Made by a program: the position numbers and the translations under genes. The notes beneath the pieces were generated by a model. The model was not told the origin of the DNA, did no database searches, and worked only from the letters and a program-made list of their open reading frames with translations. A stretch of 64,000 nucleotides of DNA from Clostridia bacterium. Lineage in GTDB: Bacteria > Bacillota > Clostridia > UBA1381 > UMGS1253. Location: the NCBI GenBank assembly GCA_045537695.1, contig JAZSQB010000069.1, positions 4,730 through 68,729 of the forward strand, given 5' to 3'. How positions within the stretch are numbered: position 1 is the stretch's first letter; the number at the start of each line of letters is the position of its first letter. This document shows positions 1 through 64,000 of this stretch, piece after piece.

Positions 1-563
1 GCCGGAATCCCGTACTTTTCCACCGCTCTTTTTCTTGCAAGCTTAGCCGCCAAATCCATCGGCGCACTGAGTGGCAACAAATTTTTAATCAAACTTGGAA
101 AACGCACGCGAATCAAACGCACAATTGCGGGGCACGCCGTTGAAATCACCGGCATTTCCAATTTCTTTTGCATCAGCAAATCCATCGTCGCAATCGTAAC
201 AATTTCCGCCGCTCTCGCCACTTCGTACACATCGTCAAAACCGATTTCCTTTAAACCGTTTAAAATCAGATTGATATCGCGCACGTTATGAAACTGTCCG
301 TACAGTGCCGGTGCCGGCAGTGCAATCTTGTATTTAAAATTATATATACTGTCAAACGGGTCTGTAACTGCCTGCTTTGCATGATACGGACACACGCGTA
401 TACATTCGCCGCAATCTATACAGCGTTCTTTGATAATTCTCGCTTTGCCGTCACGCACACGAATCGCCTCCGTCGGACAGCGACGGATGCAGTTTGTACA
501 ACCCATACATTTTTCTTTATCTAACGTTACTGAATGAAAATATGTCTGTCCCAAAGCTTTCAC
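1..563 (-). CDS. [FeFe]-hydrogenase-like iron-sulfur protein, N-terminal part (rest of gene lies beyond window start)
   Basis: Absent from ORF track because it runs off the edge. My reverse-strand translation reads ..SVTLDKEKCMGCTNCIRRCPTEAIRVRDGKARIIKERCIDCGECIRVCPYHAKQAV.. (two CxxCxxCxxxCP ferredoxin motifs), then ..EMPVISTACPAIVRLIRVRF.. resembling the TSCCP H-cluster motif with one Cys replaced. GTG at 563-561 is the first in-frame start after a TAG. Confidence 0.6.
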   Translation of the reverse strand, partial: MKALGQTYFHSVTLDKEKCMGCTNCIRRCPTEAIRVRDGKARIIKERCIDCGECIRVCPYHAKQAVTDPFDSIYNFKYKIALPAPALYGQFHNVRDINLILNGLKEIGFDDVYEVARAAEIVTIATMDLLMQKKLEMPVISTACPAIVRLIRVRFPSLIKNLLPLSAPMDLAAKLARKRAVEKYGIP

Positions 564-575
564 ATCCTATCTGCG

Positions 576-998
576 TCAGCAATAAATCACCATTTCTACA
601 GTAGTTCCTACGCCGACCTCCGATTTCACTGTCATTTCATCGGTATAGTTTTTCATATTCGGAAGCCCCATGCCGGCACCGAAGCCGAGGTCTCTGGCTT
701 CCTGGCTCGCCGTAGAATACCCTTCTTTCATTGCAAGTTCTACGTCCGCAATGCCGGGTCCCTTATCAGAGAGCACGATTCGGATTGTGTCCGGGTCTAT
801 ATACACATCCGCTACGCCGCCGTCCGCATGAATTACCATGTTGATTTCGCCTTCATACATAGCAATTGCCGCTCGACGAATCACAGCCGGATCAAACCCG
901 AGCTGGTTGAGTGTTTTCTTCACCTTGCCGGAAGCTGCGCCGGCATCCACAAAATTATTACCGTCAATATTGAATTGCAATTTAATGGTTTCTGCCAT
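576..998 (-). CDS. HATPase_c-only ATP-binding protein (anti-sigma-factor / Ser-kinase-like)
   Basis: 140-aa ORF. N-box-like and G-box-like segments (DKGPGI, GFGAGMGLPN). No dimerisation/His-phosphotransfer domain. Confidence 0.7.
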   Translation of the reverse strand: MAETIKLQFNIDGNNFVDAGAASGKVKKTLNQLGFDPAVIRRAAIAMYEGEINMVIHADGGVADVYIDPDTIRIVLSDKGPGIADVELAMKEGYSTASQEARDLGFGAGMGLPNMKNYTDEMTVKSEVGVGTTVEMVIYC

Positions 999-1019
999 AA
1001 TACGGTTGCCTCCCGTCGG

Positions 1020-1364
1020 TTATTTTCGCGGTACCAAGCCCGCCGCATACAATTCGCCACACGCTACATACATCGGCTTTTGTGTGCGCATCAGCACCAT
1101 ACCGCGTTCCTTGGCAAGTAAAATCATTTCTGCGCTCGGCACCTTGCCGCGCACAAAAACAATCACTTTGATATCCATCATTTCCGCCGTACGTACCACC
1201 TGCGGATTTACAAGACCGGTCAAAAGCAGCCCTTCCTCTTTTACGAACGCCAATACATCGCTCATCATATCGCTGCCGCAAGCCGTTTTGACTTCCATCT
1301 CCAGCAATTCTTCGCCGGTTTCCACAACCGCGTCCAATAATTCTTTTACTTCTTTTACTTTCAT
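1020..1364 (-). CDS. DRTGG domain-containing protein
   Basis: 114-aa ORF with LLLTGLVNPQVVRTAEMMDIKVIVFVRGK, typical of DRTGG domains. Sits in the known context next to hydrogenase-like sensor genes. Confidence 0.65.
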   Translation of the reverse strand: MKVKEVKELLDAVVETGEELLEMEVKTACGSDMMSDVLAFVKEEGLLLTGLVNPQVVRTAEMMDIKVIVFVRGKVPSAEMILLAKERGMVLMRTQKPMYVACGELYAAGLVPRK

Positions 1365-1429
1365 AGCAGTCTCCCCACTTTCGGTTTTACTTCTAATTCT
1401 TCTAACCGATATTTATATTATACCACTAT

Positions 1430-1461
1430 AAAAGAACATGCACAAGAGTTTTTTCTTGTGC
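1430..1461 (-). terminator. hairpin terminator downstream of birA
   Basis: GCACAAGA (1440-1447) pairs with TCTTGTGC (1454-1461). Followed on the minus strand by a T-rich run. Confidence 0.5.
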
Positions 1462-1485
1462 ACGTTGCATAAAAACATTGTTTAT

Positions 1486-2277
1486 TTATTGTTCTGTTCT
1501 TCTAATGGAGATTTCCGCGCTGCGCAGAACTTCCGCTTCACCGTCCGCGTAAGTTACGCACAAACCACCCTCCGCATCAATATCCGTCACAAAAGCAGCA
1601 CGACCGATTCCGTTTTGCAGTACCGTTACGTATTTACCGATGACAAAGCTTCGTGCACGGTATTCCTGCATGACATTCTTATCCGAAAGCGTATCGTACA
1701 CTGCACACAGTTCGTTTATTAATTCTGCCGCAAGCATATCGCATGACGGCACGTTGTCCGCATGTCTGTCAAGCGTGGTCACTATTTCTTTTAATTCCGC
1801 ATCAAATGCATCGTAGCCGCAGACATTGACACCGACGCCGACAATGATCGTTTTAATTTTTCCGCTTGTCGCATCCGTTACGGCTTCCGTCAATATACCG
1901 CATACTTTTTTGCCGCCGAGATACACATCGTTGACCCATTTGATTTCTGCTTTTTCACGTGCATATCCGTTCAGCACGCGGCAGACCGCAACCGCCGCAG
2001 CTGCCGTAACCAACAAAACCGCATCTGCATTGTCTTCCGCATCAAAGGCAACACTTAAATAGATACCGTTTCCCTTCGGCGAAACAAAGGTCCTGCCGAG
2101 CCGTCCCCGACCGCCGCTCTGGCTGTCGGCAAGCACCGCCGTTTTGTGCATAACCGGCTGTGTACGGCACAGAGTTTTCAAATATGTATTTGTAGAATCA
2201 ATCTCATCAAACACAGCATGCAGCGTGATATTCTTATCCAAAGCACATACAATTTTTTTCTCATCCATACCTTTCAC
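1486..2277 (-). CDS. birA: biotin--[acetyl-CoA-carboxylase] ligase (class I, no HTH)
   Basis: GRGRLGRTFVSPKGNGIYLS and KWVNDVY motifs. 263 aa. Confidence 0.85.
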   Translation of the reverse strand: MKGMDEKKIVCALDKNITLHAVFDEIDSTNTYLKTLCRTQPVMHKTAVLADSQSGGRGRLGRTFVSPKGNGIYLSVAFDAEDNADAVLLVTAAAAVAVCRVLNGYAREKAEIKWVNDVYLGGKKVCGILTEAVTDATSGKIKTIIVGVGVNVCGYDAFDAELKEIVTTLDRHADNVPSCDMLAAELINELCAVYDTLSDKNVMQEYRARSFVIGKYVTVLQNGIGRAAFVTDIDAEGGLCVTYADGEAEVLRSAEISIRRTEQ

Positions 2278-2278
2278 C

Positions 2279-2310
2279 TAAAAGAAAACGGGCGAACGTG
2301 GTTCACCCGT
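2279..2310 (-). terminator. rho-independent terminator downstream of ychF
   Basis: ACGGGCGAAC (2288-2297) pairs with GTTCACCCGT (2301-2310). TTTTCTTT follows on the minus strand. Confidence 0.6.
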
Positions 2311-2320
2311 TAAATTCAAA

Positions 2321-3412
2321 TCAGACATTGAAACGGAACAGTACAATATCTCCGTCTTTCATCACATAATCCTTGCCTTCGGAACGGACAAGCCCTTTTT
2401 CCTTTGCCGCAACCATATTGCCGCAAGCGATAAGGTCATCATAATGGATAACTTCCGCACGGATAAAGCCCTTTTCAAAATCCGAATGGATTTTACCTGC
2501 CGCCTGCGGTGCCTTTGTGCCGTTGGTAATTGTCCATGCGCGAACTTCCGGCTCACCGGCAGTCAGATAACTGATTAAGCCGAGCAACTTGTAGCTGGAC
2601 TTTACAATCTTGTCAAGGCCGGATTCTGCCATGCCCATTTCGGCAAGGAATTCCTGCTTTTCTTCCGGCTCAAGCTCTGCGATTTCTTCTTCGATTCTTG
2701 CACAAATGGCAATCACTTCCGAGCCTTCCGCATCTGCAATGCCCTTCACTTCGGCAACCATCGCGTTCTCCGATGCATCTGCCGCTTCATCTTCGGACAC
2801 ATTTGCAGCATACAGTACCGGCTTCATAGTCAGAAGCGCAACTTCGCGCATCATTTCTCTTTCTTCATCGCTGTAGTCAAGCGCACGCGCCGGCTTACCT
2901 TCTTCAAGCCCAGCCTTTACGCGCTCTAAAAGGTCGAGCTCAATCTGGAATTTCTTATCGCCCTTCAGTGCCTTTTTTACGCGGTCAATTCTGCGCTCAA
3001 TCATTTCCATATCGGCAAATACGAGCTCGAGATTGATGGTTTCAATATCACGTGCCGGACCGATGCTGCCGTCCACATGCACGATGTTGGAGTCTTCAAA
3101 GCAACGTACTACATGCACGATGGCATCCACTTCACGGATGTGGGACAGAAACTTATTTCCGAGACCTTCACCGCGGCTTGCGCCCTTTACAAGACCTGCG
3201 ATATCCACAAACTCAATCATCGCCGGCGTAACCTTCTTCGGGTTGTGCATTTTGGTAAGCACATCGAGTCTTTCATCCGGCACAGCTACGATGCCGACAT
3301 TCGGCTCAATCGTACAGAACGGATAGTTTGCAGACTCCGCGCCCGCCTGTGTAATTGCATTAAAAAGTGTGGATTTTCCGACATTCGGCAGACCAACTAT
3401 ACCGAGTTTCAT
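2321..3412 (-). CDS. ychF: redox-regulated ribosome-binding ATPase YchF
   Basis: MKLGIVGLPNVGKSTLFNA P-loop, 363 aa, C-terminal TGS-like ..KDGDIVLFRFNV. Confidence 0.95.
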   Translation of the reverse strand: MKLGIVGLPNVGKSTLFNAITQAGAESANYPFCTIEPNVGIVAVPDERLDVLTKMHNPKKVTPAMIEFVDIAGLVKGASRGEGLGNKFLSHIREVDAIVHVVRCFEDSNIVHVDGSIGPARDIETINLELVFADMEMIERRIDRVKKALKGDKKFQIELDLLERVKAGLEEGKPARALDYSDEEREMMREVALLTMKPVLYAANVSEDEAADASENAMVAEVKGIADAEGSEVIAICARIEEEIAELEPEEKQEFLAEMGMAESGLDKIVKSSYKLLGLISYLTAGEPEVRAWTITNGTKAPQAAGKIHSDFEKGFIRAEVIHYDDLIACGNMVAAKEKGLVRSEGKDYVMKDGDIVLFRFNV

Positions 3413-3558
3413 ATATCTTCATTCTCCTTTATTTTCAAGGGTTTCAAATTGACCTGACACCAATTTGACACCATTACATTTTAATAGTTTCCTACTTTAC
3501 ATCAAAACATTATATCACAATACCGAATAATAGTCAATTATTCTGCGTGTTTTTGTTT
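3413..3558. repeat. att-like repeat copy A (ychF upstream arm + core CTGACACCAATTTGACACCATT + X arm)
   Basis: Core at 3454-3475. X-arm end at 3511-3558. Aligns with copies at 11114-11277 and 16863-17006. Confidence 0.8.
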
Positions 3559-3672
3559 CAATTTTGCTACGATTTTTTCATAGATTAACTTTCTTTTAAC
3601 TTTGTGAATTTATAATAATATTAAAATCAGGAAAATGTTTTGAATTTGACATAGCTCGGGAGGTGATAACAA

Positions 3673-4338
3673 GTGAAATTCAGGCATGAATACAAGCATC
3701 AAATAAACCTTGCTGATATATACGGTCTCAGGACAAGGCTTAGTGCAGTTGCAAAGTACGATCCTAATGCAGGCGAAGATGGGACATATTTTATCAAGAG
3801 CTTATATTTTGATAATTATATGGATAAAGCTCTTCGAGAAAAGATTGATGGATTGAATAAGCGAGAAAAGTTTCGTATCAGGTACTACGGAACCGACACA
3901 TCCTTTATCCGATTAGAGAAAAAAAGCAAAATAAACGGTTTATGTAATAAAGAAAGCTGCAGAATTACTGCTGAGGAATGTCAAAAGCTTATTGTCGGCG
4001 ATATTGAGTTTATGAAGGATAGTGAACATGAGCTGATACGAGAGTTATACTCTAAGATGAAATATCAGGTTCTCCGACCTAAATGTATCGTAGCATACAC
4101 CCGTGAGTGTTTTGTATATCCACCCGGGAATGTGAGGGTAACACTTGATATGAATATCTGTGGCAGTAACAATGTAAGGGAATTCCTGAATCCTGATTTG
4201 CCTTTCTTGCAGACTTATCACGAAGCAATCTTAGAAGTAAAATGGGATGAGTTTCTTCCACAGATTATTAGGGACTGTGTTCAGGTTAAATCAAGAAGAA
4301 GTGCCGCCTTCTCAAAATATGCGGCAATAAGAATATAA
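3673..4338 (+). CDS. VTC-domain (polyphosphate polymerase-like, CYTH/tunnel fold) protein
   Basis: 221 aa. MKFRHEYKH.., SLYFDN, KFRIRYYG, RLEKKSK, EVKWDE pattern typical of bacterial VTC-domain proteins. GTG start with GGGAGGTG RBS upstream. Confidence 0.75.
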   Translation: MKFRHEYKHQINLADIYGLRTRLSAVAKYDPNAGEDGTYFIKSLYFDNYMDKALREKIDGLNKREKFRIRYYGTDTSFIRLEKKSKINGLCNKESCRITAEECQKLIVGDIEFMKDSEHELIRELYSKMKYQVLRPKCIVAYTRECFVYPPGNVRVTLDMNICGSNNVREFLNPDLPFLQTYHEAILEVKWDEFLPQIIRDCVQVKSRRSAAFSKYAAIRI

Positions 4339-4367
4339 ATAAACTTAATGGAAGGAAGTAAAAAATT

Positions 4368-5039
4368 ATGACTTTTTCAGATGTATTTAAATCAAGCTTT
4401 TTATCAAACATCAATTCTTTTTCAACACTTGATGTGCTTTTAGCACTTGGACTTTCCTTTGTTTTGGGACTGTTTATCTTTTTTATTTATAAGAAAACCT
4501 ATCAGGGTGTTATGTATTCCGACTCTTTTGGTGTATCACTTATTGCGATGTCAATGATTACAAGCCTTGTTATTATTGCGGTAACATCAAATGTTGTGTT
4601 GTCACTTGGTATGGTCGGTGCTCTTTCTATCGTTCGTTTCAGAACTGCAATTAAAGAGCCTATGGACATTGCATTTTTATTTTGGTCAATAGCAGTTGGT
4701 ATCGTTCTCGGTGCAGGACTTCTTCCTCTTGCAATTATCGGCTCGGTTATTATCGGAATCATTATCGTAGTTTTCTCAACAAGAAAAATCGGTGATATTC
4801 CTTATATCCTTGTTGTAAACTGCGAAAGCGAAGAAACAGAAAATGAAGCATACGAACTTATTAAAGAAGAAGCAAAGAAAAGCCTTTTGAAATCAAAATC
4901 AATAAATAAATTAGGTGTTGAGCTTACATATGAAGTACGCATCAAAGATGATAACACAGGTTTTGTAAATAAAATCTCAGCTTGCAAAGGTGTAACAAAT
5001 GCAGTTTTAGTTTCCTATAACGGCGAATATATGTCGTAA
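4368..5039 (+). CDS. DUF4956 domain membrane protein
   Basis: 223 aa. About 4-5 hydrophobic helices. LSIVRFRTAIKEPMDIAFLFWSIAVGI signature. Soluble C-terminal tail. Confidence 0.75.
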   Translation: MTFSDVFKSSFLSNINSFSTLDVLLALGLSFVLGLFIFFIYKKTYQGVMYSDSFGVSLIAMSMITSLVIIAVTSNVVLSLGMVGALSIVRFRTAIKEPMDIAFLFWSIAVGIVLGAGLLPLAIIGSVIIGIIIVVFSTRKIGDIPYILVVNCESEETENEAYELIKEEAKKSLLKSKSINKLGVELTYEVRIKDDNTGFVNKISACKGVTNAVLVSYNGEYMS

Positions 5040-5057
5040 GATGAAAGGAGACTTAAA

Positions 5058-5627
5058 ATGCTGAAAAAAGTAATTCCGATAGTCCTTATGCTATGCTTGT
5101 TATTTAGTATAAGCGTAATGGCTGAAAATGAAAATCCGGTAAGTGAAGAAACTATACCCGAAGTATCACAGCAGATGCCGCAAGGTGCCGAGGAACGCCC
5201 ACAAGGCGGTCGTGGTAATATGGGTATGCCACCATCAGACGATATGCAAGGAAGAACTCCGCCGAATATGCCGAGCGGAGAGATGCCATCCGAAGGTATG
5301 AACAGAGGTCAAAGACCTTCAGGTAATTTTACTCCTCCACAGAACAACGATACAAATAATAACGCCGAAGCTACAACGCCTCAAGACGGTGATACGTCAG
5401 CGGAAAATTCGCAAATTCCAAATGGTAATCATCAGTTTGGCGGTCAGATGCCCGGCGGTATGGGCGGATTTCCCGGTAATATGCAAAACTTTAATGGGCA
5501 GACTCAGGAAGAGGTGCCTATGACATTTTTAGGCTTTGTTAAAACATATTCTACTCCTATAACTTCTGTAATTCTTTTAGCGTTGGCATTTGTTTTTGTT
5601 GTTTTTTACAGAAGAAAAAATTATTGA
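5058..5627 (+). CDS. secreted, C-terminally membrane-anchored low-complexity (Met/Pro/Gly/Asn/Gln-rich) protein
   Basis: Signal peptide MLKKVIPIVLMLCLLFSISVMA. About 130 aa disordered with MP and GG(F/M)GG motifs. C-terminal TM ITSVILLALAFVFVVFYRRKNY. Confidence 0.6.
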   Translation: MLKKVIPIVLMLCLLFSISVMAENENPVSEETIPEVSQQMPQGAEERPQGGRGNMGMPPSDDMQGRTPPNMPSGEMPSEGMNRGQRPSGNFTPPQNNDTNNNAEATTPQDGDTSAENSQIPNGNHQFGGQMPGGMGGFPGNMQNFNGQTQEEVPMTFLGFVKTYSTPITSVILLALAFVFVVFYRRKNY

Positions 5628-5675
5628 TATATTGAATGCCAACTAAATCTTGAAGAAAAGGAGGGTGAATATCAT

Positions 5676-7346
5676 ATGCTATCAAGTAAATATATTTCAA
5701 AAATAACGATTATACTTGTATCTGTTGTTTTGATTTTATGCGTTCTTGCAATGACTTTTTATGATAAGCTGTTACCTGTTGTAAATGATATGGGTTACAG
5801 TATGGAATATCAGGACAAGCTCTTTGATACAAGCAATATTATTGATATAAATATCGTTATGGATGAGACACAGTGGAATGAAATGCTCCAAAATGCAAGG
5901 CAGGAACAATATTATGAATGTGATGTTGTGATAAACGGAACTACTTTTAGGCAGGTCGGAATCAGACCAAAAGGAAATACAAGTCTTTCATCCATTGCAA
6001 GCGACCCAGACAATAACAGATATAGTTTTAAACTTGAATTTGACCAATTCGTTGACGGGCAGACTTGTTTCGGACTTGATAAATTAGCATTAAATAATAG
6101 CTATGCTGACACCACTAATATGAAGGAAGCAATCATTTATGATATGTTTCAGTTTTTAGATGCAGATGCTTCTCTTTACAACTATGCTAAGATTTCTGTA
6201 AATAATGAATATTGGGGTGTGTATCTTGCACTTGAAGCCGTTGAAGATAGTTTTATGCTACGCAATTACGGTATGGAAAAGGGATATTTATATAAGCCTG
6301 AAAATATGGGACGTGGCAATAACAATGGCGACAAAAAAGCAGAGGGCAATAATTTTCATGCACCGCCCGAAGGTGGATTTAAAATGCCGGAGAATTTTGA
6401 AAATGGCGCTCAAAACAGACCTCAAATGCCAAACCTTGAAACAAATACTCAAAACGAATCTGCACAAGGAGAAAGAAATCAATTCCCTAATGGTGGATTT
6501 GGCGGCGGCGAAAGAGCCGGACGTGGTGGATTCTTCGGTGGTATGGGTGGCGGAAGTAATTTGAATTATACCGATGATAATTTAGATAGTTATCAGACAA
6601 TATGGAATGGTGAGGTTACTGACAGTACGAAATCAGACCACAAGAGAGTTGTTGATGCACTTAAGAATGTTCACGAAAAAAATAATATTGAAAAATATAT
6701 TGATGTTGACCAAGTATTAAAGTATATGGCGGTTCATAACTTTTCTGTCAATGACGATAGTTTAAGCGGTTCTATGGCTCATAACTATTATCTGTATGAA
6801 GCAAATGGTCAAATCAGCATTTTGCCGTGGGATTACAACCTTGCTTTTGGCGGAATGCATCGTGCTGACGGAACAACCGTTATCAATGAACCTATTGACG
6901 ACTTATGGCAAGGAACAAAGCTTTTGGATTTTGTTTTAGAAAATGAAGAATATAAGGCTCGTTATCACGAGTATTACAATAAACTCGTGAACGAATATCT
7001 GCATGGCGGCAAATTTGAAGAAACATATAACAGAATTACCGGTCAGATAGATGAGCTTGTAAAAACTGATCCGAACAGTATGTATACCTATGAGGAATAT
7101 ACAAAAGGTATAGAAGTTTTATATGATACAGTAATGCTCCGTGCTGAAAGTATTAAAGGTCAACTTAACGGAACCATCCCGTCAACATCAGAAGGTCAGA
7201 AAGCAGATTCTTCAAAGCTTGTTGATGCATCACATCTAAATCTTTCCGATTTGGGACAGTTTAGAATGGGCGGTTTTGGTGGAAATCGAAATAACGGTGA
7301 ATGGGAAATGCCGGAAAGAAATAATCAGAACGTATCAAACGAGTAA
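5676..7346 (+). CDS. CotH family protein (atypical kinase fold), N-terminal membrane anchor
   Basis: 556 aa. FRQVGIRPKGNTS, KLEFDQF, LNNSYADTTNMKEAI, NEYWGVYLALEAVE. Carries a G/N/F/M-rich insert (about aa 205-295). Confidence 0.8.
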   Translation: MLSSKYISKITIILVSVVLILCVLAMTFYDKLLPVVNDMGYSMEYQDKLFDTSNIIDINIVMDETQWNEMLQNARQEQYYECDVVINGTTFRQVGIRPKGNTSLSSIASDPDNNRYSFKLEFDQFVDGQTCFGLDKLALNNSYADTTNMKEAIIYDMFQFLDADASLYNYAKISVNNEYWGVYLALEAVEDSFMLRNYGMEKGYLYKPENMGRGNNNGDKKAEGNNFHAPPEGGFKMPENFENGAQNRPQMPNLETNTQNESAQGERNQFPNGGFGGGERAGRGGFFGGMGGGSNLNYTDDNLDSYQTIWNGEVTDSTKSDHKRVVDALKNVHEKNNIEKYIDVDQVLKYMAVHNFSVNDDSLSGSMAHNYYLYEANGQISILPWDYNLAFGGMHRADGTTVINEPIDDLWQGTKLLDFVLENEEYKARYHEYYNKLVNEYLHGGKFEETYNRITGQIDELVKTDPNSMYTYEEYTKGIEVLYDTVMLRAESIKGQLNGTIPSTSEGQKADSSKLVDASHLNLSDLGQFRMGGFGGNRNNGEWEMPERNNQNVSNE

Positions 7347-7352
7347 ATTCAT

Positions 7353-7379
7353 AAGGTGTGGCGAAGTTCGTCACACCTT
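7353..7379 (+). terminator. possible hairpin after the CotH gene
   Basis: AAGGTGTG (7353-7360) pairs with CACACCTT (7372-7379). Weak T-run. Confidence 0.4.
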
Positions 7380-7461
7380 GAATATTATATAGAAAATGTT
7401 TGGGTTTCTTGTAATTTGAGCTATAATATGTTATAATTGGTTATGCAAAAGAGGTGAAATT

Positions 7462-8133
7462 ATGCGACTTTTGGTTGTTGAAGATGAAAAGCATCTTAAT
7501 AAAACACTAACGGAAAGACTGACAAAAATCGGTTATACCGTTGACAGTTGCTTTGATGGCGAGGATGCTTTGTACTATATAGAAAACACACAATATGACG
7601 GGATTATACTTGATGTTATGATGCCGAAGATTAATGGCTTTGATGTTCTTCGAATAATGCGTGAAAAGAAAATATTAACTCCTGTTTTGATGCTCACGGC
7701 GAAGGATTCGGATGAAGATATAATAATGGGACTTGATACCGGAGCAAATGATTATCTTACAAAACCATTTTCCTTTGACATCCTCTGTGCAAGAATCAGG
7801 GCGATGCTCCGAGTAAAAGAAAATATTACGGGAAGTGTGCTTGAAATTGCGGATTTGAGCATAGATACAACCACAAGACTTGTAAAGCGTGGAGATACAG
7901 TAATTGAGCTTTCGTCAAAGGAATACTCTGTACTTGAATACCTTATGCGAAATAAAGGCATTATCGTATCAAAAGAAAAGATTGAAGAAAATATTTGGAA
8001 CTATGAATACGAGGGTTCGAGCGATGTTATAAAGGTATATATCCACCACCTGCGTAAAAAGATTGATGATAACTACGAGGAAAAATTGCTCCATACCATA
8101 AAAAATGTGGGGTATGTGATAAAGGAAGATTAA
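7462..8133 (+). CDS. OmpR-family response regulator
   Basis: MRLLVVEDE.. receiver domain, DVMMPKINGF, winged-helix C-terminus (VYIHHLRKKID). Confidence 0.9.
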   Translation: MRLLVVEDEKHLNKTLTERLTKIGYTVDSCFDGEDALYYIENTQYDGIILDVMMPKINGFDVLRIMREKKILTPVLMLTAKDSDEDIIMGLDTGANDYLTKPFSFDILCARIRAMLRVKENITGSVLEIADLSIDTTTRLVKRGDTVIELSSKEYSVLEYLMRNKGIIVSKEKIEENIWNYEYEGSSDVIKVYIHHLRKKIDDNYEEKLLHTIKNVGYVIKED

Positions 8134-8134
8134 G

Positions 8135-9484
8135 ATGAAAAAGCCTACTTCTATAAAAACTAGAATAACAATATGGTACACAACACTTATGTTTGTACTT
8201 GTATTAGTTGTGCTTTCTTTAGTTGGCGGACTTTCTTATCAACTTTCCATAGACAGTATTGAAAAAGATGTTATTCTTCAGGTTACACAGGTGACTGAAA
8301 AGCTATCCAAAAGACAGCCCGGTGTATTTGAAATAGTTGAAAATAAAGAAGAATTTAAAAATGTATCCATTTATGAGATTGGCGGGAAATATCTTGTCGG
8401 GCAGTATAATTACGATGTTGTAAACATCCCGTTTGAAGAAGGTATTCCCCGAAGAGAAAATATAGACGGGAAAGATTATATCGTTTATGATACACGCACT
8501 CCGGGACCCCCCGGGATGCGTGGCGGCTTTTGGATAAGAGGTGTGGAATCGGTTAATTCTACGATGCTTTTGGGACGTTCTGCGATTATAATAATGCTTA
8601 TTTTAATACCGCTTATCCTATTTTTAACAGCACTTGGCGGATATTATATTACTAAAAGAGCATTTCGACCTGTAAACAATATTACAAAAACTGCAAATGA
8701 TATTTCTGCACAAAAGGATATTTCACGACGAATTGAAATATCTCCCGATTCAAAAGAAGATGAACTTCATCACTTGTCAGTTACTCTTAATAAAATGCTT
8801 GATAAAATTGAAAACCTTATCAAGCAGGAAAAGCAGTTTACTTCGGATGCTTCTCACGAACTAAGAACACCAATAAGCGTTATTCTTGCACAAGGCGAAT
8901 ATCTTTTGGATATTGCAAAGGATGAAAAAGAAAAAGAACTTGCTCAGACAATAGTTGATAAATCAAAACAGGTTTCAAAGCTTGTATCAAGACTTTTGCT
9001 CCTTGCAAGAATAGACCAAAACAGACAAAAATTCAATAAGGAAAAGGTTGACCTCGGTGTGATTATTGATGTTGCAGTTGACAGTATGAAAGAATTGGCA
9101 GCACAGAAAGAAATTCTGCTTTTCTCAAATGTAGCCGAAGGTATTATTGTGGATGCAGATGAACCATTGCTTCTATCTGCAATTACAAATCTTATCAGCA
9201 ACGGAATTAAGTACGGCAAAGAGTCCGGTCATGTATCTGTATCAGCTTCAAAGATTGGTGACAGAACAGAAATCATAGTTGCAGATAACGGCGTAGGAAT
9301 ATCAGGAGAAAACATTGATAAGATATGGACTCGCTTCTATCGTGTTGATGATGTCCGCAATGACGAATACGGAAGCAGTGGATTAGGTCTTTCAATGGTG
9401 AAAAGTATAATCGAACTACACGGTGGAGAGATTACTGTAAAAAGCAATATCGGTCAGGGAACAGAATTCAGAATTATGTTATAA
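8135..9484 (+). CDS. sensor histidine kinase (2 TM, HAMP, HisKA, HATPase_c)
   Basis: H-box FTSDASHELRTP. N-box NLISNGIKYG. G-boxes DNGVGI and GSSGLGLSMV. Confidence 0.9.
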   Translation: MKKPTSIKTRITIWYTTLMFVLVLVVLSLVGGLSYQLSIDSIEKDVILQVTQVTEKLSKRQPGVFEIVENKEEFKNVSIYEIGGKYLVGQYNYDVVNIPFEEGIPRRENIDGKDYIVYDTRTPGPPGMRGGFWIRGVESVNSTMLLGRSAIIIMLILIPLILFLTALGGYYITKRAFRPVNNITKTANDISAQKDISRRIEISPDSKEDELHHLSVTLNKMLDKIENLIKQEKQFTSDASHELRTPISVILAQGEYLLDIAKDEKEKELAQTIVDKSKQVSKLVSRLLLLARIDQNRQKFNKEKVDLGVIIDVAVDSMKELAAQKEILLFSNVAEGIIVDADEPLLLSAITNLISNGIKYGKESGHVSVSASKIGDRTEIIVADNGVGISGENIDKIWTRFYRVDDVRNDEYGSSGLGLSMVKSIIELHGGEITVKSNIGQGTEFRIML

Positions 9485-9642
9485 ATGTAGAATTTGTTTA
9501 AATAAGTTTTTATCTAAAAAGAAATTTTACAATATAAACAAACAGAGTCCCCGAGAATTTTGAACAGAACCAGTAAAAACGGACAATGACAAAAAAGACC
9601 TCCTATGGTAGAATAAAATAAACTACCATAGGAGGATTTTTT

Positions 9643-9978
9643 ATGCCGAGAAGTTACAGACATATGAAAGATTATGAATTAGAAATATTGGAGTTAAAAG
9701 CAGAAGGAAAGACCAATCGTGAAATATGCGAAAAGTTTGGTTTTGAAATGAAACAAATCAAGAATTTTATCAATAGATACAACAAAAATCAAAGGAAGAT
9801 AGCGGCAGGGATTTCAATTAAACGAAAAGGCAGACCGCTAAAAAACTATGTTGTTAGCGAACAAGAAAAAGCTGCAGAATTAAGATATATTCTTGCTCGT
9901 AAAGATGCAAAGATTAGAACATTAGAAATGGAAAATGAACTGATGCGGGATTTTCTCTCGCTCACAGAAAGGAAGTGA
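9643..9978 (+). CDS. IS3-family transposase OrfA (HTH)
   Basis: 111 aa with an HTH then a leucine-zipper-like tail. RBS AGGAGG upstream. Confidence 0.85.
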   Translation: MPRSYRHMKDYELEILELKAEGKTNREICEKFGFEMKQIKNFINRYNKNQRKIAAGISIKRKGRPLKNYVVSEQEKAAELRYILARKDAKIRTLEMENELMRDFLSLTERK

Positions 9979-10829
9979 GAGCAAGGGTAAAATATATGGT
10001 TATCTATCGTCATAAGGAAAAGTATTCGATTAGTGAGATGTGTAGATTTTTTGATGTATCAAGAAGTGGTTATTACAGTTATGTATCCCGTATGGAATTA
10101 CCAGCAAAAGATTTGCCTTTAGCTGAGAAGATAATGGAATGTCAAGAAAAATGTGGCAAAACTTATGGCTATCGTAGAGTACATATATGGCTTGAAAGAC
10201 AAGGAATACATCACAATCCAAAAACAATACTTCGAGTAATGCAGAAATACAACATGTTATCTGATGTCAGAAGAAAGAAATATCGTAATTATGGAGAGAG
10301 TTTACACCGCTACCCAAATTTGCTAAATAGAGATTTCAACGCAGAAAGACCAAATCAAAAATGGGTTACAGATATTTCATATATTAAAACTTATCAAGGA
10401 ACCTTGTATTTATCTGTAATTAGGGATTTATACGACAACAGTATTATTGCATATAAGATGGGAACAGAACAAAACACAAACCTTGTACTCTCAACAATTA
10501 GAGAGGCAAGGAAAAGAGAAAAGGTCACTACAGAGCTGCAACTCCATAGTGACCAAGGCTTTCAGTATACTTCACACGCGTACTTTAAGCTAACTAAATC
10601 ATACAACATTACGCCGTCAATGTCAAGAAAAGGTAATCCATACGATAATGCTTTAGCCGAAAATTTCTTCTCTATTCTTAAAACAGAGTGTATTTATCGG
10701 ACAAAGATTCAAACATACGATGACGCACGGCAGCTAATAGATGAATACATATATTTTTATAACAATGAAAGAATTCAATTAAAAACAAAACTGACACCGT
10801 ATGAAAAACGATGTCAGTATGTTGCATGA
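9975..10829 (+). CDS. IS3-family transposase OrfB (DDE integrase core), probably made as an OrfAB fusion by -1 frameshift
   Basis: WVTDISY, HSDQGFQYTS, NALAENFFSILKTE. The -1 frame is open from 9939. Confidence 0.85.
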   Translation: MRARVKYMVIYRHKEKYSISEMCRFFDVSRSGYYSYVSRMELPAKDLPLAEKIMECQEKCGKTYGYRRVHIWLERQGIHHNPKTILRVMQKYNMLSDVRRKKYRNYGESLHRYPNLLNRDFNAERPNQKWVTDISYIKTYQGTLYLSVIRDLYDNSIIAYKMGTEQNTNLVLSTIREARKREKVTTELQLHSDQGFQYTSHAYFKLTKSYNITPSMSRKGNPYDNALAENFFSILKTECIYRTKIQTYDDARQLIDEYIYFYNNERIQLKTKLTPYEKRCQYVA

Positions 10830-10930
10830 TTATTTGATAATTACTACCGTAGTAGTCTTTTTTGTGCTGTCTGCACAAAATGGTGCAGTTCATTTTTCTC
10901 GGGGACTTTTATCATAATTAAATATATTTT

Positions 10931-10988
10931 TGTGTCAAACTCTTTAAATAGTCTTTTATACTCCCTGACACCAATCCTGACACCAATT
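10931..10988. repeat. att-like repeat copy B1 (Y arm + core variant CTGACACCAATCCTGACACCAATT)
   Basis: Y arm TGTGTCAAACTCTTTAAATAGTCTT.. matches 16863-16896. Core at 10965-10988. Confidence 0.7.
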
Positions 10989-11113
10989 TTTTATGAAATA
11001 TATAGTGTTATACGGGAATATATAGAATTCAGCTTTTGTGAAACCCCCTTGTATATAGCCATTTAGAAAGCTTTATAAGGATATATAGACTTATAGAAAA
11101 AAGTACATGAGTT

Positions 11114-11130
11114 ACTATACCTAATTTCAT
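11114..11130 (-). pseudogene. relic of a ychF 5' end (codons 1-6, MKLGIV)
   Basis: Minus strand ATGAAATTAGGTATAGT versus the genuine ATGAAACTCGGTATAGT at 3412-3396 (15/17 identical). Same upstream RBS block. Similarity ends after codon 6. Confidence 0.55.
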
Positions 11131-11277
11131 AAGTTTTAAATCTCCTTTATTTTCAAGGGTTTCAGAATTGGTCTGACACCAATTTGACACCATTATAATT
11201 TTATTGTTGATAAATTTTATACTAAATAATCATATCACAATGTTGGATAATAGTCAATTATTCTGCGTGTTTTTGTT
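11114..11277. repeat. att-like repeat copy B2 (relic ychF start + upstream arm + core + X arm)
   Basis: 24/24 and 22/22 identical blocks with copy A. Last 31 nt of the X arm are identical to copy A. Confidence 0.8.
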
Positions 11278-11425
11278 CTGATTTTTGTGTTTCTGATTGA
11301 GAAATGTTATAAAACGTACTTTTTAGATGTTAAATAGTTTGTGAGTAAGATTATACCTTAAACCGCACCTCAGACGGTAGTGGATTAATTACAGATATGA
11401 CTGCATGCCTTTTAACGAGCGAAAA

Positions 11426-12304
11426 TTAATTTTTATAATGAATATTTTTATATTCACGAGGAGACATACCCATTATTTTATTAAAATTACGGTTAAAAGT
11501 AGAAAAATCATTATATCCGCACAGTCCGTAAATGGCGGTGATTTTATAGCCTTTTTTTATATATGAAGTTGCCGCCTTTATACGGCATGTGTTTAAGTAA
11601 TCATTAAATGAATGACCTGTTGTTTTAAAAAACAGTGCACAGAAATTGCTCTTTGACATAGCGGACTTCTTCGAAATTTCGTTTAATGTAATTTTATCTG
11701 CAAAATTATTTTCTATGTATTCGACGCAGTGGAGAACAAACTGTCTGTTGTCTTCAAAATGCTCTGATATATCGTGTTCATCCTTTGTGAAATACTCGCG
11801 GGCAAGCATTGTAACAAGTAACTGTGCATAGGCTTGTACCGTATCGTAATAAGCGATTGGCTTTTGGTTGAATTCTTTTAAAATGTGCGCCATTATGTTT
11901 TCAATGTAGAAAATTTCTTCAGAATTCATCAAAACTTTTGGTTTTACATATATGTCTTCGTTTGATTGCAGCGAACGAAGAAAATTTCTTGCAAGCTTGT
12001 TGGTGGTATACTGATCAAAAAACAGTTCCTCCATAAACGAAAAAGAGTAAAACACTGTGTTGTGTAACGGAGTTATGCAGTGTGTTACACCGGGCGGAAT
12101 AATAAACATATCTCCTTGCGTTAAGTGCGCTGACTCATTTTCAACATTGTGTTCAAGGCTTCCCTTTGATATATAATAAATCTGAAAATATTCGTGAGTG
12201 TGCGGTTTTTGCGCTTCTGTTACCTTGGCGAGTTTTTGAATATGAAAGTTTTCGGTGGAGTTTTCATAATAAGAAAGAACAAAATTTTTGACATCCATCA
12301 TCAT
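11426..12304 (-). CDS. AraC-family transcriptional regulator (cupin sensor + HTH)
   Basis: 292 aa. N-terminal cupin-like (HTHEYFQIYYI). C-terminal AraC HTH (GYNDFSTFNRNFNKIMGMSPREY). Confidence 0.9.
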   Translation of the reverse strand: MMMDVKNFVLSYYENSTENFHIQKLAKVTEAQKPHTHEYFQIYYISKGSLEHNVENESAHLTQGDMFIIPPGVTHCITPLHNTVFYSFSFMEELFFDQYTTNKLARNFLRSLQSNEDIYVKPKVLMNSEEIFYIENIMAHILKEFNQKPIAYYDTVQAYAQLLVTMLAREYFTKDEHDISEHFEDNRQFVLHCVEYIENNFADKITLNEISKKSAMSKSNFCALFFKTTGHSFNDYLNTCRIKAATSYIKKGYKITAIYGLCGYNDFSTFNRNFNKIMGMSPREYKNIHYKN

Positions 12305-12340
12305 TCACCTCTGTTTGCATTATAACATCCTTTTAGAATT

Positions 12341-12372
12341 AATGCAATATAAAAAAGAAAAAATGCAATATA
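12341..12372. promoter_or_regulatory. candidate operator: perfect direct repeat AATGCAATATA x2, 21 bp apart, in the divergent araC / atuA-like intergenic region
   Basis: AATGCAATATA at 12341-12351 and 12362-12372. Confidence 0.45.
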
Positions 12373-12413
12373 TATGCTTTTTGTTGTGCTAAAATTAAAA
12401 TGAGGTGATAGAT

Positions 12414-13727
12414 ATGAAAATAGTTGCATTAAACGGACTTTTAGGGTATGGGTACAGCAAAGAGGCTTTGGATGTCGCTTTTTCAGAAAAGGTTGATTAT
12501 CTTGGCGTGGATGCAGGCTCAACCGATCCCGGGCCGTATTATCTTGGAAGTGGTAAATCATTTACAGACCGCGGTGCGGTAAAAAGAGATGTATCCTTGG
12601 CTTTGCCAAAGGCATTGGAACATAAAGCGCCGTTTATCATCGGCAGTGCGGGCGGCGCAGGCAGCAGTGAACATGTTGCATGGCTGAAAGAAATCATTTT
12701 AGAGATTGCAAAAGAAAAAAAGCTTAATTTTAAATTGGGTACAATTTTAAGTGATGTATCCACTGCGTACGTACTTGAAAAATACGATAACGGTAAGTTG
12801 ATAGATATGAGTAGCGAGTTTCCTGCAGATAAAAACGCAATCCAAGACAGCGTACGTATTGTGAGTCAGATCGGTATCGCGCCGATTATAAAGCTGCTGG
12901 AAGAAAAGTGCGATGTTATTTTATGCGGACGAGCGTGCGATACGGCAATTTATGCTGCACCGTGCATATATGAAGGCTATAAAGAAGGTCTTGCTTTTCA
13001 TATGGCAAAGATTATGGAATGCGGTGCTATGTGTTCCGAGCCGGTTGCGGCGGCTGATGTTATGCAGGCGTATATGTATGACGATTACTTTGAGCTTCGT
13101 CCTGCAAATCCAATCAGAAAATGTACGGTTGACAGGGTAGCAGCACATACACTTTATGAACAATCGAATCCTTATTTAATATTTGAGCCTGATGGTGTTT
13201 GTAATCTTACAAACTCTGTGTTCACACAAGTTGACGAAAGAACGGTGAGAGTTTCCGGCTCGGTATTTGAAGAAGCGCCGGAAAAGACCTTAAAGTTGGA
13301 AGGTGTCAGATGTGCAGGTTTCAGAACAATATGCCCTGCCACAATTTATGATCCGAAAACCATAGAAAATTTTGATTTTATTGTTAATACAGTAACAGAA
13401 TTTGTTAAAGAAAATACAAAAGAGACAATGCCTGATAACAGTTATAAGCTTTTCTTTAAAACCAGCGGCGGAAAAGAAAGTTCTATGGGTGTTGTAATAG
13501 ACGTTGTAGGAAAAACACAGGAAATTGCTGATACAGTATGTGCACTGATCAGAAGCAGAATGCTTCACTGTGACTATGTAGGAAGAAAATCATCCGCAGG
13601 CAATCTTGCATTTCCATTTTCACCTTCAGATATTCACGTGGGGGCTGTTTATGAATTTTCCGTGTTCCATCTAACAAAGGTGAATTCTCTTATGGAAACG
13701 GCAAAAATTCTGATCGAGGAGGTTTAA
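12414..13727 (+). CDS. AtuA-like (DUF1446, acyclic terpene utilisation family) protein
   Basis: About 437 aa. N-terminal ..NGLLGYGYS..LGVDAGSTDPGPYYLGSG typical of DUF1446. ATG at 12414 has GAGGTG 8 nt upstream (the track start 12405 is a GTG). Confidence 0.7.
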   Translation: MKIVALNGLLGYGYSKEALDVAFSEKVDYLGVDAGSTDPGPYYLGSGKSFTDRGAVKRDVSLALPKALEHKAPFIIGSAGGAGSSEHVAWLKEIILEIAKEKKLNFKLGTILSDVSTAYVLEKYDNGKLIDMSSEFPADKNAIQDSVRIVSQIGIAPIIKLLEEKCDVILCGRACDTAIYAAPCIYEGYKEGLAFHMAKIMECGAMCSEPVAAADVMQAYMYDDYFELRPANPIRKCTVDRVAAHTLYEQSNPYLIFEPDGVCNLTNSVFTQVDERTVRVSGSVFEEAPEKTLKLEGVRCAGFRTICPATIYDPKTIENFDFIVNTVTEFVKENTKETMPDNSYKLFFKTSGGKESSMGVVIDVVGKTQEIADTVCALIRSRMLHCDYVGRKSSAGNLAFPFSPSDIHVGAVYEFSVFHLTKVNSLMETAKILIEEV

Positions 13728-13728
13728 A

Positions 13729-14028
13729 ATGAAAAAACTGATTGATTACACAAAAATTTTAAGAAGCAAAAATGCAGGTCCTCTTTTTATTACATTTGAT
13801 TTGATTTTCCATACAAAAGAAGATATGCAGTATGTAGAACAAAAGCTTACAAAAGCAGACATTGTAAAAGCTTATGATGTTGCCGAGGAGAAAATAGATA
13901 TTATCGCCTACGGTGTTGTAAATTCCATTAAAATAACTTTCCCAAGAAAAAATATAAGCGGCAGTCTTGCAGATAACGATATTTACGGATGTCAGCAACA
14001 TATGCCGCTGGCAAATATTGAAATATAG
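13729..14028 (+). CDS. DUF4387 domain protein (usual partner of AtuA-like proteins)
   Basis: 99 aa. ..LRSKNAGPLFITFDLIF.. motif. Starts 1 nt after the previous stop. Confidence 0.65.
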   Translation: MKKLIDYTKILRSKNAGPLFITFDLIFHTKEDMQYVEQKLTKADIVKAYDVAEEKIDIIAYGVVNSIKITFPRKNISGSLADNDIYGCQQHMPLANIEI

Positions 14029-14037
14029 CGGGGGATT

Positions 14038-15240
14038 ATGGCAATGTATGCAGATAAAGATTATATAATTTCGTTAAGACGTGAAATGCACGAATATCCT
14101 GAAATCGGGTTTGATTTACCTAAAACAATTGCGGTTGTAAAAAGAGAGCTTGATAAACTCGGTATTGAATATACTACAAAATACGGAGAATCAAGTGTAG
14201 TAGGTATTATAAACCCTGATAAAAAACATTTTACAATTGGTATTCGTGCAGATATGGATGCTTTGTTGATTGAAGAAAAGACAGATTTACCTTTTAAATC
14301 AAAAATCAAAGGGCAGATGCACGCCTGTGGACACGACGCGCATACAGCAATGCTTTTAGGTACTGCCAAAGCCTTAAAAGAAATGGAAGATAAGATTTGC
14401 TGCAGAGTTATGCTTGTTTTCCAGCCTAGCGAGGAAGGTATTAGAAGCGGCGCGGAGGCACTTGTAGCAGGCGGTCTTATGGATGAAATTGACGTTATCA
14501 TCGGTATGCATATTGAAAATTGGTTGGCATCCGGCTGCATCGGGGTATGCAAGGGAAGTTCGATGGCTTCCAGCCGTAGTTTCAAGCTTGATTTTTACGG
14601 AAAGACTGCGCACGCAACGTTACCGCACTCGGGCACTGATGCGTTGGCGACTGCCATCCGCACATACAATAACATTCAGTATATGCTTGGAAGAGAAATC
14701 AATCCGTTTTCGAAATATGTGTGTTCTGTAGGTAAACTTACGGGTGGCACTTCGCAGAATATTATAGCAGATCATGCCTATATGCTCGGCACAATCAGAA
14801 CATTTGATATGGAGTTGGATGCGTTCTTAATCAGAAGGATTGAAGAAATCGCGAAGAATGCCGCTGCAGAAGTGGGCGCAAAAGCGGAACTGGATACAAG
14901 TCTGAAGGCGTTTGTTGTATATAACAATCCCTATATTTCTGATTTGGTTCTTTCTGCAGGTGAAAAAATCGTTGGCAAGGAAAGGGTAGTAAATATGCCG
15001 GAAAAGCTTAGTTCGGAAGATTTTTCGCAGTATCTTACCAAAAAGCCCGGTGTGTTTTTAAGACTCGGCACACGCAATGAGGAAAAGGGGTGTGTGACCC
15101 TGCCGCATAATAATGATTTTTTAATAGACGAAGATGCGTTCCCTGTCGGAACTGATGTATGTGTTCAGTTTGTACTTGATAATATGGACGGTATAGATAT
15201 GGAGAGCGTTGAAAAATCGGATGAAAGGAAAAAGAGGTGA
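14038..15240 (+). CDS. M20D-family amidohydrolase (N-acyl-amino-acid deacylase / hippurate hydrolase type)
   Basis: HACGHDAH metal-binding motif, FQPSEE, about 400 aa. Alternative start ATG at 14044. Confidence 0.85.
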   Translation: MAMYADKDYIISLRREMHEYPEIGFDLPKTIAVVKRELDKLGIEYTTKYGESSVVGIINPDKKHFTIGIRADMDALLIEEKTDLPFKSKIKGQMHACGHDAHTAMLLGTAKALKEMEDKICCRVMLVFQPSEEGIRSGAEALVAGGLMDEIDVIIGMHIENWLASGCIGVCKGSSMASSRSFKLDFYGKTAHATLPHSGTDALATAIRTYNNIQYMLGREINPFSKYVCSVGKLTGGTSQNIIADHAYMLGTIRTFDMELDAFLIRRIEEIAKNAAAEVGAKAELDTSLKAFVVYNNPYISDLVLSAGEKIVGKERVVNMPEKLSSEDFSQYLTKKPGVFLRLGTRNEEKGCVTLPHNNDFLIDEDAFPVGTDVCVQFVLDNMDGIDMESVEKSDERKKR

Positions 15241-15246
15241 AACTTT

Positions 15247-16164
15247 GTGATTAAAACAGAAGTTTATGAACAGGCGCTTTTTGAAACAATTAAACGCGGC
15301 GCGACGGAAATTTCTCCGGATGTAAAAGAAGCGTTTATGAAGGCAATAGCGAGAGAAGAAAATGTTGATGCACAAAAAGGATTGAAAGCCACGCTGGAAA
15401 GCATGGAAATGTCGAAGGTGCGGGAAAATCCGCTTTGTGTGGATACGGGCTGGCCTATTTTCTATTTTAAGGTTGGTAATCAGTGTGAGATAGAAGGCGG
15501 ATTTGTAGAGCTCGAGAATGCTGCTCGCCGTGCGGTTGCAAAGGCTACAGAACTCGGTTATTTAAGAGCTACAATGAAACATCCTTTAACAGGATATGAC
15601 CCGGGAAACAACATAGGTATGAATATTCCTGATTTTACATATCAGTTTGTTGACGGTGATGCAATCGAGATGTCCTATGCAGCAAAAGGTGGCGGTAGTG
15701 AATGCTTCGGCGGCACAAGACACAGAATCGTCGCTTTTGCGGATGGAATAAAAGGTATTGAGAAATTTGTAATTGACAGCTTTGTGGCATCGGCAAGAGC
15801 GGGTGCGGTATGTCCTCCGTCAGTGCTTGGTATCGGTATCGGCGGAACAGCAAATGTTGCTGCAAATCTTGCTAAAGAGGCAGCGTGCTTACGAACTGTC
15901 GGCTCAAAGCACCCTGACCCGATGTTTGCAAAAATAGAAGAAGATTTATATGAAGCTATTAACAGTCTTGGAATAGGTATTTTAGGCGCAGGAGGAAGCA
16001 CCTCTGTACTTGCTGTAAATGTTGAATATGCATATACTCATATTGCGGGAATTGCCTGTGCAACGAGTACTAACTGTATGGTTGCGCGCCGTGCATCTAC
16101 AAGAATTGATGCAGACGGTAAAGTAACAAAAATGATAAGTCCCAACTGGTTTGGCGACAGATAG
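15247..16164 (+). CDS. Fe-S type hydro-lyase alpha subunit (fumarate hydratase / tartrate dehydratase N-terminal domain family)
   Basis: PLCVDTG, AAKGGGSE, CPPSVLGIGIGGT and a conserved late Cys (TNCMVARR). GTG start. Confidence 0.8.
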   Translation: MIKTEVYEQALFETIKRGATEISPDVKEAFMKAIAREENVDAQKGLKATLESMEMSKVRENPLCVDTGWPIFYFKVGNQCEIEGGFVELENAARRAVAKATELGYLRATMKHPLTGYDPGNNIGMNIPDFTYQFVDGDAIEMSYAAKGGGSECFGGTRHRIVAFADGIKGIEKFVIDSFVASARAGAVCPPSVLGIGIGGTANVAANLAKEAACLRTVGSKHPDPMFAKIEEDLYEAINSLGIGILGAGGSTSVLAVNVEYAYTHIAGIACATSTNCMVARRASTRIDADGKVTKMISPNWFGDR

Positions 16165-16174
16165 GAGGATACAT

Positions 16175-16798
16175 ATGGCAGAATACCATTTAACAGCGCC
16201 TTTAAAGGATGAAGATGTTAAAAAGTTAAAACTTGGCGATACCGTATACATTAGCGGTGAGTGTTTTACTTGCCGTTCAAGACTTCAAAAGTATATTTTC
16301 GATGAAGGAAATGTGTTGCCTTTTGATACAAAGGACAGAAACATTTTAATCCATAACGGACCTATTGTTGTCAAAGAGGACGGAAAGTGGCGTTTAGTTT
16401 CCTTTATGCCCACATCGAGCATCCGTTTTGAAAAATGGGGTGCAAAAAGTGTTTCTGAATGGGGGCTTAAAATGATTGTAGGTAAAACTACAATGGGTGA
16501 AAAAACGGCACATATGATGAAAGAAAAGAAGTGCGTTCACGTATCTCCGCGTTCTGTAAGCCCTAACCTCTGGATAGATTCAATAGAAGTGCAGGATGTT
16601 TATCTTTATGATGAACTTGGAAGAATTGAAGCTGCGTGGTTCTTTAAAATGAATGAATTAGGACCCTTTATCGTTGATATCGATGCAGAGGGTAATAATT
16701 ATTTTGACCATCTTGATAAAGATATAGCCGACAGAAAAGAGAAAGCTTTAAAAAAACTGGGTATTGATAATACTTTTGAATTTACAAAATTATATTAA
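16175..16798 (+). CDS. Fe-S type hydro-lyase beta subunit (fumarase C-terminal domain family)
   Basis: LKLGDTVYISGECFTCRS.., IVGKTTMG, AAWFFKMNELGPFIVDIDAEGNN. ATG at 16175 is preceded by AGGAGG. Confidence 0.8.
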   Translation: MAEYHLTAPLKDEDVKKLKLGDTVYISGECFTCRSRLQKYIFDEGNVLPFDTKDRNILIHNGPIVVKEDGKWRLVSFMPTSSIRFEKWGAKSVSEWGLKMIVGKTTMGEKTAHMMKEKKCVHVSPRSVSPNLWIDSIEVQDVYLYDELGRIEAAWFFKMNELGPFIVDIDAEGNNYFDHLDKDIADRKEKALKKLGIDNTFEFTKLY

Positions 16799-16804
16799 CG
16801 AGAA

Positions 16805-16836
16805 AAGGACAATGGAAATCAATCCATTGTCCTTTT
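16805..16836 (+). terminator. rho-independent terminator ending accessory module 2
   Basis: AAGGACAATGGA (16805-16816) pairs with TCCATTGTCCTT (16823-16834), then TTTT. Confidence 0.8.
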
Positions 16837-16862
16837 AATAATTTCAGGTGTTTTTTAGTTGT

Positions 16863-17006
16863 GTGTCAAACTCTTTTAAATGGTCTTATATACGCCCTGA
16901 CACCAATTTGACACCATTTGATTTTGAATTTCTCATCACAAATTTATACGCCAAAATATTATATCACACTGTTAAATAACAGTCAATTATTCCTCCTCTT
17001 TTTGTT
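16863..17006. repeat. att-like repeat copy C (Y arm + core + X arm in one piece)
   Basis: Y arm 16863-16896 matches B1. Core 16897-16918 is identical to the A and B2 cores. X-arm end 16960-17006 matches A at 37/47. Confidence 0.75.
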
Positions 17007-17201
17007 CCAAACCTACAATCACCTTTTGCCAATAATTACATATTAGCTCAAAAAACCATTTGAGATTTCAAAAAAATCCGTTTCACAGAAAATCGAATTA
17101 TAGGTACAATTAAAAACAAATGAAAATTTGAATCTTTTCCTTTACATTTCACTTTGGCTAATGTATAATATTAACATCAAATGAAGAATGGAGGGTATAC
17201 T

Positions 17202-18335
17202 ATGTATATCAATGACCAAGACAAGAAATTCGCAGCCGAGCTTTTAGATAAAATGGTAACAAAGTTTTCCAAAACAGCAGACATCGTCGGCGACCGTATT
17301 CCGCGCATCACCGATTATGAGGGCGCATATATTTACGCAGAAGAACCGTACTCCGCATGGGAAGCCGGCTTCTGGCCGGGCATCATGTGGATGATGTATT
17401 TAAAAACAAAGGAAAACAAGTACAAAGAAAAGGCAGAGCACTGCGAAGAACTGTTAGACCAGGCAATTGAAGCCTTCACCTGCCTGCACCACGACGTTGG
17501 CTTTATGTGGTTGCCGAGCGCCGTTGCAAACTACCGCATCACCGGCAATGAAAAGTCCAGAGTGCGCGGTCTGCACGTTGCCTCTACCCTGGCGGGACGC
17601 TTCAACCCGATCGGTTGCTTCATCCGCGCATGGAACGGCAGAAACCCGGAACACATCACAAAAGCAATCATCGACTGCATGATGAACACACCGCTTCTGT
17701 ACTGGGCAAGCGAAGAAATTGGCGATAAACGCTTTGCAACCATCGCAAATCTGCACGCAGACACCGTTATCGATAACTTTATCCGTCCGGACGGTTCTGT
17801 CAACCATATGGTTGTATTCGACCCGGATACCGGCGAAGCAATCATGCGTCCACGCGGTCAGGGCTATGCAGAGGGCTCTTCCTGGACACGCGGTCAGTCC
17901 TGGGCAGTGTATGGCTTTACAATTGCCTATTTACATACGCAAAACCCGGAATATTTGGCCGCCGCAAAGCGCGTAGCCGATTACTTTATTTCCTCGCTGG
18001 ATGAAACCTGCGTACCGCCGGTAGACTTCCGCCAGCCGCTTGAGCCGCATAAGCTCGACACCTCGGCAGGCGCAATCACCGCTTGCGGCTTGATTGAAAT
18101 TTCCAAGCTGATGGAAAGCGAAGCCGAAGCAAAGAAGTACATGGATTGGGCAATGAAGATTATTCGCGGCATCTCTGTACACTGCGACTTCACGGACAAG
18201 ACACCGTCCATCCTGCAAATGAGCAGCGGACAATACCATACCGAAAAGACTATACACGTCAACCTCGTTTACGGCGACTACTACCTGTTCGAGGCGCTGA
18301 TGAAGCTCGACGGTAACGAAATCTTCTTCTGGTAA
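17202..18335 (+). CDS. glycoside hydrolase family 88 (unsaturated glucuronyl hydrolase-like)
   Basis: HHDVGFMW and WTRGQSWAVYGF motifs. ATG at 17202 is preceded by GGAGGG. Confidence 0.8.
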   Translation: MYINDQDKKFAAELLDKMVTKFSKTADIVGDRIPRITDYEGAYIYAEEPYSAWEAGFWPGIMWMMYLKTKENKYKEKAEHCEELLDQAIEAFTCLHHDVGFMWLPSAVANYRITGNEKSRVRGLHVASTLAGRFNPIGCFIRAWNGRNPEHITKAIIDCMMNTPLLYWASEEIGDKRFATIANLHADTVIDNFIRPDGSVNHMVVFDPDTGEAIMRPRGQGYAEGSSWTRGQSWAVYGFTIAYLHTQNPEYLAAAKRVADYFISSLDETCVPPVDFRQPLEPHKLDTSAGAITACGLIEISKLMESEAEAKKYMDWAMKIIRGISVHCDFTDKTPSILQMSSGQYHTEKTIHVNLVYGDYYLFEALMKLDGNEIFFW

Positions 18336-18336
18336 A

Positions 18337-18603
18337 ATGAAAAACAGAATTTATAAAATTCGCACACAAAAAGGGCTTTCTCTGACCGATGTGTGCAGCC
18401 TCTACAAGTTGTATTTCGGCGAAAAGCTTTCCGTAAAGAAGCTACGCGATATTGAAGAAGGCAAGCTAATGCCGCCGCTCGGCACGTTTCTCTGTTTTGC
18501 AGAGCTGTTCGATGTAACGCTCGACTATCTGCTCTGTCGCACAGACGAAGCAAGCGAAGAATTGCGTATGCACCAAAAAGGACTCGTAGAGACAGACAAA
18601 TAA
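18337..18603 (+). CDS. XRE-family helix-turn-helix protein
   Basis: 88 aa. IRTQKGLSLTDV... and DVTLDYLLCRTD, typical of HTH_3 proteins. Starts 1 nt after the GH88 stop. Confidence 0.7.
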   Translation: MKNRIYKIRTQKGLSLTDVCSLYKLYFGEKLSVKKLRDIEEGKLMPPLGTFLCFAELFDVTLDYLLCRTDEASEELRMHQKGLVETDK

Positions 18604-18607
18604 AATT

Positions 18608-18651
18608 AAAAGCACTTTTCTTTGGGCGAGTAGCCTTAGAAAGGTGCTTTT
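18608..18651. terminator. bidirectional hairpin between convergent HTH gene and malQ
   Basis: AAAAGCACTTTTC pairs with GAAAGGTGCTTTT (one mismatch). A/T runs on both sides. Confidence 0.65.
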
Positions 18652-18713
18652 AATTTTTAAATATGTTACAATAGTTTGAATATTTTAGAAAGAAGATATA
18701 AAAGAGTTTTAAA

Positions 18714-20141
18714 TTATCGTGCATACATTTGATTGAGTTTCTTAAACTTTTCTTTATCAATACCATTAAGTTGGTCTCTTGTCACGCGGTATGCCCAGTT
18801 GCCGTCCGCTTTGCCCGGAATATTCAGTCTCGTATCCGAACCGTAGCCGAGCAAATCCTGCATCGGCAACACCACTAAACGGGCGTGACTTGCAAACAGG
18901 GTGCGCAGTATGCTGTAGCAACCGCTCTCCCAATGCTCCGTGTGTCCGCAATACTCGAGCATTCTTGCGCGCGAAGCATCGTCGAGTTCCCAAAGGTACC
19001 CCAAAAGTGTATTGTTGTCGTGCGTACCCGTATAGGCTACGCAATTTTCAGGATAGTGATGCGGTTGGTGCAAGCTGTCCCCTTCGCCCAAAAAACCAAA
19101 CTGGAACACGCGCATCCCCGGAAAACCGCTTTCCTGCACAAGTGCGTGCACTTCCGGTGTAATATCGCCCAAGTCCTCGGCGATGATTTCCGTATCCCCT
19201 GCCGCCGCTTTGATTACATCTATAAACGCCATACCGGGACCCTTTTCCCAATGACCTTCCCTTGCCGTCTCCGCATCGCCTGGCACTGCCCAGTAGGATT
19301 CAATACCACGAAAGTGGTCAATGCGCACGGCATCGAAAAGCTTTGCCATATGGCGGATACGGTCGCACCACCACTGATAGCCGTCCTTTTTCATTTCTGC
19401 CCAGTTGTATATCGGATTACCCCAAAGCTGACCGTCTTCGCAGAAATAATCCGGCGGCACACCGGCAACCCACGCCGGCTGATTGTCCTCTTTTAAGCAA
19501 TACTGTGCTTTATTACTCCACACATCACAACTGTCGTGCGACACATAAATCGGAATGTCACCAATGATGCGAATGCCGCGCTCGTTTGCGTACTTCTTAA
19601 TTTCCGCCCACTGCGTGAAAAATGCATACTGAATAAATTTCCACATAAAGAGCACATCTTCGTCTATGCTGTCATTCGTCCACGCAAACCACGGCGCTTC
19701 ATCGTTCGCTGCCTTGCGCGCCATAAATTCACAGAATTTGGACAAATATGCATCCTCTGCAATAAACGCTTCTATCGCATCTCTGTTCTGCACACGCTTG
19801 GACGCCTTCATCAAAAGTTCCAGTCTTGTGTGGTACAGGCGCACAAACTCGCAAACATACGGATTCTGCTGTCGGTAGGCATCCAGTTCTTCCACCGTCA
19901 CCAATCCCTGTCTGTGCAAGGTATTTAAATCCACAAAATACGGATTGCCGCCGAAGGTCGAATACGATTTGTACGGCGAATTACACGCATCCACCATACA
20001 AAACGGCAACACCTGCCAGTAGCTAAAGCCACATGCCTTTAAAAAATCTACAAATTGCTTTGCTTCGTCACCGAAGCTGCCGATGGAATACTCCCCGTAA
20101 AGAGAGGAAATATGCATCAGCACACCGCTTTTTCTTTCCAT
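18714..20141 (-). CDS. malQ: 4-alpha-glucanotransferase (GH77 amylomaltase)
   Basis: 475 aa. RKSGVLMHISSLYG..GSFG, YWQVLP, GDIPIYV. Confidence 0.9.
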   Translation of the reverse strand: MERKSGVLMHISSLYGEYSIGSFGDEAKQFVDFLKACGFSYWQVLPFCMVDACNSPYKSYSTFGGNPYFVDLNTLHRQGLVTVEELDAYRQQNPYVCEFVRLYHTRLELLMKASKRVQNRDAIEAFIAEDAYLSKFCEFMARKAANDEAPWFAWTNDSIDEDVLFMWKFIQYAFFTQWAEIKKYANERGIRIIGDIPIYVSHDSCDVWSNKAQYCLKEDNQPAWVAGVPPDYFCEDGQLWGNPIYNWAEMKKDGYQWWCDRIRHMAKLFDAVRIDHFRGIESYWAVPGDAETAREGHWEKGPGMAFIDVIKAAAGDTEIIAEDLGDITPEVHALVQESGFPGMRVFQFGFLGEGDSLHQPHHYPENCVAYTGTHDNNTLLGYLWELDDASRARMLEYCGHTEHWESGCYSILRTLFASHARLVVLPMQDLLGYGSDTRLNIPGKADGNWAYRVTRDQLNGIDKEKFKKLNQMYAR

Positions 20142-20156
20142 ATACCAAAATATCCT

Positions 20157-20873
20157 TTATGCGTATTTTTCAACGAAATTGATAATCGGTGTCGGATCCT
20201 CCAAGCCGTGCGGATGGTGTTTACAGCCTTCTTTGCCGTATACCTCAATGATACCGCCCTTTGCTTTGTACATTTCTTCAAAAACTGCGCCATTTTCTTT
20301 GTACGGTACAACATCGTCCGCATCACCGTAAACCATGATGACCGGCTTTTTATCGGCAAGGAGCTTGCCGACCTTATCAATCGGATGCTCCCTATAGTTA
20401 ATCAAGTCGAGTAATTTTAGACCTGTTGCCTTGTAAAATTCAGTATAAATTGCACCAAACGTCTCACGCGTGCCAAGACCGCACGGGCAGGACAGATAGT
20501 TCATTACCGGCGCGTCAATGTAGAGACAGGAAACAAGCTCCGGATACTTTGCAGTAAACTTTACCGCGATCTGACCGCCGCAGCTCATACCAACTGGCAC
20601 GCAGGTCATATCCAGATCATATGTCTTACTAATATATGCGCAAAAACGCGCCTTTGTGTCCAGAACCTCTTCGGTACACCAGCGCGTCACATTCTTATTG
20701 AACGCCACACACCAACCGCGCTTTAACATCTCGATTTCAAAGCCCGGAAAAGCATTTCTATACTCTGTTTTTAAGAGCCATTTGCCGCACTTCTCGCCCT
20801 TCGGAAATACGATAGATGCCATTTTCCCTTCAAATTCAAATTCCTCAATTTCAAAGCCAAACCAATCTGCCAT
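20157..20873 (-). CDS. alpha/beta hydrolase (esterase / dienelactone-hydrolase-like)
   Basis: Nucleophile elbow GMSCGG. Late GDADDVV and HHPHG. Confidence 0.7.
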   Translation of the reverse strand: MADWFGFEIEEFEFEGKMASIVFPKGEKCGKWLLKTEYRNAFPGFEIEMLKRGWCVAFNKNVTRWCTEEVLDTKARFCAYISKTYDLDMTCVPVGMSCGGQIAVKFTAKYPELVSCLYIDAPVMNYLSCPCGLGTRETFGAIYTEFYKATGLKLLDLINYREHPIDKVGKLLADKKPVIMVYGDADDVVPYKENGAVFEEMYKAKGGIIEVYGKEGCKHHPHGLEDPTPIINFVEKYA

Positions 20874-20986
20874 TTTTCTTCCGTCCTTTCTGCCTAAAAC
20901 TTAAAACTAGTATAACAGCTTTTGCGCATAATTGCAACATTCGAATCCTCTTTTTTCAAAAAATTTGAAACTTTTTTAAAAAAAGC

Positions 20987-21015
20987 TTTACAAATTCAAA
21001 ATCCCGTGTTATAAT
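20987..21015 (+). promoter_or_regulatory. sigma-70-type promoter for tRNA-Gly
   Basis: TTTACA (20987-20992), 17-nt spacer, TATAAT (21010-21015), about 20 nt before the tRNA. Confidence 0.7.
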
Positions 21016-21035
21016 ATTAAACGTTCCAAAGAAAT

Positions 21036-21110
21036 GCGGGAGTGGCTCAGTGGTAGAGCGTCACCTTGCCAAGGTGAACGTCGCGAGTTCGAATCTCGTC
21101 TTCCGCTCCA
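21036..21110 (+). tRNA. tRNA-Gly (anticodon GCC), CCA encoded
   Basis: GCGGGAG..CTCCCGC-type acceptor stem. Anticodon arm TCACC-TTGCCAA-GGTGA. T-arm GGTTCGAATC-like GAGTTCGAATCTC. 75 nt ending in CCA. Confidence 0.95.
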
Positions 21111-21115
21111 AAAAA

Positions 21116-21147
21116 ATGACCTATCCAACGGATAGGTCATTTTTTTT
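21116..21147 (+). terminator. rho-independent terminator after tRNA-Gly
   Basis: ATGACCTATCC-AAC-GGATAGGTCAT (11-bp stem) followed by TTTTTTT. Confidence 0.9.
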
Positions 21148-21296
21148 GTGTGTTCACAGACGAGATGTAAGCGAGCAGAGTTCGTCGTAGCAGCCGCAAT
21201 GACGCGATAGGCATTGCGGTCTGCGAAGGTCCGTTTCATTTTCCACCCCGTTGCGGCAGGAGCAAGCCCCTACCCTACAATGTTATTCTAATTTAA

Positions 21297-22154
21297 TTAT
21301 CCGCAATTTTTAATTTCGCACAGCCGCACACGGTTGCCGCGACAGAGCAATGCATCGGAAATCTGCGTTTCCGTCAGGCAGCCACAATAGCGTTGCTGTT
21401 CATCAAACAGATGCACCATGTGGTATTTGTCATACGAAAAATGCGCCGCAATCTGTTTTGCCAGCGTATCTCTCTGCGCCGCAATATTGCGCACACGGAT
21501 TACCTTTTGTTTTGTTAGCTTTTGCTTGTATTCCGCCACCTGGCGCATCATTAAATATGCATTGTTTTTTTTCTCTGTACTCATATTAAACAGCAAAAAT
21601 GCCACCAACATCATCAACGATACATTAAAGGATTGCTGCCATAGCGCTAAAATCGCGCATACCCCAACGAACAGCACAAAAAAACATGTTACCAACTCCG
21701 TTACGCGAATAGCGCGCAAAAGTCCCAAACGTGCCGTCAGATACGCTTTTAAAACGCGCCCGCCGTCTAATGGGACAATCGGCAGCAAATTGATGCCGGC
21801 AATAGACAAATGGGACAACATTAAAAACTGGACGTCCGCCTCCCCCGTCCCCAATGCAAAATACAGACCGGCTGCAACGCACAGATTTGCAACTGGTCCG
21901 GCAAGACAGAGCATTATTTCCTCAGACGGCTCTCGTATGCAGTTATCGTGCAAACGAAGTGTTATCCCAAATGGCTGCAGCACAAGTCCATTATGCTTGA
22001 GCTTGAGTCGCACCGACACGAAATAGTGCGCAAGCTCATGTACCGCAAGGACACTATACGAAAGCAAAAGCCATTTTAGTACACCACAGAGCGCCGAAAA
22101 CAGCACAAGCACAACCGTCCAGAGGCTGACATACAAATTGCCTGCTTTAATCAT
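21297..22154 (-). CDS. spoIVFB: M50 site-2 protease with C-terminal CBS-like region (SpoIVFB-like)
   Basis: HELAHY zinc motif and NLLPIVPLDGGRV. 6 TM-like segments. Confidence 0.75.
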   Translation of the reverse strand: MIKAGNLYVSLWTVVLVLFSALCGVLKWLLLSYSVLAVHELAHYFVSVRLKLKHNGLVLQPFGITLRLHDNCIREPSEEIMLCLAGPVANLCVAAGLYFALGTGEADVQFLMLSHLSIAGINLLPIVPLDGGRVLKAYLTARLGLLRAIRVTELVTCFFVLFVGVCAILALWQQSFNVSLMMLVAFLLFNMSTEKKNNAYLMMRQVAEYKQKLTKQKVIRVRNIAAQRDTLAKQIAAHFSYDKYHMVHLFDEQQRYCGCLTETQISDALLCRGNRVRLCEIKNCG

Positions 22155-22429
22155 TTCTGCGCCTCTACGATGCGGTCACAAAACTGATTAAACGCTTCGA
22201 TGGATTCATCCCGCGCACGTACAAAATCCGGCGCACCGCGCAAATAGTATTCCAAGCCATTTTTCGTCTGCGCAAGCATATCACCACCGCACAGTCTTGC
22301 AAATGCAAAATATAAAAACAGCCCGAAGCAGAGCAGCATACGCAGTATGAATCCTGTGCCCTTAATCTGTGGCTGTGCCATTTTAGGCCTTCGTAGATTT
22401 GCGCGCACTTTTTTATATGACTTATCCAT
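22151..22429 (-). CDS. small membrane protein, unknown function (sits in the spoIVFA position)
   Basis: One TM (FILRMLLCFGLFLYFAF). ATG at 22429 has GAGGTG 7 nt upstream. 4-nt overlap with the protease gene. Confidence 0.5.
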   Translation of the reverse strand: MDKSYKKVRANLRRPKMAQPQIKGTGFILRMLLCFGLFLYFAFARLCGGDMLAQTKNGLEYYLRGAPDFVRARDESIEAFNQFCDRIVEAQK

Positions 22430-22665
22430 CACAAATCACCTCTTCTGTACAAGCTATGCGCCAGAAGAGAAAATAATGCGTGTATTTTGCGACAACTACT
22501 ATGTCATCAACAGGATTTTGACAGGCACCCTCGGAAAAGAGCTGTCACGATGCGATCGAGAGAGATATCTCCTCTATTTTGCACTACTCTCCCTCCGTCT
22601 TTGCCTAAGGCAAATCCACCTTCCTCAACAGAGGGAGGCAATACATAAATTCTATCTGCAAACCA

Positions 22666-22697
22666 AAATAAAAAAAGCGATGTATTGCATCGCTTTT
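22666..22697 (-). terminator. rho-independent terminator downstream of metK (bidirectional shape)
   Basis: AGCGATG (22675-22681) pairs with CATCGCT (22687-22693). Flanked by an A-run and a T-run. Confidence 0.8.
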
Positions 22698-22705
22698 TGC
22701 TGTTA

Positions 22706-23887
22706 TTAAAGTCCGGCTTCTGCGCGGAGAACATCCGCTTTGTCTGTCTTTTCCCAGGACAAGTCCAAATCGTCACGTCCCATATGACCGTATGCAGCTG
22801 TCTGCTTGTAAATCGGGCGTCTCAGGTCGAGGTTCTTGATAATGGCAGACGGACGAAGGTCAAAATGCTTATTTACCAATTCCTCAATCTTCTCTTCTGG
22901 AATTTTCGCTGTGCCAAAGGTTTCTACCAATACGGATACCGGCTTTGCTACACCGATGGCATACGCAATCTGAATTTCGCATTTATCTGCAAGCCCTGCG
23001 GCAACGACGTTTTTTGCAACATATCTTGCTGCATATGCTGCACTGCGGTCCACCTTCGTCGGGTCTTTACCGGAGAAGGCACCGCCGCCGTGTCTGCCCA
23101 CGCCGCCATAAGTATCAACGATAATCTTTCTGCCGGTGTGACCGCTGTCACCCTGCGGACCGCCAACAACAAATCTGCCGGTCGGGTTGATTAAAAACTT
23201 TGTATCGTCATCCACCAGTTCGCTCGGCAGCGACGGGAGGATTACTTCTTTGATAATATCTGCGCGCAGTGTTTCAAGTGCAACGCTTTCATCATGCTGA
23301 CTGGATACAACAACGGTATCAATACGCACCGGTGTGTTGCCGTCATATTCTACGGTCACCTGTGTCTTACCATCCGGACGCAGATAGGTCAAAACGCCCT
23401 TCTTGCGCACATCGGTCAGGCGAAGCGCCATTTTGTGTGCCAGGTAAATCGGCATCGGCATCAAGGTTTCTGTTTCGTTACAAGCGTAACCAAACATCAT
23501 GCCCTGGTCGCCCGCGCCGCCGTTGGAATCGTCCATTTCGCCTTCCTTCGCTTCGAGCGCTTTATCTACGCCAAGCGCAATATCCGGCGACTGCTTATCC
23601 AGCGCCGTAATGACCGCGCAGGTATCGCAGTCAAAGCCATACTTCGCTCTGTCATAACCGGTTTCGCGTACAGTCTGGCGTACGAGCTCCTGAATATCAA
23701 TATCCGCTTTGGTAGAAATTTCACCGACAACCATTACAAGACCGGTCGTCGCCGTAACTTCACAAGCCACGCGGCTCATTGGATCCTGCGCCAAAAGCGC
23801 ATCTAATACCGCATCGGAAATCAAGTCACATATTTTATCCGGATGCCCTTCCGTAACGGACTCGGATGTAAAAAGTCTTCTTGCCAT
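22706..23887 (-). CDS. metK: S-adenosylmethionine synthase
   Basis: [44 protein letters not shown]. Confidence 0.97.
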
Positions 23888-23925
23888 AATACATACCCCA
23901 TTCTTTCGTTTGGTTTCACCTAAGT

Positions 23926-23954
23926 ATTATACAGCATATATTTACAAATTGCAA
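23926..23954 (-). promoter_or_regulatory. sigma-70-type promoter of metK (extended -10)
   Basis: Minus strand TTGCAA, 17 nt, then TGTATAAT. Leaves only about a 40-nt leader. Confidence 0.6.
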
Positions 23955-24025
23955 GCAAAATACAGTTTTTCTGTTGCACTGTTGTCAGATTTATGATAAA
24001 TTAATGCAAAAAGGATGTGATTATA

Positions 24026-24388
24026 ATGAAAGAGAACAAATATGAAGCTATAAAAAGAGCCTTTTCTGCGCGTTTGCAGGCTCTGCGTAAGGCAAACCAT
24101 CACACGCAATCCTATCTTGCCGGAAAACTAAATTTATCCAAAAGCTGTATTTCCAATTACGAAAGTGGCACGCGCATTCCCGATATGGATGTCATTTCAA
24201 AAATTGCAGACATATATAGTGTCAGCATAGAATATCTGATCGGTACTTCCAAAAGGCCAAACCACTATGTGGCAGAAGACAAATTCATTGACAAAAATCG
24301 CTATCTTGATTTAAATATGCTTTCTCCGGCACATCAGAATAGCATCATAGAATATTACGAGCTTCTGTGTCAGAAAGACAACCTTTAA
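24026..24388 (+). CDS. XRE-family helix-turn-helix protein
   Basis: LRKANHHTQSYLAGKLNLSKSCISNYESGTRIPDMDVISKIADIYSVSIEYLIG. Confidence 0.8.
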   Translation: MKENKYEAIKRAFSARLQALRKANHHTQSYLAGKLNLSKSCISNYESGTRIPDMDVISKIADIYSVSIEYLIGTSKRPNHYVAEDKFIDKNRYLDLNMLSPAHQNSIIEYYELLCQKDNL

Positions 24389-24490
24389 TTTTAAAAATCG
24401 GTTCATTTTCTGTTTGTGCTCGTTTTCGAGGGCAAATTCACACCTATATACCTCGCAAACTTTCTCCGTAACGCCCAACAAATGATTCGC

Positions 24491-25306
24491 TCACTTCGCG
24501 AAGTAATGCTCTTTTACATATTTCATCACATGCGCATCATTATTGCAGATGACCGCATCTGCAATCGACTTGAGCGTTTCGCACGCATTTTCTGTTGCAA
24601 GTCCGAGTCCCGCTATGGAAATCATTGGCGCATCATTGTCACTGTCACCGACAGCGACAACATCCTGCATCGGTATATTCAACTTCTCTGCAAGGATTTT
24701 CAACGCGTTTCCCTTTCCTGCATCCTTAAGAAATATTTCAAGGTTGTGCGGCCAGGTCGTTGCTGCTTTCACATCCGGATTGGAAGAGAGCACTGCCTGG
24801 CATGCAGCTACATCCGCAGCATTTGCAAAAAACACCACAACACATTCAACAGCACTGTCCGGCAATTTCTTTTCAAAATCTTCTATTAAAATGCAGTTGT
24901 TTTTTACAATATCTTCCACATTAATACTTACCGGGTAATCGGACAGTCTTTCTGCTTTTTTCTTGTCGGCATAGGCTTGTCCATTGACATGCACAATCAT
25001 AAATGTATCATAGCGAAGCAAGGTATCGAAAACAAAACGAAGCAGCTTGCCGCCAAGTCCCAGCACAACCTTCTCGCCTGTTTTTTTATCATGAATCGTC
25101 GCACCATTGGAATAAATCGCATAACGGATTTCCGGCAAACCAAAAACATCTTCCATTTCACACAGGGTACGTCCGGTTGTCGGCACAACAACAACACCGC
25201 GTTCAGTAAGCACCTTGATTGCCTGATAATTTTCTTTACTGAGCGTCAAATCCGCTCCTAAAAGTGTGCCGTCCAGGTCGCAGGCAATTAATTTATACCG
25301 GTTCAT
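24491..25306 (-). CDS. Cof-type HAD-IIB phosphatase
   Basis: LIACDLDGTLL motif I and GDSDNDAPM motif IV. Confidence 0.85.
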   Translation of the reverse strand: MNRYKLIACDLDGTLLGADLTLSKENYQAIKVLTERGVVVVPTTGRTLCEMEDVFGLPEIRYAIYSNGATIHDKKTGEKVVLGLGGKLLRFVFDTLLRYDTFMIVHVNGQAYADKKKAERLSDYPVSINVEDIVKNNCILIEDFEKKLPDSAVECVVVFFANAADVAACQAVLSSNPDVKAATTWPHNLEIFLKDAGKGNALKILAEKLNIPMQDVVAVGDSDNDAPMISIAGLGLATENACETLKSIADAVICNNDAHVMKYVKEHYFAK

Positions 25307-25498
25307 TTACAATCCTCCAAAAGTTTGCAATACTCTCATTTTCTGTACTGAGAAAATTCTACCACAACACAAGCAAAAACGCAATACGAAAGCAAAGCTC
25401 CAAATGCTTTTTCCTAATATTCTTTTCTTGATTTCTATAAAAGGATAACAAATGGTACAAAATTGTCCATTTATGATAAACGCCAGCAGCAGATGCGC

Positions 25499-25528
25499 AA
25501 ATAAAATAGGAGGGCCTCAAGTCCCTCC
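25499..25528 (-). terminator. hairpin terminator downstream of mgsA
   Basis: GGAGGG (25509-25514) pairs with CCCTCC (25523-25528). TATTTTAT follows on the minus strand. Confidence 0.6.
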
Positions 25529-25549
25529 CTTACAAACTATAAAGCAAAC

Positions 25550-25954
25550 TCAATCCTTTGGATTGACGATATCACGCCACGCAAGGTCGCCGCGTTCTAC
25601 GCCGTGAATTAACACTTCGGCAGTAGCCACATTGGTTGCTAGCGGAATATTATGCACATCGCAAAGACGGAAAAGTGCTGACACATCCGGCTCGTGCGGC
25701 TGCGCGGTCAGCGGATCGCGGAAGAAGAGCACAAGGTCGATTTCATTATATGCAATTCTTGCACCAATTTGCTGGTCACCGCCCTGTGGACCGGACAAAA
25801 AACGATGAATTTCCAGACCGGTTGCCTCAATCACCAAGCTACCCGTGGTGCCCGTTGCAAACAGATTGTGTTTCGCCAGTATGCCCTTATAAGCAATACA
25901 AAACTCTACCATCAGTTCTTTCTTTTTGTCATGCGCAATTAAAGCTATATTCAT
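25550..25954 (-). CDS. mgsA: methylglyoxal synthase
   Basis: [15 protein letters not shown].., [16 protein letters not shown]. The ATG at 25954 is preferred over the upstream TTG of the track ORF. Confidence 0.9.
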
Positions 25955-26042
25955 TCCGGATCGATCCTTTCGCAAACCTTTTTCGACTTATTATACACCC
26001 GTTTGTATAATTTTTCAAGTTATTTGCTCGAATTTATGCGAA

Positions 26043-26297
26043 TTATTTTATCAGTTCCGCCTGCAAGGTGTATAAAAGTCTTTTGGTATGCGCGTCACTT
26101 TCCATATGGCACGAATAATGCTTAACCGTAAAATACCGCGCAAGCACAGAGGAAAGCTCAGCATCGAGGCGTGCTGTGCTGTTCTGCTGTGTACGATCGC
26201 ACGCAAGCACCGTGCGGATGCGCATAGCGGCGATGCTTGCCGTTTTTCGCTCCGGCATCCAACTTTGCAGCAAACGAAAAAATGCAAAACGCTTCAT
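26043..26297 (-). CDS. minE: cell division topological specificity factor MinE
   Basis: 84 aa. Position directly after minD with an ATGA overlap. ..ASIAAMRIRTVLACDR.. resembles the MinE N-terminal region. Confidence 0.75.
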   Translation of the reverse strand: MKRFAFFRLLQSWMPERKTASIAAMRIRTVLACDRTQQNSTARLDAELSSVLARYFTVKHYSCHMESDAHTKRLLYTLQAELIK

Positions 26298-27118
26298 AGA
26301 CTTTGCTCCTTTCGTACGCTGCCCTGTGGCATACCCACCCCCAAAAGTTGCTTGAGCATCGAAAGTCTACCCTGCGGCATCAAGGGAATTGCCAGCCCTT
26401 CGAGCCTGCCGCAGATATTGCGATAGGCTCTGCCGGCACTTGATTTTTTGCGTAAGACTGCTGCATCACCGCGATTGGTAGAAACAATAATCGTTTCATC
26501 ATCCTCCACAACGCCCAAGATTGCCACAGATAAAATATCTGCCACCTCCGATGGCGAAAGCATATTTCCTTTTTCAATCATTTTTGGGCGCACACGATTT
26601 ATAACCAGGCGGATATTTTCCTCGGGCATGCCCGCTGCACTTAAAAGTCCGATAATACGGTCTGCATCGCGCACACTGGAAAGCTCCGGCGTAACCACCA
26701 CGATTGCTTCCTGTGCGCCTGCAACTGCATTTTTAAATCCACGCTCTATTCCGGCAGGACAATCAACCAGCACATAGTCAAACTGCGCGGAAAGCTGCGA
26801 GGTCAGCGCCTGCATCTGGGCCGGTGTGACGGCATTTTTATCCCGCACCTGCGATGCGGCAATGAGATACAAGTCACTAAAACGCTTGTCCCGAATTAGT
26901 GCCTGCTGCAGCGTACAACGCCCTTCGGTCAAATCCACCAAGTCATATACAATTCGGTTTTCAAGCCCCAAAACGACATCCAAATTACGCAGACCGATAT
27001 CTGCATCCACCAAAACAACACGTCGCCCGAGCTGTGCCAAGCCTGCGCCGAGGTTTGCCGTCGTCGTCGTTTTGCCGACACCCCCTTTTCCGGACGTTAC
27101 TACAATTACTTTTCCCAT
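26294..27118 (-). CDS. minD: septum site-determining ATPase MinD
   Basis: MGKVIVVTSGKGGVGKTT deviant Walker A. RBS AAAGGAGAG before the ATG at 27118. Confidence 0.95.
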   Translation of the reverse strand: MGKVIVVTSGKGGVGKTTTTANLGAGLAQLGRRVVLVDADIGLRNLDVVLGLENRIVYDLVDLTEGRCTLQQALIRDKRFSDLYLIAASQVRDKNAVTPAQMQALTSQLSAQFDYVLVDCPAGIERGFKNAVAGAQEAIVVVTPELSSVRDADRIIGLLSAAGMPEENIRLVINRVRPKMIEKGNMLSPSEVADILSVAILGVVEDDETIIVSTNRGDAAVLRKKSSAGRAYRNICGRLEGLAIPLMPQGRLSMLKQLLGVGMPQGSVRKEQSL

Positions 27119-27196
27119 AATTTTCTCTCCTTTATCGGAGAAAACAGCAAAAAATTTACCAAAGCCCATTATAAATGAACTTTGGCAAATAGATTG

Positions 27197-27847
27197 TCAT
27201 ATTCTGTCTTTCACATTATATTTTCGCACGCAGATTGCACCCTCCGACAAAAATGCCGTCTCAGGATACGGTTTTTCCTGATAACATACGCCGGATTTTT
27301 GCGCAATCACGCTGGCAATCCGGATTTCGGACGGCGATAGCTGCCACGCGCTCACGATTGCATCTTCCCTGCCGCCGCATCCCGCCCAGGCTGCGCCGAG
27401 CAATTTCCCGAGCACAGTAATATGCCCGTTGGCTTCCAACCGCGCGCCGGCGTGCACATCGCCAACAACGGTTATATCCCCACCACTGCGCAGACACATA
27501 CCACCACGCACCGTGCCGTGATGCACTACAGAGAGTGGTGCATTCGATTTTGACTTTCCTTTGCGTACTTCTATTTCATTTCCAAAACGCGCACGCAGCC
27601 GCTGCTCTAACTGCAGCCGCTCTGCTTCGCCAAATACAAGTCCTGCAATTTCCACGATGCCACCTTCGGCAAGCAATTCTGCCAGTGCGGCTGTTTTTTC
27701 CTCTACCATTTCAAAAGCTTGCTCCGTTTGCTTTTCTAAGTGCAATGCACCTTGCGTTGCAAATGAAAAGCGCAAACCGTCCCGTATACCGCACACGCGG
27801 ACTTCCGGCATTTGCTTTATGCCGCACTTGCTGTCCTGCTTTTTCAA
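27197..27847 (-). CDS. minC: septum formation inhibitor MinC
   Basis: C-terminal beta-helix repeats (GDITVVGDVHAGARLEANGHITVLG). Position upstream of minD. Confidence 0.85.
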   Translation of the reverse strand: MKKQDSKCGIKQMPEVRVCGIRDGLRFSFATQGALHLEKQTEQAFEMVEEKTAALAELLAEGGIVEIAGLVFGEAERLQLEQRLRARFGNEIEVRKGKSKSNAPLSVVHHGTVRGGMCLRSGGDITVVGDVHAGARLEANGHITVLGKLLGAAWAGCGGREDAIVSAWQLSPSEIRIASVIAQKSGVCYQEKPYPETAFLSEGAICVRKYNVKDRI

Positions 27848-27879
27848 AAAGCATCTCTCCTAATTGAAATAATATAGTA

Positions 27880-29949
27880 TTAACGCAAAAGCGACTGTGC
27901 CGCCGGTGCATACTGATAAGCTGTTTCCACCGAGAAATACTTGTCCATCACCGCTTTTGCAATCGGCGCAACATCCGATCCGGAATTACCGTGTTCTACG
28001 ACAATGGCAATGGCAATCTCCGGTTTATCAAAGGGTGCAAAACCAACAAACACGCCGTTATCCGATCCCTTCGCCACCTGCGCAGAACCCGTCTTACCAC
28101 CAACGCGAATCGGATAATCCTTAAACACACTACTTGCCGTACCGTCTTCGGTTACGGCAAGCATACCATTAAGCACTGCTTCTACATTGATATCCTGCAT
28201 ATTTACTTCTTCCACCACTTTTGGCTCCGTCGCAAAAACAATTTTTCCATCCACCGGCGAACGCACACTCTTAATTACGTGCGGCTCATAGCGTTTGCCG
28301 CCATTGATCAGGGTACAAATATAATTTGCAAGCTGGAGCGGGGTCATTAGATTATCCGACTGTCCGATGGAAGCCTGCAGGGTATCGCCCGGCTGCCATG
28401 TGCCTTCTTGGTGCTTCTTTCTGTCTTCCGGTCCTGCCAGTCTGCCCGCTGCTTCCTCTGTTGCAAGTTCAAAACCTGTACGCTGTCCAAAGCCAAACAT
28501 CTTGCCGTATTTATTCAAGGTCTCAATGCCCATCAATCTGCCTGCTTCGTAATAATAGTAGTTGCAGGAATTCATAATCGCATCGGTTACCGTTTGCGGT
28601 CCGTGCGTCTGCCCGTACCGGCTCTTCCATATCCAGCAGCGCGGCTGATAGTCCGGAAAAAATTTATACACGCCCTCGTCCACAATGACGGTTTGCGGTG
28701 TCACCGTACCGGATTCCAGTGCCGCAATCGAGGTCAACATCTTAAAGGTAGACCCCGGCGGATACGCCGCAGACACAGAGCGGTTCCACAAAGGCATATT
28801 TTCATCCTTCAACAGCTGATTATACACCTTGCTGAAATTAGATATATCATACGTCGGATGCGACGCAATCGCTAAAACCTCACCCGTGTTGACATCCATC
28901 ACAACACCGGCACCACAGTAGGCATCGCCGCCGGATTTGTATTTGGGGTCTCCACCGCGTTCGCGGATGTTAAATATAGTCTCAGCCAGTGCCGTTTCCA
29001 ATGTTGCCTGCAAGCCGGCATCTATCGTCAGTGTTACGTAATTTCCCTGTATTGGTTTCTCTGTCAGATCTTCCTGGACTTCAAAGCCGTTTTTCGTTTG
29101 CACCAGGCTAGCCGAACCATCCTCGCCCTTCAGGTATTGTTCGCACACCTTTTCAATACCCTGCTTACCAATCATATCGTTCATACGGTAGCCGTCTTTG
29201 GCAAGCGCTTCATATTCCGTGTCGGAAATTCTGCCGATTCTGCCAAGCACGTGCGCCGCCATTGTCCCCTGATTATACGTGCGAACATATTCACTGGCAA
29301 TATTTACGCATCTATAATCCGCCTGACTTTCACGAATTTTAGTCACCAATTCCATGCTGATATCGCTCGCCATTACAAACGGTTCGGATACGGAAAAGCC
29401 TCGCTTTTCCATTTCATAGCGCACACCGGCAATTTTGCGCATCTCCGCCGGCGTGTACGTATCTGCAATCTTATATCTTTCCTTTAAAGCATCCATCACC
29501 TGCGCCGCGGTGATGTCCTTGTCATAATCCATACTTTTTTTAAAGCGTTCTTCCGCTTTTTTTACTTCTTGCACATCGGAGTACGTTTCCGAAAAATCGA
29601 AAGAAAAAGGCTCATCACTAATCGGCAAAGAATCCGAAACCTCTGCGCCGTCCTGCACAATCATATCATAGAGCTTAAGCAAAATGCCGTTTAACGCATC
29701 CGCTTCCATACCGATGCGCTGAATCTGCACGCAATAGCCTACCTCATTTGTAATGAGCGGCACACCGTAGCGGTCATAAATCTCGCCGCGCGGTGCGGCA
29801 ATATTCATTCTGCGCATCTGCTTTTGTTGCGCAATTTCTAAAAATTCGTCACCTTGAATCACTTGCATCTGAAAAAGACGCACAACAAAAATGGTGCAAA
29901 CAAGCACAACAAACACAATATAGACCGTGAGTCTCGGCTTTTTATCCAT
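27880..29949 (-). CDS. mrdA: penicillin-binding protein 2 (elongasome transpeptidase)
   Basis: STFK (PGSTFKM), SxN (NSCN), KTG (GGKTGSA). Position after mreCD. Confidence 0.9.
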   Translation of the reverse strand: MDKKPRLTVYIVFVVLVCTIFVVRLFQMQVIQGDEFLEIAQQKQMRRMNIAAPRGEIYDRYGVPLITNEVGYCVQIQRIGMEADALNGILLKLYDMIVQDGAEVSDSLPISDEPFSFDFSETYSDVQEVKKAEERFKKSMDYDKDITAAQVMDALKERYKIADTYTPAEMRKIAGVRYEMEKRGFSVSEPFVMASDISMELVTKIRESQADYRCVNIASEYVRTYNQGTMAAHVLGRIGRISDTEYEALAKDGYRMNDMIGKQGIEKVCEQYLKGEDGSASLVQTKNGFEVQEDLTEKPIQGNYVTLTIDAGLQATLETALAETIFNIRERGGDPKYKSGGDAYCGAGVVMDVNTGEVLAIASHPTYDISNFSKVYNQLLKDENMPLWNRSVSAAYPPGSTFKMLTSIAALESGTVTPQTVIVDEGVYKFFPDYQPRCWIWKSRYGQTHGPQTVTDAIMNSCNYYYYEAGRLMGIETLNKYGKMFGFGQRTGFELATEEAAGRLAGPEDRKKHQEGTWQPGDTLQASIGQSDNLMTPLQLANYICTLINGGKRYEPHVIKSVRSPVDGKIVFATEPKVVEEVNMQDINVEAVLNGMLAVTEDGTASSVFKDYPIRVGGKTGSAQVAKGSDNGVFVGFAPFDKPEIAIAIVVEHGNSGSDVAPIAKAVMDKYFSVETAYQYAPAAQSLLR

Positions 29950-29965
29950 ATGCGTCTCCTTTCCG

Positions 29966-30457
29966 TTAATTGGGATTTACAAATGCATCCGCAAGCTTCC
30001 TGACCATTGGCATCAGTAAACTGCCCGCCACCGCGCAGTACGCGGCAGACGGAAGCACACAATCGAGCAGCACCTGCCAATAATCCGACTGCTGCCAGAG
30101 TCCGAAGCATAAAATATAGTAAAAAAACTCATACGCAAGTGCAGTAACAAACAAAAACAGCACCGTTGCCGCAAACTTCGCCTTAAACACGTGCGGACTA
30201 ATCATTGTAATCAACGCGCAGCACACCGTGCACAAAAGCGTTGCAACACCAAAAAGCGCCCCTGAGGTATAGTCAAGCAAAATACCGCAAACGATGCCGA
30301 AAATCGCAGAATGTAAATAATCATTTTCACGCACAGCAAAACAAACCGCTGTCGCTAAAATCAAATTCGGCGCGGTTTGTCCAAACCAGTTTTTCATAAA
30401 GGTTGTCTGCAGTAAAAGCAAGACAAGCAAAAGGACTGCCGTTTTAATATACTTCAT
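29966..30457 (-). CDS. mreD: rod shape-determining protein MreD
   Basis: 163-aa polytopic membrane protein directly after mreC. Confidence 0.8.
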   Translation of the reverse strand: MKYIKTAVLLLVLLLLQTTFMKNWFGQTAPNLILATAVCFAVRENDYLHSAIFGIVCGILLDYTSGALFGVATLLCTVCCALITMISPHVFKAKFAATVLFLFVTALAYEFFYYILCFGLWQQSDYWQVLLDCVLPSAAYCAVAGSLLMPMVRKLADAFVNPN

Positions 30458-30459
30458 TT

Positions 30460-31284
30460 CTATTTCCTCAAAACTAAAACGTAACGTGTGTTTGCAAAAT
30501 CCACCGCCGGTTCTACCACAGCATACTGATTGACGCCCGTAGAGTCCGCGTGCAGCTCTGTCACGCGTCCGAGTGGAATACCGGCTGCAAACACATCGCC
30601 GAGACCGGAGGTTTCGATCAGATCGCCGACCACAATTTCCGCTTGCTTATTGACAAAATTCAGCTTGCAATATCCGTCTTTCCCCAATGCCAAATCGCCG
30701 TCGAGCATCGCTACGTCACCAGTCCGCACTACACAACCGCCCACCGTAGAAGCACTGTCAATAATCGTACTGACGCGCGCCCAGTTCAGTCCGACCTCTT
30801 GCACCTGACCAACAAGACCTCGTTCGGTTACAACCATATCCTGCGCTTTGATGCCGTGCAAACTGCCCTTGTCAATCGTATAGGCGTTATACCAGTTATC
30901 ACTGCTCCAACCGATAATTTTTGCACCGGTGGCGTTGTGGCCTTCGTACGTTTCTTCTTTCAGCTCAAGCAACGCCTTCAAGTGCGCATTTTCTGCAGCA
31001 ATCTCCTCTGCAGAGCGGTAATTTTGCTCTAAATCCGCAATGCGCTTTGTCAGGGCATCATTTACCTCCTTGTAATCGCGCATTTCAAACAGAAAATTGA
31101 AAAACCCGCCCACGCCTTCGGATGCACTTGTCGTCACCTTTTGCACCGGTGAAAGCAACGTATTAAAGGCATTTTCAAAAATAGATGCCCGGTTTTTTTG
31201 GATGGTAGAAAGCGCCATAAAAATGCTGATAGCCAGGACAATACAACCCAAAATTATTAACTTTTTGTGCTTATCAAAATTCAT
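30460..31284 (-). CDS. mreC: rod shape-determining protein MreC
   Basis: N-terminal TM, coiled coil (AEEIAAENAHLKALLELKEE), beta-rich C-terminus (GLVGQV, GDLIETSG..FAAGIPLGRV). Confidence 0.9.
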   Translation of the reverse strand: MNFDKHKKLIILGCIVLAISIFMALSTIQKNRASIFENAFNTLLSPVQKVTTSASEGVGGFFNFLFEMRDYKEVNDALTKRIADLEQNYRSAEEIAAENAHLKALLELKEETYEGHNATGAKIIGWSSDNWYNAYTIDKGSLHGIKAQDMVVTERGLVGQVQEVGLNWARVSTIIDSASTVGGCVVRTGDVAMLDGDLALGKDGYCKLNFVNKQAEIVVGDLIETSGLGDVFAAGIPLGRVTELHADSTGVNQYAVVEPAVDFANTRYVLVLRK

Positions 31285-31850
31285 ATTGTCCCCTTTTCTT
31301 TAAGCATTTCTTCAAACAACCACAACGGAAAACCAATGACATTGTTTAAGTCCCCTTCTGTGCGTGCAACCAGTGCGCCGCCAATCCCCTGAATCGCGTA
31401 TGCACCCGCTTTGTCCATCGGCTCGCCGCTGGCGATGTACGTTTCAATTTCCGCTTCCGACAGTTTTTTAAACGTAACGTGCGTTACATCACTGCGGCTG
31501 ACGGCACTACCATCTTTTGCATCCACAATACATACACCGGTCAGCACCTGATGGGTGTTGCCTGACAGCAAAGAAAGCATCCGCTTTGCATCCGCCGCGT
31601 TCGCCGGTTTTCCCATAATTTCTCCATTGAAGCTAACGACTGTATCCGACCCGATAACATACGCATCCTCGTTAACGCTTTTTGCTACCGCAGCGGCTTT
31701 TAAAAGCGCAAGCTCGCGCACTAAAAGCGCCGGGTCGGTCACGGAAATGTTTTCATCCACGTCCGCTACCTGTATATCAAATGTATAGCCCGCTGCCGCC
31801 AGAATTTCTCTTCTGCGCGGTGAAGCGGACGCAAGTATAAGCTTTTTCAT
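31281..31850 (-). CDS. maf: Maf-like nucleoside triphosphate pyrophosphatase
   Basis: MKKLILASASPRRREIL.., DKAGAYAIQG. The track ORF extension to 32177 overlaps the upstream gene and is rejected. Confidence 0.9.
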   Translation of the reverse strand: MKKLILASASPRRREILAAAGYTFDIQVADVDENISVTDPALLVRELALLKAAAVAKSVNEDAYVIGSDTVVSFNGEIMGKPANAADAKRMLSLLSGNTHQVLTGVCIVDAKDGSAVSRSDVTHVTFKKLSEAEIETYIASGEPMDKAGAYAIQGIGGALVARTEGDLNNVIGFPLWLFEEMLKEKGTI

Positions 31851-31852
31851 TT

Positions 31853-32359
31853 TCAGTTCACCCTTTTTAAGTACTGGACGGCAAATTTTGCCGCAAATCC
31901 CGTAAATACGCCGCACACTGCCGCAATGCTGAGCAGCGGCGGTAAATAGCTGTAAAGCAAAACCGGCGAAAGCAAGATTGCCGCTACGCACACCTGCGCC
32001 ATAGAATGGGCGCACGCGCCGAGCACGCTTACGCCAATGATGCTCAGCTTCGTAAAATACCGCTTTGCCACAGCCATCAGAAGCGTTGCCAAAACCGCGC
32101 CGCTCAGACTGTAGAGCATCCCAATCACGCCGCCGAATAACAATGCGCCGAGTATACTGCGCACAACGGAAGCGCAAAGCGCCTCCCGCGCGCCGTATAA
32201 ATACAAAACCGTCAGTGCCGCAATATTGGCAAGGCCGAGCTTACCGCCAGGCAAATCCACAAAAAACGGCAAAAAGCTTTCAAACAGCTGCAACGTTATC
32301 CCCAGCGCAACCAGCATCGCCAACAAGGTCAGCTTTTTAATAGGCAACGATGTCTGCAT
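31853..32359 (-). CDS. Gx transporter family protein (heptaprenyl diphosphate synthase component I-like membrane protein)
   Basis: About 168 aa, 5 TM. ..PGGKLGLANI.. motif. GGGAGG RBS before the ATG at 32359. Confidence 0.65.
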   Translation of the reverse strand: MQTSLPIKKLTLLAMLVALGITLQLFESFLPFFVDLPGGKLGLANIAALTVLYLYGAREALCASVVRSILGALLFGGVIGMLYSLSGAVLATLLMAVAKRYFTKLSIIGVSVLGACAHSMAQVCVAAILLSPVLLYSYLPPLLSIAAVCGVFTGFAAKFAVQYLKRVN

Positions 32360-32711
32360 CCGCTTTTCCTCCCGTAATCTGCACAACCAAGCGATTCGGC
32401 AGGCATATCAAAGACGCATTCGCCTTGGATATTCTGCCCTGCCGCACCTCCATCTGGTCTTTGCAGCTGCTTTTTTGTACATATGCCCCTTCAGCATCAA
32501 TCACAATTTCATTGTAGCCGTATTCCGTATCGGAAATATACGTTTTTTGCTCCGTTAAAGCGCGGTAATTGTAACGGGCGACGCATTTGCCGTCCACACA
32601 GATTTCGACCGTATCTCCAGCAGCAGAAAACACAAACAATTCTGCGCACACCATAAAAATGAGCGCAAAGGCAAGTATGCTTCCCGTTAAAATTTTATCC
32701 CACGTATTCAA
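32337..32711 (-). CDS. NusG domain II-containing protein (DUF1312)
   Basis: 124 aa. N-terminal TM. ..YGYNEIVIDAEGAYVQKSSCKDQMEVRQGRI..LICLPNRLVV pattern. Confidence 0.65.
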   Translation of the reverse strand: MNTWDKILTGSILAFALIFMVCAELFVFSAAGDTVEICVDGKCVARYNYRALTEQKTYISDTEYGYNEIVIDAEGAYVQKSSCKDQMEVRQGRISKANASLICLPNRLVVQITGGKADADIVAY

Positions 32712-32723
32712 GTAAAGCCTCCG

Positions 32724-34823
32724 TTACTGCACGCCGCGGTAAAAATGACCGCGCGTAAACGTATTTTGTGCAAACAGGCTTTCTGCGTTGCCGTGCTCGA
32801 TTGCCTGTATATAATTTGCAAGCACCTGCGCCGTTTCCTGCGCATTTTCCACTGTAAAATCCAATCGGATATGCCGTACACCTGCCGCGCGCAAATCCGA
32901 AAGCTTGTCCGCCATATATGTTGGCTTGGAGTTTAACAGCACATTCACGCACGCCTCCGGTCTGCAAAGCACCGGAAAATCCGTCTGTTTTCTATCGCGC
33001 AGAATAAACGGTCCTTTTCCCTTTTTGCATCCGCCGGTATACGCGCGCATCAGGCAGTTTTGCATCACCATCAGCGGCAGTCTGCCGTAGGCAACTACAA
33101 CCGCTTTTTCCAATACATCATCGCCGAGCGCGGCAATTTCATCGGTATTGAGCTCCGGCGAAACGGTAATCTTAGATACCCCCATCGCCAAAAGCTGCAT
33201 GGCGGTCTCTGTGTTGTACACACCGATGCGAAAATCCGTGTGGCGCTCTTTGTCCGTTAATTCCAGCTCCCCAATGCCGCTGATCGACACGGTATCCGTT
33301 ATTAATTGTTCCAGTGCGCGCTCCCTGTTTTCTTCGGTCAGGATTTCCGGCAGTTTTACTGCCAGTTTAGTATCTTCCACCGCCGGCAGCTTTGCAATCA
33401 CCGATGCCGGTGCATACAGCACCGCCGGATGGTATGCCAGCGCCGCTTTTGCCTGCGCAAGCGTTTCCACCGAAACGCTAAAGCGCATTTCCGCCGCACG
33501 TGATGCACGCTTTTGCCCAAATTTCGGCAACGCCTCCACCAGTGTTCTGTTCACGGCGCACCGCTGCGCAGCCAATGCAGCCATCGCACTGCGGCGCAAC
33601 GCATTGAGCGCACTGACCGGCAAAAATACATCCCCGTATAGCGTTACCGCTATATCGCGCACACGAAACGCCGTGCCACCGGTTTTTGAAAGGCGTTTAG
33701 TGATTTCTTCTTCTGTGGTCGGGCGGTTTTGCGCCGCATCCACCACATCACCCGTCACCGTTACTCTATGCCCGTCCGCATCCGTCACGGTCAGCTCCGC
33801 CGGATGCGACGGCGTAAAGTTTACTTGCATATCTACATCCACACAGCGCACGTTTGCCTGCGCCGTGCAAAGATTTTCTATTCCCTCTGCAAATTTTTCC
33901 GGTGAAACATTGGACGGATTGAGCACACTCATCATCTCCGCGCCGCGTTTCCCCTTAAAATAAGCATCTGTAAATCCACTGCGGTTAAAGGCATCGAGCA
34001 AGGTTTGCATATCCTGCTTGGTTGCCGGCAGCGCACTGTCTAATTTTTTTCTATACACGCCGGTTACGGTTGCAACATATGCCGGCTTTTTTAATCTGCC
34101 CTCAATTTTGAGCGAAGCGACGCCCATATCCGCAAGCGTCTGTAGATCGGAAAGCAACGCCAAATCCTTCGGACTCATTAAATAGCCGCTTTTCAGCTTC
34201 TTGCCGTCTTCTGTCAGCAGTGTATACGGCAAACGACACGGCTGGGCACAGCGTCCGCGATTTCCGCTTCTGCCGCCCAAAACGCTGCTGAGTAAGCACT
34301 GCCCTGAATAACAATAACACAGTGCGCCGTGCACGAAGATTTCAAGTTCTGCGCTGCAGTGCTTTGCAATATGCGCAATCTGCCCGGAAGACAGCTCGCG
34401 CGCAAGCACCACGCGGCAAAAGCCGAGCTTTTCCAATGCGCGCACACCGGCAAGGTTATGTACTGTCATCTGCGTAGATGCGTGCAGTGGAAAATCCGGC
34501 ATTGCAGTATGCACCGCGCGCGCAAGACCCAAGTCCTGCACAATCAGCCCGTCCACACCGATTGCATACAAAAGCTTTGCATATTCTACCGCCGACATAA
34601 GCTCACTTTGCTTAATCAGCGTATTCTGCGTTACATAGAGTTTCACGCCGCGCAAGTGGCAATATTCCACCGCCGCACGCATCTCTTGTTCATCAAAATT
34701 ACTCGCCGAAGCGCGCGCCGAAAAACGGCTACCCCCGACATATACAGCGTCTGCGCCGCTCTGCACGGCGGCATACAAAGCCGCCTCTGAGCCCGCAGGC
34801 GCCAAAAGCTCCAGTAATTTCAT
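32724..34823 (-). CDS. U32 family protein (peptidase U32 / O2-independent hydroxylase-type), long form
   Basis: LELLAPAGS..GADAVYVGG, Cys cluster GRSGNRGRCAQPCR. 699 aa. Confidence 0.85.
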   Translation of the reverse strand: MKLLELLAPAGSEAALYAAVQSGADAVYVGGSRFSARASASNFDEQEMRAAVEYCHLRGVKLYVTQNTLIKQSELMSAVEYAKLLYAIGVDGLIVQDLGLARAVHTAMPDFPLHASTQMTVHNLAGVRALEKLGFCRVVLARELSSGQIAHIAKHCSAELEIFVHGALCYCYSGQCLLSSVLGGRSGNRGRCAQPCRLPYTLLTEDGKKLKSGYLMSPKDLALLSDLQTLADMGVASLKIEGRLKKPAYVATVTGVYRKKLDSALPATKQDMQTLLDAFNRSGFTDAYFKGKRGAEMMSVLNPSNVSPEKFAEGIENLCTAQANVRCVDVDMQVNFTPSHPAELTVTDADGHRVTVTGDVVDAAQNRPTTEEEITKRLSKTGGTAFRVRDIAVTLYGDVFLPVSALNALRRSAMAALAAQRCAVNRTLVEALPKFGQKRASRAAEMRFSVSVETLAQAKAALAYHPAVLYAPASVIAKLPAVEDTKLAVKLPEILTEENRERALEQLITDTVSISGIGELELTDKERHTDFRIGVYNTETAMQLLAMGVSKITVSPELNTDEIAALGDDVLEKAVVVAYGRLPLMVMQNCLMRAYTGGCKKGKGPFILRDRKQTDFPVLCRPEACVNVLLNSKPTYMADKLSDLRAAGVRHIRLDFTVENAQETAQVLANYIQAIEHGNAESLFAQNTFTRGHFYRGVQ

Positions 34824-34835
34824 ATATTCACTCCG

Positions 34836-35192
34836 TTATCTGCGCGTTGCCAGGTCTCTGTTCTTTCGCTCCAGCTCCGTTTTGAGTACCTCTAACTGCG
34901 CACGAAGGCGCTTCTTTTCCTGCTCCGCTTCCTCTAACTTTGCATCATAATCCACAATCTGACGGCGCAGTTCATCCTCTGCCTTCTGCGCTTTAAAATG
35001 CAAATCTGACAGATTGATTGCGGTCAATACCGCTGCCATATCCATACTCAGGCGCGGATTGTACTCTGTGATTTCGCCGATTTTTTTGTCCACATAAGCG
35101 CAAATCTTGTATATGTATTCCTCCGGCTCCTCCGCTGTGATTGTGTACTGTCTGCCCCGGATGCGCACCTCAATTTTATTTCTTTCGCTCAT
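34836..35192 (-). CDS. zapA: cell division protein ZapA
   Basis: VRIRGRQYTITAEE.. fold followed by a coiled-coil tail. Confidence 0.8.
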   Translation of the reverse strand: MSERNKIEVRIRGRQYTITAEEPEEYIYKICAYVDKKIGEITEYNPRLSMDMAAVLTAINLSDLHFKAQKAEDELRRQIVDYDAKLEEAEQEKKRLRAQLEVLKTELERKNRDLATRR

Positions 35193-35743
35193 GCTTTTCT
35201 ACCACCTTTATTTTCAAGATACTTTTTCGCCTTTAATATACCAATGACGGTTTTCGCGTCATAAAGTGTCCCATCCATAACCATATCCACCAACGTGTCC
35301 AAAGGATAACTGTATACCTCGACAAACTCATCGCCGTCCGGCTGCATTTCGCCGGCGGTCAATCCCAAAGCGAGATACACATAAATTTTTTCGCAGCAAT
35401 AGCCGGGGCTGACATAGTCCGCGCCGAGGAATACAAATTTCTCCGCCGTAAAGCCGGTTTCTTCGCGCAGTTCTCTCTTTGCGCCCTCTAAGCTGTCCTC
35501 CTCCGCTTCCAGTTTGCCTGCCGGTAGCTCCAAAAGAAAATCATCGAGCGGACGGCGGTACTGCCGAACCAGATACGCCTTGCCCGCATCATCCACTGCA
35601 ACCACACATACGCCGCCGCAGTGCTCCACAATTTCGCGCTTGGCAGTATGTCCGTTTTGCACTTCCACCTCTTCGACGCGCACGCTTAATATTTTCCCGC
35701 GATATACATATTCGGAATGGATACATTTTTCCTTCTTCAGCAT
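35189..35743 (-). CDS. NUDIX hydrolase (ADP-ribose pyrophosphatase-like)
   Basis: Nudix box GKLEAEEDSLEGAKRELREETG. The ATG at 35743 has an AAAGG-type RBS. The upstream part of the track ORF is rejected. Confidence 0.85.
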   Translation of the reverse strand: MLKKEKCIHSEYVYRGKILSVRVEEVEVQNGHTAKREIVEHCGGVCVVAVDDAGKAYLVRQYRRPLDDFLLELPAGKLEAEEDSLEGAKRELREETGFTAEKFVFLGADYVSPGYCCEKIYVYLALGLTAGEMQPDGDEFVEVYSYPLDTLVDMVMDGTLYDAKTVIGILKAKKYLENKGGRKA

Positions 35744-35841
35744 ACCTTTTTCCCTCATATTCCTATAACTACATATATATAGTTCATTATAGTATTTTTT
35801 CACAAAAATAGCAAGAAAAATCTTTTCAACTGCCCGATTTT

Positions 35842-35875
35842 CAAACGACAAAAGCCGTCCATATTGGACGGCTTT
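35842..35875 (-). terminator. rho-independent terminator
   Basis: AAAGCCGTCC (35851-35860) pairs with GGACGGCTTT (35866-35875). TTTTGTCGTTT follows on the minus strand. Confidence 0.8.
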
Positions 35876-35880
35876 CCCAA

Positions 35881-36285
35881 TTAGCTCATAAAATCTTCTA
35901 AAATACGCGTCAGCGCTTCTTCGCTACGCAGCACGATGCCGTCCTCCAACTGTGCCACATCCTGCGGTGGCAAACGCCGGATGTCCGTATCAATAATGCT
36001 CGCAATCGCGCGGGTACCGTCCCCGTATACGCGGTACACAGCAAGCTTTTCCATATATGCCTTCAGCACAAAATATCCGCCGCCGTCCGGCGCTTCCTTT
36101 TCCGTTTCCGCCGGCGATGCCGACGGTACAATCGCTTCCGCCTGCGGTGCCGGCAGCGGAATCTGCTCAATTACCGCCTGCGGCATCGCAGGACTCTCTA
36201 CACGCTTCGTGCCCCGTAACAGCGCAACGCCCATCAGCAGCATACATCCCCCGCAAATCCATACCCATTTTTGTTTCATTTGCAT
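35881..36285 (-). CDS. membrane-anchored hypothetical protein (BofC C-terminal-like ending ..LRSEEALTRILEDFMS)
   Basis: Signal/anchor WVWICGGCMLLMGVALL. Alternative ATG at 36279. Confidence 0.45.
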   Translation of the reverse strand: MQMKQKWVWICGGCMLLMGVALLRGTKRVESPAMPQAVIEQIPLPAPQAEAIVPSASPAETEKEAPDGGGYFVLKAYMEKLAVYRVYGDGTRAIASIIDTDIRRLPPQDVAQLEDGIVLRSEEALTRILEDFMS

Positions 36286-36342
36286 ACATTCCTTTGCACT
36301 TCTTTGCCCTTATTTTGTCTGTACAAAGAAAAAATTATGCAT

Positions 36343-37455
36343 TTATTTTTGCAGCGCCCACACCGCATCCGCCGCTTGTTTCACATCGCGCATTGTATTA
36401 TAATAACCAAACGAAAAACGAACCGTGCCCGCAGGATATGTACCGAGCGATTTGTGCGCCAGCGGCGCACAGTGCAGTCCACTGCGCACGCATATGCCGT
36501 ATTCCTTCTCCAGTGCTTCGCTCACTTCTACCGGATGCCTATCCCGCATACACACGCTCACCACGCCGCTTTCGCCGCGGTAAACTGTAACATTTGGCAT
36601 TGCGGACAGTCTTTCGCAAAACGCATCCGCAAGTGCACGTTCGTGCGCCAAAAGCGCACCGTTTCCCAAGCCTTGCACATAGCGTATTGCCGCACCGAGC
36701 GCCGCAATCGCAGGTGCATTTACCGTGCCGCTGACCAACTTATCGGGAAATGTTTCCGGCTGATAAATATTTTCCGATTCGCTGCCGCTGCCCCCTTGCA
36801 GTAACGGACGGATATCCACCCCGTCGCTAACATACAATCCGCCTGTACCGAGTGGTCCCATCAACCCCTTGTGTCCGGCAAACGCCAGCATATCTATGCC
36901 CTGCGATTTGACGTCAATCGACGCCACACCGGCACTCTGCGCCGCATCCACTAAAAGCAGCGCACCGTGTGCATGTGCAATACACCCCATCGCAGCGATA
37001 TCCTGCACCACACCGCACACATTGGAAATATGATTTACAATCACCAGTTTCGTATGCCTTTGCATAACCGCTTCCACCGCAGACGGCAAAACATGCCCCT
37101 GCGCATCCGCCTGCGCAATGCTGTAAGCGCATCCGGTATGGATAACCGGACGCAAAACGGAATTATGCTCCATCCCCGTCAGCACAACGTGATCCTCTAT
37201 TTTTAGCGTGCCGTGAATCGCCATATTCAGCGCCATCGTTGTGTTCTGCGTAAATGCAATGCGCTCCGGCTGTGCAATACCGAACAAATCGGCCGCCGCA
37301 TCCGCCGCGTCGCTGACCATCTCGGAAGCACGCAAAGAAAATTGATGCCCACCACGTCCTGCATTTGCACTATTGCGGCGCACGGCATCAAAATATGTTT
37401 TATAAACGACAGACGGCTTATGCAGCGTCGTCGCCGCATTATCAAGATAAATCAT
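36343..37455 (-). CDS. class V aminotransferase-fold cysteine desulfurase family protein
   Basis: MIYLDNAATT.., PLP-Lys region FAGHKGLMGP, C-terminal SGLHCAP. The start could also be 37476. Confidence 0.8.
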   Translation of the reverse strand: MIYLDNAATTLHKPSVVYKTYFDAVRRNSANAGRGGHQFSLRASEMVSDAADAAADLFGIAQPERIAFTQNTTMALNMAIHGTLKIEDHVVLTGMEHNSVLRPVIHTGCAYSIAQADAQGHVLPSAVEAVMQRHTKLVIVNHISNVCGVVQDIAAMGCIAHAHGALLLVDAAQSAGVASIDVKSQGIDMLAFAGHKGLMGPLGTGGLYVSDGVDIRPLLQGGSGSESENIYQPETFPDKLVSGTVNAPAIAALGAAIRYVQGLGNGALLAHERALADAFCERLSAMPNVTVYRGESGVVSVCMRDRHPVEVSEALEKEYGICVRSGLHCAPLAHKSLGTYPAGTVRFSFGYYNTMRDVKQAADAVWALQK

Positions 37456-37708
37456 ACGCCGTATACACTCTCCCATCCTCTGATTCCGTCACATGAAAAA
37501 CCGCCTTGACCGGCATTTGCTTTTCTGCAGAATATGCCAAAATTCCCTCACAATCCGCCGTGGCGCACTCCAAACCGTAGCTGCAGCCCTTAAGTCCCAA
37601 ATCCGACGGCAGCTGCACCACCGCTGTACGTACCTTTTTCTGCTTGAGCTGCTTTCGCGCCCGATGCACCACTGAAATGGAGCTGTATACGATAACACAC
37701 CTCTGCAT
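37442..37708 (-). CDS. DUF3343 domain protein (putative S/Se carrier-like)
   Basis: 88 aa from MQRCVIVYSS.. with a GGGGG RBS. The 5' extension of the track ORF to 37984 is rejected. Confidence 0.6.
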   Translation of the reverse strand: MQRCVIVYSSISVVHRARKQLKQKKVRTAVVQLPSDLGLKGCSYGLECATADCEGILAYSAEKQMPVKAVFHVTESEDGRVYTAYDLS

Positions 37709-37774
37709 AAAAACACCCCCTTTCCACAAACTTTCTATTTTCATTGTATGCAAAAGGGCTGATTTATGCGCATG

Positions 37775-37809
37775 AAAAAGCACAAACGGGACGATGTGGG
37801 CATCGTCCC
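37775..37809 (-). terminator. rho-independent terminator downstream of cwlD
   Basis: GGGACGATG (37788-37796) pairs with CATCGTCCC (37801-37809). GTTTGTGCTTTTT follows on the minus strand. Confidence 0.75.
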
Positions 37810-37856
37810 CTACAGTGTTGCCATTGGTTTTACAGCATTTTTCACAACCCACCCGG

Positions 37857-38561
37857 CTATTGCTTCTCCCCGGCGAAATACTGTGAGATACCATCTGCGA
37901 TGGCATCAGCAACCGCCTTTTGATAATCGGCGGTTTTGAGTTTTTCGCGTTCCGTCTCGTTGGATAAAAACCCACATTCCACAATCAGCGACGGTACATT
38001 GGGTGCGCGTAATAAATAAATCCCGTCCGGCGCGCGCATCGGTACGCGCTGATTTTCCGGGTCTACCTTTTCGCGCAGTGCGCTCTGTATACACTGCGCC
38101 ACGTCTGCCGAAGCTTGGTGCGTTGTATCATAGAGTACCTGTGCCCCGTGGTATTTCGTTTGCTCAAATTGGTTCATGTGAATACTGACAAACAATGCCG
38201 GCATCGCCGCATCACGCAGTTTTTTCCGGTTGCGCATATCAGCGCGTTTCTTTTCACCGATACTTTTCCCGCTGTCATGGATACCGTTTGCATCCGTGCG
38301 GGTCATCAACACGCAAAAGCCACGACTTTCCAACGCTTTTTGCAATTGAAGACAGACCGCCAGATTTAGCGGCGCCTCCTGTGTGCCGTCTGCTGCGACA
38401 CAGCCGCCATCCGGCGCACCGTGCCCTGCATCGAGCATAATCGTGCGCTGCAATGGTGCGCTTACCTCTATTTCATTTTCAGCCAAGCCGACCAAAACCA
38501 AGCTCAGTAATAGAATACAAACCAACAACACCGCGCTGCTGCGCCGAACAAATAAAATCAT
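37857..38561 (-). CDS. cwlD: N-acetylmuramoyl-L-alanine amidase CwlD-type (germination-specific)
   Basis: IMLDAGHGAPDGG, LFVSIHMN, ECGFLSN. Signal anchor. Confidence 0.8.
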   Translation of the reverse strand: MILFVRRSSAVLLVCILLLSLVLVGLAENEIEVSAPLQRTIMLDAGHGAPDGGCVAADGTQEAPLNLAVCLQLQKALESRGFCVLMTRTDANGIHDSGKSIGEKKRADMRNRKKLRDAAMPALFVSIHMNQFEQTKYHGAQVLYDTTHQASADVAQCIQSALREKVDPENQRVPMRAPDGIYLLRAPNVPSLIVECGFLSNETEREKLKTADYQKAVADAIADGISQYFAGEKQ

Positions 38562-38590
38562 ATATACCTCCGAAAGTTTGTTCTAACTCG

Positions 38591-38629
38591 AAACAAAAAT
38601 GCGGTGCAAACTTTACGTTTACACCGCAT
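38591..38629 (-). terminator. rho-independent terminator downstream of the Asp23 gene
   Basis: ATGCGGTG (38599-38606) pairs with CACCGCAT (38622-38629). TTTTTGTTT follows on the minus strand. Confidence 0.75.
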
Positions 38630-38645
38630 TTTATCTCATTTTCAT

Positions 38646-39059
38646 TTATGCTTCCGGCGCTTCGTCCGCCTTCGCTTTTTCCTTCTTGCCTTCCTTTTCA
38701 AAGTATACGCCGTCAATGTATACATTCACGCCGAGCACTTCAAGTCCGGTCATGCTCTCCACTGCCTTTTTCACCTTCTGCTGCAGCTGCGCGGAAATAT
38801 CTGCAATTTTTGCACCGTAGCACACGGTGATATGCACATCAATCGTCGCCTTGCCGTCCTCGATGTCTGCTTTCACACCCTTGCCTACATTCTTTTTGCC
38901 CAAAATCTCCGCAATGCCACCGACGATACCGCCGCTCATAGAGTAAATACCCGGCACCTCAGCGGCAGCCGCACCTGCAATCACACCGACAACTTCATCC
39001 GAAATCACAACGCTGCCGATTTCCATATTTGTATTTTCCATAACGTTTTCTCCTTTCAC
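38646..39059 (-). CDS. Asp23/Gls24 family envelope stress protein
   Basis: VVISDEVVGVIAGAAAAEVPGI.. and ..VESMTGLEVLGVNVYIDGV. Confidence 0.85.
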   Translation of the reverse strand: MKGENVMENTNMEIGSVVISDEVVGVIAGAAAAEVPGIYSMSGGIVGGIAEILGKKNVGKGVKADIEDGKATIDVHITVCYGAKIADISAQLQQKVKKAVESMTGLEVLGVNVYIDGVYFEKEGKKEKAKADEAPEA

Positions 39060-39115
39060 ATAACCTGCATCCGTCCTTCGCCGGATTCACTTATGTAAAT
39101 AGTATACCACGTTTT

Positions 39116-39670
39116 TTACTGAACTTCAACAATTTTTATATTTTTTATTGAAACATTCGTCTGCGATGCGACAATGTCCTGAATTTTTGCCACATCCGCT
39201 TCGGAAAGTGCCTGCGCTTTTACGGTGACGCTTGCCGTATCGCCGGACACGTACACCACGGCATCGGCAAATCCTTTTGCCTTAATCATATTCTCTGCCG
39301 CTGTCTCCTTATCCGCGACACCTGCAATGGCGAGTAGGTCCGTTTGCGCCTGCTTTTTTGTTTCCAAATCCATATTGGCATTGTCAACGATTTCATTGAG
39401 CCTTGCAATCGTGGTGCTGCGCGCATTTTCGCGGCTGACGCGCGCCGCGCTGAAATAATCCTCTACCGGCGCGCTCACCAGCTGTGCCTCACCCATTTTA
39501 CCCGCCGGCTGCGTTTCTTCTGGTGCTTTGTCTGCTTCTGCCGTCTCCTGCTGTGCTACAACCGGTGCCTGCGCATTCTGCGTATAATTAAAGTTAATAA
39601 ACGCCGCAACACCGATGAGCAAAATCAGGGCACCAATTAAAACCTCTTTCCTTTTCATCACCATCATCAT
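39116..39670 (-). CDS. spoIIIAH: stage III sporulation protein AH
   Basis: TM followed by ..YFSAARVSRENARS..QTDLLAIAG..MIKAKGFADAVVYV. AAGGAGG RBS before the ATG at 39670. Confidence 0.85.
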   Translation of the reverse strand: MMMVMKRKEVLIGALILLIGVAAFINFNYTQNAQAPVVAQQETAEADKAPEETQPAGKMGEAQLVSAPVEDYFSAARVSRENARSTTIARLNEIVDNANMDLETKKQAQTDLLAIAGVADKETAAENMIKAKGFADAVVYVSGDTASVTVKAQALSEADVAKIQDIVASQTNVSIKNIKIVEVQ

Positions 39671-39689
39671 TCCTTTTGCCTCCTTAGAT

Positions 39690-40190
39690 TTATTTTGCAA
39701 AAACACCGATACGGTGCTCCTCTACAGCCAAAACCGCCTTCAGCGCACATATGATCTGCTCGCGCACACGCGCGCTATCCGCCCCTTCCGCAACCGCAAT
39801 CACCCCGCGCACCTTTGGGTACGTTTCCGTTTCCAGCACCGGCGCATCCTCCGGCACAAGCATACGGATGTGTTCTTCGCTGCTGCTTTTACTTGCCTCT
39901 TTACTCTGCTTGCGCTCCACCTCTGTGGCATATACGCGCTTGCCCGTACCGTCATAGCTAAGCATTACATCCACTGCGCCCACACCGCGGATTTTGCTTA
40001 AAATCGCCTCTAAGCGCCGCTCTGTCTCCGCGTATGGTTGCTCTGTCGGCATCGCCGTTTCCTCCGCTTGCGGTACTTTCTTTCCCGCACCGTTTCCAAA
40101 TCCCAATAAAAGGATGCCTATAAATAATATGATGACCAAGCGCAGAATATGCTTGTTTTTCAAAAAATCTTTCCACTTGATTTTATCCAT
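39690..40190 (-). CDS. spoIIIAG: stage III sporulation protein AG
   Basis: Position and ..LEAILSKIRGVGAVDVMLSY..PKVRGVIAVAEGA. Confidence 0.85.
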   Translation of the reverse strand: MDKIKWKDFLKNKHILRLVIILFIGILLLGFGNGAGKKVPQAEETAMPTEQPYAETERRLEAILSKIRGVGAVDVMLSYDGTGKRVYATEVERKQSKEASKSSSEEHIRMLVPEDAPVLETETYPKVRGVIAVAEGADSARVREQIICALKAVLAVEEHRIGVFAK

Positions 40191-40632
40191 AGTCCGCCTC
40201 CAGACCGAATTCTTCCCGGATATGCGCTTTTAGCGCATCCTTGTCCGCTTGCACATCATAAATGGTCAGCCGACGCACCATCAGTGTGTGATCCTGTATG
40301 TATACATCCGCCTCTGCGCGCACGGTCTGCGAAAACGCTTCCTGCACGCTCTGCTCCACCGCTAGCACCAGCTTTTGTGCAAACTGCGCCGCAACAACAG
40401 CATCTGCGTTTGTTTCTTCCAGTGCATAAGCATCTGTTGGTTCTATAGAAAGCGCATCCCAATCCATCTGCCGGATTTGCAAAAATGCGCTGACGACAAC
40501 CACTGAAACCACCAAACCCGTAACGAGAGATACATATTTAGAAAGTGGTCCTGCGCAAACTAAAGATTCACTGAAAAAACACAAAAATGCTACACCCAAA
40601 ACCGTCGCCGTAAATTGCTGCAAAAATTCCAT
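40183..40632 (-). CDS. spoIIIAF: stage III sporulation protein AF
   Basis: 149 aa, two N-terminal TM. Operon position. Confidence 0.75.
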   Translation of the reverse strand: MEFLQQFTATVLGVAFLCFFSESLVCAGPLSKYVSLVTGLVVSVVVVSAFLQIRQMDWDALSIEPTDAYALEETNADAVVAAQFAQKLVLAVEQSVQEAFSQTVRAEADVYIQDHTLMVRRLTIYDVQADKDALKAHIREEFGLEADYG

Positions 40633-40633
40633 C

Positions 40634-41725
40634 CTACCCTCCTATGTGCATTAGCATTGCCACGCAAATGATAAACATAATAAAGATGGCACAAAGCGTA
40701 CCGAGCATAAAGGACAGCACCTCCGAAAGCGATGCCACCGCTGAAAAAATACGTTTATCCGTCACCGGCTCGATGACCGCTGCCGCCAGATGAAACATAA
40801 GGGCATACATTCCGATTTGCACAATCGGCGCAAGGCAAACCGAAAAGAGCGCAATCACGCCCGCCGCCCCGGTTGCGCCGCGAATCACCTGCGTGCTCGA
40901 TACAAGTGTGTCGAGCGTGTCCGACAAAATGCCGCCGACCACCGGCACGCCGTTAGAAACCACATAGCGCGCCGTCTTTGCCGTCATCGCGTCCATTGCA
41001 CCAACGCCGAAGCCCTGTACCGTAAGGAGTCCCGAAAACGCCGTCAACAAAAAGCACAGCCCCCAACGCAGAAGCTTTTTTAAAAATCCCGTCAGTGCCC
41101 GCACCGATACCGTGCGGCTGATGCCTGAAATCATCCCCAGTGCCGCCACGCAGTACAATAGCGGCACAATCCACAGCCGTACGGCGTTGCCGAGCAGCGT
41201 GCATCCCGCCAAAATCACCGGATGCACCCCCGCCGCAGTTGCCGCTTTGCCACCGGCAAGTAACAGTCCGGTTAAAATCGGCACACAGCCGTTCATGAAA
41301 ATTACGCCACTTGCAACCGCATTTTGAAACGTGTTTGCCGCCACACAAAATGCATCCATAGCCATGCCTGCCAACACAAGGTAGCACACAAAAAATACCG
41401 TTTCCTGCACTGATTGCGCTTCCATACCATGCTGCATATTGGAAAGCACCGCAAACAGAATGCTGACCGCAACAATTTTGAGCAGAAGCGCAATGACCTC
41501 ACCGCCGTGCGCGCGCACAAGCGCGATGCATTTTTCAAGCAAACTCTGAAAGCTGATAACGCTTTCGCCTGCGGCAATACGCCGAGTATTGTCCGCAAAA
41601 GCATCCCCTTCCACCGCAAGGTCATAATCATATTGCGCCAACAAAGCATCCATCTGATTTTGTGCCTCTGCGTGTATGCCGAAAAGCAGCAGAATCACCA
41701 AAGATAACCAAATCACTTTTTTCAT
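40634..41725 (-). CDS. spoIIIAE: stage III sporulation protein AE
   Basis: 363 aa. Signal peptide plus polytopic membrane domain. Operon position. Confidence 0.85.
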   Translation of the reverse strand: MKKVIWLSLVILLLFGIHAEAQNQMDALLAQYDYDLAVEGDAFADNTRRIAAGESVISFQSLLEKCIALVRAHGGEVIALLLKIVAVSILFAVLSNMQHGMEAQSVQETVFFVCYLVLAGMAMDAFCVAANTFQNAVASGVIFMNGCVPILTGLLLAGGKAATAAGVHPVILAGCTLLGNAVRLWIVPLLYCVAALGMISGISRTVSVRALTGFLKKLLRWGLCFLLTAFSGLLTVQGFGVGAMDAMTAKTARYVVSNGVPVVGGILSDTLDTLVSSTQVIRGATGAAGVIALFSVCLAPIVQIGMYALMFHLAAAVIEPVTDKRIFSAVASLSEVLSFMLGTLCAIFIMFIICVAMLMHIGG

Positions 41726-41726
41726 C

Positions 41727-42113
41727 TTACAGTATCCCCGTTAATGTCTCTATCAGTTTGCCGGCAATCGGCAGCGCCTGCACCAAAATCAAAAGCTTGC
41801 CAAACAGCTCCGCCTGCACACCAATGGATGTATGTCCCGCATCCTTACATAGCTGCGAAGCCAGGGTGCAGACATAGCCGATGCCAATGACTTTAAACAC
41901 CGTCTCCAAATAGCCATCTTCTAAAGAAAGACGCTCTGCCAGCCGGCGAATGTAGTCCATAACGCCATATGCCATATTTAAAGAATACAAAAGCAAAATC
42001 GCGCACGTCAGCAAGGAAACAACAATATGTAGCTCCGAATGCATACCGCGCAAAATCACACAAACCAGCATGCCACACACCGCAATACCAATCATCTGTG
42101 TTAAATCAATCAT
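41727..42113 (-). CDS. spoIIIAD: stage III sporulation protein AD
   Basis: 128-aa membrane protein. Operon position. Confidence 0.8.
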   Translation of the reverse strand: MIDLTQMIGIAVCGMLVCVILRGMHSELHIVVSLLTCAILLLYSLNMAYGVMDYIRRLAERLSLEDGYLETVFKVIGIGYVCTLASQLCKDAGHTSIGVQAELFGKLLILVQALPIAGKLIETLTGIL

Positions 42114-42304
42114 AGATGAAACACCGACTTTATCGTATCAAATAGCGCGCTGATTTGCCCGACAATCATAAACAAAACAACAATCAGCCCGGCAAGCGTT
42201 GTCAGCATCGCCTGCTCCTCTCTGCCGGAGCGGATTAACAGCTGATTGAGCACGGACACAATGATACCGATTGCCGCAATCTGAAAAATAAAATCAACGC
42301 CCAT
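42110..42304 (-). CDS. spoIIIAC: stage III sporulation protein AC
   Basis: 64 aa, two TM. IFQIAAIGIIVSVLNQLL. Confidence 0.8.
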   Translation of the reverse strand: MGVDFIFQIAAIGIIVSVLNQLLIRSGREEQAMLTTLAGLIVVLFMIVGQISALFDTIKSVFHL

Positions 42305-42323
42305 CGGCTCTCCTCCTTATGTA

Positions 42324-42821
42324 TTAGAGCATTAACAGCACCAACAGCGCGCCGCCGAACACGCCGGATGCCATATACAGCCTGCCGTTTGTCTGCGCAT
42401 GTTCCGCAGCGGCTCTGCGCTGCATATACAACTGCTCCGTAATCACGCAAAGCTGCTCCGCCTGCGACGCCGCATCACTGGCGCCAAGCTGCGCCGCAGC
42501 GCGCAAAAGCACAGCGGCATCCGCCTTCGTAAGCACGCCGCTCTCCTCGGAAAGTGCTGCTTGCATTGCTATATAAGGTGTTTTTTCTTGTTTGAGCTGC
42601 GCTGAAAACACGCAAAGCAGCGGCGTTGGATTTGCAGCAGCTGCTTTTTCCACCGCCTGCGGTAAAGGTGTCTGCAAAAATGCAATTTCCGTGCGCAACA
42701 TCGAAAATGCGTGTGCCAGTGTTTCCATAAGCGACACCCGTTTAAAAAGCTGTCTTTGCATCCAAATGCCCAAAAGAGAACATCCGGCAAAGGTCAAGGC
42801 AGCACCGCATAACTTAAGCAC
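42324..42821 (-). CDS. spoIIIAB: stage III sporulation protein AB
   Basis: GTG at 42821 has AGGAGG 8 nt upstream. The longer track ORF is rejected. Confidence 0.75.
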   Translation of the reverse strand: MLKLCGAALTFAGCSLLGIWMQRQLFKRVSLMETLAHAFSMLRTEIAFLQTPLPQAVEKAAAANPTPLLCVFSAQLKQEKTPYIAMQAALSEESGVLTKADAAVLLRAAAQLGASDAASQAEQLCVITEQLYMQRRAAAEHAQTNGRLYMASGVFGGALLVLLML

Positions 42822-43689
42822 GGCAATACACCTCCTGTATACTGCCCGGGCCCTGCTTGCGTGACAGCGTGACGAAAATTTCAAAAGGCAGCACATCTTC
42901 TATGCGACTGCGAGTTGCCGCGTGCATACTGGTTAGCAAACTACAGCCGCAGCCTAGCGCATACTGCATGGCTTGTCGCTCATCCTCGCCCCACAGTTCA
43001 TCCGTAACAATCAACTGTGGCGAAAGCGTACGTACGGCAAGCGCAATCCCTGCCGCCTTTGGGCACATTCGAAGCACGTCCGTATTTTCACCGATATCAA
43101 ATGCAGAAACGCCATTGTGCATCGCACAAAGCTCATCGCGTTCATCTATCACACATACGCGCACGCCCCGATGGGACAAGCTGCGGATTAAATCGCGCAA
43201 AAGCGTTGTTTTGCCGCAACCCGGCGGCGAAAGCACCACCGTATTTTTTATGCGCCCGTTTTGCATTACCTGCGAAAGCAGTTTGTCCGCGCAGCCGATA
43301 ACCTCGCGCGGTATACGAAAATTCAAGCCGGAAAACAGCTTCATATTTTCAACCGTGCCACCGGAAGAAAGCACACTGCCGGACAGACCGACGCGCACGC
43401 CGCATGGCAGCATTAAAAACCCGTTTTTGATTTGCTCCATTACGGCATAAACAGAGTTATTACAAATGCGCATCACCGTCTCGCTGATTTGTTGCGCCGT
43501 CACCGTGCTTTGCGTAATCGGCACACTTTGTCCGCAGCGCACCAGCATCACACGACAGCCCGCGCGCAGCCTGAGTTCCTCTGCATAAAGCAAGTCCCGC
43601 TCGGCAATGCATGTCCGCAGTGCTTCCGGCAGACTACGCAGAATTTCCAGCGCGGCATTGGGCGTATTTGCCTTTTTCATAAGCTTCAC
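42814..43689 (-). CDS. spoIIIAA: stage III sporulation protein AA (AAA ATPase)
   Basis: Walker A SPPGCGKTTLLRD and Walker B LIVTDE. Confidence 0.9.
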   Translation of the reverse strand: MKLMKKANTPNAALEILRSLPEALRTCIAERDLLYAEELRLRAGCRVMLVRCGQSVPITQSTVTAQQISETVMRICNNSVYAVMEQIKNGFLMLPCGVRVGLSGSVLSSGGTVENMKLFSGLNFRIPREVIGCADKLLSQVMQNGRIKNTVVLSPPGCGKTTLLRDLIRSLSHRGVRVCVIDERDELCAMHNGVSAFDIGENTDVLRMCPKAAGIALAVRTLSPQLIVTDELWGEDERQAMQYALGCGCSLLTSMHAATRSRIEDVLPFEIFVTLSRKQGPGSIQEVYCRA

Positions 43690-43761
43690 CTCTTTTTCGT
43701 TTGCTTCATCTTTATGCCACCACTGAAATAATTATGTCACAAATTTTCTTTCTAAAATTTG

Positions 43762-43790
43762 TTGACAGATGCGTATGAATAGATTAAAAT
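43762..43790 (+). promoter_or_regulatory. sigma-70-type promoter for the DUF1292 gene
   Basis: TTGACA (43762-43767), 17 nt, TAAAAT (43785-43790). Confidence 0.6.
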
Positions 43791-43825
43791 ATGTGTAGAC
43801 TACAAAAGCCGAGAGGAGAACAAAC

Positions 43826-44089
43826 ATGGCTGAAAGAGAAGATATCATCACTTTATATGATGAAGACGGCAAAGAAATTGACTTTGAACATTTAGATACT
43901 GTTTCTTTAAACGATAATCTCTATGTTGTGCTGTTAGAAGTACTGGAAAACGGCGAAGAAAATGACGAAGTGGTCATTTTCAGAATTGAGCAAACCGATG
44001 ACGAAGACGATGCGCTTGTTGTCATTGAAGATGAAGCGGAGTTAAACGCTGTATTTGAAGAGTTCCAGAACCGTCTGGAGGACGAATAA
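43826..44089 (+). CDS. DUF1292 domain protein
   Basis: 87 aa, acidic. ..ITLYDEDGKEIDFEHLDTV..YVVL.. pattern. Confidence 0.75.
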   Translation: MAEREDIITLYDEDGKEIDFEHLDTVSLNDNLYVVLLEVLENGEENDEVVIFRIEQTDDEDDALVVIEDEAELNAVFEEFQNRLEDE

Positions 44090-44311
44090 ACCAAATTAAA
44101 TATGCCCTGCGGTGTACGTATGTGTACCATTTATTTTACCAACACTTTTAATATGGGATTCTTTGCTCTATGTGCGGATTGCAGGCCTCCCTAAATGGAA
44201 GAGGAAGCGCGAAACACAAGGCGGTTGCCCACCTGCATTTGCAGGTCAAATAAAGGTACAAAACTACGGCATAGCGGGGTTTTTTCATTGAATCAAAATT
44301 GAGGGATGCTT

Positions 44312-45157
44312 ATGAAAACCAGAACAAAGCTTTTGCTTGCGCTCAATAAATTCTTTAAAGCACCGGTGCACCCGTTCAACCTGCAAAACGAAGGCGTGAA
44401 GTCCTATGCGATGTGGCAGTTTGAAAAAGGCGCGCAGACAATCGCTTTTTACACCAAGCGCTATACGCCCGATGAAATGTTTAAAGACAAAACCGTCGTT
44501 GATATCGGTTGCGGCGCAGCAGGCAAATCGCTGTATTATGCGTCCTGCGGTGCAAAAAAGGTCATCGGTGTGGAGATTTTGGAAAAATACCGCCGCGAAG
44601 CCGAAAAACTTGCCACAGATTTAAATTTAAAGGACAAGTTTGAATTCGTCTGTGCCGATGCGGCAAATCTGCCGTTTGAAACAGACAGCATTGATACCAT
44701 CATTATGAATGATGCAATGGAGCACGTGGACAATCCGGAAGCAGTGCTGACCGAATGTATGCGCGTCATCAAAAAAGGCGGCAGAATTTTTATTAACTTT
44801 CCGCCCTACTATCATCCGACCGGCGCGCATTTAAGCGATGCCATCTTTATTCCGTGGGTACATATGTTCTTTAGTGAAGACGTGCTGGTGGAAAGTTATA
44901 AGATTCTCGCAAAGCAGTACCCGGACGGCGACGAGCGCATCGAGTTCCGCATTTCGGAAGATGCACATGGAAAAGCCTATTTTTCCTACATCAATCATAT
45001 GACCATCTGCCGATATAAAAAGATTCTCAAATCCCTCGACATCAAACCGGTATATTACAAAGAAGAGCCGTTGCGCAGCATCGTTGCGCCGCTGGCAAAG
45101 CTGCCGCTTTTCAAAGAAATGTTTGTAAAAATGGCAGTTTGCGTTATAGAAAAATAA
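44312..45157 (+). CDS. class I SAM-dependent methyltransferase
   Basis: VVDIGCGAAGKS motif I, IIMNDAMEHV, KKGGRIFI. The ATG at 44312 is better spaced from GAGGG than 44306. Confidence 0.8.
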   Translation: MKTRTKLLLALNKFFKAPVHPFNLQNEGVKSYAMWQFEKGAQTIAFYTKRYTPDEMFKDKTVVDIGCGAAGKSLYYASCGAKKVIGVEILEKYRREAEKLATDLNLKDKFEFVCADAANLPFETDSIDTIIMNDAMEHVDNPEAVLTECMRVIKKGGRIFINFPPYYHPTGAHLSDAIFIPWVHMFFSEDVLVESYKILAKQYPDGDERIEFRISEDAHGKAYFSYINHMTICRYKKILKSLDIKPVYYKEEPLRSIVAPLAKLPLFKEMFVKMAVCVIEK

Positions 45158-45160
45158 GAT

Positions 45161-45187
45161 AAAGGTGCCTGCGGGCACCTTTTTTTA
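45161..45187 (+). terminator. rho-independent terminator
   Basis: AAAGGTGCC-TGCG-GGCACCTTT followed by TTTTT. Confidence 0.9.
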
Positions 45188-45248
45188 TGTATATTTTCTT
45201 GGATTCCGGCAAAAATACCAGTATCACAATACAGAAAGGCTGGTTACT

Positions 45249-45983
45249 ATGTCTGAATTCAAAAATAAATGTGTTGCCTGGATAAAAGCAAATCGCTATT
45301 ACATAGTGCTCGCACTATGTATCCTGACCGTCAGCGGCACATATCTTCTGCTCAACAACGCTGTTTCTTTAGAGCAAACGCCGCGCAAAGAGGCACAATA
45401 CGTTGCACCGCCGGTGACGGAAACACCGCTGCCGGATTTGGCGGAATACTTCCCGCCGGAATTGGAGCCGGAAAAACAAAGCGAAACAACGAAAGCACCA
45501 TCTGTCGCGCCTGATTTGACGCAAGAAGACACTGCTATGCGCGTGTCCGCCGATGCCCCCGAGGTGGAAAAAGCGGAATTGCACTACAAGTATCCGTTAA
45601 ACGGAAAAATCTCCAAAGGCTTCTCCGGCGATACGTTGGTGTTTTCCAAAACCATGTCGGACTGGCGCATCCACAGCGGCATAGACATTGCCGCCGAAGC
45701 CGGCACCGATGTCTGCGCTTGCGCAGACGGCACCGTAGAGGATGTGTTTACGGATGAACGCATGGGCATCACTATCGTTTTGCGCCATCCGGACGGTGTG
45801 CAATCCATTTACAGCAATCTCTCCAGCGGTCTTTTGGTCGAAGTCGGGCAAAGCATCCGCGGCGGCGAGGTCATCAGCTCGGTCGGCACCTCTGCCCTCT
45901 TTGAAGCGGCAGACGAAAGCCATCTGCACTTTGAACTGACCAAAGACGGCACGCATATTGACCCGCTGGCGTATTTACAATAA
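45249..45983 (+). CDS. membrane-anchored M23/LytM peptidase (SpoIIQ-like architecture)
   Basis: TM YYIVLALCILTVSGTYLLL, linker, then a LytM domain with HSGID and HLHFE. Confidence 0.75.
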   Translation: MSEFKNKCVAWIKANRYYIVLALCILTVSGTYLLLNNAVSLEQTPRKEAQYVAPPVTETPLPDLAEYFPPELEPEKQSETTKAPSVAPDLTQEDTAMRVSADAPEVEKAELHYKYPLNGKISKGFSGDTLVFSKTMSDWRIHSGIDIAAEAGTDVCACADGTVEDVFTDERMGITIVLRHPDGVQSIYSNLSSGLLVEVGQSIRGGEVISSVGTSALFEAADESHLHFELTKDGTHIDPLAYLQ

Positions 45984-45990
45984 TTTTTCT

Positions 45991-46024
45991 AAAGAGCGAC
46001 ACGCATTGCGTATCGCTCTTTTCT
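45991..46024 (+). terminator. rho-independent terminator
   Basis: AAGAGCGA (45992-45999) pairs with TCGCTCTT (46013-46020), then a T-run. Confidence 0.7.
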
Positions 46025-46052
46025 TGACTACCGTCGCTTTTTGTGGCATAAT
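46024..46052 (+). promoter_or_regulatory. sigma-70-type promoter for the CDF transporter gene
   Basis: TTGACT, 17 nt, CATAAT. Confidence 0.55.
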
Positions 46053-46068
46053 ATAAATATATATTTTT

Positions 46069-47256
46069 ATGACAAGGCTGGTTACATGGATGCATAATTT
46101 ATTATTTAGAATTTTTATTAAAAATCACACCAATACAAGCGACCCTGCCGTGCGCCGGCACTACGGCATTTTAGGCGGCGCCATCGGCATTGCGCTCAAT
46201 ATTCTATTGTTTATCTTCAAAACCGTGGCAGGTCTGCTTTCTGCATCCGTGTCTATGATTGCGGATGCGCTAAACAACCTCTCCGATGCGGGCTCATCCG
46301 TCATCTCTTTGGTTGGCTTTAAAATGTCCGGTAAACCGGCAGACAAGGATCACCCCTTTGGGCACGGACGCATCGAATACATCAGCGCGCTGTTTGTTTC
46401 TATCATCATCTTTATGATGGGCTTTGAGCTCATCCGAACCTCCTGGGACAGAATACGCCACCCGCAGGCTACGCAGTTCAGCACAGTGGCATTTGTCATT
46501 TTAATTGTTTCCATCGCGGTCAAGTTCTGGATGTTCCTGCTCAATCGCAGCATTGGAAAAAAAATTGATTCACCGGCAATTCTCGGCACGGCAAAGGACT
46601 CCATTTCCGATGCGATTGCAACGCTTACCGTTCTGCTCGGTGCAATTTTTGCAAAAGTCACCGATATTATGATTGACGGCTACCTTGGTATGCTGGTTTC
46701 CCTTTTTATCCTGTATGCCGGTTATTCTACGCTCAAAGAGGCGCTCGCGCCCCTGCTCGGCCAACCGCCAGAGCAATCTTTGGTGGACGAAATTGAAAAA
46801 ACCGTGCTCGCCCACGAAGGCATCATCGGCATGCACGATTTAATTATACATAACTACGGTCCGGCGCGTTTTATGCTTTCGCTGCACGCCGAAGTACCGT
46901 GCGACGGCGATGTGCTCGCTCTGCACGATACGATTGATTTAGTCGAAAAAGAGCTTTCCATCCGTTTAAACTGCGATGCGGTCATTCATATGGATCCGGT
47001 GGAAACCAACAACGCCGTCATTACGGAAGCAAAGCAATTTGTATCGCACGTCATCAAAGAGGTTTCCGACGAGCTTTCCATCCACGATTTTCGTATGGTC
47101 AGCGGTACAACGCACACCAACTTGATTTTCGATGTTGTTGTACCGTATAATTTTACAATGTCCAACAGTGAAATTGCCGCCGTGGTGGAAGAAAAGCTCA
47201 AAGGCTACAACCAAAACTATTTTGCAGTTATGACTTTTGAAAACAAATACATTTAG
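46069..47256 (+). CDS. cation diffusion facilitator family transporter
   Basis: ADALNNLSDAGSS, HPFGHGRIEY, 6 TM plus a C-terminal cytoplasmic domain. Alternative start at 46090. Confidence 0.85.
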   Translation: MTRLVTWMHNLLFRIFIKNHTNTSDPAVRRHYGILGGAIGIALNILLFIFKTVAGLLSASVSMIADALNNLSDAGSSVISLVGFKMSGKPADKDHPFGHGRIEYISALFVSIIIFMMGFELIRTSWDRIRHPQATQFSTVAFVILIVSIAVKFWMFLLNRSIGKKIDSPAILGTAKDSISDAIATLTVLLGAIFAKVTDIMIDGYLGMLVSLFILYAGYSTLKEALAPLLGQPPEQSLVDEIEKTVLAHEGIIGMHDLIIHNYGPARFMLSLHAEVPCDGDVLALHDTIDLVEKELSIRLNCDAVIHMDPVETNNAVITEAKQFVSHVIKEVSDELSIHDFRMVSGTTHTNLIFDVVVPYNFTMSNSEIAAVVEEKLKGYNQNYFAVMTFENKYI

Positions 47257-47268
47257 TGAGGAAAACCC

Positions 47269-48804
47269 ATGCAAATTTTCAGAAAAATATGCATCTTACT
47301 TCTGGCGCTGTGCTGTCTGCTGTCTGTCAGCGTGACAACTCACGCCTTTGAGCCGGATGTAAACCGTTTCACATTTATTCCCATAGAATACGACGGCAAA
47401 ATTTCAGATGCCCTTCCCTGCAGCGATGGGCTGTTTGCCATTAAAAACGAAGCTTTTAAAACCGGCTATCTTGCCGCGGACGCCACACTGAAAATTCCGT
47501 TTGCATTTTCCGACGGCGGCAGCTTTAGCGCCGGTCTTGCGCCGGCAATGGTCGCAAACGGCAAATACGGCTATATCAACAAATACGGTCTGTTTGAAAT
47601 CGCACCCGCCTATGACAGCGCAAATGCGTTTTCGGATGGTCTGTCGCTTGTAGAAAAAGACACACAAGCATTCTATATAGATGCAACCGGCAAAAAAGTA
47701 AGCTTTGCCACACAGGCAGACTATACCCCTATCAGCAGTTATCACGACGGCAGTGTCTGGGTCATGGACGCGAACGGCGGCTATCGCCTTTTGCGCAAGG
47801 ACGCTACTTTTTTAAACGACGTCCCCTATCTCTGGGCGGGGGAGTTTTCCGAAGGCGTATGCTGGGTCAGTCCGGAAAGTGGCGATGACTTTATAGATTT
47901 TTCTATGCAATTGATAGATGCGAACGGCAATGTGCTGATAGAAAAAGGCATTTACACTTCTGCCACCGTTTACAAAGACGGCGTTTGCTGGGCAAAGCGC
48001 ACCGCAGATGGCAAGATTGTGCTGATTGACAAGCAAGGTAGCGTGCTCTTTATTGCAGAAAATGCGGAAGCGATGCCGACACCGTTTGCAAACGGTGTCA
48101 GCGTCAGCATGGAAAACGGATTGTTTACACTGCGCAATCCGGAGGGTATTGTCCTGTTTTCCTCTCTCAAATATCGCGCTATAAACTACGGCGGATTTTC
48201 GGAAGGCAGCCTCTTGGTGCACAACACAACCGAGGACAAGTATTACATTATGCGCGACAACCGCTATGTGCCGGAAGAAAAATTTATAGCCGCACACGAA
48301 TTTGGATATTGCGAAACGTACGGAAAAGGCAACCGCTTTGAAATTGTATTCCGGCTTGGTTCCCCGTTTGCCATTGTCAACGGCGAAAAGATGTATATCG
48401 ATGCCGCAAACCCAAACGTGAAGGCATTTACGCAAAATGACCGCACACTGATTCCGATGCGCTTTTTATCCGAGCATCTGCCCGGCTGGCGCATCACGTG
48501 GGATTATATCACTGAAAGTGCCGTGCTTCAAAGCGATACCTTGTCGGCAAGCTTTAAGGACGGCGTCCGTTTGCTAAGCTATATCCAATTCAACCCAGAG
48601 AAAAAGCAATATGACAGCTTGACAAAGTCATTAGACCAACCACCTCTGATTTTAGACGGACGTATGTTTTTGCCCGTGCGCGCACTCAGCGAGTTGATGG
48701 AAGTGAATGTCTTTTACGACGCACGCGGTTTGGTTGTATTTTCCAATACAATAGAAAATTTATCCGAAGCAGATGCGACGCAGCTGCTTGCAACTTTTGA
48801 GTAA
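47269..48804 (+). CDS. secreted WG-repeat protein with C-terminal copper-amine-oxidase-N-like (stalk) domain
   Basis: Signal peptide. Repeated GKYGYIN/..G(L/V)..V.. WG-type repeats. C-terminal NDRTLIPMRFLSE.. and GRMFLPVRALSE. Confidence 0.7.
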   Translation: MQIFRKICILLLALCCLLSVSVTTHAFEPDVNRFTFIPIEYDGKISDALPCSDGLFAIKNEAFKTGYLAADATLKIPFAFSDGGSFSAGLAPAMVANGKYGYINKYGLFEIAPAYDSANAFSDGLSLVEKDTQAFYIDATGKKVSFATQADYTPISSYHDGSVWVMDANGGYRLLRKDATFLNDVPYLWAGEFSEGVCWVSPESGDDFIDFSMQLIDANGNVLIEKGIYTSATVYKDGVCWAKRTADGKIVLIDKQGSVLFIAENAEAMPTPFANGVSVSMENGLFTLRNPEGIVLFSSLKYRAINYGGFSEGSLLVHNTTEDKYYIMRDNRYVPEEKFIAAHEFGYCETYGKGNRFEIVFRLGSPFAIVNGEKMYIDAANPNVKAFTQNDRTLIPMRFLSEHLPGWRITWDYITESAVLQSDTLSASFKDGVRLLSYIQFNPEKKQYDSLTKSLDQPPLILDGRMFLPVRALSELMEVNVFYDARGLVVFSNTIENLSEADATQLLATFE

Positions 48805-48819
48805 AGGTGGACTGCTACA

Positions 48820-50007
48820 ATGCAAATTCCTGCCTATGTACAATTTGTATTAGACGCATTAAATCAAAGCGGATTTGATGCCTACATCGTCGGTGGCAGT
48901 GTGCGTGATGCACTACGCGGTCAACAGCCAGATGATTTTGATGTAACGACAAATGCACTGCCGAAAGAGATTATTCAAGTCTTTGACGGCAAATGCAAAG
49001 TGATTTTAACCGGTCTTAAACACGGTACAGTTACCGTGCTTTCCGACAAAATGCCGATTGAAGTGACCACCTACCGCACGGACGGCGACTACAAGGACAA
49101 CCGCCATCCGGAAAGCGTGACCTTTATCGGCAAGATTGACGGCGACCTCGCAAGGCGCGATTTCACCGTCAATGCCATGGCTTATGCGCCGAGCAAAGGG
49201 TTAGTAGATCTCTTCGGCGGACAAGCCGATTTACAAAGCCAGATTCTGCGCTGTGTCGGCACGCCGGATATTCGTTTTCACGAGGATGCACTGCGTATGC
49301 TGCGCGCACTGCGTTTTGCATCGGTGTTGCAGTTTGAGATTGAACCGGAAACCGAAAAAAGCATCCGCCAAAACCGCGCACTGCTCAAAAACGTTTCCGC
49401 AGAGCGCATCCGCACAGAGTTGTTTAAGCTGCTCTGCGGCGCAGATGCAAAAAAAGTATTACTTGCTTATAAAGATATATTTTTCACGCTGTTTCCGGCA
49501 CTCGAGGATGGATATACAAACGAAAGCTATACCGAAGCCATTTCGTATATGTCTACCCTGCCGAAAGATGCCTGCGTGCGCTTTGCCGCACTGCTGATGC
49601 CGGCAGTCCCATACTTAGAGGCTTGTTATACGGCAACAGACAGTTTAAAAACCGACAGAAAGTCTGCCGATGCAATCAAGTTTGCAATTTCGCATATAAA
49701 CGAGCGTGTCGGTTCTGATAAAATCAGCATCCGCCGCGCCCTCAGTCGCTACGGCGAAGCACATTTGCGTTTTTTACTCACACTGCAAAACGCAACGAAT
49801 GCCCTATCCACGCTCGACACCGTCCTTACAAACGGCGACGTTTACAGCATCCGTGATTTGGCTATCCGCGGCGAAGATATTGCCGCCTTGGGTTACACCG
49901 GCAAGCAAATCGGCGAAGTGCTCTCGCAGTTGTTGGATATGGTGATGGAAGAAAGCTTAGAGAATCGGAAAGAAAAGCTTGTAAAAGCAATTGAACGCAT
50001 AAAATAA
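48820..50007 (+). CDS. cca: CCA-adding tRNA nucleotidyltransferase
   Basis: YIVGGSVRDALRG..DDFDVTT, TYRTDG, RRDFTVNAMA. Confidence 0.9.
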   Translation: MQIPAYVQFVLDALNQSGFDAYIVGGSVRDALRGQQPDDFDVTTNALPKEIIQVFDGKCKVILTGLKHGTVTVLSDKMPIEVTTYRTDGDYKDNRHPESVTFIGKIDGDLARRDFTVNAMAYAPSKGLVDLFGGQADLQSQILRCVGTPDIRFHEDALRMLRALRFASVLQFEIEPETEKSIRQNRALLKNVSAERIRTELFKLLCGADAKKVLLAYKDIFFTLFPALEDGYTNESYTEAISYMSTLPKDACVRFAALLMPAVPYLEACYTATDSLKTDRKSADAIKFAISHINERVGSDKISIRRALSRYGEAHLRFLLTLQNATNALSTLDTVLTNGDVYSIRDLAIRGEDIAALGYTGKQIGEVLSQLLDMVMEESLENRKEKLVKAIERIK

Positions 50008-50049
50008 AGCATCCCACTATGTGAACTGCACCATAGGGGATGCTTTTTC
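50007..50049. terminator. hairpin terminator between convergent cca and the glutamine synthetase gene
   Basis: AGCATCCCACTATG pairs with CATAGGGGATGCT (bulged stem), then TTTTT. Confidence 0.65.
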
Positions 50050-50136
50050 TATTGTCCATTTTTACCGGACCTGTTTAGGTACCAAAACCCAATTCAATTC
50101 TATAAAATTTTCAAAAGCATACCGGCATAACAACTA

Positions 50137-52230
50137 TCACACACCGAACATTAAATCGTCGTATGTCGGGTACGGCCAGTACTTCGACGGTGTCATCGCC
50201 TGAATGGTGTCCGCGGTTTTGCGCAGTGCGTCCATACACGGAATGACCTTATCTTTATACGCCGGTGCTTGCGCAGCCCCGTCTGCAATCTTTGTAACCT
50301 CTTGCACTGCCAGATCCAGCGCTTCCGTATTTTCGTGCAGCTGCGTAATCAGCTTAGAAAGCTTCTTAGCCAAAATAAGCTCTGCATCCTGCGCAGTTGC
50401 AATGCCAAGCGTCGCCTTTGCATTCTGCGTATCCGCAAGCTCGCGCATATACAGCACCGCTGCCGGCATAATATCTCTTCTTGCCATATTCAGCATCGTC
50501 AGCGACTCGATATGAAGCACCTTTGAATAGTTTTCAAGCATGCTTTCGCATCTGGAATGCATTTCCGTTTCGGTAAATATACCGTACTTTTCAAAGAGGG
50601 CAATGTTCTTTTCCGCCACGAATGCCGGCAGGGCATCCGGTGTGGTTTTAAGCTCTGTAAGACCGCGCTTTTTCGCCTCTCTCGCCCATTCCTCGGAATA
50701 ATTGTTGCCGTTAAACACAATGCGCTTATGCGCAACGTAGGTTTTGCGAATCAATTCGCGCACAGCGGCTTCATCGCATACCTCCAAAGCTTCCAGCTCT
50801 GTTGCCATATCATCGAGCGCCTCGGCAACGATGGTATTAAGCACAATATTACAATCGGAAATGGAAAACGACGAACCTACCATACGAAATTCAAACTTGT
50901 TTCCCGTAAACGCAAATGGAGAGGTACGATTTCTATCCGTGGTATCTTTTCGGAAATTCGGCAGTACATCTACGCCGCTTTCAAAGCGACCTGCAGAGTG
51001 CTGCTCATAGGTAATGCCTTTTTCAATTGCATCCAGTACGCCTTCCAACTCATCGCCGACATACATCGACACAATCGCCGGCGGCGCTTCGTGTCCGCCG
51101 AGACGGCAGTCATTGCCCGCACTGGCAACCGAAGCACGCAATAAATCCTGATACTTGTCCACCGCTTTAATCACCGCGGCAAGGAACACCAAAAACTGCG
51201 TATTTTCATACGGACGCTTGGTCGGATTGAGCAAATTCTCCCCTGCATCCGTGTTTAACGACCAGTTGTTATGCTTACCGCTACCGTTTACGCCGGCAAA
51301 TGGCTTTTCGTGCAGCAGGCACACAAGCCCATGCTTTAATGCAACCTTTTTCATAACCTCCATCGTCAGCTGATTGTGGTCGGTTGCGATGTTGGAGGTA
51401 CTGTAAATCGGCGCCATTTCGTGCTGCGCCGGTGCAACCTCGTTGTGCTTAGTCTTCGAAAGCACGCCAAGCTTCCAGAGCTCTTCGTCGAGCTCCTTCA
51501 TATAAGCAGACACACGCGGCTTGATATTACCGTAGTAATGGTCCTCTAATTCCTGCCCCTTCGGCGCCGGGGTGCCGAAAAGTGTTCTGCCTGCAAAAAT
51601 CAAGTCTTTTCGCTTATCATAATATTTTTTATCTACCAAAAAGTATTCCTGCTCTGCGCCGACAGTGGTGATAACACGATGCACTTCCCTTTTACCAAGC
51701 AAATTCAAAATACGAACCGCCTGCTTATTCATCAGTTCCACGGAACGCAAAAGCGGTGTTTTCTTATCCAACACTTCGCCGCTGTACGAGCAAAATGCCG
51801 TCGGGATACAGAGCGTGCCGTCCTTAATAAACGCATACGAGGTCGGGTCCCAAACCGTATAACCTCTTGCCTCAAAGGTTTCGCGGATACCGCGGGACGG
51901 GAAGCTTGACGCGTCGGACTCACCCTTGATGAGTGCTTTGCCGCTGAATTCCATAATGACATTGTCATCATCGGTCGGCTCAATAAAGCTGTCGTGCTTT
52001 TCCGCCGTAATACCGGTCATCGGCTGAAACCAATGCGTATAGTGCGTTGCACCCTTTTCGACTGCCCAATCCTTCATGGCATTGGCAACTACGTTTGCAA
52101 CATCACTCGAAAGCGGCGCGCCGTCTTTAATTGTCTTTTGCAGCTCAGCATACGTATCTTCCGGCAACCATTTTTTCATTGCACGGGTATTAAACACCAT
52201 ACTGCCAAACATTTCCGGTACGGAACTCAT
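50137..52230 (-). CDS. glnN: type III glutamine synthetase
   Basis: About 697 aa. MFGSMVFN..AMKKWLP start typical of GSIII. ..NGSGKHNNWS.. active-site region. GGGAG RBS before the ATG at 52230. Confidence 0.85.
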   Translation of the reverse strand: MSSVPEMFGSMVFNTRAMKKWLPEDTYAELQKTIKDGAPLSSDVANVVANAMKDWAVEKGATHYTHWFQPMTGITAEKHDSFIEPTDDDNVIMEFSGKALIKGESDASSFPSRGIRETFEARGYTVWDPTSYAFIKDGTLCIPTAFCSYSGEVLDKKTPLLRSVELMNKQAVRILNLLGKREVHRVITTVGAEQEYFLVDKKYYDKRKDLIFAGRTLFGTPAPKGQELEDHYYGNIKPRVSAYMKELDEELWKLGVLSKTKHNEVAPAQHEMAPIYSTSNIATDHNQLTMEVMKKVALKHGLVCLLHEKPFAGVNGSGKHNNWSLNTDAGENLLNPTKRPYENTQFLVFLAAVIKAVDKYQDLLRASVASAGNDCRLGGHEAPPAIVSMYVGDELEGVLDAIEKGITYEQHSAGRFESGVDVLPNFRKDTTDRNRTSPFAFTGNKFEFRMVGSSFSISDCNIVLNTIVAEALDDMATELEALEVCDEAAVRELIRKTYVAHKRIVFNGNNYSEEWAREAKKRGLTELKTTPDALPAFVAEKNIALFEKYGIFTETEMHSRCESMLENYSKVLHIESLTMLNMARRDIMPAAVLYMRELADTQNAKATLGIATAQDAELILAKKLSKLITQLHENTEALDLAVQEVTKIADGAAQAPAYKDKVIPCMDALRKTADTIQAMTPSKYWPYPTYDDLMFGV

Positions 52231-52397
52231 GTACAACAACTCCCATCGGCTAAATAAAAACACCTTGTAATTATACACTATGTGCCATTTAATGTCAACT
52301 TTTTTCAGGATGTAACAAAAAAGAAATCAATTTTTCTGTTGTATAGAAAATACTTTTGTGTTAAAATATTTTCAATAAGCTGAGGGGAGCGTTGCAA

Positions 52398-52868
52398 ATG
52401 CGTATTGTTGTGTTTTCCGACACGCATCGAAATATAAGCGGCTGTATACAGTTGCTTGAAAATATGCAAGGGCAAATCGATGCGGTTTTGCACGCGGGCG
52501 ACATCGCCGAAGATATCGAAAAGCTAAAAAGCACTTTCCCCCATATGGCGATATGCGGCGTGCGCGGCAATAACGATTTTTACACGAATTTACCAACGGA
52601 GCTTCTGCTCGACTATGAAGGCATAAAGATTTTTTTAACGCATGGGCATCGCTACAAGGTAAAATACACCTATGAAGATATTGCGGATGTTGCCATAGCG
52701 AAAGGCGCGCAAATTGCAGTATTTGGGCACACGCACCAATCCTGTGACCGCATAGAAAAAGGCGTACATCTGCTCAATCCGGGCAGTGCCGGCGGTCTTT
52801 GGCCGACCTACGCCATCATCGAAATGGAAAACGGAAAAATTTCTACTGATATTATTAGCTTGAGGTGA
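52398..52868 (+). CDS. YfcE/MJ0936-family metallophosphoesterase
   Basis: VFSDTHRN, HAGD, GNND, THGH, GHTH. Confidence 0.85.
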   Translation: MRIVVFSDTHRNISGCIQLLENMQGQIDAVLHAGDIAEDIEKLKSTFPHMAICGVRGNNDFYTNLPTELLLDYEGIKIFLTHGHRYKVKYTYEDIADVAIAKGAQIAVFGHTHQSCDRIEKGVHLLNPGSAGGLWPTYAIIEMENGKISTDIISLR

Positions 52869-52873
52869 AATAT

Positions 52874-53635
52874 ATGATTATTGTAATAGACGTGGGAAAC
52901 ACAAACATTGTTGTCGGTGCGTTTTCGGACAACGGTTTAATCCGTAGCTGGAGAATGTCGACAGACTTTCAGCGAAGCTCGGACGAAACCGGTATTTTCT
53001 TTTCGCAGCTTCTGTCGCACAGCGGTCTGCAAATCCGCGATATAGAGGCGGTGGTAGTCTCTTCCGTTGTGCCGCAGATTATGTTTTCCTTAGAGCGTGC
53101 TATCAAGCGTTATTTAAGACATACGCCGATTATTATCAGCAAAAATGTTGCCACCGGCTTGCAGATTAAAACCGATAACCCGAGCGAAGTTGGTGCTGAC
53201 CGTATTGTAAATGCAGTTGCGGTGCACAATCTTTATCCGGGCGACAGCATTATTATCGACTTCGGTACAGCAACCACCTTCTGTGCGCTCAAGGCAAACG
53301 GCGATTATCTCGGCGGCGTCATTTGCCCAGGCATCAAAATCGCATTGGATGCTTTGATTGAAAAAACGGCAAAGCTGCCGAAAATCGAATTGGTGCGTCC
53401 TGAAAAGGTTATCGGCACAAACACAGTCGCTTCTATGCAATCCGGTGCCATTTACGGCTATGCCGGACAGATTGAAAGCATCGTCAGCCGCATAAAGTCG
53501 GAAATTGGTGAAGCGCAGGTCATTGCTACCGGCGGTGTAGCTTCCCTGATTAAAGAAGCAACAAATGTGATTGATATTCTTGACCCAAACCTCACGCTGA
53601 AGGGTTTAAAATTGCTCTACGATATGAATAAATAA
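52874..53635 (+). CDS. coaX: type III pantothenate kinase
   Basis: MIIVIDVGNTN.., GADRIVNAVA, IDFGTATTF, VIATGG. Confidence 0.92.
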   Translation: MIIVIDVGNTNIVVGAFSDNGLIRSWRMSTDFQRSSDETGIFFSQLLSHSGLQIRDIEAVVVSSVVPQIMFSLERAIKRYLRHTPIIISKNVATGLQIKTDNPSEVGADRIVNAVAVHNLYPGDSIIIDFGTATTFCALKANGDYLGGVICPGIKIALDALIEKTAKLPKIELVRPEKVIGTNTVASMQSGAIYGYAGQIESIVSRIKSEIGEAQVIATGGVASLIKEATNVIDILDPNLTLKGLKLLYDMNK

Positions 53636-53667
53636 GTAAAGGGGATGTAAAAAAGTCCCATAAAGAC

Positions 53668-53694
53668 TCGAGGATGATAAATCCTCGATTTTTT
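53668..53694 (+). terminator. rho-independent terminator after coaX
   Basis: TCGAGGAT-GATAA-ATCCTCGA followed by TTTTTT. Confidence 0.85.
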
Positions 53695-53980
53695 GTGCAA
53701 AAAACAGGCTGAAACCTTAGCGGAATCAGCCATTTTGTGGTATAAAGTAATGGATGTAAATCATTCATCGCAACGGTGCGTATTCTACACCAATTTAAAT
53801 TTCCAGTGTATTTAGGAAAAATTATTAAAATTTCTGCTCCAATATACACATACAACGAAATAATGCGTAAGGTTAGGTTAACCTAAGAAAACACCTTGTT
53901 GTAAATGGAAACCGGGTTGGTGAATCCGAGAGGGGACCCAAAAATGAAGCTTTCTCAAAATCAACACTGTACATAATCAG

Positions 53981-54004
53981 CAAAATGCCGGTTTCGGCAT
54001 TTTG
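53981..54004. terminator. hairpin downstream of the 1503-aa gene (also closes a plus-strand micro-ORF)
   Basis: CAAAATGCCG-GTTT-CGGCATTTTG. Confidence 0.55.
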
Positions 54005-54093
54005 CCAAAACCGGACACATTGCTAATAGTATTGTTCTGCTTTAAAAAACTACAATTGACTTTTTCATGCTTTTCAATATCTTTTTGTGCTAT

Positions 54094-57000
54094 TTACAGT
54101 ACTTCCGGTGCCGCTAATATACGCATGGTGAAGAAAGATTCTAACAGCATCACCTGTGCCTCATCAAATTCCACATTCGGCAAAAGAGATTCTACGCTCT
54201 CTTCTCCATTATACGATGTAATTTCCACGCCACACTGTGCCCCATCTTTATACAGAACGACGATCAGATAGCCGCTCTTCGCCGCACCGCCTGTAACATT
54301 GGTTGTAAACTTCCAGTTCTCGCCTGCTACTGCATACACCGTCTCCGTTGAAGTCTGCACATTTGGACTCACATATCTATAGCCGATTGCCTCCAGCTCA
54401 TTGATGGAGTATCTTTCCGTATAGCCATCTGTACTGCGTACGCACATACAAATGGCATTGACCGGTTCCGGACAGTCAATTTTAAGCTCATTTACACGCA
54501 CGCCACCCCGCAGTGTACCTTCCTCCAGATTTGCCATTGTGCCGAGTTCAATCCACTCTCCTGCTGCATTTTTGCCCGTAAAGGTTGCTGTTTCCATAAC
54601 CGAGCCAGCTGCATCTCTTTTATCGTAAAGCTTAAAGCTCTCGATAATAGTCAACGCACCAAGTTCCAATGTATAGGTAACATCCGTCAGTGTCCTGCTT
54701 TGGGTTGCACAATATGTGCTTGCACTGCCGTCCGTCATCTCCAGCGCTGGATGGTCTCTATGCAACGCTGTGTTCACAGTCGGGATAACGCCGCCAAGCA
54801 CATTATCTCTTGCAAATTCCGTTGTATTCTCTATGTAGTTGAAGGTATACGTCTTGCCATCGAGTGTAAAGCTGGATGCATCTGCGGTCTTGGTTACCGT
54901 CGCGGCGTCGCTTACGCTTACCTTCGGCTTTGCATTGTTGTACGGAATATAGTAGGTATCTCTGTCTGTTGTAAACGCGGCAAAGTCCTTACCGTCGATA
55001 TACACGCGCGTTTTAAGTTCCTTGGCAATGGCTGCATTGGTTGCTGCGCCGTAATTTACCGCTGTGTCAGAAAATACAATCAAACCGTTTTCCGTATCTG
55101 TATATAGCTGCATACCGAGCGCAGCTGCCAGTTTGTCTGCCGGTGCATATACCACACCGTTTATGGTGGTTAAACCGGACGTTACTGTATTGGTCGCGCC
55201 GTTTCTTGTTACGCTGACGCTACTTTCCGATACTGTAGATTTGGCAAAAATGCTATCTGCCACGAATTTTGCCGGCACCATATACTTACCGCTTTGCAAT
55301 ACCGGTACAATATTTGTATTTGAAGCATCAATGAGCTTCTTTTCTTCCAAAACGAGGGCATTCGGACTATTTTCCATCAGCGCGATAGCATAACCTGCCT
55401 GACGCGCTACGCTGATGGTATTATCCGAAACGCTCCACTCGCCAATCGGTTTTACCTCGCTAAACTGTGTCGGTACGGTTTCGCCCTTCTCAATCGGGAT
55501 AAACTCAACCGCCAGTGTCATTTCGCTCACGTTCGTCATATGAATTGCAAGCTTACGGAAGTTTCTGTAAGTTTCATCCGGCGCAGTAGGACTGGTAGAA
55601 AGTGGAAGCGCATCCATCACGGTAAATACCGCATCCTCCGGACCTGCAATAATTTTTACAAACATTTTTTCGCCGCCGACATTCAAAAGTGCGCCCTTGC
55701 CGTTCTCCACAAGAGATATAACAGCATCGGTATGGGCAAACCACCAAAGCTCGGACGGGAAGTTCATCGTTACCTCATCCTGCAAAATTACGCTGTTTCT
55801 GCCCTTTGTCATAAACATACCGCGCTTTGCGTCTGCAAAGTCTGCGTTGGTTTGCGTCATATCCAGTACGGTATACGCTTCATTTTCCGCTTCGCCGTGA
55901 TCAATAAAACGCGCTACTGCAGTCGTTACCTGGTCAAAGCCTTCACCCGGATTGGCAATCAGCGTATTCTGGCCTTCGGCACGTTCGTTATAATACATAT
56001 ATGTCGGATAATTTGCCGAATAGTTACTTCTGCCGATGGTGCGGATAAAACGCTTACCATTAGCATCAATTACAAATGTACCTAATGACTTAAACATATG
56101 TCCCGTTGCATTGTCACCGCCCTGCATTGCGGCATAAAGTGCATCGTTTGCCGTCCAAGAAGAACGCATGGATGCAATCTGCGCTGTATCAGATGCATTA
56201 AAGGTTTTATCGAGAGGCATACCGCTGTTATAGCTTTCAAAGCTCGGGTTATACCACGGAATTGAAAAATATGGCCTATCAGCATCTGTGCTTGTTTTTG
56301 CTAAAATATGCTTCGCATACCAGCTGTGGAACGGTGTGTTGTTTTTCTGTGCATGCCAAAAAATTACCGATGTTGCATCCAAATCCGACGACGAATCACC
56401 AAAGTCAAATTTTCCCGTCGTACCAGAGCCGTATGCCCAGTAATCCAGCGTGTTTTTCAAAGCCTCATTGTCAAAATACCACTGCGCAGCATCCGGAAGT
56501 GTATATCCCTCTACCACCGCAGACTGCATACTGCTCAGGAACGGCGTAATCGTACGCATTGGATAAGACCAGTACGACACACCCTCCGGGTACGCACCGT
56601 CAGTGGCATACGCATTGGTCGGTTCCTGCATACATTCTAATGCACGATCAATCAAATACTGTGCAAGCTGCGGATACTCATCCGCAACCGCAAGTGCAAG
56701 CAATCCCGCTGCCGAATTGGCTACGGTTGTTCTGTTGGATTTGCCATTTGCAATTTCCACGTTGATCACACCGTCATACGAACGTACAAACTGCCAGAGT
56801 GCCTGCTTCTTTATAATATCCATCAATTCTGTTTTGATTTCAGCCGTCATGGTCGGCGAATTATAGCACCAGTCGTAGAAGCACGCAAAACCAAGCATAA
56901 TTTCAGAAGGAATAATCGGCACATTGTTCGACCAGTCCGGGAAGGTGCTTGCGTTGCGCAATTCTTCAATACCACGCTCTACATATTTTTCATCCTGCTC

Positions 57001-58605
57001 CACAAGATACGCAAAACCGAGCTGCTCTAAACGTTCACCAATGCCGCGCGCAACATCCAAAATGTTTCTGCCGTTGCCGTAATTGTACGTATACAGATCG
57101 GCTGTCAGTGCCTTGTCTGCCGCAGCTTTTAAGCTTGTATACCACGCCTGGCTCTGCGGGTCACTGTTAATTTGTTCTACCAGTGCTGCGCGATCGTTAA
57201 TCATCAAACGCGGATGCTGACGAAGCTTGTTAACTAAGCTATTATCCGTAGGCACGGTATCCGTTGCAACGAGCGACCAGGTAGTACCGGTGATGCCGTA
57301 GTATTTTACGTTTGTAAGCTTCGGCTCTGCATCCTGATACATCACAAAGTTATCCAAAAGAATCGTATCTGACGTTAAAAGCTTACCGTATACATACACC
57401 GAGACTTCGTATGTATCTTCCGGCATAGCCGCTTTAAAGGCTAAATCGCTCACGGCCAGTGTATCGTTTACATAAACATTTAATCGCTGATTCTGAATAT
57501 CAAAGGTTGCTTTAATTTTATTCCAGCTGTCCGCTACGGCACCCTGTGATGTCTCCGAAACGACCGCATCCTCAGAGGTCACCAAAATATTGTTGTCTTT
57601 ATCACGAAGCTCTACATACATTGCAGAGTCAGAAAGCACGGCATAATACTCCGTTGTAAGCTCCTGCACTTCCGTACCGACCGCTAATTTCTTTTGCAGA
57701 TAAGGCGTCTGCGTAATTTTCGTATTATTGGTCATACGGATGATTTTACCGTTATTGCTTGTATCCGCATTCAAAACGGCCTGCGACGCACCGCTGTCTC
57801 TCGTCCAAAGCGCATCTGTACCGCTGCCAATACCATTGCTTGCGTTGAGCGTACAGTCGTAGGTAAACATAAGGTACTTGCCGGTCGGCACGCTCGTTGC
57901 CGGCGCATGCGGGTACGACAAATACGGCTCCATAATCTCTTCCTGTGTGCGGAATGCAATGTTAATATTGTTACATTCTTCAACGTCGACCGGGCTTGTC
58001 GTTGTTACACGTACATCATCTAAATATGCCGCTTTGCCTGCTTCCTGCGAGGAAGCAAAACGCAATTGCAATGTAGAAATATTATTATACCCAATATCGC
58101 CCTCGGCATTTTTCACTTCATTTACATAGGTCACGTATTTTTTCGTCGCAAAATTAAGTTCAACCTTACAATCTGCCCATGTCCCTTCACTGCTTTGGTT
58201 CAAAAACAACTGATTGTTGACGTCCGCAAAACGAAGATATAAGCCCACATTTGCACTCTGCGTCTTTATCTTATAGCTCACTGTCATATTTGTCATGGTT
58301 TCATCAAAATAGAACGTCTTGAGCAGACGCGGAGTGCCAGAAGTGGTCGACGTATTGGAAAAATACGCAACTCTCCCCTGCGCCGTATCCTCCGCAATTT
58401 TGATTGTCGAGGTCCTCGACTCTGTACGTTCGGTCCACATGTTCACCGTGTTTGCCTTCGTCGGGATATTGTCACCTATAGCATCATTCTCAAAATTACT
58501 TTCAAACAGCACAGTCTCTGTTTCTGCTGCCTGCACGCCTATGCCGGCAAACCCAAACGGGCATGCAATACACAAGCACAAAAGCAATGCTAACATTTTT
58601 TTCAT
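54094..58605 (-). CDS. secreted multidomain heparinase II/III-family protein (polysaccharide lyase-like) with jelly-roll, stalk and discoidin-like modules
   Basis: Signal peptide MKKMLALLLCLCIACPFGFAG.. and two N-terminal about 190-aa beta-sandwich modules. Heparinase II/III-like core (..RQHPRLMI.., DGAYPEGVSYWSY, GHMFKSLGTFVIDANGKRF). Copper-amine-oxidase-N-like segment. F5/8-type-C-like segment ending ..INELEAIGY. Confidence 0.75.
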   Translation of the reverse strand: MKKMLALLLCLCIACPFGFAGIGVQAAETETVLFESNFENDAIGDNIPTKANTVNMWTERTESRTSTIKIAEDTAQGRVAYFSNTSTTSGTPRLLKTFYFDETMTNMTVSYKIKTQSANVGLYLRFADVNNQLFLNQSSEGTWADCKVELNFATKKYVTYVNEVKNAEGDIGYNNISTLQLRFASSQEAGKAAYLDDVRVTTTSPVDVEECNNINIAFRTQEEIMEPYLSYPHAPATSVPTGKYLMFTYDCTLNASNGIGSGTDALWTRDSGASQAVLNADTSNNGKIIRMTNNTKITQTPYLQKKLAVGTEVQELTTEYYAVLSDSAMYVELRDKDNNILVTSEDAVVSETSQGAVADSWNKIKATFDIQNQRLNVYVNDTLAVSDLAFKAAMPEDTYEVSVYVYGKLLTSDTILLDNFVMYQDAEPKLTNVKYYGITGTTWSLVATDTVPTDNSLVNKLRQHPRLMINDRAALVEQINSDPQSQAWYTSLKAAADKALTADLYTYNYGNGRNILDVARGIGERLEQLGFAYLVEQDEKYVERGIEELRNASTFPDWSNNVPIIPSEIMLGFACFYDWCYNSPTMTAEIKTELMDIIKKQALWQFVRSYDGVINVEIANGKSNRTTVANSAAGLLALAVADEYPQLAQYLIDRALECMQEPTNAYATDGAYPEGVSYWSYPMRTITPFLSSMQSAVVEGYTLPDAAQWYFDNEALKNTLDYWAYGSGTTGKFDFGDSSSDLDATSVIFWHAQKNNTPFHSWYAKHILAKTSTDADRPYFSIPWYNPSFESYNSGMPLDKTFNASDTAQIASMRSSWTANDALYAAMQGGDNATGHMFKSLGTFVIDANGKRFIRTIGRSNYSANYPTYMYYNERAEGQNTLIANPGEGFDQVTTAVARFIDHGEAENEAYTVLDMTQTNADFADAKRGMFMTKGRNSVILQDEVTMNFPSELWWFAHTDAVISLVENGKGALLNVGGEKMFVKIIAGPEDAVFTVMDALPLSTSPTAPDETYRNFRKLAIHMTNVSEMTLAVEFIPIEKGETVPTQFSEVKPIGEWSVSDNTISVARQAGYAIALMENSPNALVLEEKKLIDASNTNIVPVLQSGKYMVPAKFVADSIFAKSTVSESSVSVTRNGATNTVTSGLTTINGVVYAPADKLAAALGMQLYTDTENGLIVFSDTAVNYGAATNAAIAKELKTRVYIDGKDFAAFTTDRDTYYIPYNNAKPKVSVSDAATVTKTADASSFTLDGKTYTFNYIENTTEFARDNVLGGVIPTVNTALHRDHPALEMTDGSASTYCATQSRTLTDVTYTLELGALTIIESFKLYDKRDAAGSVMETATFTGKNAAGEWIELGTMANLEEGTLRGGVRVNELKIDCPEPVNAICMCVRSTDGYTERYSINELEAIGYRYVSPNVQTSTETVYAVAGENWKFTTNVTGGAAKSGYLIVVLYKDGAQCGVEITSYNGEESVESLLPNVEFDEAQVMLLESFFTMRILAAPEVL

Positions 58606-58717
58606 TTTTCGTTCTCCTTCTCATGTCATTTTCCGTTTTTTTTTGCAACACACACTTTGTATTATTACAAAAACATTACATATATTGTTAGTATACCAAA
58701 TCAATGCGTCTATGTCA

Positions 58718-58747
58718 ACAAAAAAGGACGGATTTTTTAACCGTCCT
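58718..58747 (-). terminator. rho-independent terminator ending the T-box operon
   Basis: AGGACGG (58725-58731) pairs with CCGTCCT (58741-58747). TTTTTTGTT follows on the minus strand. Confidence 0.85.
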
Positions 58748-58764
58748 ATATCTTATTTATTAAA

Positions 58765-61224
58765 TTATTTCTTCAAACCAAGCATCTCTACGCTTTCATC
58801 GCGCATCTTGTACTTCAAAATCTTACCTGCCGCATTCATCGGGAATTCCTTGACAAACACGAAGTAGCGCGGCACCTTATGGCGCGCAATAGATGCGTTG
58901 CCGTATTCGCGCATTTCGTTTTCGTCCGCTTCCTCGCCTTTATGCAGAATAATCCACGCGCAGCACTCTTCGCCGTAGCGCTCATCCGGCACGCCGACCA
59001 CCTGCACATCCCTTACCTTCGGATGCGTTAGATAAAACTCCTCAATTTCTCTCGGGTAGAGGTTTTCGTCATCGCGGATAATCATATCCTTGAGACGACC
59101 GGTTACCTTATAGTAGCCGTCCGGCGTGCGACAGCAGATATCGCCCGAATGGAGCCAACCGTCCGCATCAATCGTCTGCGCCGTTGCTTCCGGCATTTTG
59201 TAGTAGCCCTTCATAATGTTAAAGCCGCGTGCAACAAATTCGCCGCTCTCGCCATCCGGCAGTTCTTCCCCTGTTTCCGGGTCAATGACCTTACATTCCA
59301 CGCCTGGAAACGGCGAACCCACCGTTTCTACACGGTGGTCAATATCTTCATTGACTTCGCCCATCGTGCAGCCCGGCGAAGCCTCAGTCTGCCCGTATAC
59401 AGAGATAATCTCACGCATATTCATTTCATCTGCCGCACGGCGCATCAAATCCGCAGGACAGTTTGCGCCTGCCATAATACCCGTACGCATATATGAAAAG
59501 TCCGTCTTTGCAAAATCCGCGTGGTTAAACATCGCAATAAACATCGTCGGTACGCCGTTAAAGCACGTAATGTGCTCATCGTTAACGCACGCGAGCGACG
59601 ATTTCGGCGAGAAATACGGCATCGGGCACAGTGTGCCGCCGTGCGTCATCGTCGAGGTCATGGAAAGCACCATACCGAAGCAATGAAACATCGGCACCTG
59701 AATCATCATACGATCCGCCGTGGATAAATCCATACGGTCGCCAATGGTTTTACCGTTGTTGACAATATTTCTGTGCGTCAGCATAACGCCTTTCGGAAAA
59801 CCGGTTGTACCGGAGGTATACTGCATGTTGCACACATCATCCGGCTTTACGAGGGATGCGCGGCGGCGCACTTCTTCCTGTGGAACAAAATTGCTTCGCT
59901 CCAGCATTTTTTCCCAGGTAAGACAGCCGTCCATCTCAAACCCAACCGTTACGACATTGCGCAAGAACGGCAGATTCTTCGAATACAGCGGCTCACCCGG
60001 CTTGAGGCTTTTCAGCTCCGGACAAAGCTCTTCAATAATTTCTTTATAGTTGATATCCTTGCAATCCTCAATCATCACAAGCGTATGCGTATCCGACTGC
60101 TTTAAAAGATACTCAATTTCGTGAATTTTGTAAGCGGTATTCACCGTAACCAGCACCGCACCGATTTTTGTGGTTGCCCAAAAGGTAATAAACCACGCCG
60201 GCACGTTGGTTGCCCAGATGGCAACATGGTCGCCCGCCTTTACGCCGAGCGAAATCAGCGCCGCTGCACACTCATCCACATCGCGGCGGAACTGCGCATA
60301 GGTACGTGTATAATCCAGGGTCGTATATTTAAATGCATACTGGTCCGGATACTTTTCCACCATTTTATCGAGCACATCCGAAAAAGTTGCCTCAATGACA
60401 TCGTACTTTTTCCAGACAAAGGTGCCCGTCTTATCGCGATTATAATAGGTGCGGTCGTATTCCTTCTTCGTGCGCGACAGATTTGCAATGTAGTTTGCAA
60501 AATGCGTCAGCACAATATCCGCATCCTGAATTTCTTCATTCCATGCCACGCAGATATAGCCATCGAAATTGAGCGAAGACAGCGCGTTGATTACGTTGGT
60601 CACCGGCAATTCACCCTCGCCAATGAGCACCTTTTTGCCGTCCTTCATATCGCCAAGGCGCACATATTTAATGTATGCACCCAAGGTCTTGATGGTTGTA
60701 TCCGCACTTTCACCGGCGTTAAAATACGTTTCTCTCGTATTCCAGGCTACGCCGATGGCTGCCGAAGAAAAGAAATTGATTAAATCAATCACGTTCTCCG
60801 TTTCCGCAAGATAGCCTGCCGTTTCAAATAAAATCTGCACATCCGCAGCTTCCGCACGACGAATTGCCGCCATCAGCTTCGAGGCGAGCACTGCCGTGTC
60901 CGTTTTTTCCATAATGCGCACAATCACGCGCTCCACGCCGGCATTTCTTGCCATATCCACATATTTTACAAGCGCTTCTTCCGTCGCCTGCTCACTCTCT
61001 ACGGCATACGGATAGCGCAGTGCGGAAACCGCCAAGCCGCGGTTAAATAGCTTGCGCTTTGCGTCCGCATTGCGGTCACTTCTTAAAATACTATCGTAAT
61101 GCTGTTTTCTCTCTGCAACTGCATCATAGATTTCAAAACCGGCATAGCCATAGTCATAGGCGTAACGGCACGTATCCAGAAAGGAAGGTCTGTTTACGTT
61201 TTTCGTTGAAAATATCAGCTTCAT
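58765..61224 (-). CDS. fusion protein: xylose-isomerase-like TIM barrel (sugar phosphate isomerase/epimerase family) + AMP-forming acyl-CoA synthetase
   Basis: aa 1 to about 245 are TIM-barrel-like (..GFEIYD.., ..ILFETAG.., ..YVRLGD..). aa about 265-819 are the adenylate-forming enzyme (YTSGTTGFPKGVMLTHRN, VYGQTEASP, SGDICCRTPDGYYKVTGRLKD). Confidence 0.8.
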   Translation of the reverse strand: MKLIFSTKNVNRPSFLDTCRYAYDYGYAGFEIYDAVAERKQHYDSILRSDRNADAKRKLFNRGLAVSALRYPYAVESEQATEEALVKYVDMARNAGVERVIVRIMEKTDTAVLASKLMAAIRRAEAADVQILFETAGYLAETENVIDLINFFSSAAIGVAWNTRETYFNAGESADTTIKTLGAYIKYVRLGDMKDGKKVLIGEGELPVTNVINALSSLNFDGYICVAWNEEIQDADIVLTHFANYIANLSRTKKEYDRTYYNRDKTGTFVWKKYDVIEATFSDVLDKMVEKYPDQYAFKYTTLDYTRTYAQFRRDVDECAAALISLGVKAGDHVAIWATNVPAWFITFWATTKIGAVLVTVNTAYKIHEIEYLLKQSDTHTLVMIEDCKDINYKEIIEELCPELKSLKPGEPLYSKNLPFLRNVVTVGFEMDGCLTWEKMLERSNFVPQEEVRRRASLVKPDDVCNMQYTSGTTGFPKGVMLTHRNIVNNGKTIGDRMDLSTADRMMIQVPMFHCFGMVLSMTSTMTHGGTLCPMPYFSPKSSLACVNDEHITCFNGVPTMFIAMFNHADFAKTDFSYMRTGIMAGANCPADLMRRAADEMNMREIISVYGQTEASPGCTMGEVNEDIDHRVETVGSPFPGVECKVIDPETGEELPDGESGEFVARGFNIMKGYYKMPEATAQTIDADGWLHSGDICCRTPDGYYKVTGRLKDMIIRDDENLYPREIEEFYLTHPKVRDVQVVGVPDERYGEECCAWIILHKGEEADENEMREYGNASIARHKVPRYFVFVKEFPMNAAGKILKYKMRDESVEMLGLKK

Positions 61225-61226
61225 CC

Positions 61227-62615
61227 TTACGCCTCCTCAAATACAATCTTGTTGAGCGCATTGATATAGGCTCTGATACTGGCAGCCACGATGTCTGTCG
61301 AGCTACCGTTGCCGGAATAAAGCTTGCCACCCACGCGCAGCTTCACAAGCGCAGAACCGAGCGCCTCTTTACCGTCGGTCACGGACTGAATCTGGAAATC
61401 ATCCAGCTCATAGTGATAGCCGATGCTCTGCTCAATCGCACGGAATACCGAGTCAATCGGACCGTCCCCCGTGCTGACACCACACAGAATTTCATCGCCG
61501 CAACGCAATGTCACCTGCGACATCGCCGTGGTTAAATTGCCGCAGCTGGTCGAATAGCTCTCAAAATGATAGGTCGACGGTGCCTGCATCGCTGTACTTG
61601 CAATCAAGGCTTCAAACTCTTTTGCGCCCACGGTGCCCTTCTTTTCGCAAACCTGCATCAGGGCTTTATGCACCTTGCCGTTATCTTCATCGGACAAATC
61701 ATAACCGAGCACACCGGCAGCATGTGCCACATCGGAAAGTGTGCTGTCCTCATCGAGTAAAATCTTCTTCTTTTCGCTGACAACACTCACGCTGTCATAG
61801 CCCTCGTGCTGAATTTTTGTAAGCAAATCCGCAATACTTGCGTGGATTTTTGTATTGACCAAAGATACGCTTGCGCCAACATCTTCCCCGCGCGCAGAAA
61901 CTGCGTTGGAAAGCTCGCCCATCGAGAGCACATCATCGCCAACCATTGCGCACTTAAGACCGTCCGCACCGGCGCCAACTGCCGAAAATGCCGCAGCCAC
62001 TGCCATACCGATGTGCGTGGAAACCTGCACATAAACCGGTACATCCACTTCTTTTTTAAGCGCTTCTACCAGGGTTGCAATTTCCGCCGGCAACGATACG
62101 CCAGCATCATCGCAAACCGTAACCAAGGTCGCACCGTTCTCTACTGCCATTTTTGCTGCCTGCACAAGGAATTCCAAATCTGCACGTGTTGCATCCAATG
62201 CCGCAAATTCCACATCTGCGCAAAGCGCTTTCGCCGCCTGCGTCAGTTCCGCAATTTTGGCAAGCATTTTATCGGACTTAACGTGGTAGGTATACTCCAT
62301 CTGTACCGTCGAGGTCGGCACTTCCACCTGCAGTCTCGGCTTTGCCGCTTCGCGGATGCATTCCCATGCGTTGCTCACTTCTGCCGCCGAAAAACCGACC
62401 GGCAAAGCCAGCACACTGTTTTTCACATTCGCCGCAATCGTTTTATATATAATGGTGTCTTCGCGCACATTCTTAAGCGGTGCAAGCTCAATGGCATCCA
62501 CGCCCAAGCCGTCTGCGCACGCTGCAATCGCCGTTTTTTCGCGAAACAAAAGCGAAACCTCGCGATCCTGCGCCAGCTTTTTTAATGTGATATCGGTTAC
62601 ATTGATTTTTTTCAT
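61227..62615 (-). CDS. LeuA-like protein (HMGL-like barrel with degenerate catalytic motifs + LeuA allosteric/dimerisation domain)
   Basis: Starts MKKINVTDITLKKLAQD (canonical DTTLRDGEQ lost). STH replaces the HxH metal site. C-terminal ..GDGPIDSVFRAIEQ..LVKLRVGGKLYSGNGSSTDIVAASIRAYINALN is the LeuA_dimer type. The upstream 80 codons of the track ORF overlap the T-box and are rejected. Confidence 0.75.
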   Translation of the reverse strand: MKKINVTDITLKKLAQDREVSLLFREKTAIAACADGLGVDAIELAPLKNVREDTIIYKTIAANVKNSVLALPVGFSAAEVSNAWECIREAAKPRLQVEVPTSTVQMEYTYHVKSDKMLAKIAELTQAAKALCADVEFAALDATRADLEFLVQAAKMAVENGATLVTVCDDAGVSLPAEIATLVEALKKEVDVPVYVQVSTHIGMAVAAAFSAVGAGADGLKCAMVGDDVLSMGELSNAVSARGEDVGASVSLVNTKIHASIADLLTKIQHEGYDSVSVVSEKKKILLDEDSTLSDVAHAAGVLGYDLSDEDNGKVHKALMQVCEKKGTVGAKEFEALIASTAMQAPSTYHFESYSTSCGNLTTAMSQVTLRCGDEILCGVSTGDGPIDSVFRAIEQSIGYHYELDDFQIQSVTDGKEALGSALVKLRVGGKLYSGNGSSTDIVAASIRAYINALNKIVFEEA

Positions 62616-62644
62616 TTCAAAAAATCCCCTTCCTTGAGACTGTT

Positions 62645-62912
62645 GCAAAAAAAATGCCTTCGTCTCTTTGATTTTTGAAAGAGACGAAAGCGTCAAATTC
62701 TCACTTAACCTTCCGCGGTACCACTCTTCTTCATCCAACGGATGCCCTTTCGATGCAAACACATCTTGACTCTGTAACGGGAGTGCCCGTCTGCCCTTAC
62801 GCACCATAGGTTTCACGGCAGCTGCTCCGCGGTGAGTTCTGCAAATCTTTCCCAATGCCTCGCAGCAACCGGCATCTCTCTCCAGGCGAAAGGATTCTGC
62901 GTACTATTCCGC
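62645..62912 (-). promoter_or_regulatory. T-box riboswitch leader, specifier CUC (Leu)
   Basis: On the minus strand: AGAGAG box, then the specifier loop GAA-CUC-A (codon at 62836-62834). T-box sequence GUGGUACCGCG (complement of 62713-62725), with UGGU bulge matching an ACCA tRNA end. Terminator CUUUCGUCUCUUU..AAAGAGACGAAGG plus U8 (62645-62692). Confidence 0.85.
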
Positions 62913-62940
62913 ATCAATGCATTTTTATAACATTAGATTT

Positions 62941-62969
62941 AATATAGCATATTTCCCGCACGTTGTCAA
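62941..62969 (-). promoter_or_regulatory. sigma-70-type promoter of the T-box operon
   Basis: Minus strand TTGACA (62969-62964), 17 nt, TATATT (62946-62941). Confidence 0.65.
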
Positions 62970-62976
62970 GCTTTTT

Positions 62977-63654
62977 TTAAATTATCCCGAACAGAACAAA
63001 CCCAATGGTGTTAATCGCAAAATTTGCAAACATATGCACCAACCACGAAGGATAGATTGTGCCGCTCTTCGCATTGAGATAATTAAAGATCAGTCCGCCG
63101 GCAAAAAGACCGATTAGCACAATTGCAAACACCGGCAGCGAAAACCATCCGAGCATCATCGCAACGTGATAAAGTGCAAACACGACGGCACTGAAAATGT
63201 AGGCAAAGCGCTGCCCCGTCAGCTTCTGCAGATTCAAAAATGCAAAGCCGCGGAAGAAAAACTCCTCTAACAGCGAGTTGACAAACGAGATATACAGCGA
63301 TACATAAATAAAGTTCTTGCCATGCACGCCGATGTTCTGTGTCAGGCTCTTGGTGATGTTTGAAAAATCAAACACGCCTCTGAGCAAAAAATAGCCGCCC
63401 AGAATCACTGCAAAAACGCCAAGCCCTAGCCCAAGTGCCGGCAAAATGCTTTTTCTGTCTATCCGAAACAATGGCAAGACACTAAGCGAAGCATCTATAC
63501 GTGCATACAGCGCCGGAACGCCTAAAAACAGCACGAGCTTGATGGCGGATTTAGCAAAGTAATTCACCTGCAGCACACCGTCCACCACTGCCATCACGGC
63601 GCAAAACAGCACAACGAGTGCGCACAGTAAATATATGCGTTTTTTGTTTTGCAT
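62977..63654 (-). CDS. CPBP family intramembrane glutamic endopeptidase (CAAX/Abi type)
   Basis: EEFFFRGF motif 1, FALYH motif 2, LVHMFAN motif 3. Polytopic. Confidence 0.85.
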   Translation of the reverse strand: MQNKKRIYLLCALVVLFCAVMAVVDGVLQVNYFAKSAIKLVLFLGVPALYARIDASLSVLPLFRIDRKSILPALGLGLGVFAVILGGYFLLRGVFDFSNITKSLTQNIGVHGKNFIYVSLYISFVNSLLEEFFFRGFAFLNLQKLTGQRFAYIFSAVVFALYHVAMMLGWFSLPVFAIVLIGLFAGGLIFNYLNAKSGTIYPSWLVHMFANFAINTIGFVLFGII

Positions 63655-63677
63655 ATGTATTACCCCTTGTGTATCAA

Positions 63678-63701
63678 AGAGGACATCTTGTAACGTCCTC
63701 T
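63678..63701 (-). terminator. hairpin downstream of the partial CBM9-like gene
   Basis: AGAGGAC (63678-63684) pairs with GTCCTCT (63695-63701). Short T-run. Confidence 0.5.
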
Positions 63702-63710
63702 CCTATAACA

Positions 63711-64000
63711 TTATTCCAATACAAATTTATCGAAAAATTCCGGTCGGTGATAATCCGGTTCCGGCACATCAATCGGATAGTAAGTCAAATAGTGCGTGTT
63801 CTCCACTTCGTCGCCGCATTTATATAAATTACCGTACATCACCTTGTCACATTTGCCGAAATTACGCTCAATAAATTCAAACGGCACCGTAAACATCAGA
63901 TTCCATTCCTTGTCATCCACTTCGCTTTTTGCGCCGAAGTATTTTTTATCCTCCGTCGGGAACGCGGAATCATCGCGTCCTGTACGGATACCAAGATACA
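63711..64000 (-). CDS. carbohydrate-binding family 9-like domain protein, C-terminal part (5' end beyond window)
   Basis: The frame is open to the window edge (..YLGIRTGRDDSAFPTEDKKYFGAKSEVDDKEWNL..). Ending ..GNLYKCGDEVENTHYLTYYPIDVPEPDYHRPEFFDKFVLE is typical of CBM9-like proteins. Confidence 0.6.
   Translation of the reverse strand, partial: YLGIRTGRDDSAFPTEDKKYFGAKSEVDDKEWNLMFTVPFEFIERNFGKCDKVMYGNLYKCGDEVENTHYLTYYPIDVPEPDYHRPEFFDKFVLE

Follow-up and report, generated by a model that had tools for sequence, protein, structure and literature searches.

A predicted leucine-specific T-box cassette in Clostridia pairs a LeuA-like protein with an acyl-CoA synthetase and may initiate leucine salvage from isovalerate

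Why should a T-box that reads a leucine codon stand in front of an operon with no recognisable leucine-biosynthesis enzyme? The question is raised by two adjacent genes in a 64,000-nucleotide stretch of DNA from a Clostridia bacterium, referred to below as the window. The anatomy of the riboswitch, the domain content of the two proteins and the linkage of their genes were established directly, and the features of the operon are collected in Table 1.

Table 1. Control elements and protein-coding segments of the operon, with positions in the window
Feature	Position	Strand	Basis or detail
Promoter, sigma-70-type	62941..62969	(-)	TTGACA-17-TATATT with extended TG; 11/12 positions match
T-box leader (Stem I, Stem II, IIA/B, Stem III, antiterminator)	62677..62926	(-)	RF00230
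Specifier codon CUC (Leu), context GAA-CUC-A	62834..62836	(-)	Covariance-model alignment
T-box sequence AGAGUGGUACCGCG	62714..62727	(-)	UGGU bulge at 62723-62720
Leader intrinsic terminator	62647..62691	(-)	14-bp stem 62691-62656, 8-nt loop, T8
Gene 1, 462-aa LeuA-like predicted pseudoenzyme (DRE-TIM barrel and LeuA allosteric domain)	61227..62615	(-)	Pfam domains, motif alignment
Gene 2, N-terminal xylose-isomerase-like TIM barrel, degenerate	60475..61224	(-)	AP_endonuc_2, 53 bits vs 31
Gene 2, C-terminal ANL-family acyl-CoA synthetase	58765..60393	(-)	PF00501 (AMP-binding) 323 bits; PF13193 (AMP-binding_C) 63 bits
Operon-end intrinsic terminator	58720..58746	(-)	GGACGG-TTAAAAAAT-CCGTCC at 58746-58726, T6 at 58725-58720

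The sequence-only reading had proposed a promoter, a complete Leu-specific T-box, a leader terminator, two translationally adjacent genes and a final terminator at 58718-58747. All of these were recovered, the last with ends that differ by a few bases. The leader scored 118.9 bits with the RF00230 covariance model (gathering score 93, E = 1e-25) and aligned to positions 1-219 of its 219, with CUC in the specifier position. The same alignment identified the Stem I elements, namely the K-turn UGA/GA, AAUAGUA, AGAGA, GGUUGCUG and GAA-CUC-A. The U of UGGU fits discriminator A73, which tRNA-Leu has. Because the 5' arm of the terminator, UUCGUCUCUUU, doubles in the alignment as the 3' arm of the antiterminator, the two structures are mutually exclusive.

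The promoter lies 8 nt past the stop of a CPBP protease gene (62977-63654) and 15 nt 5' of the T-box. Taken overall, the promoter scan found 4 promoters against 5.9 expected from shuffled sequence and thus no enrichment, so that the case for this promoter rests on its position and not on statistics. At the junction of the two genes, the TAA at 61229-61227 is followed by GG and then by the ATG at 61224, and GAGGAGG is found just 5' of the gene 2 start. The hairpin at the end of the operon was missed by the terminator scanner because its loop has 9 nt, compared with a scanner limit of 8 nt. The next gene has its own promoter at 58718-58690, directly after this terminator.

Gene 1 begins at ATG 62615, and its homologues are all 461-463 aa long; the longest ORF, at 542 aa, extends into the leader, as does the 529-aa public product (P0001). 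It has the two-domain layout of LeuA (2-isopropylmalate synthase, IPMS), with an HMGL-like domain (99.8 bits) and a LeuA_dimer domain (PF08502, 102 bits) that covers profile positions 4-130 of 131, and it keeps GDGPID and TDIVAAS. Unlike LeuA, it has neither the HxH pair nor the Asp that binds the metal. When aligned to 3ewb and 3rmj, RDGEQ is replaced by KKLAQ, in which both the Arg and the metal-binding Asp have become Lys, and HxH is replaced by QVS, with Gln and Ser in place of the His residues. The residue that takes the place of the metal-binding Asp varies within the family. Scores remained below the LeuA equivalog cut-offs, at 255 bits vs 532 for the best match, NF002086, and 228 vs 599 for TIGR00973.

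With both scores less than half of the cut-offs and the Asp and both His replaced, the earlier description of gene 1 as a degenerate LeuA paralogue is borne out. Judged by these alignments, the protein is not an IPMS, having lost the catalytic residues and kept the LeuA allosteric domain. A divergent IPMS or a citramalate synthase was also considered and was rejected on account of the absent metal ligands. Across the family, the regulatory domain is the best-conserved part (89% identity) and the barrel shows 72% identity. Invariant polar residues of the barrel include D8, K12, R25, E43, R51-D53, E98, E107, H111, D141, R144 and D169. AF2 modelled the regulatory domain poorly, with pLDDT below 50.

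Gene 2 encodes 819 aa and is, as had been proposed, a fusion of a TIM barrel with an acyl-CoA synthetase: a xylose-isomerase-like barrel (Pfam AP_endonuc_2) precedes an ANL synthetase (AMP-binding and AMP-binding_C). The barrel was modelled well by AF2 (pLDDT 91.4), and Foldseek matched it to ketose 3-epimerases, UlaE and AsbF at TM 0.7-0.78. This fold search placed the superfamily and found no specific function; a sequence search of the domain against the PDB gave matches at E > 0.1 only. Three motifs are altered (WD..H to WN.RE, HVHxKD to YVRLGD and SLEW to CVAW), and distant homologues keep all three. Only one member of the canonical Glu-Asp-His-Glu set, E134, is present, the others having changed from Asp to Asn, His to Arg and Glu to Ala, while the distant homologues retain all four.

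The synthetase portion carries YTSGTTGxPKG and GQTE motifs. Its best NCBIfam match, PRK12583, is a generic family and was hit below its cut-off (670 bits vs 832), and the substrate is not readable from sequence. Over the 80 loci listed, the synthetase is 88-97% identical, and the barrels are far less conserved (66-86% for the TIM domain of gene 2, 72% for the gene 1 barrel). In the window, the A8 hinge motif (..IIRGGENxYPxEIE) reads RDDEN, with the change at 59068-59073. All 45 full-length orthologues checked have RGGEN, encoded with varied GGN codons. The window allele, with Asp-Asp in place of this invariant Gly-Gly, may be impaired. Neither this change nor the degeneracy of the gene 2 barrel had been remarked on in the sequence-only reading.

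The distribution of the cassette was examined in a collection holding one genome per species, where 549 stretches matched, 80 loci of which were listed. The named ones among these are all Clostridia (Oscillospiraceae, Acutalibacteraceae, Ruminococcus). Gene 1 was immediately followed by the TIM-synthetase fusion in all 81 of the loci compared that could be judged from their contig. Public records name the products "hypothetical protein" and "AMP-binding protein". Other Firmicutes (L084-L089) carry unfused pairs comprising a synthetase homologue (51-55% identity) and a xylose-isomerase-like TIM homologue (25%). Unlike the window, these have separate genes in reversed order, a TIM protein with the full canonical set, no LeuA-like gene and no T-box, so the ancestral role of the pair was not leucine-specific. 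Their neighbours (an AraC regulator, a rhamnosidase, spore germination genes and a flavin reductase) gave no functional clue.

Comparison of the regions 5' of the cassette brought out what the relatives have in common. Among the loci compared, 57 have a T-box and 24 a leader peptide rich in Leu and Ile, and leucine is sensed in all. The specifier is CUC in 52 of the 55 T-boxes that resemble the window's, CCC in 2 and CUG in 1; two divergent T-boxes both have CUC, which is also invariant in a 19-sequence alignment that includes them. In that alignment, compensatory changes were seen at 21 of the 60 base pairs of the predicted consensus. Of 55 orthologous leaders, 54 share the 15-nt stretch AGAGUGGUACCGCGG unchanged, and the remaining one has a base change outside UGGU.

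At the other 24 loci, a promoter, a leader ORF of 32-36 codons and a terminator stand in place of the T-box. In 19 cases the leader ORF was recovered in the correct frame, and these encode 4-6 Leu together with 5-8 Ile; one example of a core is ILLLIAIIIL. Separate ilvE-vor units (L050, L063, L014) have a homologous leader with 12-15 Ile and no Leu. We considered that the small ORFs might be chance occurrences or membrane peptides and rejected this, since they always lie between promoter and terminator before the operon and their Leu content follows operon content. Thus a T-box and a ribosome-mediated attenuator interchange before the same genes, with the amino-acid content of the leader tracking that of the operon. 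Taken together, the specifier assigned by the covariance model and the CUC found in 52 of 55 similar leaders uphold the Leu-specific T-box of the sequence-only reading, and the leaders compared establish, at the level of sequence prediction, that control of the cassette is leucine-specific.

The genes that accompany the cassette in relatives point to a pathway. Where at least 5 kb of downstream sequence was available (47 of the listed loci), gene 2 is directly followed in 14 by ilvE, a ParA-like gene and vorD/B/A/C, and ilvE and vor lie within 10 kb in 4 more, giving 18 of 47. In the 24 loci with a leader peptide, ilvE and a complete vorDBAC are usually in the same operon. Vor and ilvE are not adjacent in 28 of 31 listed T-box-type loci with 5 kb of downstream sequence. 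The IlvE of the relatives reached 504 bits vs 307 for the equivalog and their VorB 545 vs 399 for its family; the vor set includes a 67-aa 2x[4Fe-4S] delta subunit and corresponds to a four-subunit 2-oxoacid:ferredoxin oxidoreductase. In the window, no ilvE, vor, BCAA or OFOR gene was found, either by tblastn with queries for ilvE and vor or when 22 further ORFs were scanned with Pfam. The further ORFs scanned are housekeeping and sporulation genes only. Searches by exact sequence with P0001 and P0271, aimed at the wider context of the contig, matched no record.

We lean, with moderate confidence, towards reading the two genes as a cassette that is induced by leucine starvation and initiates leucine salvage from isovalerate. 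Uncharged tRNA-Leu(GAG) would pair with the CUC specifier and the UGGU bulge and stabilise the antiterminator, allowing RNA polymerase to pass the leader terminator, and the transcript would yield two translationally coupled proteins. The synthetase of gene 2 would act on a short branched acid; this is most likely isovalerate, giving isovaleryl-CoA. From this thioester, a VOR-type 2-oxoacid:ferredoxin oxidoreductase would form 2-oxoisocaproate by reductive carboxylation, and IlvE would transaminate the product to leucine; genes for these two steps would lie outside the window in this genome and are in the same operon in many relatives. The most likely role of the gene 1 protein is that of a feedback-sensing subunit, which would bind leucine and hold back the synthetase, with the two dead TIM barrels perhaps acting as scaffold or coupling elements. 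From this context we infer that isovalerate is the substrate, that flux runs towards leucine and that the LeuA-like protein acts as leucine sensor.

Salvage of isovalerate had been suggested from the window's sequence. The operons of relatives that contain ilvE and vorDBAC, together with their leucine-sensing leaders, speak for the suggestion, and the failure to find ilvE or vor in the window speaks against it. The stronger conservation of the synthetase and the regulatory domain than of the two barrels also counts in its favour; the unfused pairs of other Firmicutes and the RDDEN allele count against it. Given ilvE and vor in the operon of relatives and leucine control throughout, the idea is well supported by context. 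Parallel arrangements also occur in relatives: a neighbouring Ile (AUC) T-box precedes an HTH-cupin::MbcS-like ligase and an ACT-MBL protein, and a neighbouring Phe (UUC) T-box precedes a PaaK-like ligase and an ACT protein. MbcS of S. aureus accepts 2-methylbutyrate and isobutyrate and takes isovalerate poorly (PMC10026030), which leaves isovalerate for a different ligase. More tentatively, it is possible that Oscillospiraceae and relatives hold amino-acid-specific modules for Leu, Ile and Phe that lead from acid to acyl-CoA, 2-oxo acid and amino acid, each with its own T-box or attenuator, CoA ligase and end-product-binding regulator. The Leu regulator would then be a LeuA-derived pseudoenzyme docking on the dead TIM barrel fused to the ligase.

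Other explanations of the cassette were weighed against salvage. External isovalerate could be activated to isovaleryl-CoA as a primer for iso-branched fatty-acid synthesis, so that scarce leucine is spared and none is made. MbcS-type ligases do exactly that, as MbcS in S. aureus (PMC10026030), leucine feedback would be equally sensible, and the window and most T-box-type loci have no adjacent vor or ilvE. Yet in 24 or more species the cassette shares a transcript with ilvE and vorDBAC behind a leader responding to Leu/Ile starvation, and inducing a transaminase and a 2-oxoacid oxidoreductase in starvation is sensible only if they work anabolically. Nor would a need for lipid primers explain the parallel Phe T-box-PaaK module, and we regard primer supply as unlikely.

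It is likewise improbable that the chemistry is altogether different, with one or both of the LeuA-like barrel and the TIM domain catalytic by a new metal-independent mechanism and the synthetase taking another leucine-related acid on an unrecognised route to leucine or a derivative. The many invariant polar residues kept in the LeuA-like barrel would suit this explanation, as would the distant TIM partners of the synthetase, whose full catalytic set implies that the pair once had joint chemistry. However, all three DRE-TIM metal ligands and three of four xylose-isomerase-like ligands are replaced, the substitute for the metal-binding Asp is not invariant, and the synthetase and the regulatory domain evolve more slowly than either barrel. 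There is, finally, a slim chance that the cassette is decaying in this genome, the Gly-Gly to Asp-Asp change in A8 having inactivated the thioester-forming step and left the T-box to drive a non-functional remnant. RDDEN was seen in the window only, against RGGEN in each of the 45 orthologues, but neither ORF is interrupted, nothing in the leader, the ribosome-binding sites or the terminators departs from the canonical form, and outside this site the gene 2 protein shares 93% identity with its nearest relatives. The two adjacent G-to-A differences could, moreover, be an assembly consensus error.

Leucine salvage from isovalerate, our preferred reading, can be set beside several known systems. 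The leader resembles the Leu T-boxes of leuS and the ilv-leu operon in Bacillota (RF00230) in its CUC specifier, UGGU bulge and terminator/antiterminator switch. Unlike these, it drives a pseudo-LeuA and a CoA ligase, and no tRNA synthetase, biosynthetic enzyme or transporter is among its genes; the T-box regulon surveys searched did not mention acyl-CoA ligases. In the literature searched, no T-box-controlled acyl-CoA ligase, no description of this LeuA-like family and no bacterial isovalerate-CoA ligase was found.

A precedent for the role proposed for gene 1 is HisZ-HisG, in which HisZ, a dead paralogue of histidyl-tRNA synthetase, is the allosteric subunit of ATP-PRT. By analogy only, gene 1 would likewise be a paralogue that has lost catalysis and is kept as an end-product-sensing partner in the same amino-acid pathway, which would make it a clear example of an enzyme paralogue put to new use, probably as an end-product sensor. 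In contrast to HisZ-HisG, to which gene 1 and gene 2 have no sequence relationship, both the complex and the leucine sensing are putative here. Should modules of the proposed kind exist, the one for Leu would represent a novel type of acyl-CoA synthetase under allosteric control. Since the 1960s, branched-chain volatile fatty acids have been recognised as growth factors for the fibre degraders of rumen and gut, and the conversion of isovalerate to leucine was demonstrated. MbcS (PMC10026030) is similarly an ATP-dependent ligase for external short branched acids, and an MbcS-like gene lies near the cassette under the Ile T-box in relatives. Gene 2, which is 25% identical to the MbcS-like neighbour, differs in its ANL subfamily and in its N-terminal TIM barrel.

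A further parallel is the reported carboxylation of isovalerate to leucine in ruminococci (Allison 1962 and 1966, as cited in PMC7356843). The literature searched assigned no genes to the activation step of this route or to its regulation, and the cassette offers concrete, testable candidates for the former. Allison's pathway has the same proposed steps from acid to acyl-CoA, 2-oxo acid and amino acid and belongs to the same group (Ruminococcus, Oscillospiraceae). It was defined by labelling experiments, whereas the cassette is known here from its genes, which, if the proposed modules are real, would supply those missing from the pathway.

The leucine-specific T-box proposed from the sequence alone was recovered by an Rfam scan of the whole window, which returned it as the only T-box (RF00230; 118.9 bits, gathering score 93, E = 1e-25). 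The alignment covers the full model and places the specifier on CUC, within a loop that reads GAA-CUC-A; K-turn, AAUAGUA, AGAGA bulge and distal loop are all in place. The terminator, promoter, adjacent genes and downstream terminator of the same reading also proved real at the locus (see table). The case for the promoter is its position, since the promoter scan overall gave no enrichment over shuffles. The longest gene 1 ORF (542 aa, TTG start) and the public product P0001 (529 aa) reach into the leader; gene 1 homologues are all 461-463 aa and start at an ATG equivalent to 62615. Within its known family the riboswitch is ordinary, which the genes under its control are not.

A collection with one genome per species contained 549 stretches that match the gene 1 family, and the best 80 of these 549 loci were all Clostridia MAGs from animal gut (Oscillospiraceae, Acutalibacteraceae, Ruminococcus, Ructibacterium, Congzhengia). 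The TIM::ACS gene, a TIM barrel fused to an acyl-CoA synthetase, directly follows gene 1 at every one of the 81 loci whose contigs permit a judgement, usually after a few-base gap or with an overlap. In public records the two go by "hypothetical protein" and "AMP-binding protein", and the literature searched held no description of the cassette genes or of T-box-controlled acyl-CoA ligases. At distant loci in other Firmicutes (L084-L089), a synthetase of 51-55% identity stands ahead of an unfused TIM gene whose canonical motifs mark it as catalytically intact, and neither a LeuA-like gene nor a T-box was found beside these pairs. The ACS-TIM partnership predates its leucine link. The window also carries a 6S RNA, a tRNA, spoIIIAA/AE, type III glutamine synthetase, coaX and metK, which marks it as the chromosome of a spore-forming member of the Clostridia. 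The next gene past the cassette, a 1503-aa ORF under its own promoter, has a signal-peptide-like N-terminus and gave no significant Pfam or NCBIfam match.

Window-like T-boxes were present at 55 related loci, with the specifier CUC in 52, CUG in one and CCC in two; a divergent T-box at two further loci also reads CUC. The 15-nt T-box sequence was identical in 54 of the 55, the lone change lying outside UGGU, and compensatory changes were seen in 21 of 60 predicted consensus pairs. The remaining 24 loci lack a T-box. There a strong promoter and a ribosome-binding site lead into an ORF of 32-36 codons, and a GC hairpin with a T-run stands just ahead of gene 1. Nineteen of these leader ORFs were recovered in the correct frame and encode 4-6 Leu and 5-8 Ile; an example leader is MNTALFAAYILLINAIILLIGEHSKNSAICRV. 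A stretch of the leader reading frame, AACGCTATTATT, complements the downstream AAGAATAGCGCT. These elements look like ribosome-mediated attenuators. A homologous leader on stand-alone ilvE-vor units encodes 12-15 Ile and no Leu, so that leader Leu content tracks the presence of the LeuA-like/ACS cassette in the operon. Taken together, CUC T-boxes and Leu-bearing leaders, set against the Leu-less ilvE-vor leaders, indicate that any control element over the cassette reads leucine. In the two loci with a CCC (Pro) specifier the remaining leader is unaltered.

Coordinates of features in the window and in related loci of other genomes (L numbers)
Feature	Position	Strand	Remarks
Promoter TTGACA-17-TATATT with extended TG	62969-62941	-	Directly past stop of upstream CPBP-protease gene
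T-box	62677-62926	-	RF00230
Specifier codon CUC	62836-62834	-	Covariance-model alignment
T-box sequence AGAGUGGUACCGCG	62727-62714	-	RF00230 alignment
Leader terminator, 14-bp stem then T8	62691-62656	-	5' arm is antiterminator 3' arm
Reach of longest gene 1 ORF and P0001 into leader	62616-62855	-	
Gene 1	ATG 62615 to TAA 61229-61227	-	GGAAGGGG ahead of start
Gene 2	ATG 61224, end 58765	-	GAGGAGG within gene 1 3' end
Synthetase	58765-60393	-	
A8 Asp-Asp codons, GAT GAC	59068-59073	-	
Operon-closing hairpin GGACGG-9 nt-CCGTCC + T6	58746-58720	-	
Own promoter of next gene	58718-58690	-	
1503-aa ORF	54094-58605	-	
6S RNA	44101-44284	+	86 bits
tRNA, anticodon GCC (Gly)	21036-21107	+	
Attenuator-type leader	L002 7790-7990		And 23 other loci, e.g. 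L010, L023, L029, L036
Stand-alone ilvE-vor leaders	L063 4440-4700; L014 12910-13170; L050 5700-6000 (-)		
CCC-specifier T-box	L076 1816-2059		And one other locus
ilvE			First of downstream set; IlvE equivalog, 504 bits vs 307
ParA/NUBPL-like P-loop protein, 230 aa	L002 12918-13610		Member of downstream set; equivalents elsewhere
67-aa 2x[4Fe-4S] subunit			Member of downstream set
VorB with beta and gamma subunits			Member of downstream set; VorB 545 bits vs 399
Ile T-box MbcS-like units (HTH_3-cupin)	L054 13925-18027; L025 6336-8956; L068 18772-14621 (-); L078 5404-6447		
Phe T-box PaaK-like units	L054 7432-9596; L068 7352-9538; L077 18091-20196		T-box alone at L076 9464-9713
T-box read by eye as Tyr (UAC)	L083 9548-7693 (-); L062 15777-13935 (-)		Over sodium:solute symporter family protein

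Gene 2 (819 aa) is the fusion of TIM barrel and acyl-CoA synthetase that the sequence-only reading named; the barrel proved to be xylose-isomerase-like (AP_endonuc_2) and the synthetase to be of the ANL type. The barrel, modelled confidently (pLDDT 91.4), resembles ketose 3-epimerases, UlaE and AsbF (TM 0.7-0.78, identity 10-18%). Where distant homologues have WD..H, HVHxKD and SLEW, the window clade has WN.RE, YVRLGD and CVAW; one of four canonical ligands is left, and the barrel falls outside the active xylose-isomerase-like enzymes. The best family for the synthetase was the generic PRK12583 (670 bits, cut-off 832). Across the species of loci L001-L083 the synthetase is 88-97% identical to that of the window, and the flanking parts only 66-86% (TIM barrel) and 69-83% (gene 1), a constraint unusually strong for a metabolic enzyme. 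Its A8 motif, IIRGGEN, reads RDDEN in the window, whereas RGGEN was found in 45 of 45 full-length orthologues checked, with varying GGN codons. The Asp-Asp change is either impairing or inactivating, or an assembly error, and the window copy may be impaired.

The sequence extends 5 kb or more past gene 2 at 47 loci; an ilvE-vor gene set lies directly after gene 2 in 14 of them and within 10 kb in four more. In the leader-peptide clade gene 2 and ilvE are 20-45 nt apart with no promoter or terminator, placing both in a single operon. The ParA/NUBPL-like protein always lies between ilvE and vorD and overlaps the ilvE end; it possibly serves the Fe-S maturation of VOR, the 2-oxoacid:ferredoxin oxidoreductase. 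Comparative genomics largely supports the proposal of isovalerate salvage. In the window itself, a tblastn screen and a Pfam scan of ORFs revealed no ilvE or vor gene. In such a route, isovalerate would be activated to isovaleryl-CoA by a CoA ligase, converted to 2-oxoisocaproate by a reversible 2-oxoacid:ferredoxin oxidoreductase and passed to leucine by a branched-chain transaminase; the induction of all three enzyme types by leucine starvation points to it. Labelling work on ruminococci demonstrated the pathway in the 1960s, according to the citations of Allison (1962, 1966) in PMC7356843, and the cassette offers gene-level candidates for it after 60 years.

Parallel units exist for two other amino acids. 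In one, an HTH-cupin::ligase with MbcS as its best family is controlled by an Ile T-box, whose specifier aligns as AUC-A in the covariance model, and an ACT-metallo-beta-lactamase protein comes next. In the other, a Phe T-box (UUC-A) controls a phenylacetate-CoA ligase of PaaK type, with an ACT-pair protein of 143 aa behind it. These units adjoin the cassette in several relatives, the Phe unit lying directly upstream in L054 and L068. MbcS activates 2-methylbutyrate and isobutyrate and is poor with isovalerate (PMC10026030); isovalerate as the TIM::ACS share of a division of labour fits this preference. Ligase and small-molecule-binding regulatory-domain protein are paired in all three units.

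The predicted degenerate LeuA paralogue was confirmed. Gene 1 (462 aa) combines an HMGL-like barrel (99.8 bits) with a LeuA allosteric domain (102 bits across the whole profile), and against the best LeuA equivalog it scored only 255 bits, where the cut-off is 532, which places it outside 2-isopropylmalate synthase (IPMS). Residue alignment to the Listeria and Neisseria IPMS structures showed DTTLRDGEQ replaced by DITLKKLAQ and HxHxDLG by QVSTHIG, removing the metal-binding Asp and both His. Over 28 family members, mean identity to the window protein is 89% in the regulatory domain and 72% in the barrel, with 74 of 127 and 71 of 226 columns invariant. The operon thus encodes two barrels that are dead by their motifs, together with a synthetase and a leucine-type regulatory domain that both look live.

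The cassette is best classed as a probable amino-acid salvage operon under a T-box, with an unusual pseudoenzyme architecture. We infer its substrate, direction of flux and sensor role from comparative evidence: salvage is the probable role, and the model combining salvage with sensing is slightly favoured. Mainly because all three units pair a ligase with a regulatory-domain protein, gene 1 is tentatively read as a possible leucine sensor of the ligase. The nearest functional analogy would be HisZ, which is the dead paralogue of a synthetase and acts as the histidine sensor of HisG.

Follow-up and report, generated by a model that had tools for sequence, protein, structure and literature searches.

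A LeuA-like protein with the isopropylmalate synthase catalytic set replaced, encoded with an acyl-CoA ligase behind a leucine T-box: a candidate leucine-sensing partner in Clostridia

The stretch of Clostridia DNA analysed here (64,000 nucleotides, called the window) carries a gene for a LeuA paralogue that appears to have lost isopropylmalate synthase (IPMS) chemistry and that stands directly before a gene for an AMP-forming acyl-CoA ligase. We propose, giving the idea an even chance, that this dead IPMS paralogue is the leucine-sensing partner of the ligase, in an operon that would be induced by leucine starvation and would convert isovalerate to leucine. The gene and its parts are the following.

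61227-62615, minus strand: gene of the LeuA-like predicted pseudoenzyme, 462 aa plus stop
61866-62615, minus strand: residues 1-250, HMGL-like (beta/alpha)8 barrel without the metal ligands or the catalytic Arg/Glu/Thr (Pfam PF00682)
61716-61865, minus strand: residues 251-300, poorly conserved linker in place of subdomain I (alignment)
61230-61715, minus strand: residues 301-462, subdomain II and the LeuA_dimer regulatory (amino-acid-binding) domain (Pfam PF08502)

A mechanical list of open reading frames offers a 542-aa alternative that extends into the T-box leader; the Met of MKKIN is the start in 119 relatives. Two Pfam domains were matched far beyond chance: HMGL-like (PF00682, 2.2e-28, residues 4-226) and LeuA_dimer (PF08502, 2.8e-29, residues 331-457, model positions 4-130 of 131). 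The latter match bears out the first-pass annotation, which had described a LeuA paralogue at this place with a LeuA_dimer-type domain kept at its C-terminus. All the strings that it quoted are present in the translation: DITLKKLAQ at residues 8-16, QVSTHIGMAVAAAFSAVGAGADGLKCAMVGDDVLSMG at residues 197-233, GDGPIDSVFRAIEQ at residues 383-396 and LVKLRVGGKLYSGNGSSTDIVAASIRAYINALN at residues 423-455. Identity to the LeuA of E. coli and to other canonical LeuAs was 25-31%, and the C-terminal 180 residues aligned almost gap-free with canonical LeuA C-termini at 32-35%. The best NCBIfam LeuA model, NF002086, scored 255 bits against a cut-off of 532, and the remaining LeuA models scored 168-228 bits against cut-offs of 517-748. 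The C-terminal part (residues 301-462), which holds GDGPID, G420 and GxGSSTDI..AYINALNK, was covered by positions 316-504 of the NCBIfam LeuA model, and the C-terminus fits the LeuA models and not those of CimA. AF2, run with 62 close homologues, modelled the barrel with pLDDT mostly above 90, which Foldseek superposed on 3ewb with a TMt of 0.91 and an rmsd of 1.9 Å; pLDDT was below 50 for linker residues 255-281 and, in this run, for residues 343-462 of the regulatory domain. When the C-terminal 177 aa were searched against the PDB with phmmer, no LeuA or CimA regulatory domain was matched, and the family profile gave a weak match of 49 residues to 3f6g.

The register of the catalytic motifs was set by phmmer alignments to the solved LeuA/MAMS barrels 3ewb, 3rmj, 3eeg and 6e1j and by a MAFFT alignment that included E. 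coli LeuA. Both agree, and the earlier reading of the motifs was thus in correct register: the Arg, Asp and His ligands are absent. DTTLRDGEQ has become DITLKKLAQ, as had been claimed, with K12 in place of the catalytic Arg and K13 in place of the metal Asp. The metal and substrate region is likewise replaced, with Q197-V-S199 where HxH would stand and the GERAGN motif changed. In addition, xEDA reads ALDA (L140 for the Glu) and PDTVG reads CDDAG (D170 for the Thr). The window protein still has the Gln of the first motif (Q16), a position that varies across the family. About 30 residues, the HxSGIHQDG stretch that bears the general-base His, are missing from the window protein, as they are from each of the nine family members that we aligned with E. 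coli LeuA; the loss of subdomain I with its catalytic His/Tyr adds to what had been described before. In BjMAMS numbering, K12, K13, L140, D170, Q197 and S199 occupy the positions of Arg89, Asp90, Glu227, Thr257, His288 and His290, and the segment with His388/Tyr399 is the deleted one. The BjMAMS2A mutants R89K, E227A/D, T257A and H388A are inactive (PMC11532901). The catalytic set is absent from all of about 105 full-length family representatives and is retained by the canonical LeuAs found in the same search. Because all the sites at which substitution abolishes MAMS/IPMS activity (PMC11532901) are replaced or deleted family-wide, the assignment of the LeuA-like protein as a pseudoenzyme for IPMS chemistry is well supported.

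Relatives were found in at least 322 species genomes. Close relatives fall into more than 120 clusters at 71-84% identity, and distant ones, clustered at 50% identity, into about 115 clusters at 34-51%. Hundreds of species have an intact ORF whose length stays at about 460 aa, and the replacement motif is DITLKKLSQ in most close relatives. By these comparisons the LeuA-like gene is a member of a large, deep Clostridia family and is not decaying. Synonymous sites are saturated at family divergences. Pairs of family members share on average 33% identity in the barrel and 17% in the linker; the mean is 48.5% in subdomain II and 58.6% in the regulatory domain, which is therefore the best-conserved part. 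Within it, G383, G385, P386, D388, G435, G437, T440 and D441 are wholly or nearly invariant and form the motifs GxGPxD and GxGxSTD, which stand before the two helices. In MtuIPMS the leucine carboxylate lies between two helix N-termini (PMC11057210). The invariant G420 aligns by MAFFT with G462 of E. coli LeuA, and G462D is a feedback-resistant allele of that enzyme (PMC6345581). In the barrel, the residues D8, S102, E107, K113, E136, D141 and D169 near the former active site are nearly invariant; this may point to a ligand site that was kept, and not to a scaffold alone. Short proteins with a LeuA_dimer C-terminus and unrelated N-termini, each different (7TMR-HDED, MBOAT, MFS, TGT, response regulator), were set aside, as these 'fusions' look like chimeric metagenome calls.

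The partner gene follows immediately.

58765-61224, minus strand: TIM::ANL (AMP-forming) acyl-CoA ligase gene, 819 aa, immediately downstream of the LeuA-like gene (Pfam, NCBIfam)
60430-61224, minus strand: residues 1-265, xylose-isomerase-like TIM (AP_endonuc_2) domain (alignment)
58768-60429, minus strand: residues 266-819, ANL ligase domain (motifs A3, A5, A7 and A8)

Its product matched AP_endonuc_2 (3.9e-14), AMP-binding (PF00501, 2.4e-96) and AMP-binding_C (PF13193, 4.8e-17) in Pfam and NF009233 in NCBIfam (670 bits). The ligase motifs are intact, with A3 SGTTGFPKG, A5 YGQTE, A7 SGD and A8 GRLKD. Ligases are 89-97% identical among species whose LeuA-like proteins share 68-84%. The closest solved proteins to the TIM domain are MJ1311, Art22 and AsbF. 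In distant lineages this domain reads ET..WD..H..HxHLKD..LEW, and in the window ET..WN..R..YVRLGD..VAWN; the usual metal ligands are substituted in the clade of the window. Since they are retained in most lineages, an extra catalytic step may exist.

We counted the pairing from the LeuA-like loci, asking at each whether the ligase follows. Directly 3' of the LeuA-like gene it was present at each of 67 close loci and at each of 60 distant ones, which answers in the affirmative the question, raised by the first-pass annotation, of whether the orthologues always precede the TIM::ligase fusion. The ligase follows none of ten canonical leuA loci. The gap between the two genes is 2-10 nt in most loci. 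Beside the LeuA-like gene, leuBCD were found in none of about 150 loci, nor were they present among the window ORFs scanned with Pfam. A branched-chain aminotransferase (BCAT) gene adjoins the pair in 26 loci, among close and distant lineages alike, usually accompanied by a ParA-like gene and by alpha, beta and gamma genes of a 2-oxoacid:ferredoxin oxidoreductase (OFOR); OFOR genes are also present in about 19 of these 26. When the 64-kb window was searched by tblastn with the proteins of one such locus (L002) as queries, BCAT, ParA-like and OFOR genes were not found. As for the earlier proposal of a pseudoenzyme retained as a leucine-binding regulatory or scaffold subunit, its first half stands, with no IPMS catalytic set and a conserved family; the regulatory or scaffold role stays a proposal. 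The LeuA-like protein has traits expected of a HisZ-like regulatory pseudoenzyme subunit: catalytic residues lost, purifying selection and obligate genomic coupling to the ligase.

Upstream of the LeuA-like gene we found a leader with the following elements.

62941-62969, minus strand: putative sigma-70-type promoter, read from the sequence
62677-62926, minus strand: T-box leader, a tRNA-sensing riboswitch that stands immediately before the LeuA-like gene (Rfam RF00230)
62834-62836, minus strand: CUC (Leu), the specifier codon, within GAA-CUC-A-CC of the Stem I specifier loop (cmscan alignment)
62714-62725, minus strand: T-box core AGUGGUACCGCG, bulge of the antiterminator, for pairing with the acceptor end of the tRNA (aligned to RF00230)
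62647-62686, minus strand: intrinsic terminator hairpin CGUCUCUUU / AAAGAGACG followed by a U8 run, read from the sequence

The putative promoter consists of TTGACA (62969-62964), a 17-nt spacer and TATATT (62946-62941). By cmscan the leader matched RF00230 over the full model, positions 1-219 (118.9 bits, E 1e-25; gathering score 93); AGUGGUACCGCG aligns with the conserved GGUGGUACCGCG of this model, and the 5' arm of the terminator is the 3' end of the Rfam match. Among 68 close leaders the specifier was CUC in 64, CUG in one and CCC in two, and in one it was not read. A profile built from the close leaders missed most distant T-boxes with nhmmer, and Rfam cmscan was used instead. It placed a T-box at the gathering score directly upstream of the LeuA-like gene in 18 of the 35 distant loci scanned, and all 18 of these leaders have CUC or CUG at the specifier position. 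The distant loci without a match may have leaders below 93 bits or of other kinds. Ten loci without a T-box have a conserved ILLINAIIILL leader ORF and a terminator, so that the leaders of relatives are either T-boxes or Ile/Leu-rich leader peptides. Because a T-box with a Leu specifier precedes the LeuA-like gene, the link of this operon to leucine, as read from its leader, is established and independently supported; the strong conservation of the regulatory domain, G420 included, points the same way.

From these results we built the following proposal. The LeuA-like gene, in first position, and the TIM::ligase gene would form a two-gene operon, the transcription of which would be turned on by uncharged tRNA-Leu through the T-box leader with its CUC specifier. 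The ligase would convert isovalerate to isovaleryl-CoA; OFOR would then form 2-oxoisocaproate by reductive carboxylation, and BCAT would convert the latter to leucine, as in the isovalerate-carboxylation route of Allison. Isovalerate is the presumed ligase substrate because of the Leu T-box and the BCAT/OFOR neighbours, which together make up the whole basis of this assignment. The dead LeuA would dimerise through its barrel and regulatory domains and bind leucine in the retained LeuA_dimer domain, to judge from its conserved motifs. We infer that it associates physically with the ligase and inhibits it, acting as an allosteric (feedback) partner much as HisZ does for HisG and IlvN for IlvB. 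Counting against the proposal are the absence of BCAT and OFOR genes from the 64-kb window, the change of GG to DD in motif A8 of the window ligase, the near-invariant barrel residues and the metal ligands that most lineages keep in the TIM domain.

Other readings have to be weighed against this one. A protein that still makes isopropylmalate, or a related product from a 2-oxoacid and acetyl-CoA, with non-canonical residues would account for LeuA homology that spans both domains, and control by a Leu T-box would suit a leuA gene too. However, the three metal ligands, the DRE-TIM Arg, Glu227, Thr257 and the His388/Tyr399 segment are all absent, single substitutions at such sites abolish MAMS activity, the scores lie far under every LeuA equivalog cut-off, and in about 150 loci the ligase always follows and leuBCD never appear; we hold this to be very improbable. 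The loss of the catalytic motifs and the database annotation 'hypothetical protein' might also suggest a pseudogene in decay or an artefact of annotation or assembly, to which we give next to no credence, as it is contradicted by an intact ORF of constant length across hundreds of species at 34-84% identity, by the conservation of the replacement motif itself and by conserved synteny and leader.

More serious, although we think it unlikely, is the possibility that the barrel was recruited to a new ligand or chemistry and binds or processes a pathway intermediate such as isovaleryl-CoA, isovaleryl-AMP or 2-oxoisocaproate. The protein might then work as an enzyme that needs no metal, as a carrier, or as a channel from the ligase to the oxidoreductase, possibly together with the TIM domain of the ligase. 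The fold is wholly kept with high model confidence, D8, E136, D141 and D169 are invariant on the C-terminal face of the barrel, and a family-specific, near-invariant P-[VT]-S-x-V-Q-M-E-Y...K stands where canonical LeuA reads ATSxxH; the apparently competent TIM metal site of most lineages also hints at another reaction. Yet the barrel is less conserved than the regulatory domain (33% vs 58.6%), family members differ freely at the former metal and substrate positions, several of the 'conserved' barrel residues are shared with ordinary LeuA and so may be structural, and the clade of the window still has the pair without the TIM metal ligands. A purely structural partner, scaffold-like or chaperone-like, could instead serve folding, stability or oligomerisation of the TIM::ligase, with leucine control left to the T-box alone. 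Strict gene order and near-abutting genes agree with this, and LeuA is a domain-swapped dimer (PMC9860122), a fold that suits the building of assemblies; but it leaves unexplained why GxGPxD, G420 and GxGxSTD are invariant while the rest drifts, and we regard it as distinctly improbable.

The proposed leucine-sensing partner can be compared with several known systems. With canonical LeuA it shares the domain order (HMGL-like barrel, subdomain II, LeuA_dimer), a superposable barrel and expression under leucine availability. In contrast to LeuA, it has about 45 residues fewer, stays under half of the NCBIfam cut-offs, lacks the metal ligands, the catalytic Arg/Glu/Thr and subdomain I, and is encoded never beside leuBCD but always before the TIM::acyl-CoA ligase. 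HisZ is a catalytically dead histidyl-tRNA synthetase paralogue that acts as the histidine-sensing regulatory subunit of the HisG(S) ATP phosphoribosyltransferase. The two are alike as paralogues of enzymes that act in the metabolism of the amino acid in question, with catalysis lost and, in our case by prediction, ligand binding kept, and in the proposed end-product control of the first committed enzyme of a pathway. The complex and allostery of HisZ are demonstrated, whereas ours are predicted, and here the fold is another one and the partner is an ANL ligase. IlvN/IlvH, the small regulatory subunits of acetohydroxyacid synthase, and stand-alone ACT proteins are likewise separate polypeptides with an amino-acid-binding fold for a branched-chain pathway enzyme; the sensor fold here is LeuA_dimer (beta-beta-beta-alpha x2) and not ACT, and a whole dead barrel is attached to it. 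The LeuA_dimer ('LA') domain of CimA, the same Pfam domain, is an autonomous amino-acid-recognition module that serves in isolation as an Ile sensor and biosensor (PMC13381585). CimA, however, is an active enzyme that senses isoleucine, whereas the LeuA-like gene sits under a Leu T-box.

Branched-chain fatty acids are growth factors of ruminococci and abundant gut metabolites, and conversion of such acids to leucine, isoleucine and phenylalanine has been known as physiology since the 1960s. To our knowledge, gene assignments are lacking for the activation step and the regulation of the isovalerate-type route. The literature library searched returned no paper that assigns LeuA-like/ligase genes, T-box control or a LeuA-derived partner to the isovalerate pathway, and nothing relevant on a LeuA pseudoenzyme or on T-box control of isovalerate use. 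According to PMC7356843 (citing Allison 1962/1966), isovalerate carboxylation is established physiology in rumen bacteria. The pathway fits our loci in taxa and habitat (Oscillospiraceae and other Clostridia of rumen, gut and faeces), in its steps (acid activation, ferredoxin-dependent reductive carboxylation, transamination) and in its parallel routes for Ile (from 2-methylbutyrate) and Phe (from phenylacetate). It is known physiologically; the locus gives concrete candidates in the Leu T-box, the dedicated ligase and the LeuA-derived sensor.

In relatives, acid-CoA ligases under T-box(Ile) and T-box(Phe) often adjoin the pair. The next-door T-box(Ile) unit is an HTH-cupin-ligase and the T-box(Phe) unit a PaaK+ACT pair; at one such locus (L036) the ACT protein that partners the T-box(Phe) PaaK-type ligase is 143 aa long. 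A wider and more tentative idea, against which we lean somewhat, is that Clostridia of gut and rumen have a modular 'reverse-fermentation' salvage, in which separate T-box operons would each couple a dedicated acid-CoA ligase to its own sensor: the dead LeuA for the isovalerate (Leu) ligase, a cupin domain for that of 2-methylbutyrate (Ile) and an ACT protein for that of phenylacetate (Phe). The LeuA-derived pseudoenzyme would then be the first case of an IPMS that became a subunit regulating an unrelated enzyme in trans in response to leucine, and the operon would hold the missing genes of Allison's 60-year-old isovalerate-carboxylation pathway. If the leucine-sensing role is true, a feedback-sensing domain outlived its own enzyme and was re-used in trans on the first step of another leucine route, which would be a clean example of regulatory-module exaptation. 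A 'LeuA/HMGL-like' annotation in Clostridia would then not necessarily indicate the isopropylmalate pathway, and the protein would offer a natural stand-alone leucine-binding module for biosensor design.

Finally, motif A8 of the window ligase has one peculiarity.

59068-59073, minus strand: GAT GAC codons (Asp718-Asp719) in motif A8 (comparison with 105 relatives)

At this place 105/105 relatives have Gly-Gly (GRLKDMIIR-GG-ENLYP), versus Asp-Asp in the window ligase alone.

The LeuA-like protein is homologous to LeuA, the isopropylmalate synthase (IPMS), but lacked every catalytic feature by which LeuA membership was tested. All NCBIfam LeuA equivalogs matched it, all well under cut-off (top score 255 bits against 532). 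The methionine of MKKIN is the start in 119 close homologues; the mechanical ORF list put the upstream end at 62855, and the stretch so added passes through a T-box leader. The gene and its Pfam domains were as follows.

61227-62615, minus strand: LeuA-like gene, 462 residues
LeuA-like residues 4-226: HMGL-like barrel (2.2e-28)
LeuA-like residues 331-457: LeuA_dimer domain (2.8e-29)

To map the catalytic residues, the protein was aligned with LeuA and MAMS barrels of solved structure and with E. coli LeuA.

Catalytic positions (BjMAMS numbering) and their state in the LeuA-like protein
Canonical DTTLRDGEQ: DITLKKLAQ
Arg89: K12
Metal Asp90: K13
Glu227: L140
Thr257: D170
His288 and His290: Q197 and S199
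Canonical GERAGN: replaced
HxSGIHQDG segment of about 30 residues (general-base His388, stacking Tyr399): deleted

The activity of BjMAMS2A is abolished by R89K/A/Q, E227A/D, T257A, Q93A and H388A/D/E (PMC11532901). Since residues essential there are replaced or deleted here, the LeuA-like protein is no IPMS of a known kind and, judging by its sequence, should not be filed as one. The first-pass annotation had quoted strings from this protein and claimed that its catalytic and metal-binding motifs were lost. All the strings were present, the motif register was right in these alignments, and the loss extends slightly further than claimed, to the HxSGIHQDG segment.

A word-indexed search found more than 120 clusters with 71-84% identity to the LeuA-like protein, all of about 462 aa, from Oscillospiraceae/'Ruminococcaceae' MAGs and, where named at all, called 'hypothetical protein'. 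An exhaustive representative search added about 115 clusters of about 460 aa at 34-51% identity, ranked ahead of ordinary LeuAs of about 505 aa. Relatives are encoded in 322 species-representative genomes, and the 80 loci listed by taxon are all from MAGs (Clostridia, Eubacteriales, Oscillospiraceae, Acutalibacteraceae, Ruminococcus, Ructibacterium and Candidatus Aphodoplasma). The gene is part of a large family and is not decaying. In the motif table, R-D-G-E-Q, HxH and NGxGERxGN were missing from all members of about 460 aa, to which P-[VT]-S-x-V-Q-M-E, VEFxAxDA and CDxAG are common; canonical LeuAs from the same search retained DTTLRDGEQ and HCHNDLG.

Mean pairwise identity over 57 diverse family members was 33% in the barrel, 17% in the linker, 48.5% in subdomain II and 58.6% in the regulatory domain, which is the leucine-binding part of LeuA (PMC9860122). 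As this is the most identical region, it is here that selection is concentrated. GxGPxD and GxGxSTD, located before the two helices of the regulatory domain, are invariant in the family; in MtuIPMS, the leucine carboxylate lies between two helix N-termini (PMC11057210). G420, also invariant, aligned with E. coli LeuA G462, whose change to Asp in the G462D allele makes the enzyme feedback-resistant. The AF2 barrel was confident and superposed on LeuA barrels (3ewb, TMt 0.91, rmsd 1.9 A); the AF2 regulatory domain was of low confidence. Five entries of the representative library (P0239, P0247, P0250, P0253 and P0256) carried a family-type LeuA_dimer C-terminus on unrelated N-termini, among them MFS, response regulator, TGT, 7TMR-HDED and MBOAT. 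These are probably chimeric gene calls, or may reflect genuine shuffling of a sensor module.

The gene of the partner protein, TIM::ligase (819 aa), starts 2 bases downstream of the LeuA-like gene. In the product, an ANL ligase whose core motifs are intact, a xylose-isomerase-like TIM domain is joined to an AMP-binding domain and AMP-binding_C.

60430-61224, minus strand: N-terminal, xylose-isomerase-like ligase TIM domain (A3, the alignment of these domains)
58768-60429, minus strand: ANL domain (compared across the related loci L001-L163)

It had been proposed to check whether orthologues always precede the fusion, and they do: TIM::ligase directly followed the LeuA-like gene in 67/67 close loci and 60/60 distant family loci with room for it, and followed canonical leuA in none of the 10 canonical loci met in the same scan. 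The ANL domain was 89-97% identical between species with LeuA-like proteins at 68-84% (LeuA-like plus TIM, 66-85%), and 64-75% identical where the LeuA-like protein was at 35-50% (LeuA-like plus TIM, 26-50%); by this comparison, the ligase part is unusually constrained. The solved proteins closest to the TIM domain are MJ1311, Art22 and AsbF. Its usual metal-ligand pattern (ET..WD..H..HxHLKD..LEW) was kept in most, distant, lineages of A3; the same positions read WN, R/E, Y/RLGD and VAWN in the window's clade, where the domain therefore seems degenerated. Around the A8 motif, the window ligase reads GRLKDMIIR-DD-ENLYP. Residues 718-719 (59068-59073, minus strand), directly after the motif, were Gly-Gly in 105/105 homologous ligases of the fetched loci and Asp-Asp in the window alone, which takes two neighbouring second-position G-to-A changes in an invariant ANL motif. 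This may be a real, possibly disabling strain variant or a sequence error. In ANL enzymes, the loop after A8 matters for the thioester-forming conformation, so this copy is possibly impaired.

Upstream of the LeuA-like gene, we found the following leader.

62677-62926, upstream of the LeuA-like gene: complete T-box leader (Rfam, 118.9 bits against a gathering score of 93)

At the specifier position it reads GAA-CUC-A, for leucine; further on come the T-box core and a hairpin terminator ending in a U8 run. For comparison, we surveyed 82 upstream regions, from the window and 81 close loci. A T-box core was present in 68, with the specifier CUC in 64, CUG in 1, CCC in 2 and an unreliable read in 1; the CCC (Pro) of L049 and L056 may reflect either a one-base change or a sequencing error in the MAGs. 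Ten regions (L002, L003, L010-L013, L022, L029, L031 and L039) had no T-box and, in its place, a conserved leader ORF of about 32 codons (6798-6896 in L002) with the sequence M..ALF.AYILLINAIIILL..NSAICRV; behind it comes a conserved terminator made up of the hairpin GCCTGCGGCAAACGGTGCTGCAGGC and a run of T. From its sequence, this arrangement looks like an Ile/Leu leader-peptide attenuator in the T-box's stead. Where the flank was long enough, these ten loci had a branched-chain aminotransferase (BCAT), or BCAT plus a 2-oxoacid:ferredoxin oxidoreductase (OFOR), downstream in the same direction. Four regions were too short to judge, and none of those long enough had neither leader. Among distant loci, 18 had an Rfam-level T-box directly upstream, with CUC or CUG in all 18. 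In every lineage examined, leucine T-boxes or Ile/Leu leader ORFs thus tie the operon to starvation for leucine (or Leu/Ile).

BCAT adjoined the pair in 26 loci of both close and distant lineages, and in about 19 of them the neighbours also included OFOR (alpha, beta and gamma subunits) and a ParA-like P-loop protein, in two conserved, recurrent gene orders; neither BCAT nor OFOR was found within the 64-kb window. The P-loop protein (ParA/NUBPL-like, 230 aa; L002 11918-12610 and 18 other loci) lies between the BCAT and OFOR genes and may serve OFOR in Fe-S maturation or as an accessory factor. In about 35 loci (e.g., L064 9924-12544, L065, L088), a second ligase (HTH_3-cupin-AMP-binding, 773 aa) adjoined the Leu operon, with its own T-box of specifier AUC (Ile) in all 3 leaders read; it may be a 2-methylbutyrate-CoA ligase, fused to a domain for sensing or regulation. 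In L036 (3415-5596), a third T-box, of specifier UUC (Phe), lay directly upstream of the Leu operon and ahead of a PaaK-type phenylacetate-CoA ligase (457 aa) and an ACT-domain protein (143 aa), placing three tRNA-sensing acid-CoA ligase operons side by side. Labelling work by Allison and co-workers, as cited in PMC7356843, has rumen bacteria making leucine from isovalerate, isoleucine from 2-methylbutyrate and phenylalanine from phenylacetate, each acid being carboxylated, then aminated. The Leu, Ile and Phe T-box ligase sets correspond to these three routes. The most economical reading of regulation and neighbours, rather than of the ligase sequence, is that TIM::ligase activates isovalerate.

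We rate the LeuA-like protein as a LeuA derivative turned pseudoenzyme or regulatory subunit. In logic it resembles the small subunits IlvN or ACT, and also HisZ, the subunit through which HisG senses histidine and itself a dead paralogue of HisRS. In the literature searched, of incomplete coverage, we found no description of a LeuA-derived pseudoenzyme, of which an earlier description is possible, nor T-boxes or TIM::ligase-type ligases tied to the isovalerate route. More specifically, we hold it evenly balanced that the protein is a non-catalytic partner of TIM::ligase that would bind leucine and, by inhibition within a complex, would put the ATP-consuming first step under end-product control, the T-box supplying transcriptional control alongside. 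This role is suggested by the ligand-binding domain being the family's conserved core, by the strict coupling to the ligase, and by parallels among the neighbours (a Phe ligase with an ACT protein, an Ile ligase fused to a cupin domain). By analogy, an isolated LeuA_dimer domain acts as an autonomous amino-acid sensor (PMC13381585).

A barrel with a new ligand or chemistry in the same pathway is a possible, if rather unlikely, alternative. D8, S102, E107, K113, E136, D141 and D169 are retained, the PVSxVQME motif is family-specific, and a further reaction may exist, since the ligase TIM domain has its metal ligands in most lineages. However, the barrel is the fast-evolving half of the protein, and the window's clade still keeps the pair without the TIM-domain ligands. 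A pure scaffold with no sensing seems distinctly improbable for a protein whose regulatory domain is its most conserved region. Despite the homology, a non-canonical IPMS is very hard to credit given the residues lost, and a pseudogene or artefact is scarcely conceivable for a member of so large a family.

Further features of the window were as follows.

54094-58605, minus strand: 1503-aa protein whose N-terminus resembles a signal sequence; its gene is the next one downstream of the ligase gene
44101-44284, plus strand: 6S RNA (86.1 bits)
21036-21107, plus strand: tRNA gene

The 1503-aa protein had no Pfam match at E <= 0.001 and adjoins the ligase in the window only, not in related loci. No leuBCD, ilvE or OFOR was seen in the gene context at about 26-52 kb, which holds a MinD-like ATPase, PBP2, MreC, Maf, U32 peptidase, class-V aminotransferase, spoIIIAA, spoIIIAE, CCA-adding enzyme and type III glutamine synthetase; it is a housekeeping/sporulation context of a spore-forming Clostridium-class chromosome.
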